From: an uncultured Poribacteria bacterium | GTDB taxonomy: Bacteria > Poribacteria > WGA-4E > WGA-3G | DNA length: 64,000 nucleotides | Direction: 5' to 3' | NCBI GenBank assembly: GCA_951813565.1 | Contig: OX638351.1 | Location: 3,584,001 to 3,648,000 of the forward strand | In this document: positions 1 through 64,000 of the stretch, one piece after another | Layout: every line of letters starts with the position of its first letter | Position numbering within the stretch: the first letter of the stretch is position 1 | Position numbers and translations under genes: made by a program | Notes under the pieces: generated by a model | The model's input: the letters and a program-made list of their open reading frames with translations, nothing else | What the model was told of the DNA's origin: nothing | The model's database searches: none

Positions 1-1656
1 ACTATCATACGAATGGCGGAAAAAGAGAACGCGGACATTACAACCACGGATCGTGATAGAATTATTGCCTTTGTTGCTGAGGAAGTCGTCCGCATGGGAC
101 AACTCATTGCCAAACAGATTGAAGTCTCGCAACATATTACAACCCCTGGAGCAATCAGTGGTCGTGTCTCTAAACCGGGTGAGGTGGACTATTACCGCTT
201 TACAATTGAAGAAGGTTCTCGTCTCGGACCTTGGTGGGTTATCCATCCATTTGATAATACAGACGAAAAAGGGTTTGATACCGTCTATCCTCCTGAAGTC
301 GAAATTGATCTTAAAAAAGACTACATCGGCAAAGATGGACGAAAAATTAGATGGTATAGGACTAACCGCAGAGGTGAAAATGTCTTCTCGAATGTACCAG
401 AAGATGATGTGACTGGATATGCTTTAACTTACTTTGAATCTGAACGCGACCAGAAGTATCTCTTGTCCCTCGGTTCTGATGATACGATTAAGATATGGGT
501 AAACGATCAATTGATCTTCAGTAAATACGTACATCGAGCGCTTAGGCGGGGAGACGATGTTATTGAGTTACCCATTTCCAAAGGCAGAAATAAAATTCTG
601 TTTAAGATTACAAATGGTTATGGTCCCTGGGGCTTTTTCGCTGACATTGGCGGTTATTCCATTGTTCTATCCGCAGAAAACCTTAATTCACCTTTGAGTC
701 CTTCGTTAACCTTGTTGAACGCTGCAGGTAGGGTGTTAAGGAATAACGCTGGTAGAGGTGGTAGACGGAATGCGATTATTGATTACAGTTTTGCACAACC
801 GGGTGTCTATGCTCTCCGTGTTGAAGATATTACCGGTAAAGGTGGAGACGGTTATGTCTACCATTTAGATGTCCATCCAACTACACCTGACTTTGCTATC
901 TCAGTGACTCCTGACAATCCAAATATTGGTCGCAGCGGCACAGTACTCTTAGAAGTTACATTACAGCGAAGAGTTGGGTTTACTGAACCGATACAGCTCT
1001 CTGTTGAAAATCTTCCGCCCGGTATTTCAGCAAGCCAGAGTGCTATCCTCTCTGAAGGCGGAAATGAACAAGGTTATCTCACCCTCACTGCTTCGCCAGA
1101 TGCCGAATTAGTATACAGCGTTGTTCAAGTAGTCGGCACCGTCACAACAACATCTGGACATCAGATACGGCGTGCCGCTACGCCAGTGGAGGTATATCGC
1201 ATTCGGAACAATGATCGAACTGTTCAACGGAAAAACATTGTCGTCAGTGTAACAGAGTCTTCACCTATTATTGTTTCTACTACCCCTGACGAAGTCGTGG
1301 TAACCCCGGATGGACCGGTTAACATTACCGTAAAAGTTGATCGACGGAAGGGCAACCGACAAAACATAAACTTGACTGCAGTCGGTTTACCTACTGGTGT
1401 AAGACTCCAACGTCAGACAACCGTACTCCGAAGAGGCGCATCCGAAGCAACATTAACGCTTGTTCCGAATATCGTCTCCAGTGGAACAGAAGAATTGCGA
1501 CAAAATCCATTTATTGGAAATAAGCAGACACGCCCGTATACCTTTGTCGTTAATGCTTCGGTTGGAAATCGACGTATCGCAAGCAGTCCTGCTGTGAAGC
1601 TCTGGCTCGGAAACCCATCAAGCTCTGATGAGCAGGCAAAATTAGAAGGAAATTAA
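1..1656 (+). CDS. Large PPC (pre-peptidase C-terminal)-type beta-domain protein with a PA14-like segment, probably 5'-truncated by the window
   Basis: Frame is open from base 1. It has PPC-like segments (GEVDYYRF; FAQPGVYALRVEDITGKGGDGYVYHL), a GSDD.IKIWVN PA14-like stretch and Ig-like C-terminal repeats (VENLPPGI, AVGLPTGV). Confidence 0.6.
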   Translation, partial: TIIRMAEKENADITTTDRDRIIAFVAEEVVRMGQLIAKQIEVSQHITTPGAISGRVSKPGEVDYYRFTIEEGSRLGPWWVIHPFDNTDEKGFDTVYPPEVEIDLKKDYIGKDGRKIRWYRTNRRGENVFSNVPEDDVTGYALTYFESERDQKYLLSLGSDDTIKIWVNDQLIFSKYVHRALRRGDDVIELPISKGRNKILFKITNGYGPWGFFADIGGYSIVLSAENLNSPLSPSLTLLNAAGRVLRNNAGRGGRRNAIIDYSFAQPGVYALRVEDITGKGGDGYVYHLDVHPTTPDFAISVTPDNPNIGRSGTVLLEVTLQRRVGFTEPIQLSVENLPPGISASQSAILSEGGNEQGYLTLTASPDAELVYSVVQVVGTVTTTSGHQIRRAATPVEVYRIRNNDRTVQRKNIVVSVTESSPIIVSTTPDEVVVTPDGPVNITVKVDRRKGNRQNINLTAVGLPTGVRLQRQTTVLRRGASEATLTLVPNIVSSGTEELRQNPFIGNKQTRPYTFVVNASVGNRRIASSPAVKLWLGNPSSSDEQAKLEGN

Positions 1657-1696
1657 TCCTGCCATCTTCTATTTTGCACAATGCTTTGAAAACGTT

Positions 1697-1724
1697 AAGG
1701 CGAGGTCTGTGCCTCGCCTTCTAC
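1697..1724. repeat. GTAG-type REP-like hairpin, possible terminator
   Basis: AAGGCGAGG-TCTGTG-CCTCGCCTT followed by CTAC (GTAG on the minus strand) and a T-rich tract. Confidence 0.55.
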
Positions 1725-1780
1725 ATTTTTCTTTAACCTTGTCTAAATGATACTTTCTAACTTTATTTGCGGAGGTGTGA

Positions 1781-4700
1781 ATGTCAGGATATTATCGATT
1801 CCCAACTATTTCTCAGGAAACCATTGTTTTTGTTTGTGAAGATGATTTGTGGACAGTTCCTATCAGTGGTGGCGTGGCACGAAGACTCACATCGAATCTT
1901 GGCGCAACAGGTTCCCCACAGTTATCCCCGAACGGTGAACGGCTTGCATTTGCTGGGCGTGAAGAAGGTCCAGCAGAAGTTTACGTTATGCCAGCACTCG
2001 GCGGAGAAGCAAAACGGCTTACTTATCAGGGAAGCAATGCCAGCATTGTTGGTTGGAGTGCTGATGGGGAAAGTATTCTTTATTCCAGCGGTGCGGGGTC
2101 AGCATTTGGTGCATGGATATGGAGCATTTCCGCTGACGGAGGTGAACCGGAACGTCTTCCTTATGGCCCCGCGAACCACATCGCATTCGGAGAAAACGGC
2201 GGCGTTGTACTCGGCAGGTTAACACGCGAACCAGCACGATGGAAACGTTATCGTGGTGGCACAGCCGGACAACTCTGGATAGATATAGATGGAAATGGAC
2301 AATTTCAACCGCTTGCACCTGTTGATAGTAATTTTACCACGCCAATGTGGATTGGGGATCGTATCTATTTTATCTCTGACCACGAAGGCGTAGGCAATGT
2401 CTATTCCTGCCGGACCTCTGGCGATGACATTCAACGTCACACACATCAAGAAACCTACTACTGCCGATCCGCACAAACTGATGGCACCCGCATCGTCTAT
2501 CACGCAGGTGCAGACCTATGGATATACGATATTAAAGAAGATACCAATGACCAAGTTGACATTGAATTCCGAAGTCCACGTATCCAGCGACAACGCAAAT
2601 TTGTAAACGCTTCACAGTATCTACAGGATTATGCACCATCCGCTGATGGCAGGTCTATTACTCTAACTTCTCGCGGTAAACTTTTTACTATGGCAAATTG
2701 GGACGGTGCTGTCCTACAGCAAGGCAATCGCAGCGGCACCCGATACCGAATGACGCGATGGCTTAACGATGGAAAACGCGTTGTTACCCTTTCCGATGCT
2801 GACGGAGAAGAAGCGCTTGAAATCCACACCTGTGATGGTAGCGAAGAAATTCGCCGTCTTGATGAACTTGACATTGGTCACGTTAGGCAACTTTCAATCT
2901 GTCCAAAAGGGGATGACTTGAAAGACCAACTTCTCATCGTCAATCATCGCTTTGAACTTCTGCATATAGAACTTGAAACATCTGAGCTACGAGTACTTGA
3001 CAAAAGCCTCTATAATCGCATTCAAGGCGCAAGTTGGTCACCCGATGGAAAATGGATTGCCTATAGTTTCCCTGCTACAGAGACTACATCTTCAATCAAG
3101 TTGTGTAATGTTGAAACTGGAGAAACATCATACATCACGCAGCCAGAATTCAACGATTTTGCACCGGCTTGGGATCCAGATGGAAAATATCTCTATTTTC
3201 TCTCACAACGCGAATTTGATCCTGTCGGGGACGCCCTTCACTTTGACCTCGGATTTCCTACAGCGACACGTCCCATGTTGGTGACATTGCAGAAAGAATT
3301 ACGAAATCCATTTTTACCTGCTACACCGTCACCTGAGGATGAGAAAGAAAAAGAAGATGAGGAAAAGGAGGACAAGGATACTGAAGAAAAGTCTAACGAA
3401 AAAAACGGTGATTCTAAAAAGAAAGATGATGAAAAAAAGAAAAAACCAATTGTTATTGAGTTAGACGGTATTGAACAACGTGTTATCGCTTTTCCTTACT
3501 CACATGGACGTTACAGACAGATTGCTGGTGTTGAGGGCAAAGCGATTTTCACGTCTTTTCCTGTTCAGCATGCGACCAACGCACCCGGTGAGGAAGATTC
3601 AAGTGCTAAGGGCAAACTCCACGCTTACGACTTCAAAGAACAGAAAAAGGAAGTGCTTGTTCCAGATATTGACTCTTTCCAACTTTCGCGTGATTACAAA
3701 AATCTTTTATATCGCACAGGAAACCGGTTGCGCGTCATCAAAGCGGGCAAAAAAGCTGAAGATGACCAAAAATCCGAAAACAAAGGCGGCAGGAACCGAC
3801 ACAGCGGTTGGATAGATGTAAACCGCGTCAGACCTTCCGTTATCCCTTCTGCCGAATGGAAACAGATGTATCGCGAAGCATGGCGACTTCAACGCGACTA
3901 TTTTTGGACCGAAAATATGTCCGATGTTGATTGGGAGAACGTATATCAACGTTATCTCCCTTTACTTGAACGGGTTGCGACCCGTGCAGAATTTTCTGAT
4001 TTGATGTGGGAGATGCAAGGGGAACTCGGCACCTCACACGCGTATGAATCTGGCGGCGATTATCGTAGTTCTCCAAACTACGCACAGGGATTTCTCGGTG
4101 CCGATTTTGTTTACGACTCAGAAAACGAAGGTTATCGCATCACACACATTGCGCGCGGCGACACATGGAATGAGAGAAGAGATTCACCGCTCAACGCGCC
4201 CGGTATCAACGTCCAAGAAGGAGATGTTCTCCTTTCTATTGGTGGGCAACAGGTAAGTGAAAATGTTTCTCCAGGTGAGTTGTTAGTCAATCTTTCGGGA
4301 CAAGAGGTCCAAACCACGTTCAAAAATGCTAACGACGGTGAAAAACGCGTTGTCACAATCAAGGTGCTCGGTGGTGAAAGTGAATTACGGTACCGCGAAT
4401 GGGTCGCGCAGAATCGGAAATACGTTCACGAAAAAACGGATGGTAAGGTTGGGTACGTGCATATCCCCGACATGGGCAGACGTGGATATGCTGAGTTTCA
4501 TCGCGGCTACCTCGCTGAAGTTAGCTATCCCGGTCTGCTCATTGATGTCCGCTATAATGGGGGTGGAAATGTTTCGCAACTAATCTTAGAGAAATTGTCT
4601 CGTCACCGCATCGGATACGCTGTTCCACGATGGGGCACGCCACATCCATATCCTGCAGCTTCTGTGTTAGGCCCGATGGTCACTGTCACGAACGAAAATG

Positions 4701-5068
4701 CAGGGTCAGATGGTGACATCTTTTCACACTGCTTCAAATTGATGAAGTTAGGGAAACTTATCGGTAAGCGAACGTGGGGCGGCGTTATCGGTATTTCGCC
4801 ACATCAAGGTTTTGTAGATGGTGGTTCAACAACGCAACCGGAGTATTCTTTCTGGTTCGTTGATGTCGGTTGGAACGTTGAAAACTACGGTACCGACCCG
4901 GACATTGAAGTAGATTATCGTCCGCAGGACTATATGGGAGAAGATGATCCGCAACTTGATAAAGCGATTGAAATTCTCCTCCAGGAGATGGAAGATAACC
5001 CGCCCGAACTCCCCGATTTCGGTGAACGTCCACGTCTCACATTGCCAACCTTACCGAAAGCCGAATAA
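1781..5068 (+). CDS. Tricorn protease (S41 family)
   Basis: 1095 aa. N-terminal beta-propellers (EDDLW, RYRGGTAGQLW), PDZ region, GYVHIPDM, DVRYNGGG, catalytic GSDGD, RTWGG and DPQLDKAI motifs. Confidence 0.95.
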   Translation: MSGYYRFPTISQETIVFVCEDDLWTVPISGGVARRLTSNLGATGSPQLSPNGERLAFAGREEGPAEVYVMPALGGEAKRLTYQGSNASIVGWSADGESILYSSGAGSAFGAWIWSISADGGEPERLPYGPANHIAFGENGGVVLGRLTREPARWKRYRGGTAGQLWIDIDGNGQFQPLAPVDSNFTTPMWIGDRIYFISDHEGVGNVYSCRTSGDDIQRHTHQETYYCRSAQTDGTRIVYHAGADLWIYDIKEDTNDQVDIEFRSPRIQRQRKFVNASQYLQDYAPSADGRSITLTSRGKLFTMANWDGAVLQQGNRSGTRYRMTRWLNDGKRVVTLSDADGEEALEIHTCDGSEEIRRLDELDIGHVRQLSICPKGDDLKDQLLIVNHRFELLHIELETSELRVLDKSLYNRIQGASWSPDGKWIAYSFPATETTSSIKLCNVETGETSYITQPEFNDFAPAWDPDGKYLYFLSQREFDPVGDALHFDLGFPTATRPMLVTLQKELRNPFLPATPSPEDEKEKEDEEKEDKDTEEKSNEKNGDSKKKDDEKKKKPIVIELDGIEQRVIAFPYSHGRYRQIAGVEGKAIFTSFPVQHATNAPGEEDSSAKGKLHAYDFKEQKKEVLVPDIDSFQLSRDYKNLLYRTGNRLRVIKAGKKAEDDQKSENKGGRNRHSGWIDVNRVRPSVIPSAEWKQMYREAWRLQRDYFWTENMSDVDWENVYQRYLPLLERVATRAEFSDLMWEMQGELGTSHAYESGGDYRSSPNYAQGFLGADFVYDSENEGYRITHIARGDTWNERRDSPLNAPGINVQEGDVLLSIGGQQVSENVSPGELLVNLSGQEVQTTFKNANDGEKRVVTIKVLGGESELRYREWVAQNRKYVHEKTDGKVGYVHIPDMGRRGYAEFHRGYLAEVSYPGLLIDVRYNGGGNVSQLILEKLSRHRIGYAVPRWGTPHPYPAASVLGPMVTVTNENAGSDGDIFSHCFKLMKLGKLIGKRTWGGVIGISPHQGFVDGGSTTQPEYSFWFVDVGWNVENYGTDPDIEVDYRPQDYMGEDDPQLDKAIEILLQEMEDNPPELPDFGERPRLTLPTLPKAE

Positions 5069-5087
5069 GACATATTCATTTTATTTC

Positions 5088-5114
5088 TGTAGGCGCGCTT
5101 TGCAAGCGCGCCTT
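5088..5114 (+). repeat. GTAG REP-like palindrome
   Basis: GTAGGCGCGCTT-TGC-AAGCGCGCCT immediately downstream of the tricorn gene. Confidence 0.6.
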
Positions 5115-5235
5115 TCCTTGTTTAATACTGCACGATTATTCGGAGTTGATTTGGAAGGTGTTATGTGCTAAAATGCTCCATATATTGATTATCTCACTAA
5201 TTCAATAATTGGAAAAACATTAGGATTCCCTATAG

Positions 5236-5529
5236 ATGAGGAACGATGAGTATGGCAAAACACAGGTTGAAATCCAATTCACACTCCCTATTGACGAAAC
5301 ACTGCTGCACCATAAAACTAATGCAGAATTCAAGGCAAAAGAGGCTTTTGTGCTTGAACTCCTTCGGCAAGGTGACATCAGTGCGGGCAAAGCCGCAAAA
5401 CTTCTTAACATATCGAGATGGGATCTCTCATAGTTGATGTCTCCTGCTGGAATTTCTCCTTTTGCTGAGCAGACTGCAGAAGAATTAGCAACTGAAGTTG
5501 AAAGTGCTTTAAGAATTCTGAATAGATAA
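5236..5529 (+). pseudogene. UPF0175-family antitoxin-like HTH gene, disrupted
   Basis: ELLRQGDISAGKAAKLLNISRWDL is typical of UPF0175. There is an in-frame TAG at 5431-5433, after which the frame continues (LMSPAGISPF..EELATEVESAL) to TAA at 5527-5529. A probable 1-nt deletion lies in ATGGCAAAAC near the start. Confidence 0.7.
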
Positions 5530-5546
5530 GGAAGACAAAAGCCACC

Positions 5547-6743
5547 ATGCGTATACTCTGTACGAACGTAGGAAGCACCTCGTTCAAATACCAAATCATT
5601 GATATGGAAACAACGACCTCCCTTGTCAAGGGAGGTGTAGAACGTATCGGCAATTCTCCCTCTGGGTTCACGCATGCGGTACCGGGAAAACCTACCCGCG
5701 AAGGCGAAATTGACGCACCATCACATATTGATGCGATTGCCCACGCCATGCAACTCATCACGGATCCCGAAGTCGGTTGTCTTACAGACCTCAACCAATT
5801 GGACGGTGTCGGGTTTAAAACTATTCTTGCCAAAGGATACTGGCGTTCAGCACGGATTACAGAAAACGTTATCGCAGCATTAGAGGCATCTACACCACTT
5901 GCACCAATGCACAATCCTGCCTATATCGCCTCCATCCGCGCCTTTCAGGAATTCCTTCCCACAACACCGCTCGTTGCTGTTTTTGAGACGTGGTTTCACC
6001 AGACTATCCCGGATTACGCCTACGAATTCGGTGTTCCTCGCTTCTGGGTAGAAAAACATGGCATCCGCAAATACGGATTTCACGGTGCATCGCATCGCTA
6101 CATCTCTGAACGCGTGCCGCAAATGCTTGGTCTTGATAGCGGAGACGGACTTCGGATTATCTCCTGCCATCTCGGAGGTAGTTCCTCCATCTGCGCCATC
6201 AAAGATGGGGAGTCTATTGACACCTCAATGGGCACGTCAACACAATACGGTATGGTCCAATCTACTCGCTGTGGAGACTTAGATGCCTTTGCTGTCCTGT
6301 ATCTGATGGATAGAGAGGGTTTTTCTACCGATGAAATTCGTCGGCAGTTGATTGAGGAATCGGGAGTGAAAGGCATCTCCGGCACCAGTGGCGATATGCG
6401 TGACGTAGAAGCGGCGATAAATGCTGGCAACGACAATGCTCGCTTAGCCTTAGAAACTTATGTTTACGGTGTAAAAAAATATATCGGTGCGTATATTGCA
6501 GCGCTTGGTGGGGTTGATGTCATCGCTTTTGCCGGTGGTATCGGGGAAAAGAGTGCAACGACACGCGCGCAAGTCTGTGAAGGACTTGAATGGTGCGGTA
6601 TCCATTTAGACGCTGAAAAAAATGCGAATTCAACTGGAGAAGCTGATCTTTCGTTGGACAACAGCCGCACGAAAATTCTCGTTGTTTCTACGAATGAGGA
6701 ACTTATTGTTTCACGTGAAACTGCAAGCGTCCTAAAAGGATAG
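5547..6743 (+). CDS. ackA: Acetate/propionate kinase, divergent
   Basis: NVGSTSFKY, APMHNP, KYGFHGASH, CHLGGSSS, GGIGE and TNEE motifs. Confidence 0.9.
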   Translation: MRILCTNVGSTSFKYQIIDMETTTSLVKGGVERIGNSPSGFTHAVPGKPTREGEIDAPSHIDAIAHAMQLITDPEVGCLTDLNQLDGVGFKTILAKGYWRSARITENVIAALEASTPLAPMHNPAYIASIRAFQEFLPTTPLVAVFETWFHQTIPDYAYEFGVPRFWVEKHGIRKYGFHGASHRYISERVPQMLGLDSGDGLRIISCHLGGSSSICAIKDGESIDTSMGTSTQYGMVQSTRCGDLDAFAVLYLMDREGFSTDEIRRQLIEESGVKGISGTSGDMRDVEAAINAGNDNARLALETYVYGVKKYIGAYIAALGGVDVIAFAGGIGEKSATTRAQVCEGLEWCGIHLDAEKNANSTGEADLSLDNSRTKILVVSTNEELIVSRETASVLKG

Positions 6744-6781
6744 ATGCCACGCGTGAATGCACAAATATAACCTAATGAACT

Positions 6782-6810
6782 TTGACAATCAAACGGGGTA
6801 ATGTTATGAT
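6782..6810 (+). promoter_or_regulatory. Sigma70-type promoter of the IS630/TnpB relic
   Basis: TTGACA-17 nt-TATGAT with an extended TG. AAGGAG Shine-Dalgarno precedes ATG 6840. Confidence 0.65.
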
Positions 6811-6839
6811 GGTATAATCCAACATAAAAGGAGTATACC

Positions 6840-7171
6840 ATGGCAAAACGAAGAGAACTCATTCGGACAGAAGAAGAAAAACAGGAACTGATTGAATATC
6901 CAGATCATCACGACCGTCCTGATGTAAGAGAAAAAGCTGCTGCGTTGTTGAAAATAGCCGAAGGTGTTTCGGCACACTGGGTTTCGACCTATGGGTTACT
7001 CAAACGCCGCAAACCTGATACCATTTACAGATGGTTGAATATATATGACGAAGAAGGTTTTGATGGGTTAATCCAGCGGCAGCATGGCGGAGCAAGACAG
7101 CGATTTTCAAAAAAAAAAAAGAAGAACTATTAGAACGTGTGCGCCAAGCCCAGATGAAGTTGTGGATAAAG
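6840..7171 (+). pseudogene. IS630-family transposase N-terminal HTH part (OrfA), truncated
   Basis: VREKAAALLKIAEG...PDTIYRWLNIYDEEGFDGL HTH. It is followed by an A12 run (7109-7120) and no DDE domain. Confidence 0.7.
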
Positions 7172-7835
7172 CGAAAGGTGTCATCAAGACGATCACAATC
7201 AAACGTGACAGGTGCGGTGATTATTGGATATGCTTTTCGTGCGAGAATGTTGACGATTCCAAACCAAACGCCAAGACGGGTAAGAGCGCAGGGTTTGATT
7301 ATGGAAACAAAACATTTCTAACAAGCGACGAAGGCGATAAGATACAATCACCGCAGTTTTTCAAACAATCACTCAACACGTTGCGATCTCTCAACAAAGC
7401 ACTCAGCCGTAAAGTCAAAGGTTCTAACAACTGGTATCGTGCATACCGTGCTTTAGCAAGACAACACAGAAAAGTTGCCAGACAAAGAGAAGATTGGCAG
7501 TGGAAACTGACTGACAAACTTTGCACGGAGTTTGATACACTCTACTTTGAAACTTTGAACCTTAATGGTATGAAACGGCTTTGGGGACGCAAAGTCTCTG
7601 ACCACGCCTTCTACCATTTCGGACAGATACTGGAACAGAAGTTGTGAAGCACGGCAAAAAACTTGTGCAAATCAGTCAATGGACAGCAACGACAAAACCT
7701 TGCAGTGATTGTGGATACCATAACGAAGAACTTTCTCTTTCAGATAGACAGTGGACATGCTCCGAATGTGGCTCACACCACGACAGAGACATCAACGCTG
7801 CTATCAACATCAAACGGGCCGGCTTGGCTGCCTAA
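7172..7835 (+). pseudogene. tnpB: IS200/IS605-family TnpB, 5'-truncated and frameshifted
   Basis: RuvC-I GFDYG, RKVKGSNNW, RuvC-II FETL, zinc finger CSDC...CSEC and RuvC-III DRDINAAINI. Frameshift near 7645. Confidence 0.9.
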
Positions 7836-7926
7836 AGTGGAGCGACACTAAGACGGTCAACTCTCTGAGAAAACCGCAGTCGCGAGGAAGCACAAGCCCC
7901 TACCTTTAGGTAGTGGGTACCTATGA
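7836..7926 (+). mobile_element. IS605-type right end / omegaRNA-scaffold region
   Basis: Subterminal hairpin AAGCCCCTACC-TTTA-GGTAGTGGG (about 7894-7917) directly after tnpB, as expected for IS200/IS605 right ends. The exact end is uncertain. Confidence 0.65.
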
Positions 7927-7992
7927 AATTCCCACTGATATCCCGTTTTATTTAATGTCTTTTTTGATACATAAACCAAACCTCTAAAATCA

Positions 7993-9438
7993 ATGCAAGG
8001 TAAAAAGATGAAAAACGCACAACTATCTAACCCTGAAATCGACTCCAAAAATCTTCCTGCAGTTTTGGGCGGGACACCAGTTTTTGAAATATCAGAAGAT
8101 GCCCCGTTTCCGAAATTAGATCAATGGCGTCAAATTACCGAAGCAGAGGCACAAGTTGCTTACGAAATGACGTTGCGAAACGAGTTGTCAAGCGGATCTT
8201 CTACTGTGCAAGAATTTGAGCGAATTTGGCGTGAACGACACCAGACACAATTCGCTATGAGTCTTACCAACGGTACCGCTGCCCTACATAGTGCAATGTT
8301 CGGCCTCGGGGTTGGCCCTGGCGATGAGGTTATCTGTCCTACCTACACCTGGATGGCTTCTATAACACCTGCTCTAATGCTGAATGCAAGACCCGTCTTT
8401 TGTGAAGTTGACCCTAAAACGTTGCTAATTGATGTTAATGATGTTCGGCAGCGTATTACAAAGCGAACAAAAGCAATTGTTGCAATACATCTGTGGGGTA
8501 ACGTGTGCAACATGGATGCCTTGATGGCACTCAGTCAAGAAACAGGTGTGCCTATAATAGAAGACTGTTCACACGCGCACGGCGCGTTTTATAAGGGAAA
8601 ACTGTGTGGCAGTATCGGACAAGTGGGCGCATGGAGTTTGCAAGGAAGCAAAGCATTGTCTGCAGGCGAAGGCGGCATGCTCGCTACGAATGACATCACA
8701 GTTTTTGAACGCGCATGTTTATTAGGTCAGGTCAATCGCAGGATAGATAGTATAGGGGACCCAGTTTTGGATCCATCAGCGCTTTCCTACGCACATCTGC
8801 CGCCTATGGGATTAGGAGTTAAATATCGCGCACATCCATTAGCAATTGGCATTGCATCCGTGCAACTACAAAAACTTGATGAACTCAACACAAACCGCCG
8901 TGCATATATTGAACAGATCACAAACGGATTAGAAGATATTCCTGGAGTATATCCTATTGAGCGATATACCGGTGCGGAGCCAGCAGCATTTTTTGGATTT
9001 CCTATCCATTACCGCGAGGAAGAAATGCACAGTCTATCGGCACAAGTGTTTGCGCATGCTCTACGGAAAGAAGGTGTCTTGGCAAATAATAATCCATATC
9101 CGCTCATGGTCGGTGATGGTGTGCCTGTTTTTTCTTCAAGTTTACCAACGAATAGTAACCCGTATCCGCTACTTCATACGCTTCCGCTCTTTGCGAAAGG
9201 GCTCGATATTTTCACTAATGGACGTGGGTCTCTTTGTCCATCTGAGATGGATGGAGATTATGATGGATACGCCACTGGAGACTTGCCAATAACTGAGAAA
9301 ATCTGTTCACAATTGGTATTTTTACCACTGTTAACAAAGCCTGTTCCAAAGGCAACTGAACGTATACTTACGGCAATTCGAAAAATTTCCAATCACGCAG
9401 AACTTTTGGCTAATACCGTCAAAGATGGCAAGGTATAG
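7993..9438 (+). CDS. DegT/DnrJ/EryC1/StrS PLP-dependent aminotransferase
   Basis: NGTAALH, GVGPGDEVI, IEDCSHAHGA and SLQGSK...GEGG (PLP lysine). Confidence 0.9.
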   Translation: MQGKKMKNAQLSNPEIDSKNLPAVLGGTPVFEISEDAPFPKLDQWRQITEAEAQVAYEMTLRNELSSGSSTVQEFERIWRERHQTQFAMSLTNGTAALHSAMFGLGVGPGDEVICPTYTWMASITPALMLNARPVFCEVDPKTLLIDVNDVRQRITKRTKAIVAIHLWGNVCNMDALMALSQETGVPIIEDCSHAHGAFYKGKLCGSIGQVGAWSLQGSKALSAGEGGMLATNDITVFERACLLGQVNRRIDSIGDPVLDPSALSYAHLPPMGLGVKYRAHPLAIGIASVQLQKLDELNTNRRAYIEQITNGLEDIPGVYPIERYTGAEPAAFFGFPIHYREEEMHSLSAQVFAHALRKEGVLANNNPYPLMVGDGVPVFSSSLPTNSNPYPLLHTLPLFAKGLDIFTNGRGSLCPSEMDGDYDGYATGDLPITEKICSQLVFLPLLTKPVPKATERILTAIRKISNHAELLANTVKDGKV

Positions 9439-9452
9439 AATTTTTTAGAAAA

Positions 9453-11180
9453 ATGTCATTTGAATTTTCGAGTCTCACGCGAACTCAAAATATAAAAACC
9501 TTAAAGACAGAACCGTTAGATGTATTAGTTATCGGTGGTGGCATCGTCGGGGCTGGCTTAATTCGAGACCTCGCGTTAAACGGGGGAATCAAGGCTGGTT
9601 TGATTGAACAAGATGATTTTGCCAGTGGAACAAGTGGTGCAAGTTCTCAGCTTATTCACGGTGGGTTCCGCTATCTTGCCACACGCGACATCGGTCTTGT
9701 GAAACAAGCGCGCAAGGAACGAGAAATACTGCTTCATATCGCACCTAACCTCGTTAAACCTATACCGTTGGCGATTCTTAGTTATAAGGGTGACCCGTAT
9801 CCACTCACCGGTATTCAACTCGCCGCACGTTATTACAATCATCTCTCGAAATCAGACATAGCAGAAAAGTCAAAGCTTCTGCGAGATGTCCATAAGATAC
9901 AAGCCATGGTCGGCCCTGTTGCGACAGATGCATTAAAAGGCTGTGTTGTGTTATGGGACAGCAAGGTAGACGATGCGAGACTAACTATAGCAACACTTAA
10001 AGACGCATATCAGAACGGTGGGATTGTAACGAACTATGTCCAGTTTCTTCATTTTATTGCCCAACCCGATACGTCAAATCCAACGCACCGCATAATGGCT
10101 AAAGATACTATTTCTGGTGAATGTTTTGAGATTGCCGCACGAAAAATTGTTTCTACGGCAGGTCCTTGGACAGATCAGTTATGGCGTAAAGACCCCAGTT
10201 ATGATGGAGTTCCTCGATTGGTGACCAAAAATGCTAAAGGAATTCACCTTATTTTGCCACGTTGTGTTGGGGGAAATAGTTCAGTTCAGTATGGTGTGAT
10301 AACAGTGACACAGGCAGAAAAGTCGCATAATGAAAAGCAGCGCGCAATTTTTATTTTGCCCGGTGAGCACGATACCTCTATCATTGGCACAACTGAAACG
10401 ACACCAGAGGGCGAACCGGAGTCTGTCCGTCCTTCCACAAAAGAAGTGGCGTATCTGCTTTCTGAAATACAGCGGCTTTTTCCAAGTATGTCGTTTGATC
10501 GCAGCGCTATTATTGGTGCTTATGCGGGAATACGTCCTCTCATCGCTACCAACAATTCTAAACAAATAAGTGAAAACGAAAGTCGTAATTTTGTTTCCCG
10601 AGAGCATCTAATCACTGAAAGTCCAAGCGGCATCCTATATGTTTATGGCGGAAAACTAACGACACACCGTCTGATCGCTGAGGAAACGGTAGACTACTTG
10701 GCAGAATCTCTAAATGTGCCTCGTGAATGTAAAACTGCTGTCTGTCCCTTGCCAAGTGCTATCTCAGAAGGACTTTGCGCGGATGACATTGATACAGTAA
10801 TACGTTCAAACCATCAATCTGTAGTTAACTTACTTCCAAATTGTGATAAAGAACGTCTCATCCAAAGGTATGGAAACAGAGGATATCAAACCATTCAAGA
10901 GTTTGTGAATCAGGATGCAACGCTCGCTGAACCGATCACAACGTCTCTTCCATTTGTAAAAGCAGAAATCCTTTATGCTTATTGGGGAGAAATGGCAATT
11001 ACGTTAGAAGACCTGCTGTGGAGACGCACCCGCATTGGACGGACGCAGGGACAAGGTTTAGACATAGCACCACAAATAGCGCAATTTCTCGGTAAATGGA
11101 ACAACTGGAATCAGGCAAGGGTCGCAGCAGAAGTTGAGAAGTATACCCACCGCATTCAGTGGTTAAATCATAATTTGTAA
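9453..11180 (+). CDS. glpD: FAD-dependent glycerol-3-phosphate dehydrogenase/oxidase
   Basis: DVLVIGGGIVG, DFASGTS..SSQLIHGGFRYL, DDARL, YAGIRPL, SREH, GGKLTTHR and EDLLWRRTR. Confidence 0.9.
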   Translation: MSFEFSSLTRTQNIKTLKTEPLDVLVIGGGIVGAGLIRDLALNGGIKAGLIEQDDFASGTSGASSQLIHGGFRYLATRDIGLVKQARKEREILLHIAPNLVKPIPLAILSYKGDPYPLTGIQLAARYYNHLSKSDIAEKSKLLRDVHKIQAMVGPVATDALKGCVVLWDSKVDDARLTIATLKDAYQNGGIVTNYVQFLHFIAQPDTSNPTHRIMAKDTISGECFEIAARKIVSTAGPWTDQLWRKDPSYDGVPRLVTKNAKGIHLILPRCVGGNSSVQYGVITVTQAEKSHNEKQRAIFILPGEHDTSIIGTTETTPEGEPESVRPSTKEVAYLLSEIQRLFPSMSFDRSAIIGAYAGIRPLIATNNSKQISENESRNFVSREHLITESPSGILYVYGGKLTTHRLIAEETVDYLAESLNVPRECKTAVCPLPSAISEGLCADDIDTVIRSNHQSVVNLLPNCDKERLIQRYGNRGYQTIQEFVNQDATLAEPITTSLPFVKAEILYAYWGEMAITLEDLLWRRTRIGRTQGQGLDIAPQIAQFLGKWNNWNQARVAAEVEKYTHRIQWLNHNL

Positions 11181-11215
11181 AAATACTTTTAGCCAGGACA
11201 CAGTTTTATAAAAAC

Positions 11216-12256
11216 ATGAATTGGTTCCGTTTTGGCAATCCGGAGTTCCTCTTTTTCCTATGGATCGGATTGCCGCTTTTAATTCTATTGCTGCTTTTTG
11301 GATTGCGCATGAAACGAAAAGCAATGCTGCGATTCCAAAGCAATCTGGATACAACACATCTGAAACGACACAAAGTTCAAGCTGTGTTCTTGATGTTGAG
11401 TTATCTCCTGGTAACGCTTGCGATCGCGCAGCCACAGTGGGGTGCTAAACCTGAAACAGCCGCAGAAAGGTTAGATGTAATGCTTGCATTGGATATTTCT
11501 ACCAGTATGCTTGCTACAGATGGCAATTCTGTCCGCCGACTAACACGTGCCAAAAATGTCATGTTTTCCTTGCTGGAGCAGCTTCAAGGTGATCGTGTCG
11601 GTTTACTTTATTTTGCTGAGGCGAGTATCGTGGTATGTCCATTGACAAACGACATCACTACGCTCAAAGAATTTTTAACAGCGATGACACCTGAAACACT
11701 TGTCCATAGAGGCACACAAATTGGTAATGCAATTGAGATAGCAACTACCCGACTCGTCCCAGAGCAGAGAAACTTGACTACAACAGATACCGATTCCAGT
11801 GGACAAAAAGTGTTGATTTTTTTTACGGATGGTGAGGATCACGGGACAGACGCTATTGCGGCAGCGAAAGCAGCTAAGAGAGATGGTCTGCATATCTATT
11901 GTGTCGGTATTGGAAATCCCGATAAACCTGTTCCGATACCACTGCCGATTGAAAGCACAGGATACAAGCGGGATGTTAATGGACAACTGGTCCTAACCGC
12001 GTTAGATGAGGACTATTTAGACGAGATTGCTAAAGCGGGAAATGGGAACTATTACCATGCAAACGAGGGTATCACACAGTTAACGACTGACCTGACACGA
12101 CTTGAAAAGCAAAAATATAGGATTCACTCAGATGGTAAATATCAAGAAAGGTTTCAATGGTTTGTTGGGTTAGGACTAATTTTCTTGGTTGGTGAATTGT
12201 TGATTCAGAAATGGGAAATCGGAAGAAAGGCAAATAATGGAAGTTTCAAAGCATGA
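11216..12256 (+). CDS. BatB-like VWA-domain membrane protein
   Basis: N-terminal BatA-type helix, A.PQWG, MIDAS DISTS, TDGEDH and a C-terminal ERFQWF transmembrane segment. Confidence 0.85.
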   Translation: MNWFRFGNPEFLFFLWIGLPLLILLLLFGLRMKRKAMLRFQSNLDTTHLKRHKVQAVFLMLSYLLVTLAIAQPQWGAKPETAAERLDVMLALDISTSMLATDGNSVRRLTRAKNVMFSLLEQLQGDRVGLLYFAEASIVVCPLTNDITTLKEFLTAMTPETLVHRGTQIGNAIEIATTRLVPEQRNLTTTDTDSSGQKVLIFFTDGEDHGTDAIAAAKAAKRDGLHIYCVGIGNPDKPVPIPLPIESTGYKRDVNGQLVLTALDEDYLDEIAKAGNGNYYHANEGITQLTTDLTRLEKQKYRIHSDGKYQERFQWFVGLGLIFLVGELLIQKWEIGRKANNGSFKA

Positions 12257-12289
12257 TCGCTTCTTTCAACTTTGTAGCGTAATTATAGT

Positions 12290-13379
12290 CAGGACTTACG
12301 CAGTCTTGAAGATTATTGAAGGATTTGAGAGTTGATGTCGTAAATAATCGTCCAATAAGCTATCTTTAAGCTCATAAATTGTTCTACCAACTGCACGGGC
12401 AGTGCGTGTCAAACAGACCCATACTTGAAAACAACACGCAATATGATTTCTTTGCGCACGCAACTTGCGACATTGACATTTACCAATACCAGTGACTTGT
12501 TTGATCTCACGATGAAATTGCTCAATCTTCCAACGCACTTTACATTCTTGGATTGTGGCATCCGCATCTGATTGAGATAAATCGTTTGTAGCGATATATA
12601 CCGTGTGTCCGTTAGAGGACGCTATCCGGAACAACTTCACTTGATGTCCATTTGGAAACTTATTGATGTGCACGCGTTTTCCTTGTCGTATTTCTGTTTG
12701 GGTCCAACATAAATCTTGGACTTGTTGGTGTTGTTCAACACCATCCGTATCATTGACAAGACGATTACGCTTGAGAGGCACATAGTAAATCTTGGAAAGT
12801 TTTTCAATCGCTTTGATGACTTTCATTGACGCATACCAAGCATCCATGAGCACAGTCCGAAACGGGAGTTGTTTTTTCAAGTAGACATTGTGCAACATTT
12901 CCAGTAAATGGTCTATTTTGGTTTTACCATCATGATCTTTGTCAAAAATACGATAATCAATGATCCAATATTCTTGCGTCTTTGGATTGACATAAAGACA
13001 CGTGACAATACCGATGCCTACAACGACTTTTTTGTCGCTACCACTCCATTGAGAACGAAGGGCTTCAATCTCTTTGGCATGGAGTTTAGGAAGCACAAAA
13101 TCATCAAAAACTATGTATCCTTCATCATCATACTCAATGTCATCCTTTACGGATTGCCAGAGTTCGTTGGAAGGAATGTTTTCATTTCTCAAAAAACGAT
13201 TGAGTTGATCGTGGCTCCATTTCTCTATATGATCAGCAAAGTAGGTTTGTGTCCAATTCGTGACACTTGCTATCAAAAACTGACAATAATCGGAAAATAG
13301 GTTTTCCTTCTTTTGAGAGTGGGAAAATGTAATCATAATAGAATAGTATACACCATTTTATAAAAATGCGTAAGTCCTG
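12290..13379 (-). mobile_element. IS701-family insertion sequence
   Basis: 13-bp perfect TIR CAGGACTTACGCA (12290-12302 and 13367-13379) with 5-bp direct repeat ATAGT (12285-12289 and 13380-13384). Confidence 0.9.
12296..13336 (-). CDS. IS701-family DDE transposase
   Basis: SHDQLNRFL, VFDD, LMDAWY and RWKIEQFHREIKQVTGI..CQCR...AQRNHI. Confidence 0.92.
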   Translation of the reverse strand: MITFSHSQKKENLFSDYCQFLIASVTNWTQTYFADHIEKWSHDQLNRFLRNENIPSNELWQSVKDDIEYDDEGYIVFDDFVLPKLHAKEIEALRSQWSGSDKKVVVGIGIVTCLYVNPKTQEYWIIDYRIFDKDHDGKTKIDHLLEMLHNVYLKKQLPFRTVLMDAWYASMKVIKAIEKLSKIYYVPLKRNRLVNDTDGVEQHQQVQDLCWTQTEIRQGKRVHINKFPNGHQVKLFRIASSNGHTVYIATNDLSQSDADATIQECKVRWKIEQFHREIKQVTGIGKCQCRKLRAQRNHIACCFQVWVCLTRTARAVGRTIYELKDSLLDDYLRHQLSNPSIIFKTA

Positions 13380-13380
13380 A

Positions 13381-13511
13381 TAGTAAATTATGTAAATAAG
13401 TTCACATATATTCTGTAGGAGCGATCTCCGAATCGCGACGAAACCACTAATAGTCGGCAATCGGAGTTCCCTCGGACAGCTCAGATGTCCAGTTAATTGT
13501 AGAATCCAGTA
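13381..13511 (-). mobile_element. ~130-bp TA-flanked MITE, copy 1
   Basis: Near-identical reverse complement of 23760-23890. It has imperfect TIRs (TAGTAAATTATGTAAATAAG / CTACAATTAAC..) and an internal GTAGGAGCGATCTCCGAATCGC REP. Confidence 0.8.
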
Positions 13512-13520
13512 TAATGTAAA

Positions 13521-14543
13521 TTATGTTTTCTTGTAAATCAGACCACCGGGACGGAATCGCATTAGCAAAATAAGGACAATGCCAAAAATAAGGTAACGCG
13601 CACCTGCTAATTCGGGATATTCAGTAAATTGGGTAAGAACTTCACGTAAAATTTCTCCTAATGAGCCAAGAATAACTGCACCTATCATCGCTCCTCTGAT
13701 GCTTCCCATACCTCCGAGGACCACCATACAGAGGATCAGGATTGATTCCCAGAATTCAAAGAATGGCGCACTAATGTTGACTTGAAATTGTGCGATGAAG
13801 CATCCTCCCAATGCCCCAATTGCAGCACTCACTGCAAAAGCAAGCGATTTATAACGACCAACATTAATCCCCATGCTTTCTGCTGCATTCTCGTCTTCGC
13901 GGATTGCAACCCACGCTCTGCCAACACGAGAATTCTGTAACCTATAGGTAATAAAAACAACCAAAATTAGCAAAATAAGAATGTGGTAATAGTTGTGCCA
14001 ATTTTGATTGAACGTTATTTTAAAAATACCTGGCAAAGATAGGCTTGGGGCAGGAATCCCACGGAGTTGTCCATTTGGAGCACCAATTAACCACTGTTCG
14101 TTTCTCACTATGCGAAAGAACAACTCGGCAAACCCAAATGTGACAATCGCAAAGTAATCTCCCGTAAGCCGTAAAGTTGGTATTCCACGCAATAAACCCC
14201 ACACTGTGCCATGTAGCACAGCCAGCGGCAAGGCAAACCAATAGGGAATACCAAGACGCTGCATCAATAACCCGGCTGTGTAACCTCCAATCAAATAGAA
14301 GGCAACATATCCGAGATCAAGTAGTCCTGTAAATCCGCAAACGATATTTAGTCCGACAGCGAGAAGCATGTAGAGACAAGCACGAACAACAATCCGTAGT
14401 ACGTAATCTCCACCCGGCCAACCAAAGTCGATTCTATATTCGGATAAAAATTTCCCTATACCATCAATACCATACATGAACAGTGGTAAAAAACAGATAC
14501 ATAGGCAGAGAATTATGTTTTTAGGTGTTAATTTATCTCGCAT
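13521..14543 (-). CDS. livM: Branched-chain amino acid ABC permease LivM
   Basis: GLNIVCGFTGLLDLGYVAFY, LRLTGDYFAIVTFGFAE, SRVGRAWVAIREDE and VVLGGMGS. Confidence 0.92.
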   Translation of the reverse strand: MRDKLTPKNIILCLCICFLPLFMYGIDGIGKFLSEYRIDFGWPGGDYVLRIVVRACLYMLLAVGLNIVCGFTGLLDLGYVAFYLIGGYTAGLLMQRLGIPYWFALPLAVLHGTVWGLLRGIPTLRLTGDYFAIVTFGFAELFFRIVRNEQWLIGAPNGQLRGIPAPSLSLPGIFKITFNQNWHNYYHILILLILVVFITYRLQNSRVGRAWVAIREDENAAESMGINVGRYKSLAFAVSAAIGALGGCFIAQFQVNISAPFFEFWESILILCMVVLGGMGSIRGAMIGAVILGSLGEILREVLTQFTEYPELAGARYLIFGIVLILLMRFRPGGLIYKKT

Positions 14544-14568
14544 CTAAGACTCATACTCGCGCTTTTCA

Positions 14569-15489
14569 CTATGCGCGTGTGCTTGTTGATTTGCCAAATA
14601 AACCAGATGGACGAATCAAAATTACAAGAATCATGATAATATATGCAAATGCTATCCGATAACCAGAGTGAATGTCAGCACCAAATACTTCGGCTATCCC
14701 AATCACGAGTCCACCGAAAATTGCTCCAGAGATACTACCAATCCCACCAAGAACAGCAGCTGCAAACGCAGCAACCCCCTTATGATATCCCATCGTAGGT
14801 GTAACAACTTCACTCAAACCAACCATAATGCCTGCAACTGCGCCTAAGGCAGAACCGATGGCAAACGTTACTGCAATAACTTGGTTCGTTCTTATCCCCA
14901 TTAAATTCGCTGCAACCGCATTTTGCGCGCACGCACGCATCGCTTTTCCTATTTTGGTTAAGTAAATCAACATGTTTAGGACGATCATTAAAACAATTGC
15001 TAAAAAGAGAATAAACACGTCACGAAAAGGTAGAATACCACCTCCAGGAAGCGGTATGGCATTTATAACTTCGCCTGTTTTTGTCACTTCACTGAGAAAA
15101 AAAGACGGCAGAGATTCAGACGGAAATTGACGCGGTCTCGCTGACCAAATCATTCGCGCGAGGTTTTGCAATGCAAGCGATATACCGATAGCCGTTATCA
15201 GCGCTGATAGACGCGGTGCATTTCGAAGCGGCCTGTATGCTACAAAGTCAATCAACATTCCTAAAATAGCACAAAGGAGCATGCTAAACGGCAAAGCTAT
15301 CCAAAACGGTATACCAAAAACCGTGATAAGCATAAGTGCAATGTAGGCGCCAAACATGTAAATCTCACCATGCGCGAAGTTAATCAATTGAATAATGCCG
15401 TAGACCATTGTGTAACCAACAGCAATAAGCGCATAAATACCCCCGAGTACCAATCCATTGATTAATTGTTCAAAAATTTGGGCCATCAT
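14569..15489 (-). CDS. livH: Branched-chain amino acid ABC permease LivH
   Basis: YALIAVGYTMVYGIIQLINFAHGE and AFAAAVLGGIGS. Confidence 0.93.
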   Translation of the reverse strand: MMAQIFEQLINGLVLGGIYALIAVGYTMVYGIIQLINFAHGEIYMFGAYIALMLITVFGIPFWIALPFSMLLCAILGMLIDFVAYRPLRNAPRLSALITAIGISLALQNLARMIWSARPRQFPSESLPSFFLSEVTKTGEVINAIPLPGGGILPFRDVFILFLAIVLMIVLNMLIYLTKIGKAMRACAQNAVAANLMGIRTNQVIAVTFAIGSALGAVAGIMVGLSEVVTPTMGYHKGVAAFAAAVLGGIGSISGAIFGGLVIGIAEVFGADIHSGYRIAFAYIIMILVILIRPSGLFGKSTSTRA

Positions 15490-15564
15490 TTCTTGTTTTT
15501 AGTCCCCCATTATGGAGATGTCTCACAGGACATTTTGCACTTAAGCTATTAGAGGTAAAACCAA

Positions 15565-16782
15565 TTACTCCATATCAAGTAGTTGTTCCTCAGCTGCAGC
15601 AAATTTCCCATCTTTTACTATCTTTACATAAGCCGGTTTATCAATCGTGTCCCCATTATGATCAAAATAGGTTAGCCCTGTGATCCCTTTGAAGCCTTCT
15701 TCAGGCGTATCTATAGCGGCTAAATGTTCACGGATAGCCGTTCGATTATCTGCAACCGATGCTTCCGAATTATAAGTTTTTTGAAGTGCTTCGGCAATCA
15801 TTCCAACCGCATCGTAAGTTAAAGCAGCCCAAGTATCTGGCGGCACACTGTGAAGTTTTTCAAAATTGGATGCCATCTCCTGCGCTTTTTTGTCATCAGC
15901 ACCAAATAAAAAGGGAGTCGTAATATAGGTGCCTTCTGCAGCTCTTGAACCAGCAGTTGTCAGGAAATCGGCATTATCAATACCATCTGCCCCAAAAAAT
16001 TGTGCAGTAATCCCTGCTTCACGTGCTTGCTTTACAATCAAGCCAGCTTCCGTATAAAGTCCAGAAATAAAAATAGCGTCAGGCTTTTTGGCTTTAATGC
16101 TGGTCAGTTGTGCCTTAAAATTGGTAGTATCCCTTTCGTACGCTTCTGAGGCAACAAGAGTAAGTTCTGTATTTTCGACTTCAGCGACAAACGCGTTTCT
16201 TAAACCACGCCCATAATCATCGTTATCAAAAAAGACAGCAACCGACTCAAGATCGGTCAAAACATTATCTATATATTGCGCAATGAATTTTCCCTGAAAA
16301 TCGTCTCGATATAAATTACGAAAAGTCCATTTGCTCCCTTCGCAAACCTCTACAGCAGTAGAACCAGGGGAAAGTTCAACAATACCAACACGATCATAAA
16401 TAGTTTGACCAGCTAATGAACACGCACTGTTAAAATGCCCAACAACTGCCAAGATTTTGTTGTCGTTTGCGATGCGTTCTGCCACAAGACTTGCTTCTGA
16501 TCCTTTGCCAGCATCATCTCTAAAAAGCAGCGTCAATTTCATACCATTGATTCCGCCAGCTTCGTTAATCTCTTTTTCTTTAAGTTGAGCACCTCGTTTG
16601 ATCATATCTCCAAACGCAGCAGCACCGCCTGTATAGGGTGCTGCAACCGCAACTTTTAACTCTTGTTGTGCTTCTTGTGTTTCGTCCGTTTCGTCAGCAT
16701 TGTCTGTATTTTTGGCTGGCGGTTGGCATCCCCATACGGATAAAAGTCCCACTACCAGTAACCCTACAAGCCAATTTCTCAT
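15565..16782 (-). CDS. Branched-chain amino acid ABC substrate-binding lipoprotein (LivJ/LivK family)
   Basis: Lipobox-like VWGC, INEAGGING, VVGHFNS and YDAV motifs. Adjacent to livH/livM. Confidence 0.9.
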   Translation of the reverse strand: MRNWLVGLLVVGLLSVWGCQPPAKNTDNADETDETQEAQQELKVAVAAPYTGGAAAFGDMIKRGAQLKEKEINEAGGINGMKLTLLFRDDAGKGSEASLVAERIANDNKILAVVGHFNSACSLAGQTIYDRVGIVELSPGSTAVEVCEGSKWTFRNLYRDDFQGKFIAQYIDNVLTDLESVAVFFDNDDYGRGLRNAFVAEVENTELTLVASEAYERDTTNFKAQLTSIKAKKPDAIFISGLYTEAGLIVKQAREAGITAQFFGADGIDNADFLTTAGSRAAEGTYITTPFLFGADDKKAQEMASNFEKLHSVPPDTWAALTYDAVGMIAEALQKTYNSEASVADNRTAIREHLAAIDTPEEGFKGITGLTYFDHNGDTIDKPAYVKIVKDGKFAAAEEQLLDME

Positions 16783-16796
16783 TTACATATACTCCT

Positions 16797-17579
16797 TCAT
16801 TGTATAGCAGATTTTTCTGAAACGACCTGCCTAAAGTCAAATTTAAATTTCAATTTTTCCTGCTTGCCATCTGAACGTACTACGTTGATTTCGGGAACAA
16901 TAATCCGCATTTCCGTATTGTCAAGATTGAGTCTTTCAAATATTAAAAGTCCACGTCGCTTTGCACCTTTGAACAACTTTCCACTCTCAAAGAGACTTTC
17001 CGCAACGACTGCATGTCCTTCCTCCAATGCTGCCATATCCAAGTAAGTTTGAGAGTATGGATAATATCTGTGATAGGGAGAATGATGGTGTGGATATGTT
17101 CTTGCGGGTAATACGTTATGCTCTGAGGGAGTCACGTTGTCGTAGAGGTCTTCAAAGTAATCGTAAGTAAGGTTTGCGTATTGCGCGCCATTTCGATCAA
17201 TAAGTATTGCCGATTCTTCAACCAAAACCCGTGGCGTATCAAGATTGTGGACTGTCATTTCAAAAACTGTATAGATCGGTTCAACATCACCACGTCTGCC
17301 AACAATGAGATAAGGATTGATGCGCGGATCATCGGTTAACTCAAATATCTCTACTTCATCAAGCGGTTCAATGGTAACAGCAACCCCTTTTTGCAGCATG
17401 GTAACAGCACCTGTTTCAGGATTAATTTTTGTGTTTGTCTGTCCTTCAATTGGTTCTATGTAGACCTCAACTGAAGGTTGCGGCACCACTGCACAACTCG
17501 CTAACAGTACACTGACTAAAATAAGTATACCGAAGCGTAGGTAGTTTGTATATGTACCTTTCAGTATTTGGCATGTCAT
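16797..17579 (-). CDS. Hypothetical lipoprotein
   Basis: Hydrophobic segment ending in LLASC. The start is uncertain: the ORF opens at 17621, and ATG 17579 follows GGAGGG. Confidence 0.6.
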   Translation of the reverse strand: MTCQILKGTYTNYLRFGILILVSVLLASCAVVPQPSVEVYIEPIEGQTNTKINPETGAVTMLQKGVAVTIEPLDEVEIFELTDDPRINPYLIVGRRGDVEPIYTVFEMTVHNLDTPRVLVEESAILIDRNGAQYANLTYDYFEDLYDNVTPSEHNVLPARTYPHHHSPYHRYYPYSQTYLDMAALEEGHAVVAESLFESGKLFKGAKRRGLLIFERLNLDNTEMRIIVPEINVVRSDGKQEKLKFKFDFRQVVSEKSAIQ

Positions 17580-17723
17580 GAACTTTGCCCTCCTTTTCAC
17601 CGTAAAACACCAATAATACATATTGGCTCATGTAAAGTATGTGTGCGTTTGTTTTCACGAAGTCAATGGTCATAGGGATAAACAGTTTCATTTGCACTTA
17701 TTTTTTTCATGAACCTACATATT

Positions 17724-19034
17724 TTACACAATATCTGTATTATTGTCAACGTTTTTATCAGTTTTCTCAATCTTTTGATATTGTGATGTCAAATTCAGGA
17801 TAAGTCCACCCCATATACATGATGCTACCATAGCGGCAATGGAATAGACTGCACCGGGAATAGTTTTCACAACCACACCAATTAATGCAATGACACTCGC
17901 GCTACCACTTTTGCCAGAACGATATAAAAAAGAATCTATAATCTGTTTTGCGCGGTAGCGTTCGTCATAAGAAAGGGGCATATAGAATAATTCTTTACCA
18001 GCACGAAATAGCGAGTAGTCAAGTGCTTTGAACATTAGAAAAGCTCTTGAACCAGCACGAAGCGATGGTGTAAGAGTCAAAATAAGTCCGTTGACCAGAT
18101 GTACTATTGGAATGCCGATATGGATAATCCGAATAGAGACAAATCGTAGTGCTATAGGGACAACAATCAACTGCAAAACTGCCGCAATTGCAGCAAGACC
18201 TGCATAAAATTTACCGAAGTATGCTGTCATGGTATCTGTATTAAGTATTTCTTTTTCGACCAATCCATCGAATCGGATGACAAGAACGGTTGAGATAACT
18301 TGGGTGCTTAGGATAAGCAAACCAATAAAGACAAGATATCTGGAACTGAAAAGGGTTTTTACGCCGAGGTGTCCCCTCCGTCCACCTTCTTCTGCAACAG
18401 CCGGTTTTGGTTCTCCTGCAAGGTTGTAAGCAATAACACCAAAAATTGCTGCTGGGATGAGGGAAGCAGTTGTAAACAGTAGTAGGGTCTCAGAACCTAA
18501 AGTTTCTGCCCATCTATTAACGAGTAATCCTCCAACAACGGATCCGACAGAGGCAATCGCGCAAAAAGGACCGTTAATAGTCTTCGCTTGTTTAGTCGTA
18601 AGAGTACTGTTGACAAAAGACCAAAATTGCTCAAGGACGATCACAATGTATGCTTCACGAAAAACGTAAATGATAGCAGCAGCAAAGTCTATGCCGTTTA
18701 AAAGTGCTATGTAGGTCCCTAAGATCAAAACCCCTGATAAAACAGAAGTAATTGCTAAAGTACGTGTCGCACCAAGCCATGAGAGCAAACGTCCATAAAT
18801 GTAGAGAAGTAGAAGGAGCCCGGGTAGGACAGCCGCCATAACGCGTGGGAGGTTTTCTGCAGTGTATGCCGCAATGAATAAGGATTCTGAAACAGCACGA
18901 ATAAACTCATAACCGAATAGAAGAAAACTCGCAGCAGCAGAGATTGCAAATGCAGCAAAAAGGATATGTCTTGGAAGATTAACGAACTCTGAAAAGTAGC
19001 GGAACACGCTTCGTGTGCTATTATTTAAATCCAT
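17724..19034 (-). CDS. Npt1/Npt2 (TLC ATP/ADP translocase-like) MFS transporter
   Basis: About 12 TM segments with family motifs EQFWSFVN...QAK and KALDYSL.RAGKELFYMPLS.DERYRAKQIID....R.G. Confidence 0.8.
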   Translation of the reverse strand: MDLNNSTRSVFRYFSEFVNLPRHILFAAFAISAAASFLLFGYEFIRAVSESLFIAAYTAENLPRVMAAVLPGLLLLLYIYGRLLSWLGATRTLAITSVLSGVLILGTYIALLNGIDFAAAIIYVFREAYIVIVLEQFWSFVNSTLTTKQAKTINGPFCAIASVGSVVGGLLVNRWAETLGSETLLLFTTASLIPAAIFGVIAYNLAGEPKPAVAEEGGRRGHLGVKTLFSSRYLVFIGLLILSTQVISTVLVIRFDGLVEKEILNTDTMTAYFGKFYAGLAAIAAVLQLIVVPIALRFVSIRIIHIGIPIVHLVNGLILTLTPSLRAGSRAFLMFKALDYSLFRAGKELFYMPLSYDERYRAKQIIDSFLYRSGKSGSASVIALIGVVVKTIPGAVYSIAAMVASCIWGGLILNLTSQYQKIEKTDKNVDNNTDIV

Positions 19035-19064
19035 ACTTACGGAAATTCATGACTGTCATTGCAG

Positions 19065-19886
19065 TTAGGGCAGGGTATCCTCAGCGGGACGTGGGTTGTG
19101 AACCCAATGTCCATTTGGATCAGTTCCTCTGGCAATAATAGCCCGTTGGTTCCAATTGTTCGCGGCATAGACTTCTGGTGGCACAAATCGCATTGTTAAA
19201 CCACATCGACGCCGATCAGAGGTGTTCGGTTCTGAACCGTGCAACAGTAAATCAGAATGCAACGAAAGCTGCCCTGCTTTCATTTCAAACGGTACAGGCG
19301 CATCACCAAATTGTTCTGGTTCATGAACAGTCTGACCAAGTACATTCTTTTCCTCTGCTGTACTTCTTTCAAACGCGATCTGTCCATGTAGATGTGATTT
19401 TGGAATAACAGTCATCGCACCGTTTTCGACGGAGGCATCATCAATCGCGAGCCATACGGTGACAGTTTTGCTCGGAGAGAGTGGCCAGTAAGACGCATCC
19501 TGATGCCAGCTTACCTGTTTTTCTTCGCCAGGAAGTTTGCAGAAGTAATGTGTTCCCCAGCAAATTAGATTTTCACCGAGCAGGTCTTGGACATAATCCA
19601 GTATTCGGTCTTCAGTAATGAGGTCATGAATGCCTGCACTACGTGTATGCCAACCGTTAATGGAATAACCGTTTCCACCTTCCGCCAAAACTTTTTCCAT
19701 AAGTTGGTTGAAGTATTCGCGATGTTGGAAGATTTCTGCTTCAGAGAAAACGTCTAAAGGACAGATGAATCCGTTTTCATTAAAGTGTTGGATTTGGGCA
19801 CGCGTTAATGTTGACGGGTTTTCGTTTTCAACAGGGAAAAATTGTAGTTTACGCTTGAGTTCTGGGATTGCATCCGTAATTGCCAT
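19065..19886 (-). CDS. Phytanoyl-CoA dioxygenase (PhyH) family Fe(II)/2OG oxygenase
   Basis: WHQD, VWLAIDD...ENG, LLHGS.PN.S..RR. Confidence 0.92.
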   Translation of the reverse strand: MAITDAIPELKRKLQFFPVENENPSTLTRAQIQHFNENGFICPLDVFSEAEIFQHREYFNQLMEKVLAEGGNGYSINGWHTRSAGIHDLITEDRILDYVQDLLGENLICWGTHYFCKLPGEEKQVSWHQDASYWPLSPSKTVTVWLAIDDASVENGAMTVIPKSHLHGQIAFERSTAEEKNVLGQTVHEPEQFGDAPVPFEMKAGQLSLHSDLLLHGSEPNTSDRRRCGLTMRFVPPEVYAANNWNQRAIIARGTDPNGHWVHNPRPAEDTLP

Positions 19887-20152
19887 TGAAAATCTTTCTC
19901 CTAAGTATACTATGGTTTGGACAATTTTAAAAGTTTCCGTCCGGTAGATTTAGGTTAAATGAGACGCTGGACAGATCAGAGAGATTCTGATACACATTTC
20001 GCCCCGCTGGGGCTAAAGAGGTGTGGAGCAATGTTTTTCTATAAACATTCCGCCCCGCTGGGGCTGCTCTTATCGCATCCGATATATGTTTTTTCTGTGA
20101 GTCTTTACAAAAACGCAACTCATAGAAAATAATTTTTAGTGCTCAACTAACT

Positions 20153-20449
20153 GAGGGGTGTGCATAAATAATTCCGATGTTAAATATGCGCTTAAAGGTA
20201 GTCCGCACACGTCGTGGGTTTCCGTCCACAAGTTCAAAGAGGCGCAGCATGCCACACGGGGAATGCCATAAGGCATTCATACCCGCCAAATGCCTCAATG
20301 GCATTTGTAGCGTTGATTTCTTGATTTGGCGCATGCTGCGTTGATTTGGCAATGAATTGCGCGACTACAAACGCATTTCTATAAATCAAGCGGCACATGG
20401 CGTCTGTCCCTGTCTGTGTTGATGCGCCAAATATTTATGCACACCCCTC
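20153..20449. mobile_element. IS256-like MITE, copy 1
   Basis: 18-bp TIR GAGGGGTGTGCATAAATA with 8-bp TSD AACTAACT (20145-20152 and 20450-20457). Confidence 0.85.
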
Positions 20450-20487
20450 AACTAACTAGTAGCCCCAGCGGGGCGACAGGTGTATCA

Positions 20488-20576
20488 TACCAAATTAACG
20501 AGTTTTGTATTGTTTTCACTGCCGAGAACACGGGCGGGCACAGAGACCCGCCCCTACGATTTTGGGTAATTTGGTA
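20488..20576. mobile_element. 89-bp mini-MITE carrying a REP
   Basis: TIR TACCAAATTA flanked by TCA on both sides. Internal GGGCGGGCACAGAGACCCGCCCCTAC. Confidence 0.55.
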
Positions 20577-20719
20577 TCAGTCCAACTTCTATTGATGTCG
20601 AGGCGTTTCTATTAACCTTCACTATCACACAGCGCTTCTGAAAATTGTCCAAACTATAGTAATTATAAGTGGTAAATATCTTACGACTTTTCATTTCATA
20701 AGAATATCATACTGATGTT

Positions 20720-20748
20720 ATCATACCCTATCTAAATTCCGTTGTCAA
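20720..20748 (-). promoter_or_regulatory. Sigma70-type promoter facing phyH-ntt
   Basis: Minus strand TTGACA-17 nt-TATGAT. Confidence 0.65.
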
Positions 20749-20773
20749 CTTTTTTGTATCAGTCAAATAGCAT

Positions 20774-22474
20774 TCATTTCGGTGTGTTTATAAGCCCGTG
20801 TCCCTCTTTAATACGAAGAATTTGATTTGCTTTCAAATTGAGAAATCGTTGTTTCTGTCCACTTGGCCAGTGGAGTTCGAGCGTGTCAATCTCAGTGTTT
20901 TTTCCAAGACCAAAATGAACGCGGAGATCGTTTTGTGAAAGATAACTGGAACCGCTATGAACCTCTTTAAAAAGTGAGAGACGGCCTGCTTTCAAAGTAA
21001 TTTTCGTACCGATCCCTGATGTGTTGCTCTGTGTGCCGATTGTGTGAATTGTAATCCAATTATTAGTATTTCCCCCATCGTTGCGGAGGAGTTTTGCATG
21101 TTGATTGGAGTGATTGAGAAAAATATCAATATCTCCATCGTTATCGTAATCACCAAAAGCTGCACAGCGACCTACCATTTTCGTCAGTTGTGTTAAACCG
21201 ACTTCAGCAGAAACATCGGAAAAGATATAGGTATCATCTTGACGGTTGTTCTGGAAAAGCAGATCTGTTTGTGCATAAGTTGCATCCGAAAATAAATCAA
21301 TATTATCCTGAAGATGCCCATTGGAAACAAAGATGTCTTGTAGACCATCATTGTTATAATCGAAGAATTCAACTGCCCATTTGAAATATGGAACAGTTAC
21401 AGCTCCAATTCCCGAAGCAAAGGAGACATCCGTAAAAAATTGTGTTTTTTCATTGTGAAAAAGAAGGACAGGTTGGGATGGTGCATTGCTTACAACTAAA
21501 TCAAGGTCCCCATCGTTATCGTAATCACCGAAAGCACTCCCCATGCCGCTACCGGGAATACCATTTTCGTCATAGCCTGTTCCGGTAAAGTCCGTTACAT
21601 CGGTAAACGTGCCATCGCTATTGTTTTGGTAAAGCAGGTCAGGTTCCATGTCGTTAGCGATGTGTAGGTCTGGATCGCCATCATTGTCATAATCCCCCAC
21701 CGCAACTGCAAGTCCGAGGGCGCGATGCGTAATTCCTGCTGCAATGGTAACATCCATGAAGGTTCCATCTCCGTTATTACGGTAGAGAATGTCTGGTTCA
21801 CTCTTGAAACGACTGTTATCCATTTGATCCACAGGACTACAATAGATACGGTCACCTCGCGACTCCCACCCTTGGTTTCCCTCAGTGGTGAAAATCATAT
21901 AGTTCACAACATATAGGTCTACATTTCCATCTAAATCGTAATCCAGAAATGCACAACCTGTTCCCCAACGTTTATCATCCACACCAGCTTTTTCGGAGAT
22001 GTCGGTGAAAGTTCCATCGCCATTGTTTTGATAGAGGCGGTTGCTTCCGAAGTTTGTTACATATATTTCTGGATAACCGTCGTTGTTAATATCTGCGGCA
22101 GCACACCCAACGCCGTATCCTGTGTCGCCAATACCTGCTTTTAGCGTTACATCAGTAAAAGTGCCATCTCCATTGTTCTGATATAGTTTATTTATTGGGG
22201 GATGAGTGTTATTATTAGAGGATTCTGCTGGTTGGGTAGGCATGGGGATTTGTGTTGCGTTAATAATATAAAGGTCAAGATTGCCATCACGGTTAAAGTC
22301 AAAAAAGAGTGCACCTGAACCCAGTGTTTCAATAAGATATTTTTCACCGCTTCTGCCATCATAATGCTCAAAGTCAATTCCTGCAGATGCGGTTACATCA
22401 ACGAATTTAACTTCTGTATAAGCGGAAGTACTGAAGAAAACCAAACACAGCAGAAGATAGCAAATACATCTCAT
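20774..22474 (-). CDS. CRTAC1-family protein (FG-GAP repeats plus ASPIC/UnbV)
   Basis: Signal peptide, repeated DYDNDGD.D and LYQNNGDGTFTDV motifs, C-terminal GSSYLSQND.RVHFGLG..WPSG. Confidence 0.92.
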   Translation of the reverse strand: MRCICYLLLCLVFFSTSAYTEVKFVDVTASAGIDFEHYDGRSGEKYLIETLGSGALFFDFNRDGNLDLYIINATQIPMPTQPAESSNNNTHPPINKLYQNNGDGTFTDVTLKAGIGDTGYGVGCAAADINNDGYPEIYVTNFGSNRLYQNNGDGTFTDISEKAGVDDKRWGTGCAFLDYDLDGNVDLYVVNYMIFTTEGNQGWESRGDRIYCSPVDQMDNSRFKSEPDILYRNNGDGTFMDVTIAAGITHRALGLAVAVGDYDNDGDPDLHIANDMEPDLLYQNNSDGTFTDVTDFTGTGYDENGIPGSGMGSAFGDYDNDGDLDLVVSNAPSQPVLLFHNEKTQFFTDVSFASGIGAVTVPYFKWAVEFFDYNNDGLQDIFVSNGHLQDNIDLFSDATYAQTDLLFQNNRQDDTYIFSDVSAEVGLTQLTKMVGRCAAFGDYDNDGDIDIFLNHSNQHAKLLRNDGGNTNNWITIHTIGTQSNTSGIGTKITLKAGRLSLFKEVHSGSSYLSQNDLRVHFGLGKNTEIDTLELHWPSGQKQRFLNLKANQILRIKEGHGLINTPK

Positions 22475-23754
22475 TTTTTTGATGTAGTTAGAAGGGAAAC
22501 CTGCTTTTGACGGGCTTGTTTTGCTTTACTCTCTAACCCGATGTGCGTGTAAACCGTGGCGAGCGTATCCCAATAATTTGCCTCAGTTGGTGCAAGCTCT
22601 GTGGCAGTTTGTGCATGGGATAGTGCTTTATCAAGATTCCCCCGCAATTCAGTATAGCAAACAGCGATATTATTATGTGCAATAGCGAGTGTTGCATCAA
22701 TAAAGATTGCTTTTTGGTAGGCATCAATAGCGAGTTCTATATTTTCCTGTTGGTGATAAGCAAGCCCTAAATTGTAATGCGCAGCGGCTAAAGATGGAGA
22801 TAATGAAATGGCACGTTTATAGTATTCAATTGCTTTATCAGACCGCTTACGCGTCAAATACAAGATACCAAGATTATTATAACCTTTCGGATCGTCTGGA
22901 TGAATTTTGACCCACTTCTGTGCTTTCTGAAGAAGCGGGTCGGTGTGGCGGAGAATTTTGAAGAATGCCATTGTTGACGCTGCTTTTTCCTTCTGCCCAA
23001 GTTTAATATATGTCTGGGCGAGTTGGTAATGTGCCTCTGTGTTATCACTCTGAATTTCAATCACTTTTTGAAATTGAGTTATAGCATCATCGTAACGTGT
23101 CTGCTTGGCATATACCTGCCCTAAACCTAAAATAGCACCAATTCCACTTGGATTAAGACGAACTGCCTTTGCATAAGATTTTTCTGCTTCAGAAAAGAGT
23201 CCTTGTTTCAGGTATGCCTCAGCGAGTCCGTAATGTGCCTCTGCCCATTTTGCGTCAATAGCGATCGCTTGTTTAAACGCATCAACAGCAGGTGGAAAAG
23301 TCCCCTGTTTCAGATAAACCAACCCGATATTATAGTGTGGTTCGGCTTTCTTTGGTGGTAACGCTAACGCTTTCTTATAAGCGTCAAGCGCTGCATTATA
23401 TTGTTTGAGTTCTGAGTACGTTATACCGAGCGCGTTGTAAAAAACGGTAGAATTTGGATTGTGTGCGATGGCCTCTTTATATTCCAATACTGCCTTTTCA
23501 AATTCCTCCAACGCGTAGTAAGCGGATGCTTTTTGATAATGAACTTCAGCGAGCCAGTTAGCTTCCGCATCTGCTTTCGCTGAACGGATTGTTTCATCAA
23601 ACGCTTTAAGTGCCTTGCTATATTGACCTTCTTCTAAATTTTTTATACCACGTTGGTAGTGTTCGCCGGCGCGATCAGCTAAAGCGAAGTTTACTAAAGC
23701 ACTACAAAGAATGAGTATCGTTAAGTATCTGAGGGATAGGCATAAATAATTCAA
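22471..23754 (-). CDS. Secreted TPR protein whose present N-terminus derives from a MITE end
   Basis: Many TPR repeats (AHYNLG, YNNLG). The TTG start at 23754 lies inside the element at 23731-24074. The ancestral ATG is at 24088. Confidence 0.8.
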   Translation of the reverse strand: MNYLCLSLRYLTILILCSALVNFALADRAGEHYQRGIKNLEEGQYSKALKAFDETIRSAKADAEANWLAEVHYQKASAYYALEEFEKAVLEYKEAIAHNPNSTVFYNALGITYSELKQYNAALDAYKKALALPPKKAEPHYNIGLVYLKQGTFPPAVDAFKQAIAIDAKWAEAHYGLAEAYLKQGLFSEAEKSYAKAVRLNPSGIGAILGLGQVYAKQTRYDDAITQFQKVIEIQSDNTEAHYQLAQTYIKLGQKEKAASTMAFFKILRHTDPLLQKAQKWVKIHPDDPKGYNNLGILYLTRKRSDKAIEYYKRAISLSPSLAAAHYNLGLAYHQQENIELAIDAYQKAIFIDATLAIAHNNIAVCYTELRGNLDKALSHAQTATELAPTEANYWDTLATVYTHIGLESKAKQARQKQVSLLTTSKK

Positions 23755-24074
23755 TGTTATAGCGGATTCTACAATTAACTGGACATCTGAGCTGTCCGAG
23801 TGATCTCCGATTCCCGACTATTAGTGGTTTCGTCGCGATTCGGAGATCACTCCTACAGAATATATGTGAACTTATTTACATAATTTACTATAATGTGTGT
23901 TTAAAGGTAGTAGACACGCTCCGCATGCCGTAAACAGTTTAAAAGTGGCAACAAATACCAAACGCTTATTTGGCAATAAATTACGCGACTACAATCCGGA
24001 TTTCTACAAATGAGGAAGCACCTAAAGTACGGCACTGTCTGTGTTGCTGCGCCAAATAATTATGCACACACCTC
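23731..24074. mobile_element. IS256-like MITE, copy 2, inserted in the TPR gene 5' end
   Basis: Imperfect TIRs GAGGGATAGGCATAAATA / ATTATGCACACACCTC, homologous to 20153-20449. 8-bp TSD AAGTATCT (23723-23730 and 24075-24082). Confidence 0.8.
23760..23890 (+). mobile_element. ~130-bp TA-flanked MITE, copy 2 (nested)
   Basis: Matches the reverse complement of 13381-13511. TA lies on both sides, and removing it restores colinearity with the IS256-like MITE copy 1. Confidence 0.8.
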
Positions 24075-24124
24075 AAGTATCTTAGCATTTGAAGACTGAG
24101 ATTTCCCTTATGATTTAACTAAAA

Positions 24125-24147
24125 AAGGGCAGAGTTTCTCTGCCCTT
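24125..24147 (-). terminator. Probable intrinsic terminator after the LamG gene
   Basis: AAGGGCAGAG-TTT-CTCTGCCCTT hairpin with an A7 run on the plus strand (U-tract on the minus strand). Confidence 0.6.
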
Positions 24148-24158
24148 ACAAACCAAAC

Positions 24159-24938
24159 TTATTGACGGCGGTCTGCCTTAATGACTCCCCATGTTGTAGC
24201 CAGTTTCTCCGCGGGGTCTACCGGTGCAAAATCGCCAGCTTTGATTGTGTTAATCTCTGCTTCAGAAAGAATTCGATTAAAGAGATACACCTCATCAATG
24301 GTCCCTGTGAAAAATTCCTGACCGGGATGCCTTGCACCAACCATAATTGATCCGTCGATCTCAATGATTTGGGCAGGGTTATTATCAGTACCTACTTTAT
24401 TGCCATCATAGTAAATTGCAGACTCAGATTTAGGGTCATGTGTTACAGTAATATGCACCCAATCTTCGGGTTGATCTACATCAGAAATAGCTTCTGGAGA
24501 CCAGTTTGGATCTTTAGAATAAAGATAAGTTTTTTTATTATTGTTATTAAAAATAGTTGCCCATACAAGTGGACCAGCAGAAACCATATAGTTCCATTCG
24601 CTAATTTGCGCATTTCCGCGTTTGACCCAAAATGCTATGGTAAACTGTTCTCTTAACTGTAAAGTGTCGTTAATTGGCACTTTTACATGAGTTCCCTTTG
24701 TGCCATCAAATTCAAGTGCTTTGCCACCAAATTGTCCATCAACCCATGTAGGATCTTTGATAAGTTCGCCATCATGTCCATATTCAGAACTATCTTTGGC
24801 AGTGGCACCCTTGCCTTCATCAAAGGAAAGATATAACACGAGCGATTTATCGTCCAAACCTGCATACGATGGTGTGATAACGATTAACAGTGTTAATATT
24901 GCAACAAGCCCTATTGTAAATTGTAGAAATTTGCGCAC
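24159..24938 (-). CDS. Secreted LamG-like jellyroll domain protein
   Basis: Signal peptide, LVLYLSFDEG.G...DSS, G.ALEFDG, W.HI.VT, F.G.IDEV.LFNR.LS..EI and a C-terminal KLATTWG.IK motif. Confidence 0.9.
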   Translation of the reverse strand: MRKFLQFTIGLVAILTLLIVITPSYAGLDDKSLVLYLSFDEGKGATAKDSSEYGHDGELIKDPTWVDGQFGGKALEFDGTKGTHVKVPINDTLQLREQFTIAFWVKRGNAQISEWNYMVSAGPLVWATIFNNNNKKTYLYSKDPNWSPEAISDVDQPEDWVHITVTHDPKSESAIYYDGNKVGTDNNPAQIIEIDGSIMVGARHPGQEFFTGTIDEVYLFNRILSEAEINTIKAGDFAPVDPAEKLATTWGVIKADRRQ

Positions 24939-25017
24939 AAATGTATCCTCCTTAACAGGTTTAATAATTCTTTACTAATGGATGTCTTCCAAAATCTACT
25001 TGAAAACAGCAGATTGT

Positions 25018-26760
25018 TTAGCAAGCACCACACTTTTTACAAACTGTAGTATCACATTCGCTTGTCATAAAGCCTTTTTCGTGTTTATTGAACTCAAGCT
25101 GTAGAAATTGAGGTTTAACGTTAAGGTCAAGATGATCCCAGGGGTTGACTTCGCTGAATCCACGTTGACGAAGCGCATAAAAATCAGGAGCTAATCCGTG
25201 TGCACGGAAAGCATTGTTCCACGATGTCCCACGCGCAATTTCCAATATAACTTTGCCAAGTCGTCGGTCGCCGCGCGCAAAAACTGCTTCTTGATGTGCC
25301 ATGCGCGCACTTGCAGACGATACTTTTATACTACCGAGACTGTTTATCTCCCGCTTCAGATAGTCAAGTTTTTTTGCAATAGTTTTTGGTGGTTCCATTG
25401 CTACCCACTGAAATGGAGTATGCGGTTTAGGCACCATTGGCGAAATCGTAAAACTGATACGCCCAATTTTTCCAGTCCGCTTGGCATGTGGCAGCAGAAT
25501 TGTACGCATCTCTTTCGCCATTTCTGCGATTGCTGTTACATCGGCAGGTGTTTCCTGAGGAACACCGATAAGAAAGTATAGTCGAAGATTAAGAATATCA
25601 CGTTTCAATGCTTCTTCAAAAACATAGTAGAGTCGTTCGCGGGGAATTGCTTTATTTACAACCTTTTGAAGTTCTTCAGTCGCCACTTCGGGAGCGATGG
25701 TAATTGTGCCTTGATCGCTGTCAGCAAGCGCATCAAGAAGGGGAGTCTCAACGGTTTCTGCACGGAGTGATGCACACGAGATGCGAAATCCTCCGTCAAC
25801 TAAACCCGTTGCGATCTCGTTTATCTGTGGATGATCGGAGATGGACGCACCTACTAACCCAATTCTATTTGTAATACCCCTTGCTTTTTCTGCCAGTGCG
25901 AGTGTGTTTTCTACAGAACGTTGCCGTGGCCATCGGCGCGCGTAATCTGCTACGCAGAAGCGGCACTGTCTGCCACACCCACGCACAATTTCAATTAAAT
26001 GCGCATTTGAGAACTCAGTATTTGGGGTATGAATATGTGTGCAGGTTTCCACACCGTCCAGTTTCGGTACAGCTGCAGAACGAATTTTCTGAGGGAATCC
26101 TGGTTTTGCACTCACCTGTTTGACCGTTCCGTCGGAATGGTATGTAACATCATAAAAACTTGGTACATACAGACCGGGTTCTGTCCCAAGTGATTTCAGT
26201 AAGTCGGCTTTTGAAGCCTTTGACATTTTCCATTCGTGAAATTTATCCATCAATTCGTGGATTATCAGTTCTGCCTCACCTACAACAAAGACATCAATGA
26301 AATCAGCTAACGGCTCTGGATTATAAGAGATGTTAATTCCACCGGCAATAATAAGCGGATCCCACTCTGAGCGTTCCTCACTAAGCTGCGGTATGTTACC
26401 TAATTCCAACGCTCGTGGTATATTGATATAATCCGATTCAAATGAGACGGAGAATCCTACAATATCGAAAGCGTGAAGTGCTGTTTGCGTTTCTAAAGAG
26501 AAGAGAGGCATCTTCTTCTTCATGAGTTCGCGAACATATTGAGGTTCTGGTATAAAAACGCGTTCACACGCAGTATCCTTGCGACTGTTCAACGTGGCAT
26601 GAATAACTTGAACCCCTAAACTTGACATACCAAGTTGATATGTGCTTGGATAAACCAAGGCAAACTTGTTAGGTTTTCTAAAATGTGTAAGCGCGCTTTG
26701 ACTCGGCACCGCGTATTTTTCGGTTTTTAGCAGCTGCTGTACGTGTTCGCGTAAATCCAA
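25018..26760 (-). CDS. B12-binding-domain radical SAM protein (TIGR03960-like)
   Basis: YPSTYQLGMSSLG, EIVRGCGRQCRFC (CxxxCxxC), PKPHTPFQW and C-terminal C..CGAC. Confidence 0.85.
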   Translation of the reverse strand: MDLREHVQQLLKTEKYAVPSQSALTHFRKPNKFALVYPSTYQLGMSSLGVQVIHATLNSRKDTACERVFIPEPQYVRELMKKKMPLFSLETQTALHAFDIVGFSVSFESDYINIPRALELGNIPQLSEERSEWDPLIIAGGINISYNPEPLADFIDVFVVGEAELIIHELMDKFHEWKMSKASKADLLKSLGTEPGLYVPSFYDVTYHSDGTVKQVSAKPGFPQKIRSAAVPKLDGVETCTHIHTPNTEFSNAHLIEIVRGCGRQCRFCVADYARRWPRQRSVENTLALAEKARGITNRIGLVGASISDHPQINEIATGLVDGGFRISCASLRAETVETPLLDALADSDQGTITIAPEVATEELQKVVNKAIPRERLYYVFEEALKRDILNLRLYFLIGVPQETPADVTAIAEMAKEMRTILLPHAKRTGKIGRISFTISPMVPKPHTPFQWVAMEPPKTIAKKLDYLKREINSLGSIKVSSASARMAHQEAVFARGDRRLGKVILEIARGTSWNNAFRAHGLAPDFYALRQRGFSEVNPWDHLDLNVKPQFLQLEFNKHEKGFMTSECDTTVCKKCGAC

Positions 26761-26809
26761 TTCAATCCCTCTTTACTTAGCGTATATGCAAATAAGACAA
26801 GGTGTAGAA

Positions 26810-28156
26810 TTAATTTCTACGTTTATCCCTTCGCTGTTGAACCCGGAGAAATGCGGGGATGTCCCACTGTTTTTCACGGTTCTGATTTTGTTCATCGTTA
26901 GTTTCGCTATCGTCTTCTTCGGGTTTTTCTTGTCCTACCTGCTGTGGTGAAGTCCGTTGTCGGTTAGCAGGAAGGTGAGATGCAGCACCAGACGTTCCTT
27001 CGTTTCTTCGTCCTTGTGGTTGTCTGTCCCAAGCAGGGCGCTGCGTACCCTGTTGAGTCCGTCCTGCAGTACCTGTCTCAGTATTTCGAACCCGACTACC
27101 TTGAAGCATCGGATTTGGTTGTCCACCTTGTACGTTTTCTCCCTGCGGGTTAAGTCTGCCACTTTGACTTGAAACATAAGCAGAATCTGAAGGCGGGTCG
27201 AATCCAGTAGCAATTACAGTCACCAAGACTTCCTCGTTAAGTTCCAATTCATCTTTGTAGACCAACCCGAAGATCGGCTGTGCATCTGCGGAAGCTTCTA
27301 CAATAACCTGCATGGCTTCATCCAACTCGTGCATCGTAAAATCAGGCGGAGACGTAATATTGACAATCATTCCAACTGCTCCTGAAATGCTGGTTTCTTC
27401 AAGCAAGGGCGAGGAAATGGCAGCCGCCGCTGCAGCTTGCGCGCGGTTATCTCCTGTTGCCCGACCCATCCCCATCAGCGCGGTTCCAGCGTCGCGCATC
27501 ACCGTTTCCACATCAGCAAAGTCAACGTTAATCTCACCCGATTCAGTAATAATATCAGATATGCTCTGGACACCGTGTAGTAGAATCTCATCTCCTATCT
27601 TAAATGCTTCTGGAATCGGAAGTTTTCTATCAATTGTGTCAATTAGACGTTGGTTAGGCACAACGATAACAGAATCAGCACTATCTCGGAGTTCTCGCAA
27701 TCCTGTTTCAGCTTTTTCAGCACGATGCCTTCCTTCAAAATTGAAGGGTCGGGTTACTACCCCAATCGTTAATGCTCCCTTCTCTTTAGCAAGCGAGGCC
27801 ACAACGGGTGCTGCACCAGTCCCAGTGCCTCCACCCATTCCAGCAGCGACGAAGACCATGTTGGCAGAATCCACAATTTCTTGTAAACATTCTCGGTCTT
27901 CGTCTGCTGCCCTTCTGCCTATCTCCGGATTAGCGCCTGCTCCCAACCCTTTGGTAGTGCTGGTTCCAATCGGAACAGATGTGGCACCATGGCATGTACT
28001 GAGTGCCTGTTGGTCCGTGTTTACAGCATAAAATTCAATGCCGGTGAGTCCAGCTTCGATCATACGCCTGACAGCGTTTCCGCCAGCTCCACCTACACCG
28101 ATAACCTTTATTTTTGCACTCAATTTTTCAAATTCTTCTTGTTCAAAATCTATCAT
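26810..28156 (-). CDS. ftsZ: Cell division GTPase FtsZ
   Basis: IKVIGVGGAGGNAV, GMGGGTGTGAAP, INVDFADV and C-terminal DIPAFLR. Confidence 0.98.
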   Translation of the reverse strand: MIDFEQEEFEKLSAKIKVIGVGGAGGNAVRRMIEAGLTGIEFYAVNTDQQALSTCHGATSVPIGTSTTKGLGAGANPEIGRRAADEDRECLQEIVDSANMVFVAAGMGGGTGTGAAPVVASLAKEKGALTIGVVTRPFNFEGRHRAEKAETGLRELRDSADSVIVVPNQRLIDTIDRKLPIPEAFKIGDEILLHGVQSISDIITESGEINVDFADVETVMRDAGTALMGMGRATGDNRAQAAAAAAISSPLLEETSISGAVGMIVNITSPPDFTMHELDEAMQVIVEASADAQPIFGLVYKDELELNEEVLVTVIATGFDPPSDSAYVSSQSGRLNPQGENVQGGQPNPMLQGSRVRNTETGTAGRTQQGTQRPAWDRQPQGRRNEGTSGAASHLPANRQRTSPQQVGQEKPEEDDSETNDEQNQNREKQWDIPAFLRVQQRRDKRRN

Positions 28157-28744
28157 TCTTTATTTCAGTCACCTTTGGACGACACATCCTTCGGTGCCTC
28201 CGAGCTTATAACTTTCCTTCATTGTTGTAGAACGTTGTCTAACCAACGGCAACTTAATTCCTCCTTCTGCATAAGCATTTCATTGGATAAGTGCTATATC
28301 AGTGTGCAATTTTACACGCTTTGGTTTACCAATACTTTTCGTACAAATCTTGACTCCACCAAATTCTCCCCTCATTGTTGATATGCTGCAAATATGAATC
28401 CTAAATCCAGTGCTTTACCTAAGTAACCATACGCTGAGAGTAAGGTTGCAATTCATTATCTCGTCGGGAAATTTAGAATTACCTTTAAATAAAGACACAT
28501 ACGTACTTTCTTCCGTGGTCTATTCTCTGGATTAGTAATTAGATTATATCCAATTATACATATAATCTCGAATTAAATCAATACAATGCGTAATAGATTG
28601 GGTAAATGTTGAATTGTGTTTCGTCGAAGGTTGTTAGGTTTCGACCCTCGATCATTTAGCTTGTCAATTCCAATACACTCTGTATTTTAGAATTACCTTA
28701 ATTTTGAATAAAAACCGAATTGTCGCAGCGGCACCTCATAGGAC

Positions 28745-29980
28745 CTAATACCCGAACCATTCTTTTATACGGCTGAAAAACCCACCAATTGGACCTGAAC
28801 CTCGTCTCAACGCTTGTGCTTGTTTTTTTTCACGCCGCAAAGATTCCCCGTACATTGCCAACCCTAAACTCGTAGCATACATCGGGTAATTTACCCTGTC
28901 CGTTAAACCCTTTAGTTCCATCGGATATCCGACTTGTACACGAAGTTGTAGAATCTGTTCCGCGAGTTCTACCAAACCATCCATAAGTGCAGTTCCCCCC
29001 GTCAACACAAGTCCACCTGGAAGTTGCATATCCCCAAGTTCGCTCGCTATCCCCTCCAGAATTTGTACCATTCGGTATTCAATAATTTGCGCCAATTCAT
29101 AGCGGCTAATAAACTTTGGTGGTGTCGAACCTGTTGTAATTGGAATCGGGTTTGTATCATCTTCTGGCACCCACTCTGTCCATGCACATCCACGGTGAAG
29201 TTTTAGTTCTTCTGCCATAGACAACGTCAATTTTAGGTATTGAGCGATGTCATTTGTTACATGTTGTCCGCCAACAGGAAACACAACAACATGTTGAATT
29301 GCATCTTCCTTATAAACAATAATTTCAGTCGTTTGGTCTCCGATATCTGCAAGTGCAATTCCCACTTCACGTTCGTCTCGCTGGAGAACAGATTTTGCTG
29401 ATGCGACTGGGGCAACTGCAAGTGTTTCCACGCTCGGAATTTCCGCACTCTCAACACTGTTCAACAAACTTTGAATTCCACTTGTGTTTCCAGTAATTAT
29501 ATATGCATTTGCTTCTAAACGAGAACCTGACATTCCAATAGGTTCTTTGATCCGGTTGTGCATATCAATAACAAAGTTTTGCTCAATCACGTGCAGAATA
29601 TCTTGCCCCTCAGGGATAGCTGCAATCGCCTGTGCAGATTGCATCGCTCTATCTACATCATCCCTTGTGATCAACGAAGCATTTTTTACTGTAATCACAC
29701 CGCGTGACGTTTGCCCAACAACATGCTCACCCGAAATTCCTAAACATACCGACTCTATGTTTACGCCTGCCATCAGTTCTGCTTCGGAAATCGCCTCTCT
29801 AATTGCTTCTGCGGTTAGATTGATGTCAACGACAACGCCTCTTCGCAAACCTTTTGAGTTTGCATAGCCGACACCAATAATCTCCATCTGACCATCCAGA
29901 CCCGGCAAGGTATGGCATGCGACAACTGATATTTTACTTGAGCCGATATCTAATCCGGTGATAATGGTTCCTTTTGCCAT
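28745..29980 (-). CDS. ftsA: Cell division protein FtsA
   Basis: GLDIGSSKI, GLRRGVVVDI, PIGMSG.RLE, VGG.HVTNDI and VLTGG. Confidence 0.97.
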   Translation of the reverse strand: MAKGTIITGLDIGSSKISVVACHTLPGLDGQMEIIGVGYANSKGLRRGVVVDINLTAEAIREAISEAELMAGVNIESVCLGISGEHVVGQTSRGVITVKNASLITRDDVDRAMQSAQAIAAIPEGQDILHVIEQNFVIDMHNRIKEPIGMSGSRLEANAYIITGNTSGIQSLLNSVESAEIPSVETLAVAPVASAKSVLQRDEREVGIALADIGDQTTEIIVYKEDAIQHVVVFPVGGQHVTNDIAQYLKLTLSMAEELKLHRGCAWTEWVPEDDTNPIPITTGSTPPKFISRYELAQIIEYRMVQILEGIASELGDMQLPGGLVLTGGTALMDGLVELAEQILQLRVQVGYPMELKGLTDRVNYPMYATSLGLAMYGESLRREKKQAQALRRGSGPIGGFFSRIKEWFGY

Positions 29981-30937
29981 CTATTTGCTCTCACCTCCTA
30001 AATAGAGTGTATCTTCATATCGTGCATCTAAATATGTATATTTTTTTGGCAAGAGGATATCCTTATTGCCTGCACGTGTTTTCGTCAATGAATTTGTCTT
30101 TAACATTTGTCTTTCTCTCTGGAAGATAAGGTGTCCTCGCTGTTGGACAAACAGTCCCGCATGATAAAGTCCGGTTTCAATTAGATCTGCCGCAATCCAC
30201 ACTGGAATCGGTAAACTTTCTATGTCTATTTTAATTTGTTGCGAAACTCGCGCATCAATGGTTTTCATATATTTTGCCAATTCAGGTTCTCGCGACATTG
30301 CTAACTTCAGGGTGTGAATACCGAGCTGTGTTGTGCTGGTATTGATCTGCTTGCCAACTTTAGGCACTTGTATTCCTTCATCCAAAATGAGTGTCATGTG
30401 GTTATATTTTTCCGGTGTAATAGATTCTAACACATAACCGTCTTCATTTATCAAAAAAAGTTCATTTTTGCTTTTCCTTCCTACTGTTTCTTGAGATGTC
30501 TTTTCTGATTTCGTTTTTTCTAATATAATATGATTCACTCGTGCAAACGGTTCACGCTCAGTAATTTCAATGGTCAACTGACGTTTTACAAAACTTCGGG
30601 AAACGTGAGCATCCTCAATATAACTCAGATTTTCCTTCAGATAGGTAACAGTTTGTACTTCAGAATCTGTGACGATATTATCAAGGTTTTCGCCTAATAC
30701 ATTGTAAATTTGCCCTTCAGTGTAGTGCGAATTACCAAAAAGTGCTATGGATACTTGTACGCGTTCAAAATCGAAAAATCCGAGGACGATTTTCCCTAAA
30801 AACAACAAGGTTACAACCAAAGTTCCTAACACAAACATCCGTCGAGCGCGGTATTTTGATGGGCGCACTTGTCTCGGTTTGAAAATACGATGGGAAGTAC
30901 CTCCTTTTTTCTGCCTACGTACTTTTTTAAGTTTCAT
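29981..30937 (-). CDS. ftsQ: FtsQ/DivIB-like protein
   Basis: Basic N-tail, single TM segment, POTRA-like GN..Y and L.IEI.EREP, terminal YLDARY. Located between murC and ftsA. Confidence 0.8.
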   Translation of the reverse strand: MKLKKVRRQKKGGTSHRIFKPRQVRPSKYRARRMFVLGTLVVTLLFLGKIVLGFFDFERVQVSIALFGNSHYTEGQIYNVLGENLDNIVTDSEVQTVTYLKENLSYIEDAHVSRSFVKRQLTIEITEREPFARVNHIILEKTKSEKTSQETVGRKSKNELFLINEDGYVLESITPEKYNHMTLILDEGIQVPKVGKQINTSTTQLGIHTLKLAMSREPELAKYMKTIDARVSQQIKIDIESLPIPVWIAADLIETGLYHAGLFVQQRGHLIFQRERQMLKTNSLTKTRAGNKDILLPKKYTYLDARYEDTLYLGGESK

Positions 30938-30943
30938 TATATT

Positions 30944-32314
30944 TTAGCTAATTTCCGATGCGCGTCTACTTAAAAACTTGCGTCCTACATTGACAACGTC
31001 CCCGGCACCGAGCGTGATAACCAAATCATTAGATTGTGTTATCTCCATTAGACGTTCAACTACCTCATCTATGTCAGACACGTAAATTACATGTGGATGT
31101 CCGTGTGCTTCTATCGCCCGAGCTAAGTTTTCCCCAGTCACGTTTTCTATTGGTTCTTCACCCGCACCATAGATTGATGTAACAATTAGAACATCTGCTT
31201 GATAAAATGATCGGCAGAACTCACCGGCTAAATCTCGAACACGCGCGTATCGATGAGGTTGAAAAACTGCCACAATTCGTCTGTTATAGCCTTCTCTGGC
31301 ACCTTGCAGGGCTGCCATTAGTTTAGCAGGATTATGCGCGTAATCGTCAACTACAACTATATCATCAACAGTTCCCAACACTTCAAACCGGCGATGGACA
31401 CCTTGAAAGGATTCAAGTGCGTCCCGAATCTTCTCAAACGGAATTTCTAACTCAAGACCTACTGCTATGGCAGCTAATGAGTTGGAAATATTGTGCCGCC
31501 CTGGCATCTTAAGATGTATTTTGCCACAGACTGACCCATGATTCCGAACTTGATAGTGAGAAGTGGGTCCGTCAATCTTAATTTCCTCCGCAATCAAGTC
31601 TGCTCGGGTGTCAAGCCCGTATGTCACAAATTTCTTTTCAACCTCAGGAATGAGTTTTTGGATATTTTCTTGGTCAAGACACAAAACGGCAGTCCCATAA
31701 AAAGGAACTTTGTTGATAAAGGTTAAAAACGTCTTTCCGATCTCTTCCACGCTATCGTAATAATCCAAGTGATCAGCATCAACAGAGGTGACAACAGCTA
31801 TAGTTGGATAAAACATTTCGATTGAACCGTATGCTTCATCTGCTTCTATTACCATTACATCGCCGTGTCCGCTGCGTGCGTTACTGCCATTGACTAACTT
31901 GCCTCCAACAACAACCGTTGGGTCAAGCGTTGTCAGCACGGCTGCGGTCATTGCTGTTGTCGTGGTTTTCCCATGGGTGCCGCTAACTGCTATGCTGTAC
32001 CGCATCCGTGTAATTTCATTTAGCATTTCTGCTCCCCTTACAACAGGGATTTGTGCAGAAATTGCGGCTTTCAGCTCTGGATTGTTCTCAGGAATGGCTG
32101 GCGACATGACGACTACGTCTGCCCCGTTAACTTGGGAGGCTGCATGACCGTACCAAATTTTAGCACCACAAGTTTTGAGATGTTCAGTTGTTGCTGACTT
32201 TTGTATGTCTGAACCAGTAACGTCAAAATCAAGGTTAAGAAGGACCTCTGCAATTCCGCTTAAGCCAGCTCCACCTATGCCTATAATATGGATATGTTGT
32301 ATTTTACCAAACAA
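30944..32314 (-). CDS. murC: UDP-N-acetylmuramate-L-alanine ligase
   Basis: HIIGIGGAGLSGIA, GTHGKTTTT, EADE, DDYAHNP and FQPHRY. The TTG start follows GGAGG. Confidence 0.96.
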   Translation of the reverse strand: MFGKIQHIHIIGIGGAGLSGIAEVLLNLDFDVTGSDIQKSATTEHLKTCGAKIWYGHAASQVNGADVVVMSPAIPENNPELKAAISAQIPVVRGAEMLNEITRMRYSIAVSGTHGKTTTTAMTAAVLTTLDPTVVVGGKLVNGSNARSGHGDVMVIEADEAYGSIEMFYPTIAVVTSVDADHLDYYDSVEEIGKTFLTFINKVPFYGTAVLCLDQENIQKLIPEVEKKFVTYGLDTRADLIAEEIKIDGPTSHYQVRNHGSVCGKIHLKMPGRHNISNSLAAIAVGLELEIPFEKIRDALESFQGVHRRFEVLGTVDDIVVVDDYAHNPAKLMAALQGAREGYNRRIVAVFQPHRYARVRDLAGEFCRSFYQADVLIVTSIYGAGEEPIENVTGENLARAIEAHGHPHVIYVSDIDEVVERLMEITQSNDLVITLGAGDVVNVGRKFLSRRASEIS

Positions 32315-32364
32315 CGCCAACCTCCAGCACAAAACCAAATTAAATCAGGAATACGTTTGTTTTT

Positions 32365-33645
32365 TTATATTTCTGTAGCAGATGCAAGTTTAAAAATTGA
32401 CTCTGCAATTGTATCGCTCGCATAAGGACGACCAAGTTCCTTGCTTGCCACCTTCATTTGTCCATAGATTTTTTCATCTGTAATTATACGAATTAATTCT
32501 TTCACAAGAATCTCAGGGTTTAATTCTTCCTGCTCAAGAACGACAGCAGCACCTGCATTAGCAACTGTTTCTGCATTGCGAACTTGATTATTACCTACGG
32601 CAGCAGGTAAAGGAATAAAGATTGCCGGAATACCGCAAGCGGTAACTTCAGACACTGTCATTCCGCCTGCCCGACAAATCATCACATCCGCAATACTATA
32701 TATTTCTTCAATCGGATCAAAGAACGGTTGAACATGATGTGGTATGCCGTGCTGTGCGTAAGCTGCATGTACTTGTTCCACATCTGTTTTTCCTGTTTGA
32801 TGTACGATTTGGAGTACGAACGTGCTAAAATCATCAAGTTTGACAGGACTTACGCCTTCTGTTTCTGGTAAAAGAGACCCGGCAAATTTTGCTATTAATG
32901 GGCTTGCATCTATCATCGCTTGATTAACTGCACGAGCACCTTGACTACCTCCCATCACAAACACCGTTTTACGATTTGCACATAATTTATATTTTTGGTA
33001 GGTTTCGTCAGCACGCGGATAATCTGTTATGCCAAGACGAATCGGGTTACCTGCTACCTCTACAATATGATTAGGAAATCGTTGGGTATCCGGTGGTAAT
33101 GCAAGGTACGCTGCTTTAGCACAACGTGCCAGCATGCTGTTTGTCAAACCAGGAGATACGTTCTGTTCCTGTATCGCTATCGGAATTCTGAGCATCCACG
33201 CGGCAAATAGGACAGGCCCAGACACATATCCGCCTGTTCCAATAACGACGTCTGGCCGGAATTTTCTAAGATATTTCAACGACTGGACAAGCCCTTGAAA
33301 GACTTTTATGAGAACCGGAAACCATTTCCGCGTCAAGCTGCGTGGAAATCCTTCAACGGAAATGGGTAGAAACCGAAAACCCTGTTGTGGAACAAGTGTT
33401 GATTCTAAACGATCTCGTCCACCAATAAAAACAATATCTACCTCTGGATTAAAACGTTGAAGCGCCTGGGCAATACCAATGGCGGGATAGATATGCCCGC
33501 CTGTGCCACCTCCGGCGAGGACGAATCGCTTCTCGTTTTTTCCACGATTAATGTATTCTCTGGCAACGTCTTTCCGATTGTGTCGTATCTTTTGCTTTTT
33601 CACATTCAACTTATTCCACTGTTTTTGGAGGTGACCGTGTGGCAC
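32365..33645 (-). CDS. murG: MurG glycosyltransferase
   Basis: AGGGTGGHIYP, GGYVS, EQN, GNPIR, GGSQGA and RAGGMTVSE. The true start is probably somewhat downstream. Confidence 0.95.
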   Translation of the reverse strand: MPHGHLQKQWNKLNVKKQKIRHNRKDVAREYINRGKNEKRFVLAGGGTGGHIYPAIGIAQALQRFNPEVDIVFIGGRDRLESTLVPQQGFRFLPISVEGFPRSLTRKWFPVLIKVFQGLVQSLKYLRKFRPDVVIGTGGYVSGPVLFAAWMLRIPIAIQEQNVSPGLTNSMLARCAKAAYLALPPDTQRFPNHIVEVAGNPIRLGITDYPRADETYQKYKLCANRKTVFVMGGSQGARAVNQAMIDASPLIAKFAGSLLPETEGVSPVKLDDFSTFVLQIVHQTGKTDVEQVHAAYAQHGIPHHVQPFFDPIEEIYSIADVMICRAGGMTVSEVTACGIPAIFIPLPAAVGNNQVRNAETVANAGAAVVLEQEELNPEILVKELIRIITDEKIYGQMKVASKELGRPYASDTIAESIFKLASATEI

Positions 33646-34810
33646 TTCGAGAAATGTTCAAAAGCATACCCACACTTACCAAACTGATTACAAGAGATGA
33701 ACCACCATAACTGAGAAAGGGAAGGGTGATACCTTTTGTCGGTAGTACCCCTGTTACAACACCGATATTGATGAATGCTTGTAGTCCGATTATTATCGTA
33801 AGTCCGGTTGCAAACAGCGCGCCGAACCGGTTTTCTGTGCGTCTTGCGATTGAAATGCCACGCCATACAAATATCATTATTATTATTGTAACACTTGCCG
33901 TGCCGACGAATCCGAACTCTTCACCCAATACTGAAAAGATAAAATCTGTATGTGGATAGGGCAGGTAATTTATTTTCGCTACGCTGTCATCAATTCCAAC
34001 TCCAAATAAGCCGCCCCATTTAAGTGCATCAAGTGAACGTCCCAACTGAAAACTGGTGGCTTCTGGAGATTGCAAGGATGCCCAATAATCGGTTAACCGC
34101 GTTAATCGGTACGGATCTCTGATAATAAATCCTGTCAATAATGCACCCCCAATTCCTATTAACATAAATGTGTGCGATAAACGAATTCCTCCTATGAACA
34201 GGAGGCTGCCTGCTGTTGCAGCTAATAGGACAGCTGAACCAAAATCTGGTTGTTTGGCAACTAATCCAAACATCAATCCGATAATCAGGATATTTGGTAG
34301 AACTCCATTGAAGAGATTTTTAATACGTTCCGGGTTCCGTGCCAAAAAATGTGCCGTATGAATAATTAAGGCGATCTTTGCAAACTCAACTGGCTGGAAT
34401 TGAACACCTGCTACGGCGATCCATCGGCTAAACCTACCACCTTCCGCTCCTTGCACACTGGTACCTAACGGTGTAAAAACCAAGATCAGCAGGCCAAAAG
34501 CCAGAAATAGTAGTATGTTACTATACTTCTCATAAAACCGATACGGGATATATGAAGTAATACCCATTCCGACTAAACCTATCACACAAGCAATCGCTTG
34601 GATTTTTAAGTAATGGTAACTGTGTCCATACTGTTTGGCAGACAACACATGCCCAGCACTATAGACCATCAAGATACCAATTCCAACCAAGCAGAGCGTA
34701 ACAGCAAGTAAACCGGTGTCTACTCTGCCAAGACCCGTAATTTGAGACTGTTCCTGATCAGATGGAAGAATGGTCGGATTCGCGTAGTTAAGGGTGTTTT
34801 GATTTTGCAT
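33611..34810 (-). CDS. ftsW: SEDS peptidoglycan polymerase FtsW
   Basis: RW...FQPVEFAK, QPDFGS, HTDFIFSV.GEEFG and LPTKGITLPFLSYGGSS. Confidence 0.96.
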   Translation of the reverse strand: MQNQNTLNYANPTILPSDQEQSQITGLGRVDTGLLAVTLCLVGIGILMVYSAGHVLSAKQYGHSYHYLKIQAIACVIGLVGMGITSYIPYRFYEKYSNILLFLAFGLLILVFTPLGTSVQGAEGGRFSRWIAVAGVQFQPVEFAKIALIIHTAHFLARNPERIKNLFNGVLPNILIIGLMFGLVAKQPDFGSAVLLAATAGSLLFIGGIRLSHTFMLIGIGGALLTGFIIRDPYRLTRLTDYWASLQSPEATSFQLGRSLDALKWGGLFGVGIDDSVAKINYLPYPHTDFIFSVLGEEFGFVGTASVTIIIMIFVWRGISIARRTENRFGALFATGLTIIIGLQAFINIGVVTGVLPTKGITLPFLSYGGSSLVISLVSVGMLLNISRSATRSPPKTVE

Positions 34811-34883
34811 AAGTCGTCAAAAATGTGGGATATACTCATTAAGCAAGTAATTCCCAAATAAACAGTATAATTCGGAAACAGTA

Positions 34884-36392
34884 TTATCTGTCACAGGTAG
34901 ATTTTTCTTGATCTGATGATTTATAAGATTTGAGCGAATTTACAGCGTTTTTAAATGCCTCTCCGCGTTCTTTGTAATCCGTGTACATATCAAAACTTGC
35001 ATTTGATGGTGATAAAAGGACGATGTCCCCTGACGTAGCATGTGTATAAGCAAACTCAACTGCCGCTTCCATTGTTGCAGTATGATGCATATCGGCACAA
35101 CCAGCGAACGTTTTTTGAATGTTGTGCGTATGTTCTCCGAGCATTACTAAACTTTTAACTTTCGTGCGAACAAGTTCAATAAGTGGCCCATAGTCGTTTC
35201 CTTTATCAAATCCACCTATGATTAAAAAAACTCGTTTGGGGTCTTTGCCATGTTCGGCCGTTTTTTCCACTGATTCAAGGGCAGCACATGTTGCTAGGAC
35301 GTTTGTAGCCTTAGAATCGTTTACATAATCTACACCGTTGACAACACTCACCTTTTCAAAAGCGTGTTCAAAAGCAGGATGTATCCGATTAAATTTGAGA
35401 ATAGCCTTACACATATCCGCAGGCGTTACGTCGAAGATAGTTCCAACAACTACAGCTGCAAGCACGTTGCGGATATTATGTGCCCCTGCTAACGGTATAT
35501 CTGTCGTATTACAAATCCAATGTTCTTGATTGTTTTTATAGGTATAAATACCAATGTTGTTTGCGTTGTTTTGTAATCTTGCTCCTGCTCCGTTGTCTAA
35601 TTTACGGGACAACACTTCCGAGTTCTCATCTTTATTAGAAAGATTATCTGTAAAAAATGCTTTTTTTGCTGCGGTGGCATGCGCGAAACACTTAGCAGTC
35701 GCGTCGTCGGCATTTAGCACTATCCATTCCGAATTCGTCTGGTTTACACATATTTTTAGTTTCGCATTTAAATACGATTCCATCGTGCCGTGGCGATCAA
35801 GATGGTCACGAGAAAAATTCAGCATTACACTAACTACTGGCTGAAAAGTAAAGGTGCTCTCCAATTGGAAACTACTTGCCTCTACCACTGCAACATCCTT
35901 ACGGGTTAATGTTGCTACATTACTTGCTAACGGAACACCGATGTTTCCTGCCACGACCACATCAGAAAAAAGGTTACTTGCTTCTAAAATTGCCGCAGTC
36001 AAAAGCGTTGTTGTTGACTTGCCTTTTGTGCCTGTAATTGCTACGATGCGTCCATCACATAGACTTGCCGAAACTTCTAATTCACCTAAAATTGGAATGC
36101 TTCTGTTTTTCGCCTCAACTAATATAGGAATGTCCAAGGGTACCCCAGGTGAAACAACAACTAATTCCGTATTAGCAATACAGGATTCTTCATGTCCGCC
36201 AAGGTAAAACTGAATCTGCATCCCATCTAATTGCGAGATTTCGGCAGACAAAACGTCTGCATCGCGTGTATCTGTAAGAGAGATGCTTGCACCGAGATCA
36301 TAAAGTAACTTTGCAATTGCGATACCACTTCGATTTGCGCCAAAAATGGTGATCCGTTTGCCAGAAAAGCGGTTCAAATTCGAACGTTTCAA
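34884..36392 (-). CDS. murD: MurD ligase
   Basis: VVSPGVP, ITGTKGKSTTT, EASSFQL, DHLDRH, NDSKATN and LLSP..ASFD. Confidence 0.96.
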   Translation of the reverse strand: MKRSNLNRFSGKRITIFGANRSGIAIAKLLYDLGASISLTDTRDADVLSAEISQLDGMQIQFYLGGHEESCIANTELVVVSPGVPLDIPILVEAKNRSIPILGELEVSASLCDGRIVAITGTKGKSTTTLLTAAILEASNLFSDVVVAGNIGVPLASNVATLTRKDVAVVEASSFQLESTFTFQPVVSVMLNFSRDHLDRHGTMESYLNAKLKICVNQTNSEWIVLNADDATAKCFAHATAAKKAFFTDNLSNKDENSEVLSRKLDNGAGARLQNNANNIGIYTYKNNQEHWICNTTDIPLAGAHNIRNVLAAVVVGTIFDVTPADMCKAILKFNRIHPAFEHAFEKVSVVNGVDYVNDSKATNVLATCAALESVEKTAEHGKDPKRVFLIIGGFDKGNDYGPLIELVRTKVKSLVMLGEHTHNIQKTFAGCADMHHTATMEAAVEFAYTHATSGDIVLLSPSNASFDMYTDYKERGEAFKNAVNSLKSYKSSDQEKSTCDR

Positions 36393-36448
36393 ACATTTAC
36401 CTCAACCGAAGGATTTAAAGATCAGGACATTTTGCGCGGCAGACACAC

Positions 36449-37567
36449 CTATCCCAGTCTTAGCGTACTTAATGCTATTAACATTAAAATAAGCGCAACA
36501 ATCCAAAAACGTATAACTACTTTCGATTCTTTCCAACCGGAAAGTAGGAAATGATAATGGAGGGGCGACATCTTGATAACCCGTTTTCCAAAAGTTCTAT
36601 ATGACCAAACTTGTACAATGACAGACAATGTTTCTGCCACAAAAATACCGCCAACAATGATAAGGAGAAATTCCTGTTTTATTAACAGGGCACAAGTTCC
36701 AAGCGTTGCACCAAGCGGCAAAGAACCGGTATCTCCCATAAACAGTTGGGCAGGATGCCCATTGTACCATAAAAAACCCAATCCTGCTCCTACTAACGAT
36801 GCACAGAAAATCGCTGTAACTTCTCCACCGACTGGGAGGTGAAAAAGGTTAAGATGTTCCGCTATGACAGTATGGCTTGTCATATACCCCAGTGCTCCAA
36901 TAGTACCTGCTACGAATAGCGTACAACCGATTGCTAAGCCGTCCATACCGTCCGTTAGATTCACAGCATTTGAAGTGCCGACAAGTACTAAAGTTGCAAA
37001 AGGAATAAAGAAAATTCCCAAATTGGGTTGTACGTTTTTGAAAAATGGAAGATTTAGGGCAGTACGGGTTGTCGTATCATTTGCTTCAATAGGTCCCCAT
37101 TGGTAAAGATAACATGCAATCGCCAAGGCACCGACAGTTTGCAGCACAATTTTCTGCCAACCTCGAAGACCAAGTGACTGTTTTTTGCTAATTTTACACA
37201 TATCATCTAAAAAACCGAGCCCCCCAAACCAGAGTGTCGTGAAGATCATTAGATAAATATAGGGTTGATCAAACTTCGCCCAAAAAACAATGGATATAAG
37301 TACCGCAACGATAATAAGGATACCACCCATTGTTGGGGTGCCTGCTTTGCTTTGATCTTCATTATGCTGCTGCGCTTTTTCTACCTCTTCTTGAATATGT
37401 TCACCTATTCGCAACTGCTTCAACCGCTTTATCATAAACGGTCCTAAAACAAGTGAAATGGCGAGGGCTGTAGCTGTTGCATAGACTGCACGAAAACTAA
37501 TTGAACTAAAAATACTGAAGGGCTGAAATATGCTAACAAGATTTTCAAAAAACAGATGATAAAACAT
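36449..37567 (-). CDS. mraY: MraY translocase
   Basis: KAGTPTMGG, GFLDD, SNAVNLTDGMDGL, FMGDTGSL and PLHYHF. Confidence 0.97.
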   Translation of the reverse strand: MFYHLFFENLVSIFQPFSIFSSISFRAVYATATALAISLVLGPFMIKRLKQLRIGEHIQEEVEKAQQHNEDQSKAGTPTMGGILIIVAVLISIVFWAKFDQPYIYLMIFTTLWFGGLGFLDDMCKISKKQSLGLRGWQKIVLQTVGALAIACYLYQWGPIEANDTTTRTALNLPFFKNVQPNLGIFFIPFATLVLVGTSNAVNLTDGMDGLAIGCTLFVAGTIGALGYMTSHTVIAEHLNLFHLPVGGEVTAIFCASLVGAGLGFLWYNGHPAQLFMGDTGSLPLGATLGTCALLIKQEFLLIIVGGIFVAETLSVIVQVWSYRTFGKRVIKMSPLHYHFLLSGWKESKVVIRFWIVALILMLIALSTLRLG

Positions 37568-37704
37568 TTTCTATGCTTCTTTGCTATATTCCGTAGGATG
37601 GTGCATGTTATTGCTGAGCTGTAATCAAAAACCTGAATAAATGATATGGGAATAGTTGAATGCTGCTATTGTGACCACCCAATTATAAAAAGTATCAAGC
37701 AAAC

Positions 37705-38925
37705 TTACCCAGTTTCCTCTGATTCTAAATTGTCGGTTTTCAATTTTGCAAAACTTGCCCCTGCTTGACTTAACAAATTTGTTGAATAAGAATAGATTAA
37801 GCGATTTTTCTCATGGTGCGTTTCTAATGCAAGGTCAACCAATTGCGACACTAATTCTGGGAATGGAATTCCGGCCGGTTCCCATAAGTAGAAACTGAAA
37901 GAACCAGGGATAGTGTTGATCTCATTCACGTATACCTGCTCTTCATCACTCACCAAGAAATCTATTCGGGCAATCCCCGCACAGTCAAGCACTTGAAAAG
38001 CCAAGGTAGCAAGGTTTTGAATATGTAACGTCAATTCTTCTGGAATGGGTGCAGGAATTTCACGCTGTGCTCCCGCCATACCAGAGGAGACATCAGGAGC
38101 ATCTTCACTTTCCGAATTTTGATGGATATATTTATCGTCAAAACTGAGGAAATCCGTACTGGCGATCGGTTGTTCGCAGACCGAGGGGGTCGGCGTATGT
38201 GTTCCCATCACCGAGCAATTTATTTCAAAACCGTTTTCAATACCCTGCTCAACGACGATACGTCGGTAATACCGGCATGCAAGTTCAATCGCATCCCGAA
38301 GTTCGTCCTCATCTCTCGCTTGACTGACACCGATACTTGACCCACTCACTGCCGGTTTAACGTATACTGGAAAGGACATCTTTTCCTTAATTATTGCAAG
38401 AACGTCGTTGCTTGCTGAATCCCAATTGTGTTTCGTGAACGGAACGTAAGGCAGGATCGGAAGCTCATTCTCACTGAGAACTGCTTTCATCATGATTTTG
38501 TCCATGCCGACACCAGAGCCGACAACACTCGCGCCAACGTAAGGTATATCCATCAGCTCAAGAAACCCTTGAAGAGAACCATCTTCGCCATGTACACCGT
38601 GAATTGCGGGAAACACGACATCAATAGGAAGTTCCTTCTTTTTGCTGAACAAACCGCTACGTTTTGGTAGAACACTAAATTTTGCATGTGTTTCAAATTC
38701 AACGCTAACTGTGTCAAAATCAGATGTACGCGGTAAATTTCCTTCGGTGAATGTGTTCAGTTCCTTGAGTTTATCGCCTGTTAACCATGCGCCCTCTTTT
38801 GTTATATAAATTGGGATAACTTCGTGCGTTTCTGCTAATGCAGCGTTAACCTGATGTGCAGTAACGATGGATACTTCGTGTTCAGGCGATCTACCACCGA
38901 ATATCAAAGCTACGTTCATGTTCAT
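37705..38925 (-). CDS. ddl: D-alanine-D-alanine ligase
   Basis: FGGRSPEHEVS, HG..GEDG.LQG, GSSIG, omega loop FLSFDDKY (Tyr retained) and NEINTIPG. Confidence 0.95.
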   Translation of the reverse strand: MNMNVALIFGGRSPEHEVSIVTAHQVNAALAETHEVIPIYITKEGAWLTGDKLKELNTFTEGNLPRTSDFDTVSVEFETHAKFSVLPKRSGLFSKKKELPIDVVFPAIHGVHGEDGSLQGFLELMDIPYVGASVVGSGVGMDKIMMKAVLSENELPILPYVPFTKHNWDSASNDVLAIIKEKMSFPVYVKPAVSGSSIGVSQARDEDELRDAIELACRYYRRIVVEQGIENGFEINCSVMGTHTPTPSVCEQPIASTDFLSFDDKYIHQNSESEDAPDVSSGMAGAQREIPAPIPEELTLHIQNLATLAFQVLDCAGIARIDFLVSDEEQVYVNEINTIPGSFSFYLWEPAGIPFPELVSQLVDLALETHHEKNRLIYSYSTNLLSQAGASFAKLKTDNLESEETG

Positions 38926-39066
38926 TTCCTTGTAAAGAGCATAAATTGACACCCGCTCTAAGGCAAAGGTGTTATTTATGTTATAATGTTGAAAATCCAA
39001 TATCCTTATTACTATTACAATTTGTCAAAAAATTTACGACAAGATGCTGACCTTTATTCAGGTGTG

Positions 39067-40716
39067 TTAGAAAACTTCATTATAATTGTCTGGTAAATCA
39101 TTCTCAAAAAGGACTACATCACCCGGTTTCAAATGTTTTGCAAGTTGTTGCTGTGCTTCAGCGAGGTCCTTCGCAACATAAACCTGTTGTTCAGGATAGT
39201 TTGCGGTTTTGAGTCCATCTAAAATCGGAGCAGTTCTTGCCGGACCAACAAGGATAACGAAGTCACATACCTTAGCTGCTTCCGAGCCGAACTGCATGTT
39301 TTCATCGTATTCGCGTTCGCCAAGTTCCACCATACCTGGCGTAACTAAAACCTTTTTCCCATCTTTATCGCTTACAAAATCAGTGAGCACCTCAAGTGCC
39401 GCTTTCGCCCCTTCAGGATTTGCGTTGAAACTGTCGTCAATTACAGTTACACCGGAGCCTCCAGCTATCAGCTGCAAACGGTGTGGAACTGGTTCTAATG
39501 CTTCAAGTGCTTCTCGAATTTCGTTCAATGTCATCCCACATTGCAGTGAGACACCAATAGCAGCGAGGATATTTGAGACATTATGCTTTCCAAGGAGTCG
39601 GGTTGTGATTTCGGTTGTGCCCGCCACCTCGTCAATTACAGCAAAAGTCAGTCCTCTATCACTCTGTTTAATATTGTGTGCTCTCAACCTCAAAGATGAT
39701 GTATTCTCAACTCCATTTGATTCTACACCGTATCGTATAACAGGGACACTATCGGTTTTGTCTGCCAACGCTGCACAAATTTCATTGTCCGTATTAATAA
39801 CTGCAAGACCATTCGGAGGTAACGCTTCGATTAACTCATACTTTGCGCGGGCAGTATTTTCAATACTTTTGAACCGTTCTAAATGTTGGGGACCCACAGC
39901 AGTGAGTATCCCTACTTCCGGTGGCGCAAGATGACATAGTTCGCGAATATCGCCACGTTTATACGCGCCCATTTCAACGATAAAATATTCATGTTTCGGC
40001 AATAAATCTCCTCTGATGACCTTACAAATACCCATCGGCGTATTATAACTATCTGGAGTCATTAACGTGTTATATTTTTTTGATAAAATCTGATGGAGAA
40101 TATATTTGGTGCTTGTTTTTCCGTAGCTTCCAGTAATTCCGATGATTTTTGGCTGAAGGGTTTTGATACGTTTCCGTGCGTCGCGTAAATAGACTCCGTT
40201 TATTAATTGCTCTAATGGCCAAATTAAAAAACTGCTCACTATAAGAATAGGTACCGTGAGTTCACTAAACAGAAATAGGCTTATACGCCATCGGTTTTCT
40301 CCTACAGAAAACACGAGTACTGCCGCAAGGACAGCAAGTAATGCAAGTGCCAATCCAAAAAGTCGTTTTGCGCGGGCAGTATAAACAAGTGGTTTTTTTG
40401 CTGCAGACTTCTTACGCCATACAATCTTATAAACTTGGAACGCTATCCAGATTGAACAAGCAGCGAGAAAAAACCAATTGGTCTGAATATTAGAAAAAAC
40501 AGACGCAATCGTTAGGAAACCCACGATCACAACTACCTCTATGATTTCAAAGCAGTTTTTAATGTGTGTCAAAACCCATTTCAGGTAACGTCCGGGTTTA
40601 TAACCATCAAGTTGTAGTATATGTAGTCCGCGGCTTGTCCGAATAACAGCTCTAATAAAACAAGCGACAATAAGAATATAAAAAAGGACTATGCTAACCA
40701 TTTCTAACATGTTCAT
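39067..40716 (-). CDS. murF: MurF ligase with an N-terminal multi-pass membrane domain
   Basis: ITGSYGKTSTK, VEMGA, HLERF, DDSFNANP and TPGMVELG. The first ~170 aa are hydrophobic. Confidence 0.9.
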   Translation of the reverse strand: MNMLEMVSIVLFYILIVACFIRAVIRTSRGLHILQLDGYKPGRYLKWVLTHIKNCFEIIEVVVIVGFLTIASVFSNIQTNWFFLAACSIWIAFQVYKIVWRKKSAAKKPLVYTARAKRLFGLALALLAVLAAVLVFSVGENRWRISLFLFSELTVPILIVSSFLIWPLEQLINGVYLRDARKRIKTLQPKIIGITGSYGKTSTKYILHQILSKKYNTLMTPDSYNTPMGICKVIRGDLLPKHEYFIVEMGAYKRGDIRELCHLAPPEVGILTAVGPQHLERFKSIENTARAKYELIEALPPNGLAVINTDNEICAALADKTDSVPVIRYGVESNGVENTSSLRLRAHNIKQSDRGLTFAVIDEVAGTTEITTRLLGKHNVSNILAAIGVSLQCGMTLNEIREALEALEPVPHRLQLIAGGSGVTVIDDSFNANPEGAKAALEVLTDFVSDKDGKKVLVTPGMVELGEREYDENMQFGSEAAKVCDFVILVGPARTAPILDGLKTANYPEQQVYVAKDLAEAQQQLAKHLKPGDVVLFENDLPDNYNEVF

Positions 40717-40933
40717 AATCTCTCATAAATCATTTATTTATACAGCGGATAGTAAATAGCAAAAACGCAATGAATCTTGCTGCTACGAAATACTTTTAGC
40801 AGCGACATTATTCATTGCGCCATCACATGCAATTTAGATTGAACAACTACGGGTGTGTAAATATTTGGTTACATAGGTTCAATTTGCAATGATTACGCGG
40901 CGTTTTCCACTGTAGAGCGGGGTCCCTGTGCCT

Positions 40934-41204
40934 CATAGCCGTCAATTTAAGGATATACCCTCTTGTGGGAGTGAATCAACGCAGCATGCGCGTCCGGCAT
41001 GCTGCCAAATCAACGCCAAATGCGCTTTTTGGCATTTGTCCAAATCAACGCAGCATGCGCGTCCGGCATGCTGCCAAATCAACGCCAAATGCGCTTTTTG
41101 GCATTTGTCGGGTTTTCAACCCCGATAAATACATATAAATCGGGCTTATAAAGCCCTCCCACAAGAGGCAATCTGGTAATTGTGTGCTTAAATTGACGCC
41201 TATG
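40934..41204. mobile_element. IS4 (IS231-like ends) MITE nested in a REP
   Basis: TIR CATAG(C/G)CGTCAATTTAAG, flanked by a duplicated GCGGGGTCCCTGTGCC. Confidence 0.7.
40972..41109 (+). repeat. Head-to-tail array of four CAAATCAAC-hairpin micro-units (69-bp period)
   Basis: Units at 40972-41005, 41006-41040, 41041-41074 and 41075-41109, in the order A-B-A-B. Confidence 0.85.
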
Positions 41205-41260
41205 GGCGGGGTCCCTGTGCCCCGCCACTACGCAGGACGTGCCATGCAACGGGCAGGCAC

Positions 41261-41390
41261 CAAATCAAGAAATCAACGGTATGAACCATGGCGAATGCCA
41301 TACGGGGAATGCCAGCAGGCATTCATACCGTTGATTTGGCGCATTCGTCTTTAGTCATTCACCGGGTCCGAATGCCTTTTGGCATTCCCC
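41261..41390 (+). repeat. 95-bp CAAATCAAG...GGCATTCCCC micro-element carrying a 35-bp inverted insert
   Basis: Matches 47451-47545 once 41304-41338 is removed. Confidence 0.85.
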
Positions 41391-41522
41391 GGAGACCCGC
41401 CCCTACAATAGGAGTTGTGCGGATTTCTACAAAAACTTTACACACCCAACAACTACAGAATCTGATATTCCGTTCTCAGTCAGATTATTTTTTTGGCAAA
41501 ACTTGCCATCGGTTCCAGTTGT

Positions 41523-42269
41523 TCATGCTAAAAAGTTACCCACAATTTCACAAAACTGCGGCAATTGGTCAAGGTATGAGAAATGTCCAGCATCCTTGAG
41601 AATCACTAGTCCAGCGTCAGGTATCTCTTCCTCCATTATTCTCCCATACGATATAGGTGTATCTGTATCGTTCTCTCCCCAGATCAATAGCGTAGAAGCC
41701 TGAATCTTCGGTAATAGTGGACGCAAATTTTGATTTACGGATTTCACCATCGTTGCCCTCATCGGCCCTGCTTCCCTATAATCTTTTGAACCTACCCGCT
41801 GCGCTATACCGTCTGCCAGTCTGTCACCGAGTGTTCCACAATGTCGCATCAAATGTCCGATCTTCGCGAGACTAATCCGCATATAGTATTTCGCAGTTCG
41901 GGGTGGGATAATGCCAGCACTATCCACTAAAATCAGTTTATCTACCTTTTCCGGTTCTTCGGCTGCCATTACTATAGAGATTCTTCCTCCATAAGAGTGT
42001 CCAATCAGGTGTGCTTTGTTAATGTTGCGTTCGTAAAAAAAAGCAGAGACAAATTTAGCGTAATCTGAGGCATCCCACGCAGTCGGTGGTATCTCGCTTA
42101 GCCCGAATCCTGGAAGATCAAGTGCATAGACTTGGTGAGAACGTGATAGCTTATCAAAGACAGGTCTAAAACTATTTGCTTCACCACCCCATCCGTGTAG
42201 GAGAACAACGGGAGTGCCGGTTCCTTCAACCTGATAGGCAATTTTTAGATTATCTATTTCTGTGAACAT
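41523..42269 (-). CDS. Alpha/beta hydrolase within the dcw cluster
   Basis: LHGWG, DLPGFG.S, nucleophile GHSYGG, WGEND and AGHF. Confidence 0.92.
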   Translation of the reverse strand: MFTEIDNLKIAYQVEGTGTPVVLLHGWGGEANSFRPVFDKLSRSHQVYALDLPGFGLSEIPPTAWDASDYAKFVSAFFYERNINKAHLIGHSYGGRISIVMAAEEPEKVDKLILVDSAGIIPPRTAKYYMRISLAKIGHLMRHCGTLGDRLADGIAQRVGSKDYREAGPMRATMVKSVNQNLRPLLPKIQASTLLIWGENDTDTPISYGRIMEEEIPDAGLVILKDAGHFSYLDQLPQFCEIVGNFLA

Positions 42270-42287
42270 TTCAATTCGTGAATTCGT

Positions 42288-43856
42288 CTACCGGACAACT
42301 GGCTGCTGTGACTGGACAAGTAACTGTTGTAATATTTTCGAGGCAACTTCGCGATCATCAAACGGAAATCTTTCACCGCGAATTTCTTGATAATTTTCAT
42401 GCCCTTTACCGGCAATCACGACGACATCACCTGGATGTGCATCCATGATAGCATGCCGAATTGCTTCACGTCGCTCCGGAATACACAAATATGCTGCATC
42501 ATGTGGTAAATTTGACACAATTTCTGAGATGATTTCATCGGGACTTTCCGTACGTGGATTGTCAGATGTAATTACGCTCACATCAGCAAGTTGAGTGGAA
42601 ATCGCACCCATTTTTGGACGTTTACCCCTATCACGGTCACCTCCACAACCAAACACAGAAATTAGTCGCCCTTCCGCGACCCCTCGAGCTGCAGTTAGGA
42701 CATTTTCCAGACCATCAGGGGTGTGGGCATAATCAACAATGACAGCAAAATCCTCATCTTGTTCAGATGGTGGATTAACTCGTTCAAAACGCCCAGGAAC
42801 AACAGTCGTAGCAAGTCCCTTGCGAATAGCTGCAGCACTGCACTTATAGCGGAGTCCTACCCCAATTGCAGCAAGAGCGTTGTAAACATTATATGCCCCT
42901 AACAAGTGGATTTTTGCCTCAATCTCCTGAAATAATGGTGTTGAAGTGTTGATGTTGCTATTACCTTTCGCCACTGTTGTAAAGGCTAACTGTTTTAGTG
43001 AAATTTCTACGTCTTGTGCCTTCAAATCTGCTTCTTTTTTAATTCCGTATGTTAGTATGTTTCCGTGGGACGCGATATGCTTAACGATGCAAGCCGTAGT
43101 TGGAGAATCTGCGTTCAATATCGCCACTCCTTGCGGACTCAACTGTTCAAATAGCATCAATTTCGCAGCAAGATAATTCTCCATCGTGCCGTGGTAGTCC
43201 AGATGGTCCTGTGTCAAATTGGTAAAAACAGCGGTATCGTAGGTGAGGCCAGTCAGTCGGTGTTGTGCCAGTCCTTGGGAAGAGGTTTCCATGATGACAT
43301 GTTCTATTCCTGCGTCAGCGATTTGCTTTAACATAGCATGGAGTTCAAACGCGTCAGGGGTCGTTAGAAGTGCGGGAATCTCAATTTTTGATGGACAGTT
43401 TCCGTTTGAGGTTGGATCTTTCGCATCAAATGTATGTCCCACTGTTCCTAAAACAGCGGTCTTCAACCCTTGCGCCTTCAGAATTCCATCTGTCAAATGT
43501 GCAGTAGATGTTTTGCCATTTGTGCCGGTAATACCAGTTAATTTCAGTCGTTTCGCTGGGTTACCGTGCCAATTGGCAGCACTTAAGGCTTGTGCTTTTC
43601 GTCCGTTAGAGGTGATTACGCCAGTTACATCATTGGGTAATTCAGATGTTCGTTTTTCTGAGATAATTGCTATTGCGCCGTTTTGGATAGCACCATCAAT
43701 AAAAGAGTGTCCATCAACGTTCAGTCCTTGGTAACAAACGAAGGCATACCCTGGCTTGACTTTTCGGTGGTCACTGACAACACCCTTAATTTCGGGATTT
43801 CGATCACCCGTGACTTCGGTGATTTCGATTCCATCCAGAAGGTTTTGGAGTCTCAT
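42288..43856 (-). CDS. murE: MurE ligase (meso-DAP type)
   Basis: ITGTNGKTST, FTNLTQDHLDYH, VDYAHTPD, SDNPR and AGKGHE. Confidence 0.97.
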   Translation of the reverse strand: MRLQNLLDGIEITEVTGDRNPEIKGVVSDHRKVKPGYAFVCYQGLNVDGHSFIDGAIQNGAIAIISEKRTSELPNDVTGVITSNGRKAQALSAANWHGNPAKRLKLTGITGTNGKTSTAHLTDGILKAQGLKTAVLGTVGHTFDAKDPTSNGNCPSKIEIPALLTTPDAFELHAMLKQIADAGIEHVIMETSSQGLAQHRLTGLTYDTAVFTNLTQDHLDYHGTMENYLAAKLMLFEQLSPQGVAILNADSPTTACIVKHIASHGNILTYGIKKEADLKAQDVEISLKQLAFTTVAKGNSNINTSTPLFQEIEAKIHLLGAYNVYNALAAIGVGLRYKCSAAAIRKGLATTVVPGRFERVNPPSEQDEDFAVIVDYAHTPDGLENVLTAARGVAEGRLISVFGCGGDRDRGKRPKMGAISTQLADVSVITSDNPRTESPDEIISEIVSNLPHDAAYLCIPERREAIRHAIMDAHPGDVVVIAGKGHENYQEIRGERFPFDDREVASKILQQLLVQSQQPVVR

Positions 43857-45835
43857 AACCCCTCTCCCTTCCTTACTAAAGTGTCGTCAGAAATTGGTGT
43901 GTGTTTAATTAGCGAATGACCCGTTTTGCCTGTCTTCCCTTTTTTGGGGAGAGAAGTATTAATTTTATTGGGCGGTTGATTTGATAACTGTGTGTTAGCA
44001 ATCCGCGTAACCGTTCCGTTTCCGTCGACATATTTATGGTCAGAAGTACTTTTCCGCTTTGGTGTTGAGTCGAAAAAATGTGTTTGCTCAATATGTTTAA
44101 GAGTTTGCTTGGCAATCCGTTTGAAAATAGGCGCTACGATCCGACCACTAAATCTTTCACCGGTGGGTTCATCCAATGTGACAATAATGGCAATTTTAGG
44201 TGCGTCAGCGGGAAGAAATCCCATAAAGGACATGACCTCTTTACCTGCAGCATAGCCCTTGCCTTTTTCAGCTTTCTGCGCTGTTCCGGTTTTGCCAGCG
44301 ATACTAATACCTTCTATTTTGGCTTTCATGCCACTTCCTTTTTCAACCACACCGACAAGAATATCTGTCATCTGCTTGGCAATTTCCGGACGCAAAACCC
44401 GTCTTATCTTAGCAGGACGGTTCTTTTTAATTAGGTTTCCTTGCGCATCTCGGATTTCTTTAGTGATATAAGGTCGGTGTAAGATACCTCCATTGGCAAT
44501 GACAGCCAAAGCGTTAACCATCTGTAACGGTGTAACAGAGATGCCCTGCCCAAATGGTACAGCACCAAGAGAGTTCGTGTCCCACCGCCTCAGTGCGTAT
44601 AAGTTACCACGCTGTTCATACGGCAGATCAATACCAGTCTTTTCTCCAAAGCCGTATCTATCTACATACGTTTCAAAAAGCTCAGGTCCTAACTCCTGAA
44701 CAATTTTTATCATTCCGATATTGCTTGATTTTTGTATAACTTGTTCAAGTGATAACCATCCTTTTCCTGAGACATCTTTTATAACGCGTCGCTTACCAAT
44801 GCGGTAACGTCCATTATGACAAAAGACCGTTGATTCAGGTGTCATAATGCTTTCATTTAGAACTGCGGAAGAGGCAATAATTTTGAAGATAGACCCCGGT
44901 TCAAACAGGTACCAAATGCCAAGGTTACGTTTTGCTTCTTCATCAGCGTTTGTTTGGCAATTAATATCGTAAGTCGGATAACTTGCCATCGCCAATATTT
45001 CTGAAGTTTCTACTGCAAGGACAATGGCAGTACCTTTCGGAGCGTTCCAATCTTTACATCCTTCCGCCAGTTCCTTTTCGACAATGTCTTGAATCACTTG
45101 ATCAAGGGTTAGAACTACGTTACATCCACTGTTTCCAAGTGTTTCGGTAGTAGATTGTGTTTGAAGACCGGCAGATGTTAACGCCGCGCTCCTCTGATAT
45201 TGCGGTGAATGTAGTTTTTCAAGGTACGTGTTATACTGATACTCAATTCCTTCGCCCGCATTTAAATCGTTAAGGTAGCCGATGACCTGTGCTGCAAGAG
45301 TCTTCTTCGGATAGACCCGGTTCGGTTCAACCTCAACTTTAAGTCCTCTATGTTTTTTAGTGATGTCTCGAATAGCATCTAACTTGTCATAGTCCACACT
45401 TTTTTTAAGATAGACAAATTCAACGTACTCTCCATTTCGCTTCCGTTTTAGCTGCGCTAATAGTTCCGAATTGGTGGTATTCAATAACGGGGCTAATTCG
45501 GCCGCAACGATGTGCGCATTAGATTTCCTGTTGAAGGTTTTGGGATCTGCGCAAACTGCAAGCTGGTCTTGGCTAATCGCTAACACGCTTCCGTAACGAT
45601 CAAGAATCTTACCACGTTTGACCTCGTGCTTTGATCGAGAACGCCAATCCTTTCGGGACTTCATCGGGGTATCCTCGTTCGGATATTGAAGCAGGAAAAG
45701 TTTGGCTATCAATACCAAGAAGCCTAACTGTAAAACTATTAGGGTGAAAACAAGTCTGCGAATTGAGAGATAACTGTTATTTTTCATAATCCCATTGTGC
45801 CTTTCTGGAATACTATGGCAAGATGCATTATTCAC
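43853..45835 (-). CDS. ftsI: Class B PBP (FtsI/PBP3-like)
   Basis: N-terminal TM segment, RGKILDR, EPGSIFK (SxxK), SSN and KTGTAQ. Confidence 0.93.
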   Translation of the reverse strand: MNNASCHSIPERHNGIMKNNSYLSIRRLVFTLIVLQLGFLVLIAKLFLLQYPNEDTPMKSRKDWRSRSKHEVKRGKILDRYGSVLAISQDQLAVCADPKTFNRKSNAHIVAAELAPLLNTTNSELLAQLKRKRNGEYVEFVYLKKSVDYDKLDAIRDITKKHRGLKVEVEPNRVYPKKTLAAQVIGYLNDLNAGEGIEYQYNTYLEKLHSPQYQRSAALTSAGLQTQSTTETLGNSGCNVVLTLDQVIQDIVEKELAEGCKDWNAPKGTAIVLAVETSEILAMASYPTYDINCQTNADEEAKRNLGIWYLFEPGSIFKIIASSAVLNESIMTPESTVFCHNGRYRIGKRRVIKDVSGKGWLSLEQVIQKSSNIGMIKIVQELGPELFETYVDRYGFGEKTGIDLPYEQRGNLYALRRWDTNSLGAVPFGQGISVTPLQMVNALAVIANGGILHRPYITKEIRDAQGNLIKKNRPAKIRRVLRPEIAKQMTDILVGVVEKGSGMKAKIEGISIAGKTGTAQKAEKGKGYAAGKEVMSFMGFLPADAPKIAIIVTLDEPTGERFSGRIVAPIFKRIAKQTLKHIEQTHFFDSTPKRKSTSDHKYVDGNGTVTRIANTQLSNQPPNKINTSLPKKGKTGKTGHSLIKHTPISDDTLVRKGEGL

Positions 45836-45902
45836 ATCAAATTAACTACACACCGTTAGAACAGATTACACGATTCTATTCCGGACTGTTTACCTACTCA
45901 CA

Positions 45903-46199
45903 CTACCTTTCCCAGATATCTATTGATTTTGTTGTAGGTTCAACTAATCCTAATTCCTTAATGAGCGAACGGACCCTTTCAACATCAGTTAATGCGCTTT
46001 CTTCTAATTCAAGTTTAAGAATTTCGTTCTGAATTTTCTCCGCCTGTCCCCTAAAGAGAGGTTTATGTCGTAAGTGAACGTTTTTCGCATAAGACGAAAA
46101 CCAAACGCTTGCAGCAAAAACACATAAAGATAATGCTAAAACAAAATATACAAAAAACATTGCAACTTTAGGCTTCGATTCCGATTTTTGTCTAAACAT
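45903..46199 (-). CDS. ftsL: FtsL-like bitopic coiled-coil protein
   Basis: 98 aa with one TM segment and a leucine-zipper-like LKLELEESAL..ERV..ELGL. Located between rsmH and ftsI. Confidence 0.65.
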   Translation of the reverse strand: MFRQKSESKPKVAMFFVYFVLALSLCVFAASVWFSSYAKNVHLRHKPLFRGQAEKIQNEILKLELEESALTDVERVRSLIKELGLVEPTTKSIDIWER

Positions 46200-46293
46200 T
46201 GTTAAGTAAGTACTTCTTGAGATTCCGCATTTTATAGTATACGATAGATTTCAAATTTTAGATACAATTTTTTCTAAGTATTAGCTGAATCGT

Positions 46294-47262
46294 TTACACT
46301 CTGATTGCCACCCGTAATTTTGCACTGCGCGCACGCGGATTTGCTGCAATTTCGCTTGCCGATGGTAAAACAGGCCTGTTTGTTACAACCTGTAAGACTT
46401 GTTGATGTTCACAGATACAGATAGGGGTTTTCGGCGGGCAAATACAAGTTTTTGCCAACTGCCGAAATTGTCTTTTTACTATCCGATCTTCAAGTGAGTG
46501 AAAACTTATAACGCAGAGACATCCACCTGGTTTCAAGACAGAGACAGCAGCGTCTAATCCAAGTGCGAGATTGTCAAGTTCGGCGTTGACCTCAATTCGC
46601 AATGCCTGAAAAACGCGGGTGGAAGGGTGAATCTCTCTCCTCTTTTGTCTGTTCTGCGCGGAGGCTTTTGAACGCTTAGCTTTGATAGAATAGGCATTCT
46701 CAACGATTTCGGAAAGTTGGAATGTTGTCGTTATCGGTTTTTTCGCTCGTGCCGCCACAATGTTTTGAGCGATCCGTTTCGCATAACGTTCTTCACCGTA
46801 TTCTTTGAATATCTTAATCAATTTGTCGGGTGTACTGTCGTTGACAATATGTGTCGCTGACGTAGGCATTTTCACATCCATACGCATATCCAAGGGGCCT
46901 GAATATTGAAAACTAAATCCTCTATTAGATGTATCCAGTTGTAATGAGGACACTCCAAGGTCCAACAATACACCGTCTACTTGATGGATACCATCCGTTT
47001 CCAATATCTCCTGAAGTTGGACAAAATTCCCATGGTTCAGGCTGAGCCTTTCTTTGAACGCTTGTAACCTTTTGTTGGCTATAGCAAGCGCATCTGCATC
47101 CATGTCAATCCCGATGAGCTGACCGGTTGGGTGAGATTTTTTTAAAATCCAAAGACTATGCCCACCTAATCCAATTGTGGCATCTACATAAATTCCTCCC
47201 GATTTCGGTTTGAGAAAATCGAGTACTTCATTACGTAAAACTGGAATATGCGTTTCCGACAT
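46294..47262 (-). CDS. rsmH: 16S rRNA m4C1402 methyltransferase
   Basis: HIPVL, DATIGLGGHS, DLGVSS.QLD, RVFQALRIEVN and NPRARSAKLR. ATG 47262 follows AGAGGT. Confidence 0.97.
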   Translation of the reverse strand: MSETHIPVLRNEVLDFLKPKSGGIYVDATIGLGGHSLWILKKSHPTGQLIGIDMDADALAIANKRLQAFKERLSLNHGNFVQLQEILETDGIHQVDGVLLDLGVSSLQLDTSNRGFSFQYSGPLDMRMDVKMPTSATHIVNDSTPDKLIKIFKEYGEERYAKRIAQNIVAARAKKPITTTFQLSEIVENAYSIKAKRSKASAQNRQKRREIHPSTRVFQALRIEVNAELDNLALGLDAAVSVLKPGGCLCVISFHSLEDRIVKRQFRQLAKTCICPPKTPICICEHQQVLQVVTNRPVLPSASEIAANPRARSAKLRVAIRV

Positions 47263-47289
47263 AAGTGTTACCTCTTTTATGTTAGATTC

Positions 47290-47307
47290 TAGCAAGAATT
47301 GTGCCAA
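47290..47307 (-). promoter_or_regulatory. Sigma54 -24/-12 promoter upstream of rsmH
   Basis: Minus strand TTGGCACAATTCTTGCTA (GG-N10-GC), about 28 nt upstream of the rsmH ATG. Confidence 0.7.
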
Positions 47308-47334
47308 TTTTTAAGGTAATTTTAAATTAAATCT

Positions 47335-47584
47335 ACAGTCTATCTCATAAATCGTTAAATACGTTTCCTTACACAGGTTCTACATTCATCGTAGGGGCGG
47401 GTCCCTGTGCCCGCCCATTGTTTACACTTATGAGAGAGATGGCGAGGCACCAAATCAAGAAATCAACGGTATGAATCATGGCGAATGCCATATGCGCATT
47501 CGTCTTTAGTCATTCACCGGGTCCGAATGCCTTATGGCATTCCCCGGGACCTCGCCCTACAAATGATTTATGAGATACGCTCTA
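47335..47584. mobile_element. MITE containing an inverted REP pair and a micro-element
   Basis: TIR core TATCTCATAAATC (47341-47353 and 47565-47577). REPs GTAGGGGCGGGTCCCTGTGCCCGCCC and GGCGAGGCAC..GGGACCTCGCCCTAC. Confidence 0.75.
47451..47545 (+). repeat. 95-bp micro-element in a REP loop
   Basis: Second copy of the 41261 element, without the nested insert. Confidence 0.85.
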
Positions 47585-47957
47585 AAAATAATTTTGACAC
47601 AGGGTATGTAAAGTTTTTGTCAAGTTAACAACAAAAAGTGAGCTTTGGGTTTCGCTCTACCCTACGATAGAAACTTATGAGTAACACGCATCAACTGATA
47701 ATTCTTAAAACTAAACAACCGTGCTCTCGTCTTAAGGATAGTCACGACCTTCAGTTAAAGCCATGTTTTACTAAAGAAAATTGCCCGCTATATTCATAAC
47801 AATTGGTATCTAACCCTATTTTTGTTGCCATTTGTTTATGTTTTTTGTTGCCATTTGTTTAAAAGTTACGTTACAATTAATCATTTATGAGGAAAGTTTA
47901 TTCCTGCATCGCTTTTATACTAATTCTTGTCATTCAACTCTATTCTCGTGATTTTAA

Positions 47958-50258
47958 ATGAGGAGGATAAAAAGCGTATATCTACGCTTATCATTTATAA
48001 AAATGGAAACCGTACAGTCTTTTGCTAAAACTCACATCACTAAAATTCGAAAATTTCTAATAGGTTCATTTGCTCTTGTCCTATGCTGGTTCATATCTGG
48101 AACGCTGGTTTCCGCGGAACAAAGGCATAGTCCAATATGGGAAGCTGCTTTTGCAGCTATTGATAAGGGTAATCGTAAACTTGCCGTCTCAAAATTAGAA
48201 AGTTTACTACAGACTGATCTGTCCGAATCGGAAAAACTGGAAATACACCATGCACTTGGTTACAACTATGAGAAGCTGCGAAATCGTCCACAAGCAGTTC
48301 GGCATTACGTAAGGGCTGTCACACGTAATTACCCTCTCGCGGATAGTGCAGCGTATCGTCTTGCCAAGCTTTATGAAGGTATGAATAACGACATAAAAGC
48401 AATAAAATGGTATACGCAGCTCGTAAAGGACTATCCGACAAGCGCATATCTCACCGATGCAAAATGGACACTTGCTCAACTACATTTAAAACATAAGCAG
48501 TATAAAGAAGCAAAATCATTATTAGTTGAGATTATAGACAGACAACGTTATATACGAAAGGCAACTTATGCGTTAGGGCGTTGTGAAGAAGGATTAGGCA
48601 ACTTTTCAAAGGCGTTTCAAATACATCAAAAACTTATTGTTGAAAAGCATTCAGATTCAGTGGCAGAAGATGCTGTCGGCAAGTTAAAAATGCTTGCACG
48701 AGATCGTAAATCGCTTGTGTTGACTGTTAATGACCGTTTGAATTGCGGATTAGTGCATTATTACAATGGAAATTGGAAATCGGCAATCACAGCACTTACG
48801 ACACTTACGAAAAGATCAGACCTGAAACTGAGAGGTCGTGCCCTCTATTATATCGGACAAAGTTATCAAGGACGGAAATGGTATAATACAGCAATTAAAC
48901 AATACAATGCCGTTATCGCTCTGGGTACCAAAACAGATTATTTAACCCGTGCACACTACCAAATCGCACAGTGCTATAGAAAAAAAGGAAACCTAACAAC
49001 CGCTGTAAACCGCCTTGAAAGTTTTGTGAAAACCTATCCGTGGAGCCAATTGATAGATGAGGCACTATACGATATTGCAAGTATTCATGAAAAACGGGAG
49101 AAGTCAGAATTAGCACTCAATGCCTATTCAAGGTTAATAAAAGTAGCTCCTGGTAGCGAATATGCCGATTGGGCAGCGTGGCGAATTGGATGGCGACGGT
49201 TTGACGAAAAACGTTATGAAGAAAGTTACAAAGCGTTCAAAGGCTTAAAAGAGAACTTTCCCGGTAACCGATATGCGATGGGGGCACATTTTTGGATGGC
49301 GAAGATACGAGAACGCCAAAACAAACCGCAACTTGCTAAAGAAATATATACTGAGGTAGCGAAGGCACGATACTGGTATTACAGTGCAAGAGCAAAGGCG
49401 ATTCTTAGAATCACTGCTTCCGAGTTAGAACCGAAGGCGATACCAGATGCCAAATTGCCATCACAAAAAACGTGTCCTGAGCATCTGCCAATATTGATGC
49501 AGCTAAGACTCTATGAAGACGCTGTGTATCAGCTTACCCGTTACATTAACGCGACACCAAACGCTGCACAGGAATGTTTCTATGCTTTAATTACCTGTTA
49601 TGAAAATTTGTCTATGTATGACAAAGCACGTGAGGTGGCAGATAAGGCACTCATCAGTCCATCATTTGATAATCTTGCGAGTACAGATTTAGCCAAGTTT
49701 CGTCAATGGCTCTATCCACTGCACTATGAACAATTGGTTAAGAAGTACGCTAAGCAGTATAATGTAGATACTGCCTTAATTTACGCGATGATCTTAGAAG
49801 AGAGTAGATATCGGAAAGACGCGATTAGTTGGGCAGGTGCGATTGGTCTGATGCAGATTATGCCCGCGACTGGAAGGCAACTTGCACGGGAACTCAAAAT
49901 TCGTCGATTCCGCACCTCAATGTTAAAGGACCCTGAAATTAATATCCGAATGGGAACCAAATATATCGGTTATCTCAACTCAATTTTTGATGATAATGCA
50001 ATGCTGGTGACCGGTGCATACAATGGAGGTCCAGGACGCATGCGGCGGTGGTTGGATTCGAAAAATATCAAGGACCTTGATGAATTTGTTGAAAAGATTA
50101 CCATCCGAGAAACACGGCTACACATCAAAAAGGTTATCAACAGTTATGATAATTATGTTGAGATCTATGGACAACCAGAGGTGCCAGCAGTAAATTCTGC
50201 TTTTGATGCTCCAAAAGAGCAGCTTAATACGCCTATTCTTGGGAAACTGAGTGAATGA
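47958..50258 (+). CDS. TPR-containing soluble lytic transglycosylase (Slt70-like)
   Basis: TPR repeats followed by an SLT domain: EES, S.AGAIGLMQIMP.T, AYNGG and ETR. Confidence 0.92.
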   Translation: MRRIKSVYLRLSFIKMETVQSFAKTHITKIRKFLIGSFALVLCWFISGTLVSAEQRHSPIWEAAFAAIDKGNRKLAVSKLESLLQTDLSESEKLEIHHALGYNYEKLRNRPQAVRHYVRAVTRNYPLADSAAYRLAKLYEGMNNDIKAIKWYTQLVKDYPTSAYLTDAKWTLAQLHLKHKQYKEAKSLLVEIIDRQRYIRKATYALGRCEEGLGNFSKAFQIHQKLIVEKHSDSVAEDAVGKLKMLARDRKSLVLTVNDRLNCGLVHYYNGNWKSAITALTTLTKRSDLKLRGRALYYIGQSYQGRKWYNTAIKQYNAVIALGTKTDYLTRAHYQIAQCYRKKGNLTTAVNRLESFVKTYPWSQLIDEALYDIASIHEKREKSELALNAYSRLIKVAPGSEYADWAAWRIGWRRFDEKRYEESYKAFKGLKENFPGNRYAMGAHFWMAKIRERQNKPQLAKEIYTEVAKARYWYYSARAKAILRITASELEPKAIPDAKLPSQKTCPEHLPILMQLRLYEDAVYQLTRYINATPNAAQECFYALITCYENLSMYDKAREVADKALISPSFDNLASTDLAKFRQWLYPLHYEQLVKKYAKQYNVDTALIYAMILEESRYRKDAISWAGAIGLMQIMPATGRQLARELKIRRFRTSMLKDPEINIRMGTKYIGYLNSIFDDNAMLVTGAYNGGPGRMRRWLDSKNIKDLDEFVEKITIRETRLHIKKVINSYDNYVEIYGQPEVPAVNSAFDAPKEQLNTPILGKLSE

Positions 50259-50406
50259 ATACAGTAAACCCAAAAAGTTGGAATTTTTGAAACTTAGAAT
50301 GTAATACATACGTAATTCAGTGTAGTTAGTGGATATGATGTCCTTATTACGAATTATATTCTCTGCATAGGGAATTCAAGAATGAATAATCGAAACGTTA
50401 ATACCA

Positions 50407-50565
50407 ACGTGAGTTTGATAATTAACTGGACAGGCAAAAATTGAACAGAGAACGGGCATATTTGCTGAAAAAATCGTTATTTTGGTGTTTTTAACCCCTA
50501 AATCCCCCTTATCAGAGGACTTTAAGAGGAAATGTAGAAATCCTAACTATTTATCAAACTCACGT
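50407..50565. mobile_element. IS982-like MITE
   Basis: TIR ACGTGAGTTTGATAA with 8-bp TSD TAATACCA (50399-50406 and 50566-50573). Confidence 0.8.
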
Positions 50566-50890
50566 TAATACCACAATTCAAAAAGTGAACACATCAGGCA
50601 CCGGTTACCTCAGCAAGATTTGCCCATGTTTAATCCTTGATGGATGTGTTTTAACTATTAGTTACTACCCCCCCTACTTCACATTCGTTAATTTTACAAG
50701 TTTATAAGGTCGTATCGCAGACGTCAAAGACTGCGATATTTTCGCGCCCGCAGGCGCATTTCGTTTTTACGGAATGTCTCGCCGCGGGCTTTTGTTGTTG
50801 CATTGTAGACATCTACAATGCTTTGCTTCCTTATTTCGTAAGCGCACATATAGGATGGGTGCAAGAAATAAGAGAAGTTCTAATTTATTG

Positions 50891-50933
50891 TTTACACACA
50901 ATCAGGAGACGTGCTATAATAAATACGTCTCCT
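50891..50933 (+). promoter_or_regulatory. Promoter with an inverted repeat bracketing the -10 box
   Basis: TTTACA-18 nt-TATAAT with TG. AGGAGACGT-N12-ACGTCTCCT encloses TATAAT. Confidence 0.55.
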
Positions 50934-50971
50934 CGTATCATTTATTATGTTTGAAAAGGAGACTTTAAGAA

Positions 50972-51559
50972 ATGTCAAAAGTCAAATTAAGCCTCGTTGC
51001 AATAGCAATGGTTTGTTACTTATTTGTGAGCGGAAGTGGGCACGTGTTCGCGCATTGTCCTGCTGAGGGACTTCTTGCTTGGGGGACGCAATATATTGAC
51101 CCCGATGATCCGATGGATCCTGGCATCAGCGGTTCTGTTTATGCAGGTAATCTAACCTATTGGCCTCGAACGGGTGAACAACCCTTCTGGCTCGCCTACA
51201 TTTCAAGTGACCATTCTGTCTATGCACATCACTACTATGAAGATGAGGACTTTACGCTTTATTGGTCATTCAGGCTTTCCGTGGATAAGCATCCGAATAC
51301 TTATCAGTCGAATCCGAAATATTCCGGTTCTCTGGGTTTATATGTCCCAGACACACAAGCTATGCCTGATTCTATCTCAGAAAGCGAAACGCTATGGGTA
51401 GATGTAACAAATCTACCGGCAGCTGCAAACGGTAGACTCTACCACATGTCTGCATATACGCGTTTGGATGCGTGGAGCGACGAAGCAGCTGGGAAGTTCT
51501 CTTGGAAGGACTGTCAAAACGGCATCTCGTTTTTACACACTCCTCCGCCTCGTAACTAA
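50972..51559 (+). CDS. Hypothetical secreted protein
   Basis: AAGGAG RBS and a signal peptide ending in HVFA. No family recognised. Confidence 0.7.
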   Translation: MSKVKLSLVAIAMVCYLFVSGSGHVFAHCPAEGLLAWGTQYIDPDDPMDPGISGSVYAGNLTYWPRTGEQPFWLAYISSDHSVYAHHYYEDEDFTLYWSFRLSVDKHPNTYQSNPKYSGSLGLYVPDTQAMPDSISESETLWVDVTNLPAAANGRLYHMSAYTRLDAWSDEAAGKFSWKDCQNGISFLHTPPPRN

Positions 51560-51656
51560 CATTAAGAAGGTTTCATGACCTTTTCCAAAGGCACGTGTCT
51601 CTCTTTACATTCCTATGTAGCAGGAAGCACGTGCCTTTCTATAAGGAGCAACAGAA

Positions 51657-52630
51657 TGCGCAAACTTTTTATTTTTAGCATGCTCTTCTTTAGTATTGTT
51701 ACTATTGCCAGCGCAAAAATCGTGTGGATGTCCGATTGGGAAATATTTGTGATGGAAGATGATGGCAGCAAAAGGCAAAGGCTGACATACAATAAGGTCT
51801 ATGATGGAACCCCTCGCTGGTCCCCCAATGGAAAATTCATCGCCTTCGATCGCGCACAAGAAAGGGTAACGAATGAACAGAATCATGACCTGTTTATTAT
51901 GAATAGAGATGGTACACAGGAACGGCAGCTTACGGCCTATTCGGGGCTGGATGTAAATCCAAGCTGGTCCTCCGATGGACAATATTTATCCTTTACAAGC
52001 ACACGTGGGGAGGCAACGAATATTTATATTATTGATATTGAGACGCAAGCGGTGCGAGAACTTAGGCGCAACATGAACGGGCACACTTCGGGGCAATCAG
52101 CGTGGTCACCGGACGGGAGGCATATTGCCTACGTATCGAAACGGCGAAATCCCTACGAAGAATCCATTTACATTGTAGATACGGAAGGTCAAAACCGACG
52201 CCTCTTTGCCAAACCAATGGTTGCAAACTATGCTTCTCTGCGCTGGTCGCCAGACGGTAAACAGCTACTGTATTGCGAGACAAAATACGGCAATAACAAT
52301 GATATACTTTCAAATAAGATCGTTATTCGGACGCTGGATGGGCTTTTGGTAAAAGAACTTGAAATACCGATCGCTAAGTGGCAGATACTAACTGCATGCT
52401 GGATGGGGATGCATCATGTGCTTATTGACGCTACGGAAGACTATAAAGCGCCGGATGGCGGGCAGAGTGATATTCATCGGTATAACATCATCACAGATGA
52501 GATTGTCAACCTGACAAACTCACCGAGAGATAACGACGGGTTCCCAGACTGGATAGATGATAAAGCCTTAGCTGTGGTTCCTGTGGGTAAACTTACAATA
52601 CGGTGGGCAGAACTTAAACAAACAAATTGA
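51657..52630 (+). CDS. Secreted TolB-like PD40 beta-propeller protein
   Basis: P.WSP.G repeats. ATG 51657 follows AAGGAG. C-terminal AVVPVGKLTIRWAELK. Confidence 0.88.
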
Positions 52631-52672
52631 ATTGTTCTCATATTTCATTGTTCAAAAGGATTAGTGAATAGT

Positions 52673-54364
52673 TTATAGTTTCACAATTGCAGGGTCATTA
52701 TCTCTGGTCATGATGATGCGTTTCAACCACTCAGTATCATCATGTTCGGGGAAGTCAGCGCGGTAGTGTCCACCGCGGCTTTCCGTCCGAATGAGTGCTG
52801 CTTGTGTTATTATCCACGCGACGTTAAGCATATTGAGTGTTTCGCATAGTTCAAAATCAGTTGTTTGAAGAGATGCCGGTGAATAGGGACAAAGGTCAAT
52901 CTCTGTCCCTATTTCTTCTAAATCATAAAGTGTCTGTTCTAAGCCCTCACTGTCACGTTCAATCCCAACATTTTCCCAGAGTGTCTCGCGAATAGCACCC
53001 TTTGCAGCTAATATAGAATTCTCATCTAATCCAGAAGCCTTTTCTTCAGTGATCGGAATTTGAATATTGGGCGGGGCCTGCAATGTTTGGGATGATGCAT
53101 AAGCTGCAGCGTTGTTTCCAGCACGCACACCAAAGACGAGACACTCTAATAGGGAATTGCTTGCCAAACGATTGGCACCGTGCACGCCAGTGCACGCTAC
53201 TTCACCACATGCATACAACCCTTTCAGGTTTGTTTCTGTATCGGCGTTGGTGCGGATTCCTCCCATCATAAAATGTGCGCCAGGGCGAACAGGTATTAAA
53301 TCAATGTTTATATCTAAGCCGTAACGTTTGGTGGTGTCAGAGATTGTAGGAAATCGTTCCTGAATAAAATCAGCGGATTTATGTGTAATATCAAGATAGA
53401 CGCATGGAAATCCGGTGAGGGACATCTCATTTTGGATAGCACGACTTACAACATCGCGAGGTGCAAGCTCACCTTTTTCGTGATATTTATCCATGAATTG
53501 CTCTCCGCGAATGTTAACAAGTTTTCCGCCTTCTCCCCGCACTGCCTCGGATATTAGAAAGCTGGGGGCACCGTCAAGATAGAGCGTCGTTGGGTGGAAC
53601 TGGACGAATTCCATATCTACCATCTTGCATCCTGCGCGCCATGCTGCTGCAAAACCATCACCAGTTGCTACTTCTGGATTGGAGGTGCAAGGATACAAAC
53701 GTCCCAACCCACCTGTTGCAAGAATTGTTGCTTTGGCATATAGAGATACCAGTTTACCCTCCACGATGGCAGTAACACCGTAACATGTGGTATCGTGCTT
53801 TTCCTGTGCTGCTTCTGCATCTGTAAGCAGGTCTATTGCAAAAGCATTGGATAGAATATGTATGCGTTCTGTGTTCAACACTCGCTGGACGAGAACGTCT
53901 GTTGTTTCACGTCCAGTTGCATCACCTTTATGAACGATACGCCGCCGGCTGTGTGCTGCTTCTTGCGTAAAACGTGGAAGCGTTCCTTCCCAATCAAAAT
54001 TTGCACCCCAATCTAACAATTCAGTTACGCGCGAAATGCCTTCAGAAACCATTGTCTCAACGGCATCTACATTGCATAAACCGCATCCAGCACTACATGT
54101 GTCCTCTACGTGTAGGTCTATTGTGTCATCAATGTTCATTGCGACTGCGATGCCGCCTTGTGCATAAAGTGTGTTGCTTTCTTTGAGAGTTGTTTTCGTA
54201 ATTAAGGTGACATCAGCGCGCTCACTTGCGGCGAGTGCAGCACGCAATCCAGCAGCACCACTACCAATTATTAGGACATCTGTATCCCAGCCTGAACGCG
54301 CTTCTGAATTCAGAACAGAAGAATCTGTTTCGGTATTCATATATTCTTGCAAGCCTTTCGGCAT
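52673..54364 (-). CDS. nadB: L-aspartate oxidase
   Basis: IGSGAAGL, AQGGIA, EAAHS.RR, QFHPT, SEAVRGEG and GVHGANRLASNSLLE. Confidence 0.95.
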   Translation of the reverse strand: MPKGLQEYMNTETDSSVLNSEARSGWDTDVLIIGSGAAGLRAALAASERADVTLITKTTLKESNTLYAQGGIAVAMNIDDTIDLHVEDTCSAGCGLCNVDAVETMVSEGISRVTELLDWGANFDWEGTLPRFTQEAAHSRRRIVHKGDATGRETTDVLVQRVLNTERIHILSNAFAIDLLTDAEAAQEKHDTTCYGVTAIVEGKLVSLYAKATILATGGLGRLYPCTSNPEVATGDGFAAAWRAGCKMVDMEFVQFHPTTLYLDGAPSFLISEAVRGEGGKLVNIRGEQFMDKYHEKGELAPRDVVSRAIQNEMSLTGFPCVYLDITHKSADFIQERFPTISDTTKRYGLDINIDLIPVRPGAHFMMGGIRTNADTETNLKGLYACGEVACTGVHGANRLASNSLLECLVFGVRAGNNAAAYASSQTLQAPPNIQIPITEEKASGLDENSILAAKGAIRETLWENVGIERDSEGLEQTLYDLEEIGTEIDLCPYSPASLQTTDFELCETLNMLNVAWIITQAALIRTESRGGHYRADFPEHDDTEWLKRIIMTRDNDPAIVKL

Positions 54365-54370
54365 CCTATT

Positions 54371-54802
54371 CTATTGAGTTGGAGGCGTAGGCGTATAACT
54401 TTCATCAACCGGCATTACTTTACCGGTGCCTGTAGCGATAAGGGTGTCATCACTGAGCTTTACTTCTGCTTTTGCCTCTACTAAACGCCGTGAAACCTTA
54501 GTACGTACTGCAAAAACAAGCAGTTTCACTCCTGTTGGCGCAGGCTTCCGAAAACGGACTTCAAGTTGCGCTGTAACAGCGGGACCATCAAAAGTGCCTA
54601 TTCCAACGTGGGTTATCGCCTCGTCTAATAGGGTACTAATTATACCACCATGTAGAATGTTTGCCCACCCTTGCATGTGTTGAGGTGGTGTGCATTCTAT
54701 GTGGACTTCTGCGCCTGCATCTCTGATTTTTGGTTCCACTTGCAAGCCATACGGATTATTCGTACCGCAAACAAAACATCGGTTGTTATTTTCAATTGCC
54801 AT
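54371..54802 (-). CDS. PaaI-family hotdog thioesterase
   Basis: CFVCG..NP.GL, HGGIISTLLDE and VTAQL.VRFRKP. Confidence 0.9.
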   Translation of the reverse strand: MAIENNNRCFVCGTNNPYGLQVEPKIRDAGAEVHIECTPPQHMQGWANILHGGIISTLLDEAITHVGIGTFDGPAVTAQLEVRFRKPAPTGVKLLVFAVRTKVSRRLVEAKAEVKLSDDTLIATGTGKVMPVDESYTPTPPTQ

Positions 54803-54876
54803 TTTTTATAGTCGTTTGTCCGAAAATATAAATTGTTTGTGGTTGATCAGCACGTTTGCAAATTGCACCTACAGTC

Positions 54877-57537
54877 TTACGAAGAAGTAAGCATTGTAAG
54901 ACTACGTGCTAATTTTTCTTTTTCAACCAACAAACGTTCAAGTAGTTCACGTTTTTGAGCAACCACATTTTCTGGGGCCCGCTCAATAAAATTAGGATTT
55001 TCTAACGTTTTTTGCGCCGCCGCAACGTCTTTGACTGTCTGATCGTGGCGTTTCGTTAGTCGTGCTTTTTCTGCTTCAAAGTCAATTACCCCTGCCAACG
55101 GTATATAGATAGCGAGGTCTCCAATGACAGCTTCCGCTGAGGCGGGAGGTTTCGATAAAGACTCCGCTATAGTAATATCTGACACGCGTGTAAATGCTGG
55201 TAAGTACTGTTTGAGATAAGTTTCAAGCCGATTCCGAACTTCAGCGTTTGGCGATTGAATGTGAACTTCCACGGATGCTCCGATCGGAACGTTCAACTCA
55301 CCGCGTATGCTTCTGATATTATCAATAACTTCCATTACATTTATCATTGTGGCTTCTGCTTTTGGATCTTCTTTAGTCAGTTCTGGCCAAGGTGCAACAG
55401 TCACAGATGCGTTATCGTCAGCAGTGGAATTATTACCGCCATGCGGAAGTTGTTGCCAAATTTCTTCTGTTAAGAAAGGCATTAACGGGTGTAGGAGCCG
55501 CATTATCTGTTCTAATACATCCGCAGCAACCCACAACGCCTCAGGTTCATCTTTTGATAGACGTTGCTTGGCAAATTCCAGATACCAATCGCAGAATTCA
55601 TGCCAAAGAAAAGCATAGAGAGTTTGCGCCACTTCGTGGAACCTGAAGTTTTCGAGAGCATCGGTTGCGGTTTTGATCGTATGGCTTAGACGACTCCGTA
55701 TCCATTGAATTTCTAATAACTCTTGTCCTGATGCAATCTCTTCATTTTCTGTTGGAACAGGAAACTTCTCTAAATTCATGAGAATGAATCGCGCTGCATT
55801 CCAAACTTTGTTAGTAAACCGTTTACCAGCCTCTATCTGTGATTCCAGTAGTGGGACATAAGGGTTCGGTGTGCTTGTATTTGCGAGTGCAAACCGGAAG
55901 GCATCGGTACCGTAGGTGGCAATCGTCTCCAATGGATCGATGCTATTTCCTTTTGATTTGCTCATCTTTTGCCCTTTTTCGTCAGCAACAAGCCCGTGCA
56001 AATAGACCTTACGGAATGGCACTTCATCCATACATCCGAGTCCTAACATAATCATCCTTGCTACCCAGAAGAAAAGAATATCCCACCCAGTGACAAGCAC
56101 AGATGTGGGATAAAACGTTTTCAACTCAGCTGTTTCTTCGGGCCATCCCATCGTTGAGAAGGGCCATAATCCTGAACTAAACCATGTGTCCAACACATCT
56201 TCATCCTGATGAAAGTCAGTAGCACCGCATTCACACTGTTGTGGTGTATCCATTGCAGCAGTGACTTTTTCACAAGCACTACAATACCATATTGGGAGTC
56301 GGTGTCCCCACCATCTTTGGCGTGAAATCGGCCACGGTTCAATGTTCTCCATCCAGTGAAAAAAACGCGTCGTTTCGCGTTCAGGGATAAATGTCACTTC
56401 ACCTTTTTTTGTTGCTTCTATTGCGCGTTGTGCAAGAGGCTTAACATTCATGAACCATTGTGGTGATATAGTAGGTTCTACTACTGTATCGCACCTATCA
56501 TGGTGTCCAACAGCATGTCTGTGTGGCACAATTTTGACAAGAAAGTCTTCTTTCTCCAAATCTTCAACGACCTTTTTCCGGCAGTCCCATCGGGATAAGC
56601 TAACGTATTTTTTAGGGGCATTTTCGTTGATATGCCCATCTTGGGTGAAGATAGTTCGTTGTTCAAGGTTATGTCTCAAACCGATTTCATAGTCATTTAC
56701 ATCGTGTGCAGGGGTAACTTTCAATGCCCCAGTCCCAAATTCGGTATCCACATAGTCATCAGCAATTATCGGAATCTCTCTGTCGCAAAGTGGGAGGAGG
56801 ACTTTTTTACCGATCAGGTGTTGATAACGTTCATCATCAGGATGCACTGCCACCGCAGTATCACCCAACATCGTTTCAGGACGTGTTGTGGCAATTTCAA
56901 GCACTACTTCACTGTCTATAACAGGATAACGGATATGATAAAAGTTACCATCAATTTCAATCGGTTCCACTTCAAGGTTACTCACAGCGGTACTGCACTG
57001 TGGACACCAATTCACCATATAGGTATCACGATAGATAAGCTCCTGATTGTAAAGTTTGACAAAGGCGGTGCGAACCGCTTCTGATAACCCGTCATCAAGC
57101 GTAAATCGTTCACGCTCCCAATCGCAGGAACAGCCAAGTTGTTGAAGCTGCCAGACAATATACCCAGCGGACTCGGCCTTCCACTGCCACATGCGTTCTA
57201 TAAATTTTTCGCGACCGAGCGCGTTTCTACTTGTGCCTTCTTCAGCCAGTTTTCGCTCCATGATGAGTTCAGTTACAATGCCAGCGTGGTCTGTTCCGGG
57301 CATCCATAGCACATTATAACCCTGCATGCGTTTCCATCGGATAAGACAATCCTGGAGTGTGTTATCAAGTGCATGCCCAATGTGTAAACTACCGGTAATG
57401 TTTGGGGGTGGGATCACAATTGCGTAGGAAGGTTTGTCGGATGTTGCTTCAGCATGAAAGAAGCCGTTACTCTGCCAAAATTCGTACCATTTCCCCTCAA
57501 TTTCCTGAGGGTCGTAAATCTTTGGAAGACTTGTCAT
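54877..57537 (-). CDS. valS: Valyl-tRNA synthetase
   Basis: PPPNITGSLHIGH, ATTRPET, DVLDTWFSS, KMSKS and a C-terminal coiled-coil arm. Confidence 0.98.
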   Translation of the reverse strand: MTSLPKIYDPQEIEGKWYEFWQSNGFFHAEATSDKPSYAIVIPPPNITGSLHIGHALDNTLQDCLIRWKRMQGYNVLWMPGTDHAGIVTELIMERKLAEEGTSRNALGREKFIERMWQWKAESAGYIVWQLQQLGCSCDWERERFTLDDGLSEAVRTAFVKLYNQELIYRDTYMVNWCPQCSTAVSNLEVEPIEIDGNFYHIRYPVIDSEVVLEIATTRPETMLGDTAVAVHPDDERYQHLIGKKVLLPLCDREIPIIADDYVDTEFGTGALKVTPAHDVNDYEIGLRHNLEQRTIFTQDGHINENAPKKYVSLSRWDCRKKVVEDLEKEDFLVKIVPHRHAVGHHDRCDTVVEPTISPQWFMNVKPLAQRAIEATKKGEVTFIPERETTRFFHWMENIEPWPISRQRWWGHRLPIWYCSACEKVTAAMDTPQQCECGATDFHQDEDVLDTWFSSGLWPFSTMGWPEETAELKTFYPTSVLVTGWDILFFWVARMIMLGLGCMDEVPFRKVYLHGLVADEKGQKMSKSKGNSIDPLETIATYGTDAFRFALANTSTPNPYVPLLESQIEAGKRFTNKVWNAARFILMNLEKFPVPTENEEIASGQELLEIQWIRSRLSHTIKTATDALENFRFHEVAQTLYAFLWHEFCDWYLEFAKQRLSKDEPEALWVAADVLEQIMRLLHPLMPFLTEEIWQQLPHGGNNSTADDNASVTVAPWPELTKEDPKAEATMINVMEVIDNIRSIRGELNVPIGASVEVHIQSPNAEVRNRLETYLKQYLPAFTRVSDITIAESLSKPPASAEAVIGDLAIYIPLAGVIDFEAEKARLTKRHDQTVKDVAAAQKTLENPNFIERAPENVVAQKRELLERLLVEKEKLARSLTMLTSS

Positions 57538-57579
57538 ATTTTTACCTGAAAACAGTTCAAAACTATTATAGATAGAATC

Positions 57580-57608
57580 ATTTTACCACATATACAACTT
57601 TTTTTCAA
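57580..57608 (-). promoter_or_regulatory. Possible sigma70 promoter for valS
   Basis: Minus strand TTGAAA-17 nt-TAAAAT with TG. Confidence 0.45.
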
Positions 57609-57648
57609 AAAAACTTGCGCAAAAAATTTAATATTAAGGAGAACTGAC

Positions 57649-58482
57649 ATGTCTAAAAAACTGATATGGGGACTCAGTGTCCTCATATTCCTCCTGATTG
57701 TAGGTGCTTTCGTGTTTCTGACTGTCAAAAATCAGGCAGAGATACGGCAACTTGAAAGAGAAGCCGCCGCAGTCCAAAAGCAGCTGCAGCACCGTAACGC
57801 GCAACAAGTGCCACAGGAGGAACACCCTACATAGGGGCACTTTCACGATGATGGCACTTTTCACGAAGGTGCCCCTGAAAATCCTATAGAGACAGAACCA
57901 TCACAAGCGTCACAAGTGTCACGAGATTTCACCCCCGCACAAGTGAAAATACCAGAAGGGATTACCGATCCCGATGTGCTTGCTGCGTGGGAACGCGTTG
58001 ACTACATCGCAAAGAATATATGGGAATGGGGCGGTGTGCCATCACAACGTACCGAAGAACTGATCGCCCAACTGATGCCACCGCCTGATGGGTTTTCAGG
58101 ACCCACTGGACACAGCGATGCCGAAGAAACTATAGACCTACTCGGAAGCCTCGATCCGAATGACCCACGCTCTGCAGAAGTTATGGCGACTTATCTATGT
58201 GAAGGTCTTGTTGGGGGGCGGGGTCCGAAAAATGCGTTGGTAAAGATGGGGGTGCCTGCGGTGCCATACCTCATCCCCTATATGCTTGACATGGAGTTGA
58301 TGCCATTATTACGAAGTAGAGCCATTGAGGTATTAGGTCAGATTGCCGAAAAGCATCGGGAGGATTTAGGTGGTATTGTGGAACACATCATCATTCCACG
58401 ACTGGAAGCTGTCCTGTCGGAAGAAAAACCGGATTACCATGAAGGAAAAGATGCGAGAGAAGCCCTTGCGCGTCTGAAATAA
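57649..58482 (+). pseudogene. Membrane-anchored protein with a His motif and HEAT-like tail, broken by one TAG
   Basis: The ORFs at 57649 and 57916 are in the same frame, separated by a single TAG at 57832-57834. GHFHDDGTFH follows the stop. Confidence 0.75.
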
Positions 58483-58513
58483 CGAAAATCTATCTATAAA
58501 AGGAGTTTATGTC

Positions 58514-58764
58514 ATGAAAGTTAAATATGTTTTATCCAGTCTTTTATTTTTTGTTTGTGTGTTTGTTCCATTTCATCAGAGTTATACCGAAATTTCTATT
58601 TTATACACAACGCCTTGTGTTCAATTAGGTGCGTGGACGGTCGGCCAGAGTTCAGGTAATTATGGTGAGACAACTCGACCGATAAACGTAAGTTCATTGT
58701 AGATGAAGTCGGCTATTATTGTGGTGAATATAGTCCAGACGGCGGCCACTCCTTCGGCCCGTAG
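58514..58764 (+). pseudogene. Short secreted-protein gene, probably frameshifted
   Basis: AAGGAG RBS and signal-like N-terminus. A different frame appears to continue past the stop at 58702. Confidence 0.4.
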
Positions 58765-58792
58765 CTGCTGCAGCATCACACAACCTTTTAAC

Positions 58793-58826
58793 AGGCAGGT
58801 ATCCGTTTTGGGTGCTGCCTTTTTCC
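58793..58826 (+). terminator. Possible intrinsic terminator
   Basis: AGGCAG...CTGCCT hairpin followed by TTTT. Confidence 0.45.
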
Positions 58827-58886
58827 TCTAATGTGTGGTCTGTCCGTTGGGTAGAGCGAAGCGAAACCGACATGTATCATATTTTG

Positions 58887-59039
58887 TCTGAACCAAGATT
58901 CACAGGATTATAGGATTATGTATCCAACTCAAATAACAAGCGTCTTTTTTTCATATTGTGGATTTGACACTAAGCCTGAGAATAGAAATGTCCCAATGAA
59001 GTCCAACAATCCTGTAAATCTTGTCCATCTTGGTTCAGA
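58887..59039. repeat. Inverted-repeat element flanked by REPs
   Basis: TCTGAACCAAGAT ... ATCTTGGTTCAGA with AGGATT sub-repeats. GGTAGAGCGAAGCGAAACC lies upstream and AGGCGCGATTTGAAATCGCGCCTAC downstream. Confidence 0.65.
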
Positions 59040-59121
59040 AAAGAGGCGCGATTTGAAATCGCGCCTACCGAGGATATTCACATCTTTAACATTTTACAAT
59101 AATATTCGGTATCCGAGAGTG

Positions 59122-59679
59122 TTACGTAAAAGATGGTTCTATCCAACCATAAGCCCCATCATCGGATTGATAAAGCAGATTCACCTGTCGTGTTTCAGAG
59201 TTTAAAAACATCAGTAGTGATTCACCTGAAGTATGAAGTTCAGCTGCCGCTTCGTTAACTGTGAGCGGTTTTGCGGCAAACTTCTCTGATACTGGAACGA
59301 TAACCGGAGGATCTGTAGAATCTACATCTACCGGAATTTCTGGCACTTCTGGATTCAATTGGGCTACCACCTCGCGATGTGGCACATTATGCCGCCTATC
59401 TTTCACACGTTCTTTATGTTTACGAATCTGGCTCATAACCTTGTCTGCTGCACCGTCTATAGCAGATATGAGTTCGTGGGTATCATTTTTTGCATAGAAC
59501 GATACCCGTGGTGCAGTAACTATTATCTCAGCTTCAAAACGATGCTTTTCTGCTTTCAAAATAACATTAAACTCTTGCATCTGTCCGAAACGAGACTCTA
59601 TTTTCTCAGCACGTTTTAGGATATAATCGTGTATATCATCAGTAATTTTGATGTGATGCCCAGAATATGTAATTTTCAT
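59122..59679 (-). CDS. hpf: Ribosome hibernation promoting factor (long HPF)
   Basis: S30AE N-domain (AID...DK..QIRKHKE) and C-terminal KPLTV.EA..N.LY...G.YG.IEP. Downstream of rpoN. Confidence 0.9.
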   Translation of the reverse strand: MKITYSGHHIKITDDIHDYILKRAEKIESRFGQMQEFNVILKAEKHRFEAEIIVTAPRVSFYAKNDTHELISAIDGAADKVMSQIRKHKERVKDRRHNVPHREVVAQLNPEVPEIPVDVDSTDPPVIVPVSEKFAAKPLTVNEAAAELHTSGESLLMFLNSETRQVNLLYQSDDGAYGWIEPSFT

Positions 59680-59796
59680 GATGTGCCTCCCATAAATATC
59701 TAAAGTTTGAAATATTTCTTTGGCGGATTATATTGAAATTATAAGTCTATAATAATTGCATTGGCGAAAAATATATGTGTGAGCGGATATTTTAAT

Positions 59797-61608
59797 TTAA
59801 GTTTTTTTTCTTTGACGGGAAGAGAGAATACCAAGTTCTTCACGATATTTTTGAACAGTCCGTCTTGCAACAACAATACCGCTTTTTTTCAATGATTCAC
59901 TTACTGCTTGATCGCTTAAAGGTTTTGCTGGACTTTCCTTACTTATCAAATCTTTAATTTCGGCTTTAACATGTTCAGCAGATACCGAATTGCCTTGCGT
60001 TGTTGACAATTGATTACTGAAGAAGAACTTCAATGGGTAAGTACCAAGAGGTGTTTGAACATATTTGTTACTCGTGACACGACTCACAGTTGATTCATGG
60101 ACACCTGCCATATCAGCCACGGTTTTTAATGTCAAAGGTTTGATGCTTTGCGGGCCTTGTGTTAAGAAGTCAGCTTGAACTTTGAAAATAGCCGTCGTTA
60201 CCCGTTCAATAGTACGACCTCGCTGTGCTATACTGCTAAGCAGATCCTCGGCATCATTATATTTCTTTTGAATCCATTTTTTTGTTTCTGAATCTAACAC
60301 TTTACTATCATCGCGCATCAGGCTAATATAGTAAGGATTCATACGCAAACGTGGAATATAATTATCGATCGGGAAAATATAATAATATTCATCAATTTCC
60401 ACAATCTGTACATCAGGTGTGATCCCTTGAATTGTTTCTGGCGATTTAACCAAGTCCTTTACAGATGGATCAGAAAAGTAGCGTCCTGGATATGGTGACA
60501 AGGTGCCGATCCATTGTGATGCTTTAAGAATTTCATCTCTGCCTACTTCAAGTGTCTGAGAAATAGCTGCTACTCGGCTGTTCAATAGATCCTCTAAATG
60601 ATGTTCTACAATTTCTTTGGCAAGTTGAAAGGAAACATCGCTATCATGCGGCATTACCCCGTTTTGCTTATAATGCTGCATTTCATAGTGTCGAATCTGT
60701 ATGCACAGTGTTTCTGTAAGGTCACGATAAGCGATGCCTGCGGGTTCAAATGTCTCTTGTATTGTGTGTAGAACTCTCTCTACATCGGATACAGCACATC
60801 CGACTTCTAACGCGATATCTTCTAAAGTAAGTTCGTATAGGTTGAGTTCAGTCCCTTCGTGTTTAACTGTATATCTCTTTTTGCTAACTGTATCAACGAT
60901 TTGCCAGCTTTTGATTTCACCAATGCTTTCAGAATTTCCAAGTTCTGAAACTATAGGATTGATCTCAAAAAATAGTTTTTTGACTTCTTCTTTTGATTTT
61001 TTGCCATTATTCGTTGTGTCGCTGAGGTTTTTGGATAATATTATCTGTAATTCTTCTGATAAACACGCATTTTCAAAATCAGCAACGAATTCAATAGGGA
61101 GAGGAAACAACTTCAACTTGAGTTGGCCATCATCGTTTAGATTTCCAATAATCAATTCCCCGATAGCACGTTCTGTTTCGGCGAAAGGTGCTAATTCAAG
61201 TTGTTGATTAAGATAGTTCTGGAGAGACTGTGCTTCAGCAATATCTGGTTCGGGCGTATCTGGATCATCATATTGTTCATTTACTGTTGTACCAGGTACT
61301 CGCATGTCATCAAACACGGAATGCCAGTCAATATCAACGGAAGTGTCCACGTGATTGATATTTTCTTCAGGTTTGCTCCATTCGGGTTCTGGATCATAAT
61401 CTTCCATAGACAGTGCTGTTTCAGGCTCTTCCTCAATTTCTAAGAGTGGATTTTGGTTTAACTCTTGCTCTATAAACTGCTTTAACTCAAGCTGTGGCAT
61501 CATAAGCACCTTAATTGCTTGTTGCAACTTTGGTGTCATGATGATTTTTTGTTGTTGAGTCTGAGTCTGAACAAGTTTCGGTTGTATTTTCATCACGCGG
61601 CACTCCAA
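59797..61608 (-). CDS. rpoN: RNA polymerase sigma-54 factor
   Basis: Gln-rich region I (MTPKLQQAIKVL), NPLLE, HESTVSR HTH and an RpoN-box variant ARRTVQKYRE. Confidence 0.95.
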   Translation of the reverse strand: MECRVMKIQPKLVQTQTQQQKIIMTPKLQQAIKVLMMPQLELKQFIEQELNQNPLLEIEEEPETALSMEDYDPEPEWSKPEENINHVDTSVDIDWHSVFDDMRVPGTTVNEQYDDPDTPEPDIAEAQSLQNYLNQQLELAPFAETERAIGELIIGNLNDDGQLKLKLFPLPIEFVADFENACLSEELQIILSKNLSDTTNNGKKSKEEVKKLFFEINPIVSELGNSESIGEIKSWQIVDTVSKKRYTVKHEGTELNLYELTLEDIALEVGCAVSDVERVLHTIQETFEPAGIAYRDLTETLCIQIRHYEMQHYKQNGVMPHDSDVSFQLAKEIVEHHLEDLLNSRVAAISQTLEVGRDEILKASQWIGTLSPYPGRYFSDPSVKDLVKSPETIQGITPDVQIVEIDEYYYIFPIDNYIPRLRMNPYYISLMRDDSKVLDSETKKWIQKKYNDAEDLLSSIAQRGRTIERVTTAIFKVQADFLTQGPQSIKPLTLKTVADMAGVHESTVSRVTSNKYVQTPLGTYPLKFFFSNQLSTTQGNSVSAEHVKAEIKDLISKESPAKPLSDQAVSESLKKSGIVVARRTVQKYREELGILSSRQRKKT

Positions 61609-61694
61609 AAAATCCCTTTTGAACGTTAGCGTGTTGTGCCAGCAAACGTCTTAAGATAAGTAGTTCTCAAGCGATAACCGATGCTAAAGTTCCT

Positions 61695-62471
61695 CTATGA
61701 GTTGTTCTCCCCTTTTGCATAATGAAAGTTATGACCAAAATAAAGTTCTCTGGCAACATCGCTATTGAGAAGTTCTTCAGGCGTGCCTGATAGTGTAATT
61801 TTTCCATCAGCTATAAGGTATGCACGATCAACAATATTGAGGGTTTCAACAGCATTATGGTCTGTGATAAGGATACCAAGATTCCTATTTCGCAAATGTA
61901 AAATGAGCTGTTTAATGTCAGCAACAGCAATCGGGTCAATCCCCGAAAGCGGTTCATCTAATAAAATGAACTCTGGTTGTGCTGCAAGTGCACGGGCAAT
62001 TTCCGCACGACGACATTCACCTCCCGAAAGCGTATATGCCTTGCGATTTAAGAGATTAGAAATACCGAGTTCATCGGTGAATTCCTGTATGCGCGTTTCT
62101 CGATCATCCTTCGGCAGCCCGCGTGCTTCTAAAATCGCTTCAATGTTTTGTTTCACCGTTAATTTACGGAAAATTGATGTCTCCTGTGAAAGATAACCGA
62201 TACCGAGACGAGCACGTTTGTACATCGGTAGGAATGTTATATCCCTATCTCCATAAGTGATCCGACCAGCATTTGGACGGATAAGACCGACTACCATGTA
62301 AAATGTCGTTGATTTTCCCGCGCCGTTTGGCCCCAACAAACCTACTATTTCGCCTTGCTGCACCGACAAACTCACTTCGTTGACGACTATTGGACCCCGT
62401 CGTGTATATCTTTTAACGAGATTATGTGTTTGTAGTTCTGTTGCCACGTTATTGCTACCTGTGTTCTCCAT
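61695..62471 (-). CDS. lptB: LPS export ABC ATPase LptB
   Basis: GPNGAGKSTTFYM, RARLGIGYL, LSGGE.RR.EIAR and LITDHN. Confidence 0.95.
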   Translation of the reverse strand: MENTGSNNVATELQTHNLVKRYTRRGPIVVNEVSLSVQQGEIVGLLGPNGAGKSTTFYMVVGLIRPNAGRITYGDRDITFLPMYKRARLGIGYLSQETSIFRKLTVKQNIEAILEARGLPKDDRETRIQEFTDELGISNLLNRKAYTLSGGECRRAEIARALAAQPEFILLDEPLSGIDPIAVADIKQLILHLRNRNLGILITDHNAVETLNIVDRAYLIADGKITLSGTPEELLNSDVARELYFGHNFHYAKGENNS

Positions 62472-62557
62472 TTACTTGTATTTGGCGTCCTGCCTATTGG
62501 AAGGTGTGCCGATTAATGTTAAAATGTTCGGAGCAGAAAGTATTCGGAAACCAACAA

Positions 62558-63565
62558 CTATTGTTCTTCCTTTGGTTTTTCTGCTTCATCAGCTTCTTCT
62601 TCTGATTCGGTAGGTTCAGTCTCTTCAGATTCAGCTGGCTCAGTCTCTTCAGATTCAGCTGGTTCGGTCTCTTTTTCAGATTTAGATTCTGCGTCTTTCT
62701 CTCCCTTTTCAGTTTCGGGAGGTGTGGTTTTTTCTTCAATATCCGCTTTGCCAGAGTCAGCGTTAGGTCCCTTTTCAGTCTCTTTTTCTGTCTCAGGAGA
62801 GTCAGCATTTTCGTCAGTATTGCTCGGCGTTGCAGAGGTGTCCTTACTATCAGAGCTGCCTTCCTCTGATTCCTCTGCTGTTGGTGTTGCTTGCGTAACG
62901 GTTACGCTGAATTTAACGTCCCCTACTCCGGTCTGTTTACCTGTTGTTCTATTGAAAGTGAAGAGTTTTGTTTCAAGTCTATCTTTCTTTTGTAAAACAA
63001 CAACGTTATCTTTTAGAACAATGATATTTGTCAAATTGTTCATGGTTGCATGATCACATGTCGCAAAGATTTCTTGATCACGTATTTCTACATTGCCCTC
63101 AGCGACAATTTCTGTTGTCTCACCGGTTTCTGGATTAGCCTTGAGGGTAATTTTATCAGCATTGAGAAACCCGATTTCAACGCCTTGCTCGTTATGTCTT
63201 TTGGTTTTTGCATTTCCGATCAGGATTGTAATCCCTGTTTTCTCATACCGTTCCATTTCATCTGCGGTACCGGTGATTACTTCTTTAGTCGGTTCAGTCG
63301 AGGTATCATTATTATCAGATTTTTTTTCTGTATTATTGCTTTCGGTTGGTTTAACTTGCGTTTCTGGATTCTCTTCTACCTGCGTTACAACTTCATCATC
63401 CTTTTTTTCTGAGTCAGGTGTTTCCGCTGCCCATATAGGAAAGGCTGTCAGACAGATAACTACCCCGAAAAAGATTGGCCAAATTCCAACGAATTTCGAT
63501 AATCTCCGAGACACCTTCATATTCAACTTACAGATGATTTTCATGCTATTCATTTGTTTCCTCAT
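62558..63565 (-). CDS. lptA: LptA/OstA-like protein with acidic low-complexity extensions
   Basis: beta-jellyroll motifs (AEGNVEI, L.DNVVV.Q). Located between lptC and lptB. Tail has (AESEETEP)n repeats. Confidence 0.7.
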   Translation of the reverse strand: MRKQMNSMKIICKLNMKVSRRLSKFVGIWPIFFGVVICLTAFPIWAAETPDSEKKDDEVVTQVEENPETQVKPTESNNTEKKSDNNDTSTEPTKEVITGTADEMERYEKTGITILIGNAKTKRHNEQGVEIGFLNADKITLKANPETGETTEIVAEGNVEIRDQEIFATCDHATMNNLTNIIVLKDNVVVLQKKDRLETKLFTFNRTTGKQTGVGDVKFSVTVTQATPTAEESEEGSSDSKDTSATPSNTDENADSPETEKETEKGPNADSGKADIEEKTTPPETEKGEKDAESKSEKETEPAESEETEPAESEETEPTESEEEADEAEKPKEEQ

Positions 63566-64000
63566 CTTTAGGATAAAGTTTAAATTGATTTTTTGACATC
63601 TTTACGGTTTCAAGATTTGGATTGGCAACCATTTCGGTTCCATACCATGTAGAATCTCCACGCACGATCTTGACTTCAGTTGGTGAGTAGAGCGTTCCAT
63701 CTTTGTTTTTCCACTGGAGTTCTTCTGTATACAACGATCCTTTTTCGTTAACGCCGACTACTTCACCATAAAGAAATAGATTTTCCCTTTCGGGCCCAGT
63801 GCTAAAAAACTTTCCTGTTTTTGCCGTTAACGTGAGAGAAACTTTTCCCTCTTCAAAAATTTGGACCTTCGGATTCTGGATGACAACTTTGTTTCCTCGT
63901 TCTTGTGGTGAGTCACCGACCGTTGTTGAAGTATCTCCGACCAGCGTCCATTTCAGAATTCCTGCTTTTCTGTGCTGCATGGAAAACGTTTCAAGCTGCT
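63546..64000 (-). CDS. lptC: LPS export protein LptC, partial (runs off the window)
   Basis: L.G.V, LYTEELQW, V.I.RG..G..M.A motifs and position upstream of lptA/lptB. Confidence 0.75.
   Translation of the reverse strand, partial: QLETFSMQHRKAGILKWTLVGDTSTTVGDSPQERGNKVVIQNPKVQIFEEGKVSLTLTAKTGKFFSTGPERENLFLYGEVVGVNEKGSLYTEELQWKNKDGTLYSPTEVKIVRGDSTWYGTEMVANPNLETVKMSKNQFKLYPKDEETNE

Follow-up and report, generated by a model that had tools for sequence, protein, structure and literature searches.

Very small hairpin repeats of Poribacteria that sit inside other hairpin repeats and inside their own copies

Known small repeats and the Poribacteria unit

How repeats without genes, such as REPs and SDRs, are able to spread has long been an open question. 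The small dispersed repeats SDR1-8 of Nostoc, reportedly described by Elhai et al. in 2008, are said to be 21-27 bp long, to nest within their own copies and to carry compensatory changes in their stems. One of them, SDR5, is described in PMC4390886 as inserted precisely into the HIP1 palindrome. The GTAG- or CGTC-tagged REPs and the related REPINs and RAYT systems combine a tag with a hairpin, are intergenic, reach hundreds of copies and form arrays, and the CGTC repeats have no linked transposase (PMC3733652, PMC3116915, PMC8266576). PATEs and non-autonomous IS200/IS605 elements are gene-less, generate no target-site duplication (TSD) and have an imperfect hairpin near an end (PMC10055086), and IS91-type HUH elements have asymmetric ends, one exact and one inexact, again with no TSD (PMC13181058).

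We examined a 64,000-nt stretch (G000:C1:3584001-3648000, hereafter the window) of the genome of a sponge-symbiont bacterium of the Poribacteria, G000, which is assembled as a single contig of 5.43 Mb. Parsing nested units from the inside out gave 802 copies genome-wide of a repeat designated family 1, each with a 9-base leader followed by a hairpin of 25-27 bases. The units are 34-36 bp long in 759 of the 802 cases; another 38 measure 32 bp because they have lost 4 bases to a family-2 insert. They are non-coding and asymmetric, and they lack terminal inverted repeats (TIRs) and target duplications, both of which had already been reported as missing in an earlier note on this DNA. Only 11 units lie inside long ORFs (in a parse of G000 that gave 674 units), and these are mostly false calls, so the family is intergenic; the array and the stack within 40972-41390 are located between cell-wall genes. 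For the 9-base start, 2.25 occurrences would be expected in the window and 11 are present, a count reached in none of 100 shuffles; three of the 11 sit in genes and have no hairpin. All nine stretches to which the earlier note had assigned the repeat can be read in the sequence, with a start motif above chance. The family-1 units are real, and in kind they are very small hairpin repeats.

The window contains 12 family-1 and two family-2 units, of which the parse gave 10 and one, respectively, the stack at 47451 being decomposed by hand with its inner coordinates set by the match to 41261-41390 (Table 1). Where the earlier note saw a single family of 34-95 bp, the unit itself is 34-36 bp, and the pieces of 71, 95 and 130 bp are nested stacks that include family 2. 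Similarly, the copy at 40972, which had been taken as degenerate, is a regular unit of the TG-leader type (124 copies), and 41041-41109 repeats 40972-41040 (67 bp identical). The note also overlooked that 40972-41390 sits inside a TIR element with a 9-bp duplication. Family 2 is a leaderless 28-bp form with the family-1 hairpin tip and a 3-base tail, present as 107 units in G000. A third sister form, also leaderless, has the same hairpin and a 4-base tail and is found in 33 genomes, all within one genus that is rich in units. Both leaderless families replace about 4 target bases (window 41287-41349 and 47477-47504; L273-L284). A tail motif common to all sister families was considered and rejected, since the third family shows that the matching bases are host sequence.

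Table 1. Repeat units, stacks and host elements in the window (coordinates from its first base)
Position	Strand	Feature
20153..20449	.	Second TIR-bounded host, holding the 20244 stack; 8-bp direct repeat 20145-20152 / 20450-20457; read from sequence
20244..20348	-	Stack of 105 bp within a palindromic repeat; its outer unit is 34 bp long and has a clean C|G junction
20258..20328	-	71-bp stack in loop of 20244 outer unit: 35-bp unit plus 36-bp unit (20285-20320)
20527..20558	+	Unfilled REP, taken as empty site in the earlier note; A follows loop C
40851..41447	+	597-bp non-autonomous TIR element (ISKra4-type MITE) with array and 130-bp stack; 9-bp duplication 40842-40850 / 41448-41456
40926..40927	+	Empty homologous site in the 597-bp MITE; filled paralogs have a 35-bp unit, one base lost
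40972..41005	+	34-bp family-1 unit, TG leader; G|G junction of REP-like hairpin
41006..41040	+	35-bp family-1 unit, CA leader, tandem
41041..41074	+	34-bp family-1 unit, CA leader, tandem
41075..41109	+	35-bp family-1 unit, CA leader, final array member
41261..41390	+	130-bp stack: outer 35-bp unit (41261-41268 and 41364-41390) enclosing three more units
41269..41363	+	Inner family-1 unit at leader/hairpin border of the 41261 outer unit
41287..41349	-	28-bp family-2 unit, 4 bases replaced; split by 41304-41338
41304..41338	-	35-bp family-1 unit, clean C|G entry in tip of family-2 hairpin
47451..47545	+	95-bp stack in loop of GTAG REP doublet: outer 35-bp unit, inner unit 47459-47518, family-2 unit 47477-47504

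A common fold, consisting of a 9-bp stem, a bulge of one base and one further pair, is shared by 27 units taken from the window and from GTDB loci. Two-sided changes occur at four of the 10 pairs, and none of 500 shuffles is as high in paired cells or in score, for a set of kin sequences picked by their stem pattern. Among 75 stem variants in G000, G.T mismatches of the reverse strand outnumber the opposite kind by 38 to 17, which points moderately to a strand on which the hairpin comes first and the tag last; the corresponding figures in relatives are 13 and 9, and for variants with at least two copies the difference is not significant. The hairpin therefore probably folds on the strand opposite to that read in the earlier note. 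Viewed on the hairpin-first strand, the target ends in C, the hairpin join is exact and base losses fall at the tag end. Inverted hairpin tips are rare (6 of 619). Orientation relative to replication is only slightly biased (354 against 294, with an unreliable skew), and orientation relative to flanking genes gives no clear signal (55 same, 73 opposite).

In common with the SDRs of Nostoc and its relatives, the Poribacteria unit is a very small hairpin that enters palindromes precisely and for which no enzyme is known, and it displays the compensatory hairpin upkeep and self-nesting that SDRs are said to have. By description it is set apart from them by its length, by a fixed single-stranded tag, by two junction classes, one of which involves target loss, and by its occurrence in another phylum. 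It resembles REPs in combining a tag with a hairpin, in its intergenic arrays and copy number and, like the CGTC repeats, in having no linked transposase. In contrast to REPINs and REPs associated with RAYT, its 7-base tag is different and lies 3′ of the hairpin on the better-folding strand, with no GTAG-type tetranucleotide 5′; it is single rather than an inverted doublet, it invades REPs, and no RAYT gene is flanked by it. Like PATEs it is gene-less and makes no TSD, but it has one hairpin only and no conserved tetranucleotide (4-5-base) target, and left and right hairpin ends matching a host TnpA element were not found for it in G000. Its asymmetric ends, one of them imprecise, recall IS91, from which it differs in lacking a tetranucleotide target by the exact end and in an imprecision that removes target bases instead of capturing donor flank. 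In the IS110 family a core dinucleotide is common to both junctions, whereas units whose leader begins with CA (the CA class) have C|C at the left and C|G at the right, and the other classes show target loss. On the features tested, the unit falls outside REPINs, PATEs, IS91 and IS110.

Other features of the window were recorded in passing. At 23963-24082 the repeat found around 20339-20457 recurs in decayed form, and the hairpin unit in it is damaged. The gene at 24159-24938 encodes a LamG-type lectin domain protein with a weaker match to the clostridial neurotoxin receptor-binding Pfam model, which represents the same fold. Within a Mur ligase gene, 39553-39635 is a dense substitution cluster in three of four sequencing runs, possibly a recombined patch.

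Junctions, empty sites and larger host elements

The hairpin end is precise and the leader end variable. Tabulated across the genome, the junctions are non-random, G being the next base after 764 of the 802 units, whereas the first two leader bases are CA in 473 copies, TG in 124, GA in 69, GG in 44, CG in 41, TA in 29, AG in 13 and others in 9. The rule that units sit at C|G, proposed in the earlier note, holds for the CA class: 449 of its 473 copies, and 97 of its 117 contexts, obey it. Of the 34 CA contexts with an empty match, 19 are clean, five lack one base, seven match only if a substitution is allowed and three are of other kinds, the clean count leaving out a CA-at-G|G row of 42 copies that is a parser artefact. 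A further 44 CA contexts have no empty match. The rule does not extend to the remaining 329 copies. Where these can be compared with an empty site, 1-4 target bases have mostly been replaced, as in 30 of the 40 TG, GG, CG and TA contexts with an empty match, the remainder being clean (eight) or substituted (two), with 42 others unmatched. Since insertion at C|G regenerates the target, head-to-tail arrays are explained for the CA class, as had been suggested. Many of the non-CA insertions replace the A of the GTAG tag of a REP, and these units can be read as an 8-base leader with an extra G after the hairpin, the total length staying the same with a one-base shift; many non-CA insertions fall on the C|T step when the GTAG tag is read in reverse.

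Conservation of the target is restricted to the junction base and a run of G, with GGG following the hairpin in 37 of the 50 TG contexts in G000 and in 48 of the 117 CA contexts. There is no clear preference for loops. Of the non-tandem C|G contexts, 21 of 66 are in a loop or at a loop edge, compared with 96 of 400 random intergenic CG sites, and the earlier description of the junctions as mostly in hairpin loops is not supported. Targets are, however, in stronger hairpins (60% versus 21.5% below -8 kcal/mol).

Empty paralogous sites exist, and single units fill them, symmetric or fold-back forms numbering 12 only. Removal of 20258-20328 from 20244-20348 restores the unit at 41041 save for two loop bases, as the earlier note had reported. 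It had also equated 41261-41390 minus 41304-41338 with 47451-47545; the resulting length of 95 bp is correct, but the two differ at three positions (26, 43 and 84) rather than one. The REPs near 20531 and 47392 that it took as clean empty sites have A-G after the loop C, not G-G, and genome-wide such A-bearing loop forms number 134 and 71, against six clean-C|G forms for the 41260 site and one for 47450. No filled and empty pair for a single unit was seen at one orthologous locus in 800 kb of G104 and G106, among the loci listed; in the same comparison the relatives are about 83% identical and cassettes turn over whole. The four sequencing runs consist of contigs throughout, and these break at the repeats.

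The 597-bp element at 40851-41447 is absent from all 19 relatives with both flanks aligned (of 29 loci examined), and in 13 of the 19 the flanks nearly abut. Its paralogs have target duplications of their own, and its ends also bound a 1.46-kb element that encodes a 439-aa ISKra4-family transposase and has 26 copies. With TIRs, an 8-9-bp duplication and an autonomous partner with the same ends, it is an ISKra4-type MITE, comparable to the ISKra4-group MITEs (Mutator/IS256 superfamily) described in PMC3942029; the MITE is the vehicle and is distinct from the micro-unit. The 49 spans of this MITE on the G000 contig (for example at 654193, 1537541, 4475240 and 4875989) form a size series from a core of 94-96 bp to more than 660 bp, with a duplication of at most one mismatch in 24 of them; the growth is by accretion of REPs, other repeats and micro-units. 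The site of the 41261 stack holds 35, 71, 95 or 130 bp in paralogs, and the site at 40926-40927 is empty in 12 and filled in six of the 18 spans scored among the 49. Because the MITE carries both, the 40972 array and the 41261 stack arrived as cargo, and most window copies are cargo of larger elements rather than independent insertions. Across G000, 87 of 648 units fall in TIR-bounded spans, and most copies are concentrated in a few host contexts.

The hosts nevertheless comprise many different repeats, so that the units are not a fixed part of one known MITE, and the earlier view of small asymmetric units entering REP-type palindromes and their own copies is supported. The family-1 unit, placed as it is within other hairpin repeats and within its own copies, behaves as a mobile element of very small size: it has moved in the past, with polarity and with two junction classes, and host repeats have amplified it.

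Distribution and candidate enzymes

A pattern for one subtype detects the unit in 79 of 176 genomes of the Poribacteria phylum, all of one family: 38 of 39 in the unit-rich genus, 39 of 65 and one of one in two other genera, and none of 64 outside the family. The reversed control pattern has no matches in the 176 genomes. In the GTDB collection a pattern of the unit matches at least 106 stretches, and 79 of the 80 matches listed are Candidatus Poribacteria. The phage and plasmid collections gave no match to the unit, and Rfam gave one sub-threshold miRNA match and none above threshold. A literature search, largely of freely readable main texts, found no description of such repeats in Poribacteria. 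Relatives show insertion contexts other than those of G000. Two of the genomes that carry the unit are G093 (one contig, 92% complete, 43 pattern matches) and G086 (94%, 25 matches); 60 kb of G093 contains several damaged copies and one array of identical copies. That array, seven identical 35-bp units head to tail at G093:C1 ~1044373-1044620 (L246), lies in a genome without a Y1 or RT match.

No candidate enzyme tracks the family among those tested (RAYT, IS605 TnpA, IS110 and reverse transcriptases). G000 has five IS605-type Y1 genes and five that are RAYT-like or solo Y1, and their flanks are their own ends or GTAG REPs, with at most a unit within a REP; motif matches occur at four of 30 RAYT loci and four of 30 IS605 loci. 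Y1 genes are present in 105 of the 112 genomes of the family irrespective of units, and the unit-bearing G093 and G086 have no PF01797 or NF047646 match. RAYT clade 242007 was rejected as the mover, being found in 59 of 65 genomes of the unit-poor genus and 30 of 39 of the unit-rich genus, as was the CRISPR reverse transcriptase, whose query matches 36 of 65 and 12 of 39, respectively. The RVT_1 model had no match in four of five unit-rich relatives. The IS110 DEDD recombinase had no match in G000 or in five genomes (controls matched in 6 of 14), and the IS91 Y2 search matched none of five genomes, with the control genomes silent too. Target and end motifs of the IS605 elements of G000 differ from those of the unit, and Cas1-Cas2 integration, for which the length would suit a spacer, was rejected as there is no duplication. 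In the search for a long autonomous copy, leader halves were paired with orphan arms at distances of up to 6 kb; among the pairs listed, the intervening genes are ordinary and no repeated transposase is enclosed. The HUH link drawn in the earlier note gains no support here: no transposase is enclosed among the listed pairs, RAYT genes are flanked by GTAG REPs instead of these units, and two unit-bearing genomes have no Y1/RAYT match. These enzyme negatives are weak, given the kinship of the genomes and the possibility that an enzyme is lost once a burst is over.

Several enzyme genes were noted alongside. The window contains a truncated IS605-type TnpB (7084-7647, OrfB_IS605 match) with about 30 related genomic copies. 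G000:C1:811749-813284 (L238) encodes a Drt4-type antiviral reverse transcriptase above the NCBIfam cut-off. A stand-alone group-II-like RT lies between a CRISPR array and cas1 at G000:C1:3988991-3996100 (L239), with a micro-unit in downstream spacer DNA, and has close homologs in many genomes of the family. Small contigs of G110 (C1, C3, C5, C11 and C12; L285-L287) carry many RT frames of 700-1436 aa that are more like eukaryotic retroelements binned along.

Possible routes of insertion

We tentatively favour the reading that the family-1 unit is a non-autonomous single-strand element joined in trans by an HUH/Y1-type enzyme. The element would be the 34-36-bp unit, with a 9-bp stem, a bulged tip and an 8-9-base single-stranded tag, working on the reverse of the strand used in the earlier note, hairpin first and tag last. 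An enzyme supplied in trans, most likely an HUH/Y1-type nuclease, would bind the folded strand and cut after C, and the hairpin end would be joined to a target strand cut after C within an extruded palindrome. Resolution of the tag end, through a second cut or through flap repair by the host, would be less exact, leaving this end either clean (CA class, C|G) or 1-4 bases further along. REP doublets, TIR MITEs and tandem duplication would then raise the copy number passively. We infer a single-stranded substrate and recognition of tag and tip by a protein; HUH chemistry is a guess by analogy, because HUH systems typically cut after C, make no duplication, recognise hairpins and have one end that is inexact (PMC8266576, PMC13181058). 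RAYT enzymes cut after C at CT and CA, and at CC with an altered guide (PMC8266576); the reverse-strand targets of the unit end in C, and many non-CA sites are C|T, whereas the main class is C|G. By the rule given in PMC8266576, a guide of RAYT type on the strand of the earlier note would pair with C|G; this was tried and rejected, as that strand tolerates mismatches worse and such a guide could not yield the C|C left junction.

The reading is favoured by junction polarity, nesting, empty MITE sites, stem covariation, strand bias and the presence of Y1 genes in nearly all genomes of the family. It is weakened because no enzyme tracks the units and G093 and G086 have no Y1 match, because the strand that folds better carries no GTAG-like tag 5′ of its hairpin, and because the strand bias is weak in relatives, the replication bias is slight and no orthologous single-unit pair was seen.

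An unlikely alternative needs no dedicated enzyme: a stalled nascent strand ending in C or CC at a palindrome primes on another copy, copies hairpin and tag, and returns at 1-2 bases of microhomology. Such template switching accommodates the enrichment of C runs (GGG on the opposite strand) where the junction is precise, the short deletions at the variable junction, the 12 fold-back forms and the presence of units in genomes without a Y1 match, but a protein that recognises the unit is implied by the conserved 7-base tag, by the near-constant length and by the bulged tip, which is conserved and keeps a fixed orientation, and the units are limited to one family. We consider it improbable that the unit travels as a 34-base circle which an unrecognised non-HUH recombinase or integrase opens in either of two registers about a spacer of two bases. 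CA-class and G-leader units are equally long, as if one circle had been opened one base apart, and the known candidate enzymes fail; the target losses of 1-4 bases are unlike conservative recombination, and the IS110 searches of G000 and of five genomes found nothing.

Target-primed insertion gives one exact and one variable junction with small deletions. The likeness to this pattern, together with the CRISPR-linked RT and the Drt4 RT of G000, is what speaks for RNA-templated insertion, in which a small hairpin RNA would be reverse transcribed at the target; RVT_1 is not found in most of the unit-rich relatives searched, the CRISPR RT is commoner in the unit-poor genus and there is no orientation link to flanking genes, and we think this route very unlikely. 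We give equally little credence to the idea of an ancient entry into a small number of repeats, after which the units have spread as cargo only, via MITEs, REP doublets and tandem duplication, which suits the 40972 and 41261 copies, the units in TIR-bounded spans and the few contexts that hold most copies, but not the 117 CA and 50 TG contexts in one genome, the other contexts in relatives or the presence and absence of units among near-identical MITE copies.

A bolder proposal, which we regard as doubtful, goes beyond the HUH/Y1 reading. The units may be mobile elements of a class of their own, each a single hairpin of 28-36 bases, in which three or more sister families have the same hairpin tip. 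A polar reaction (hairpin end exact, 0-4 target bases lost opposite) would splice them into extruded palindromes, and the enzyme would be neither a reverse transcriptase nor a member of RAYT, IS200/IS605, IS91 or IS110. The family offers hundreds of junctions with empty paralogs, a polar rule and short substrates, so that enzymes can be tested with oligonucleotides. Should RAYT prove responsible, the family would be a case of single-hairpin insertion by RAYT in vivo; should the enzyme be new, it would provide a compact means of inserting short DNA without duplication.
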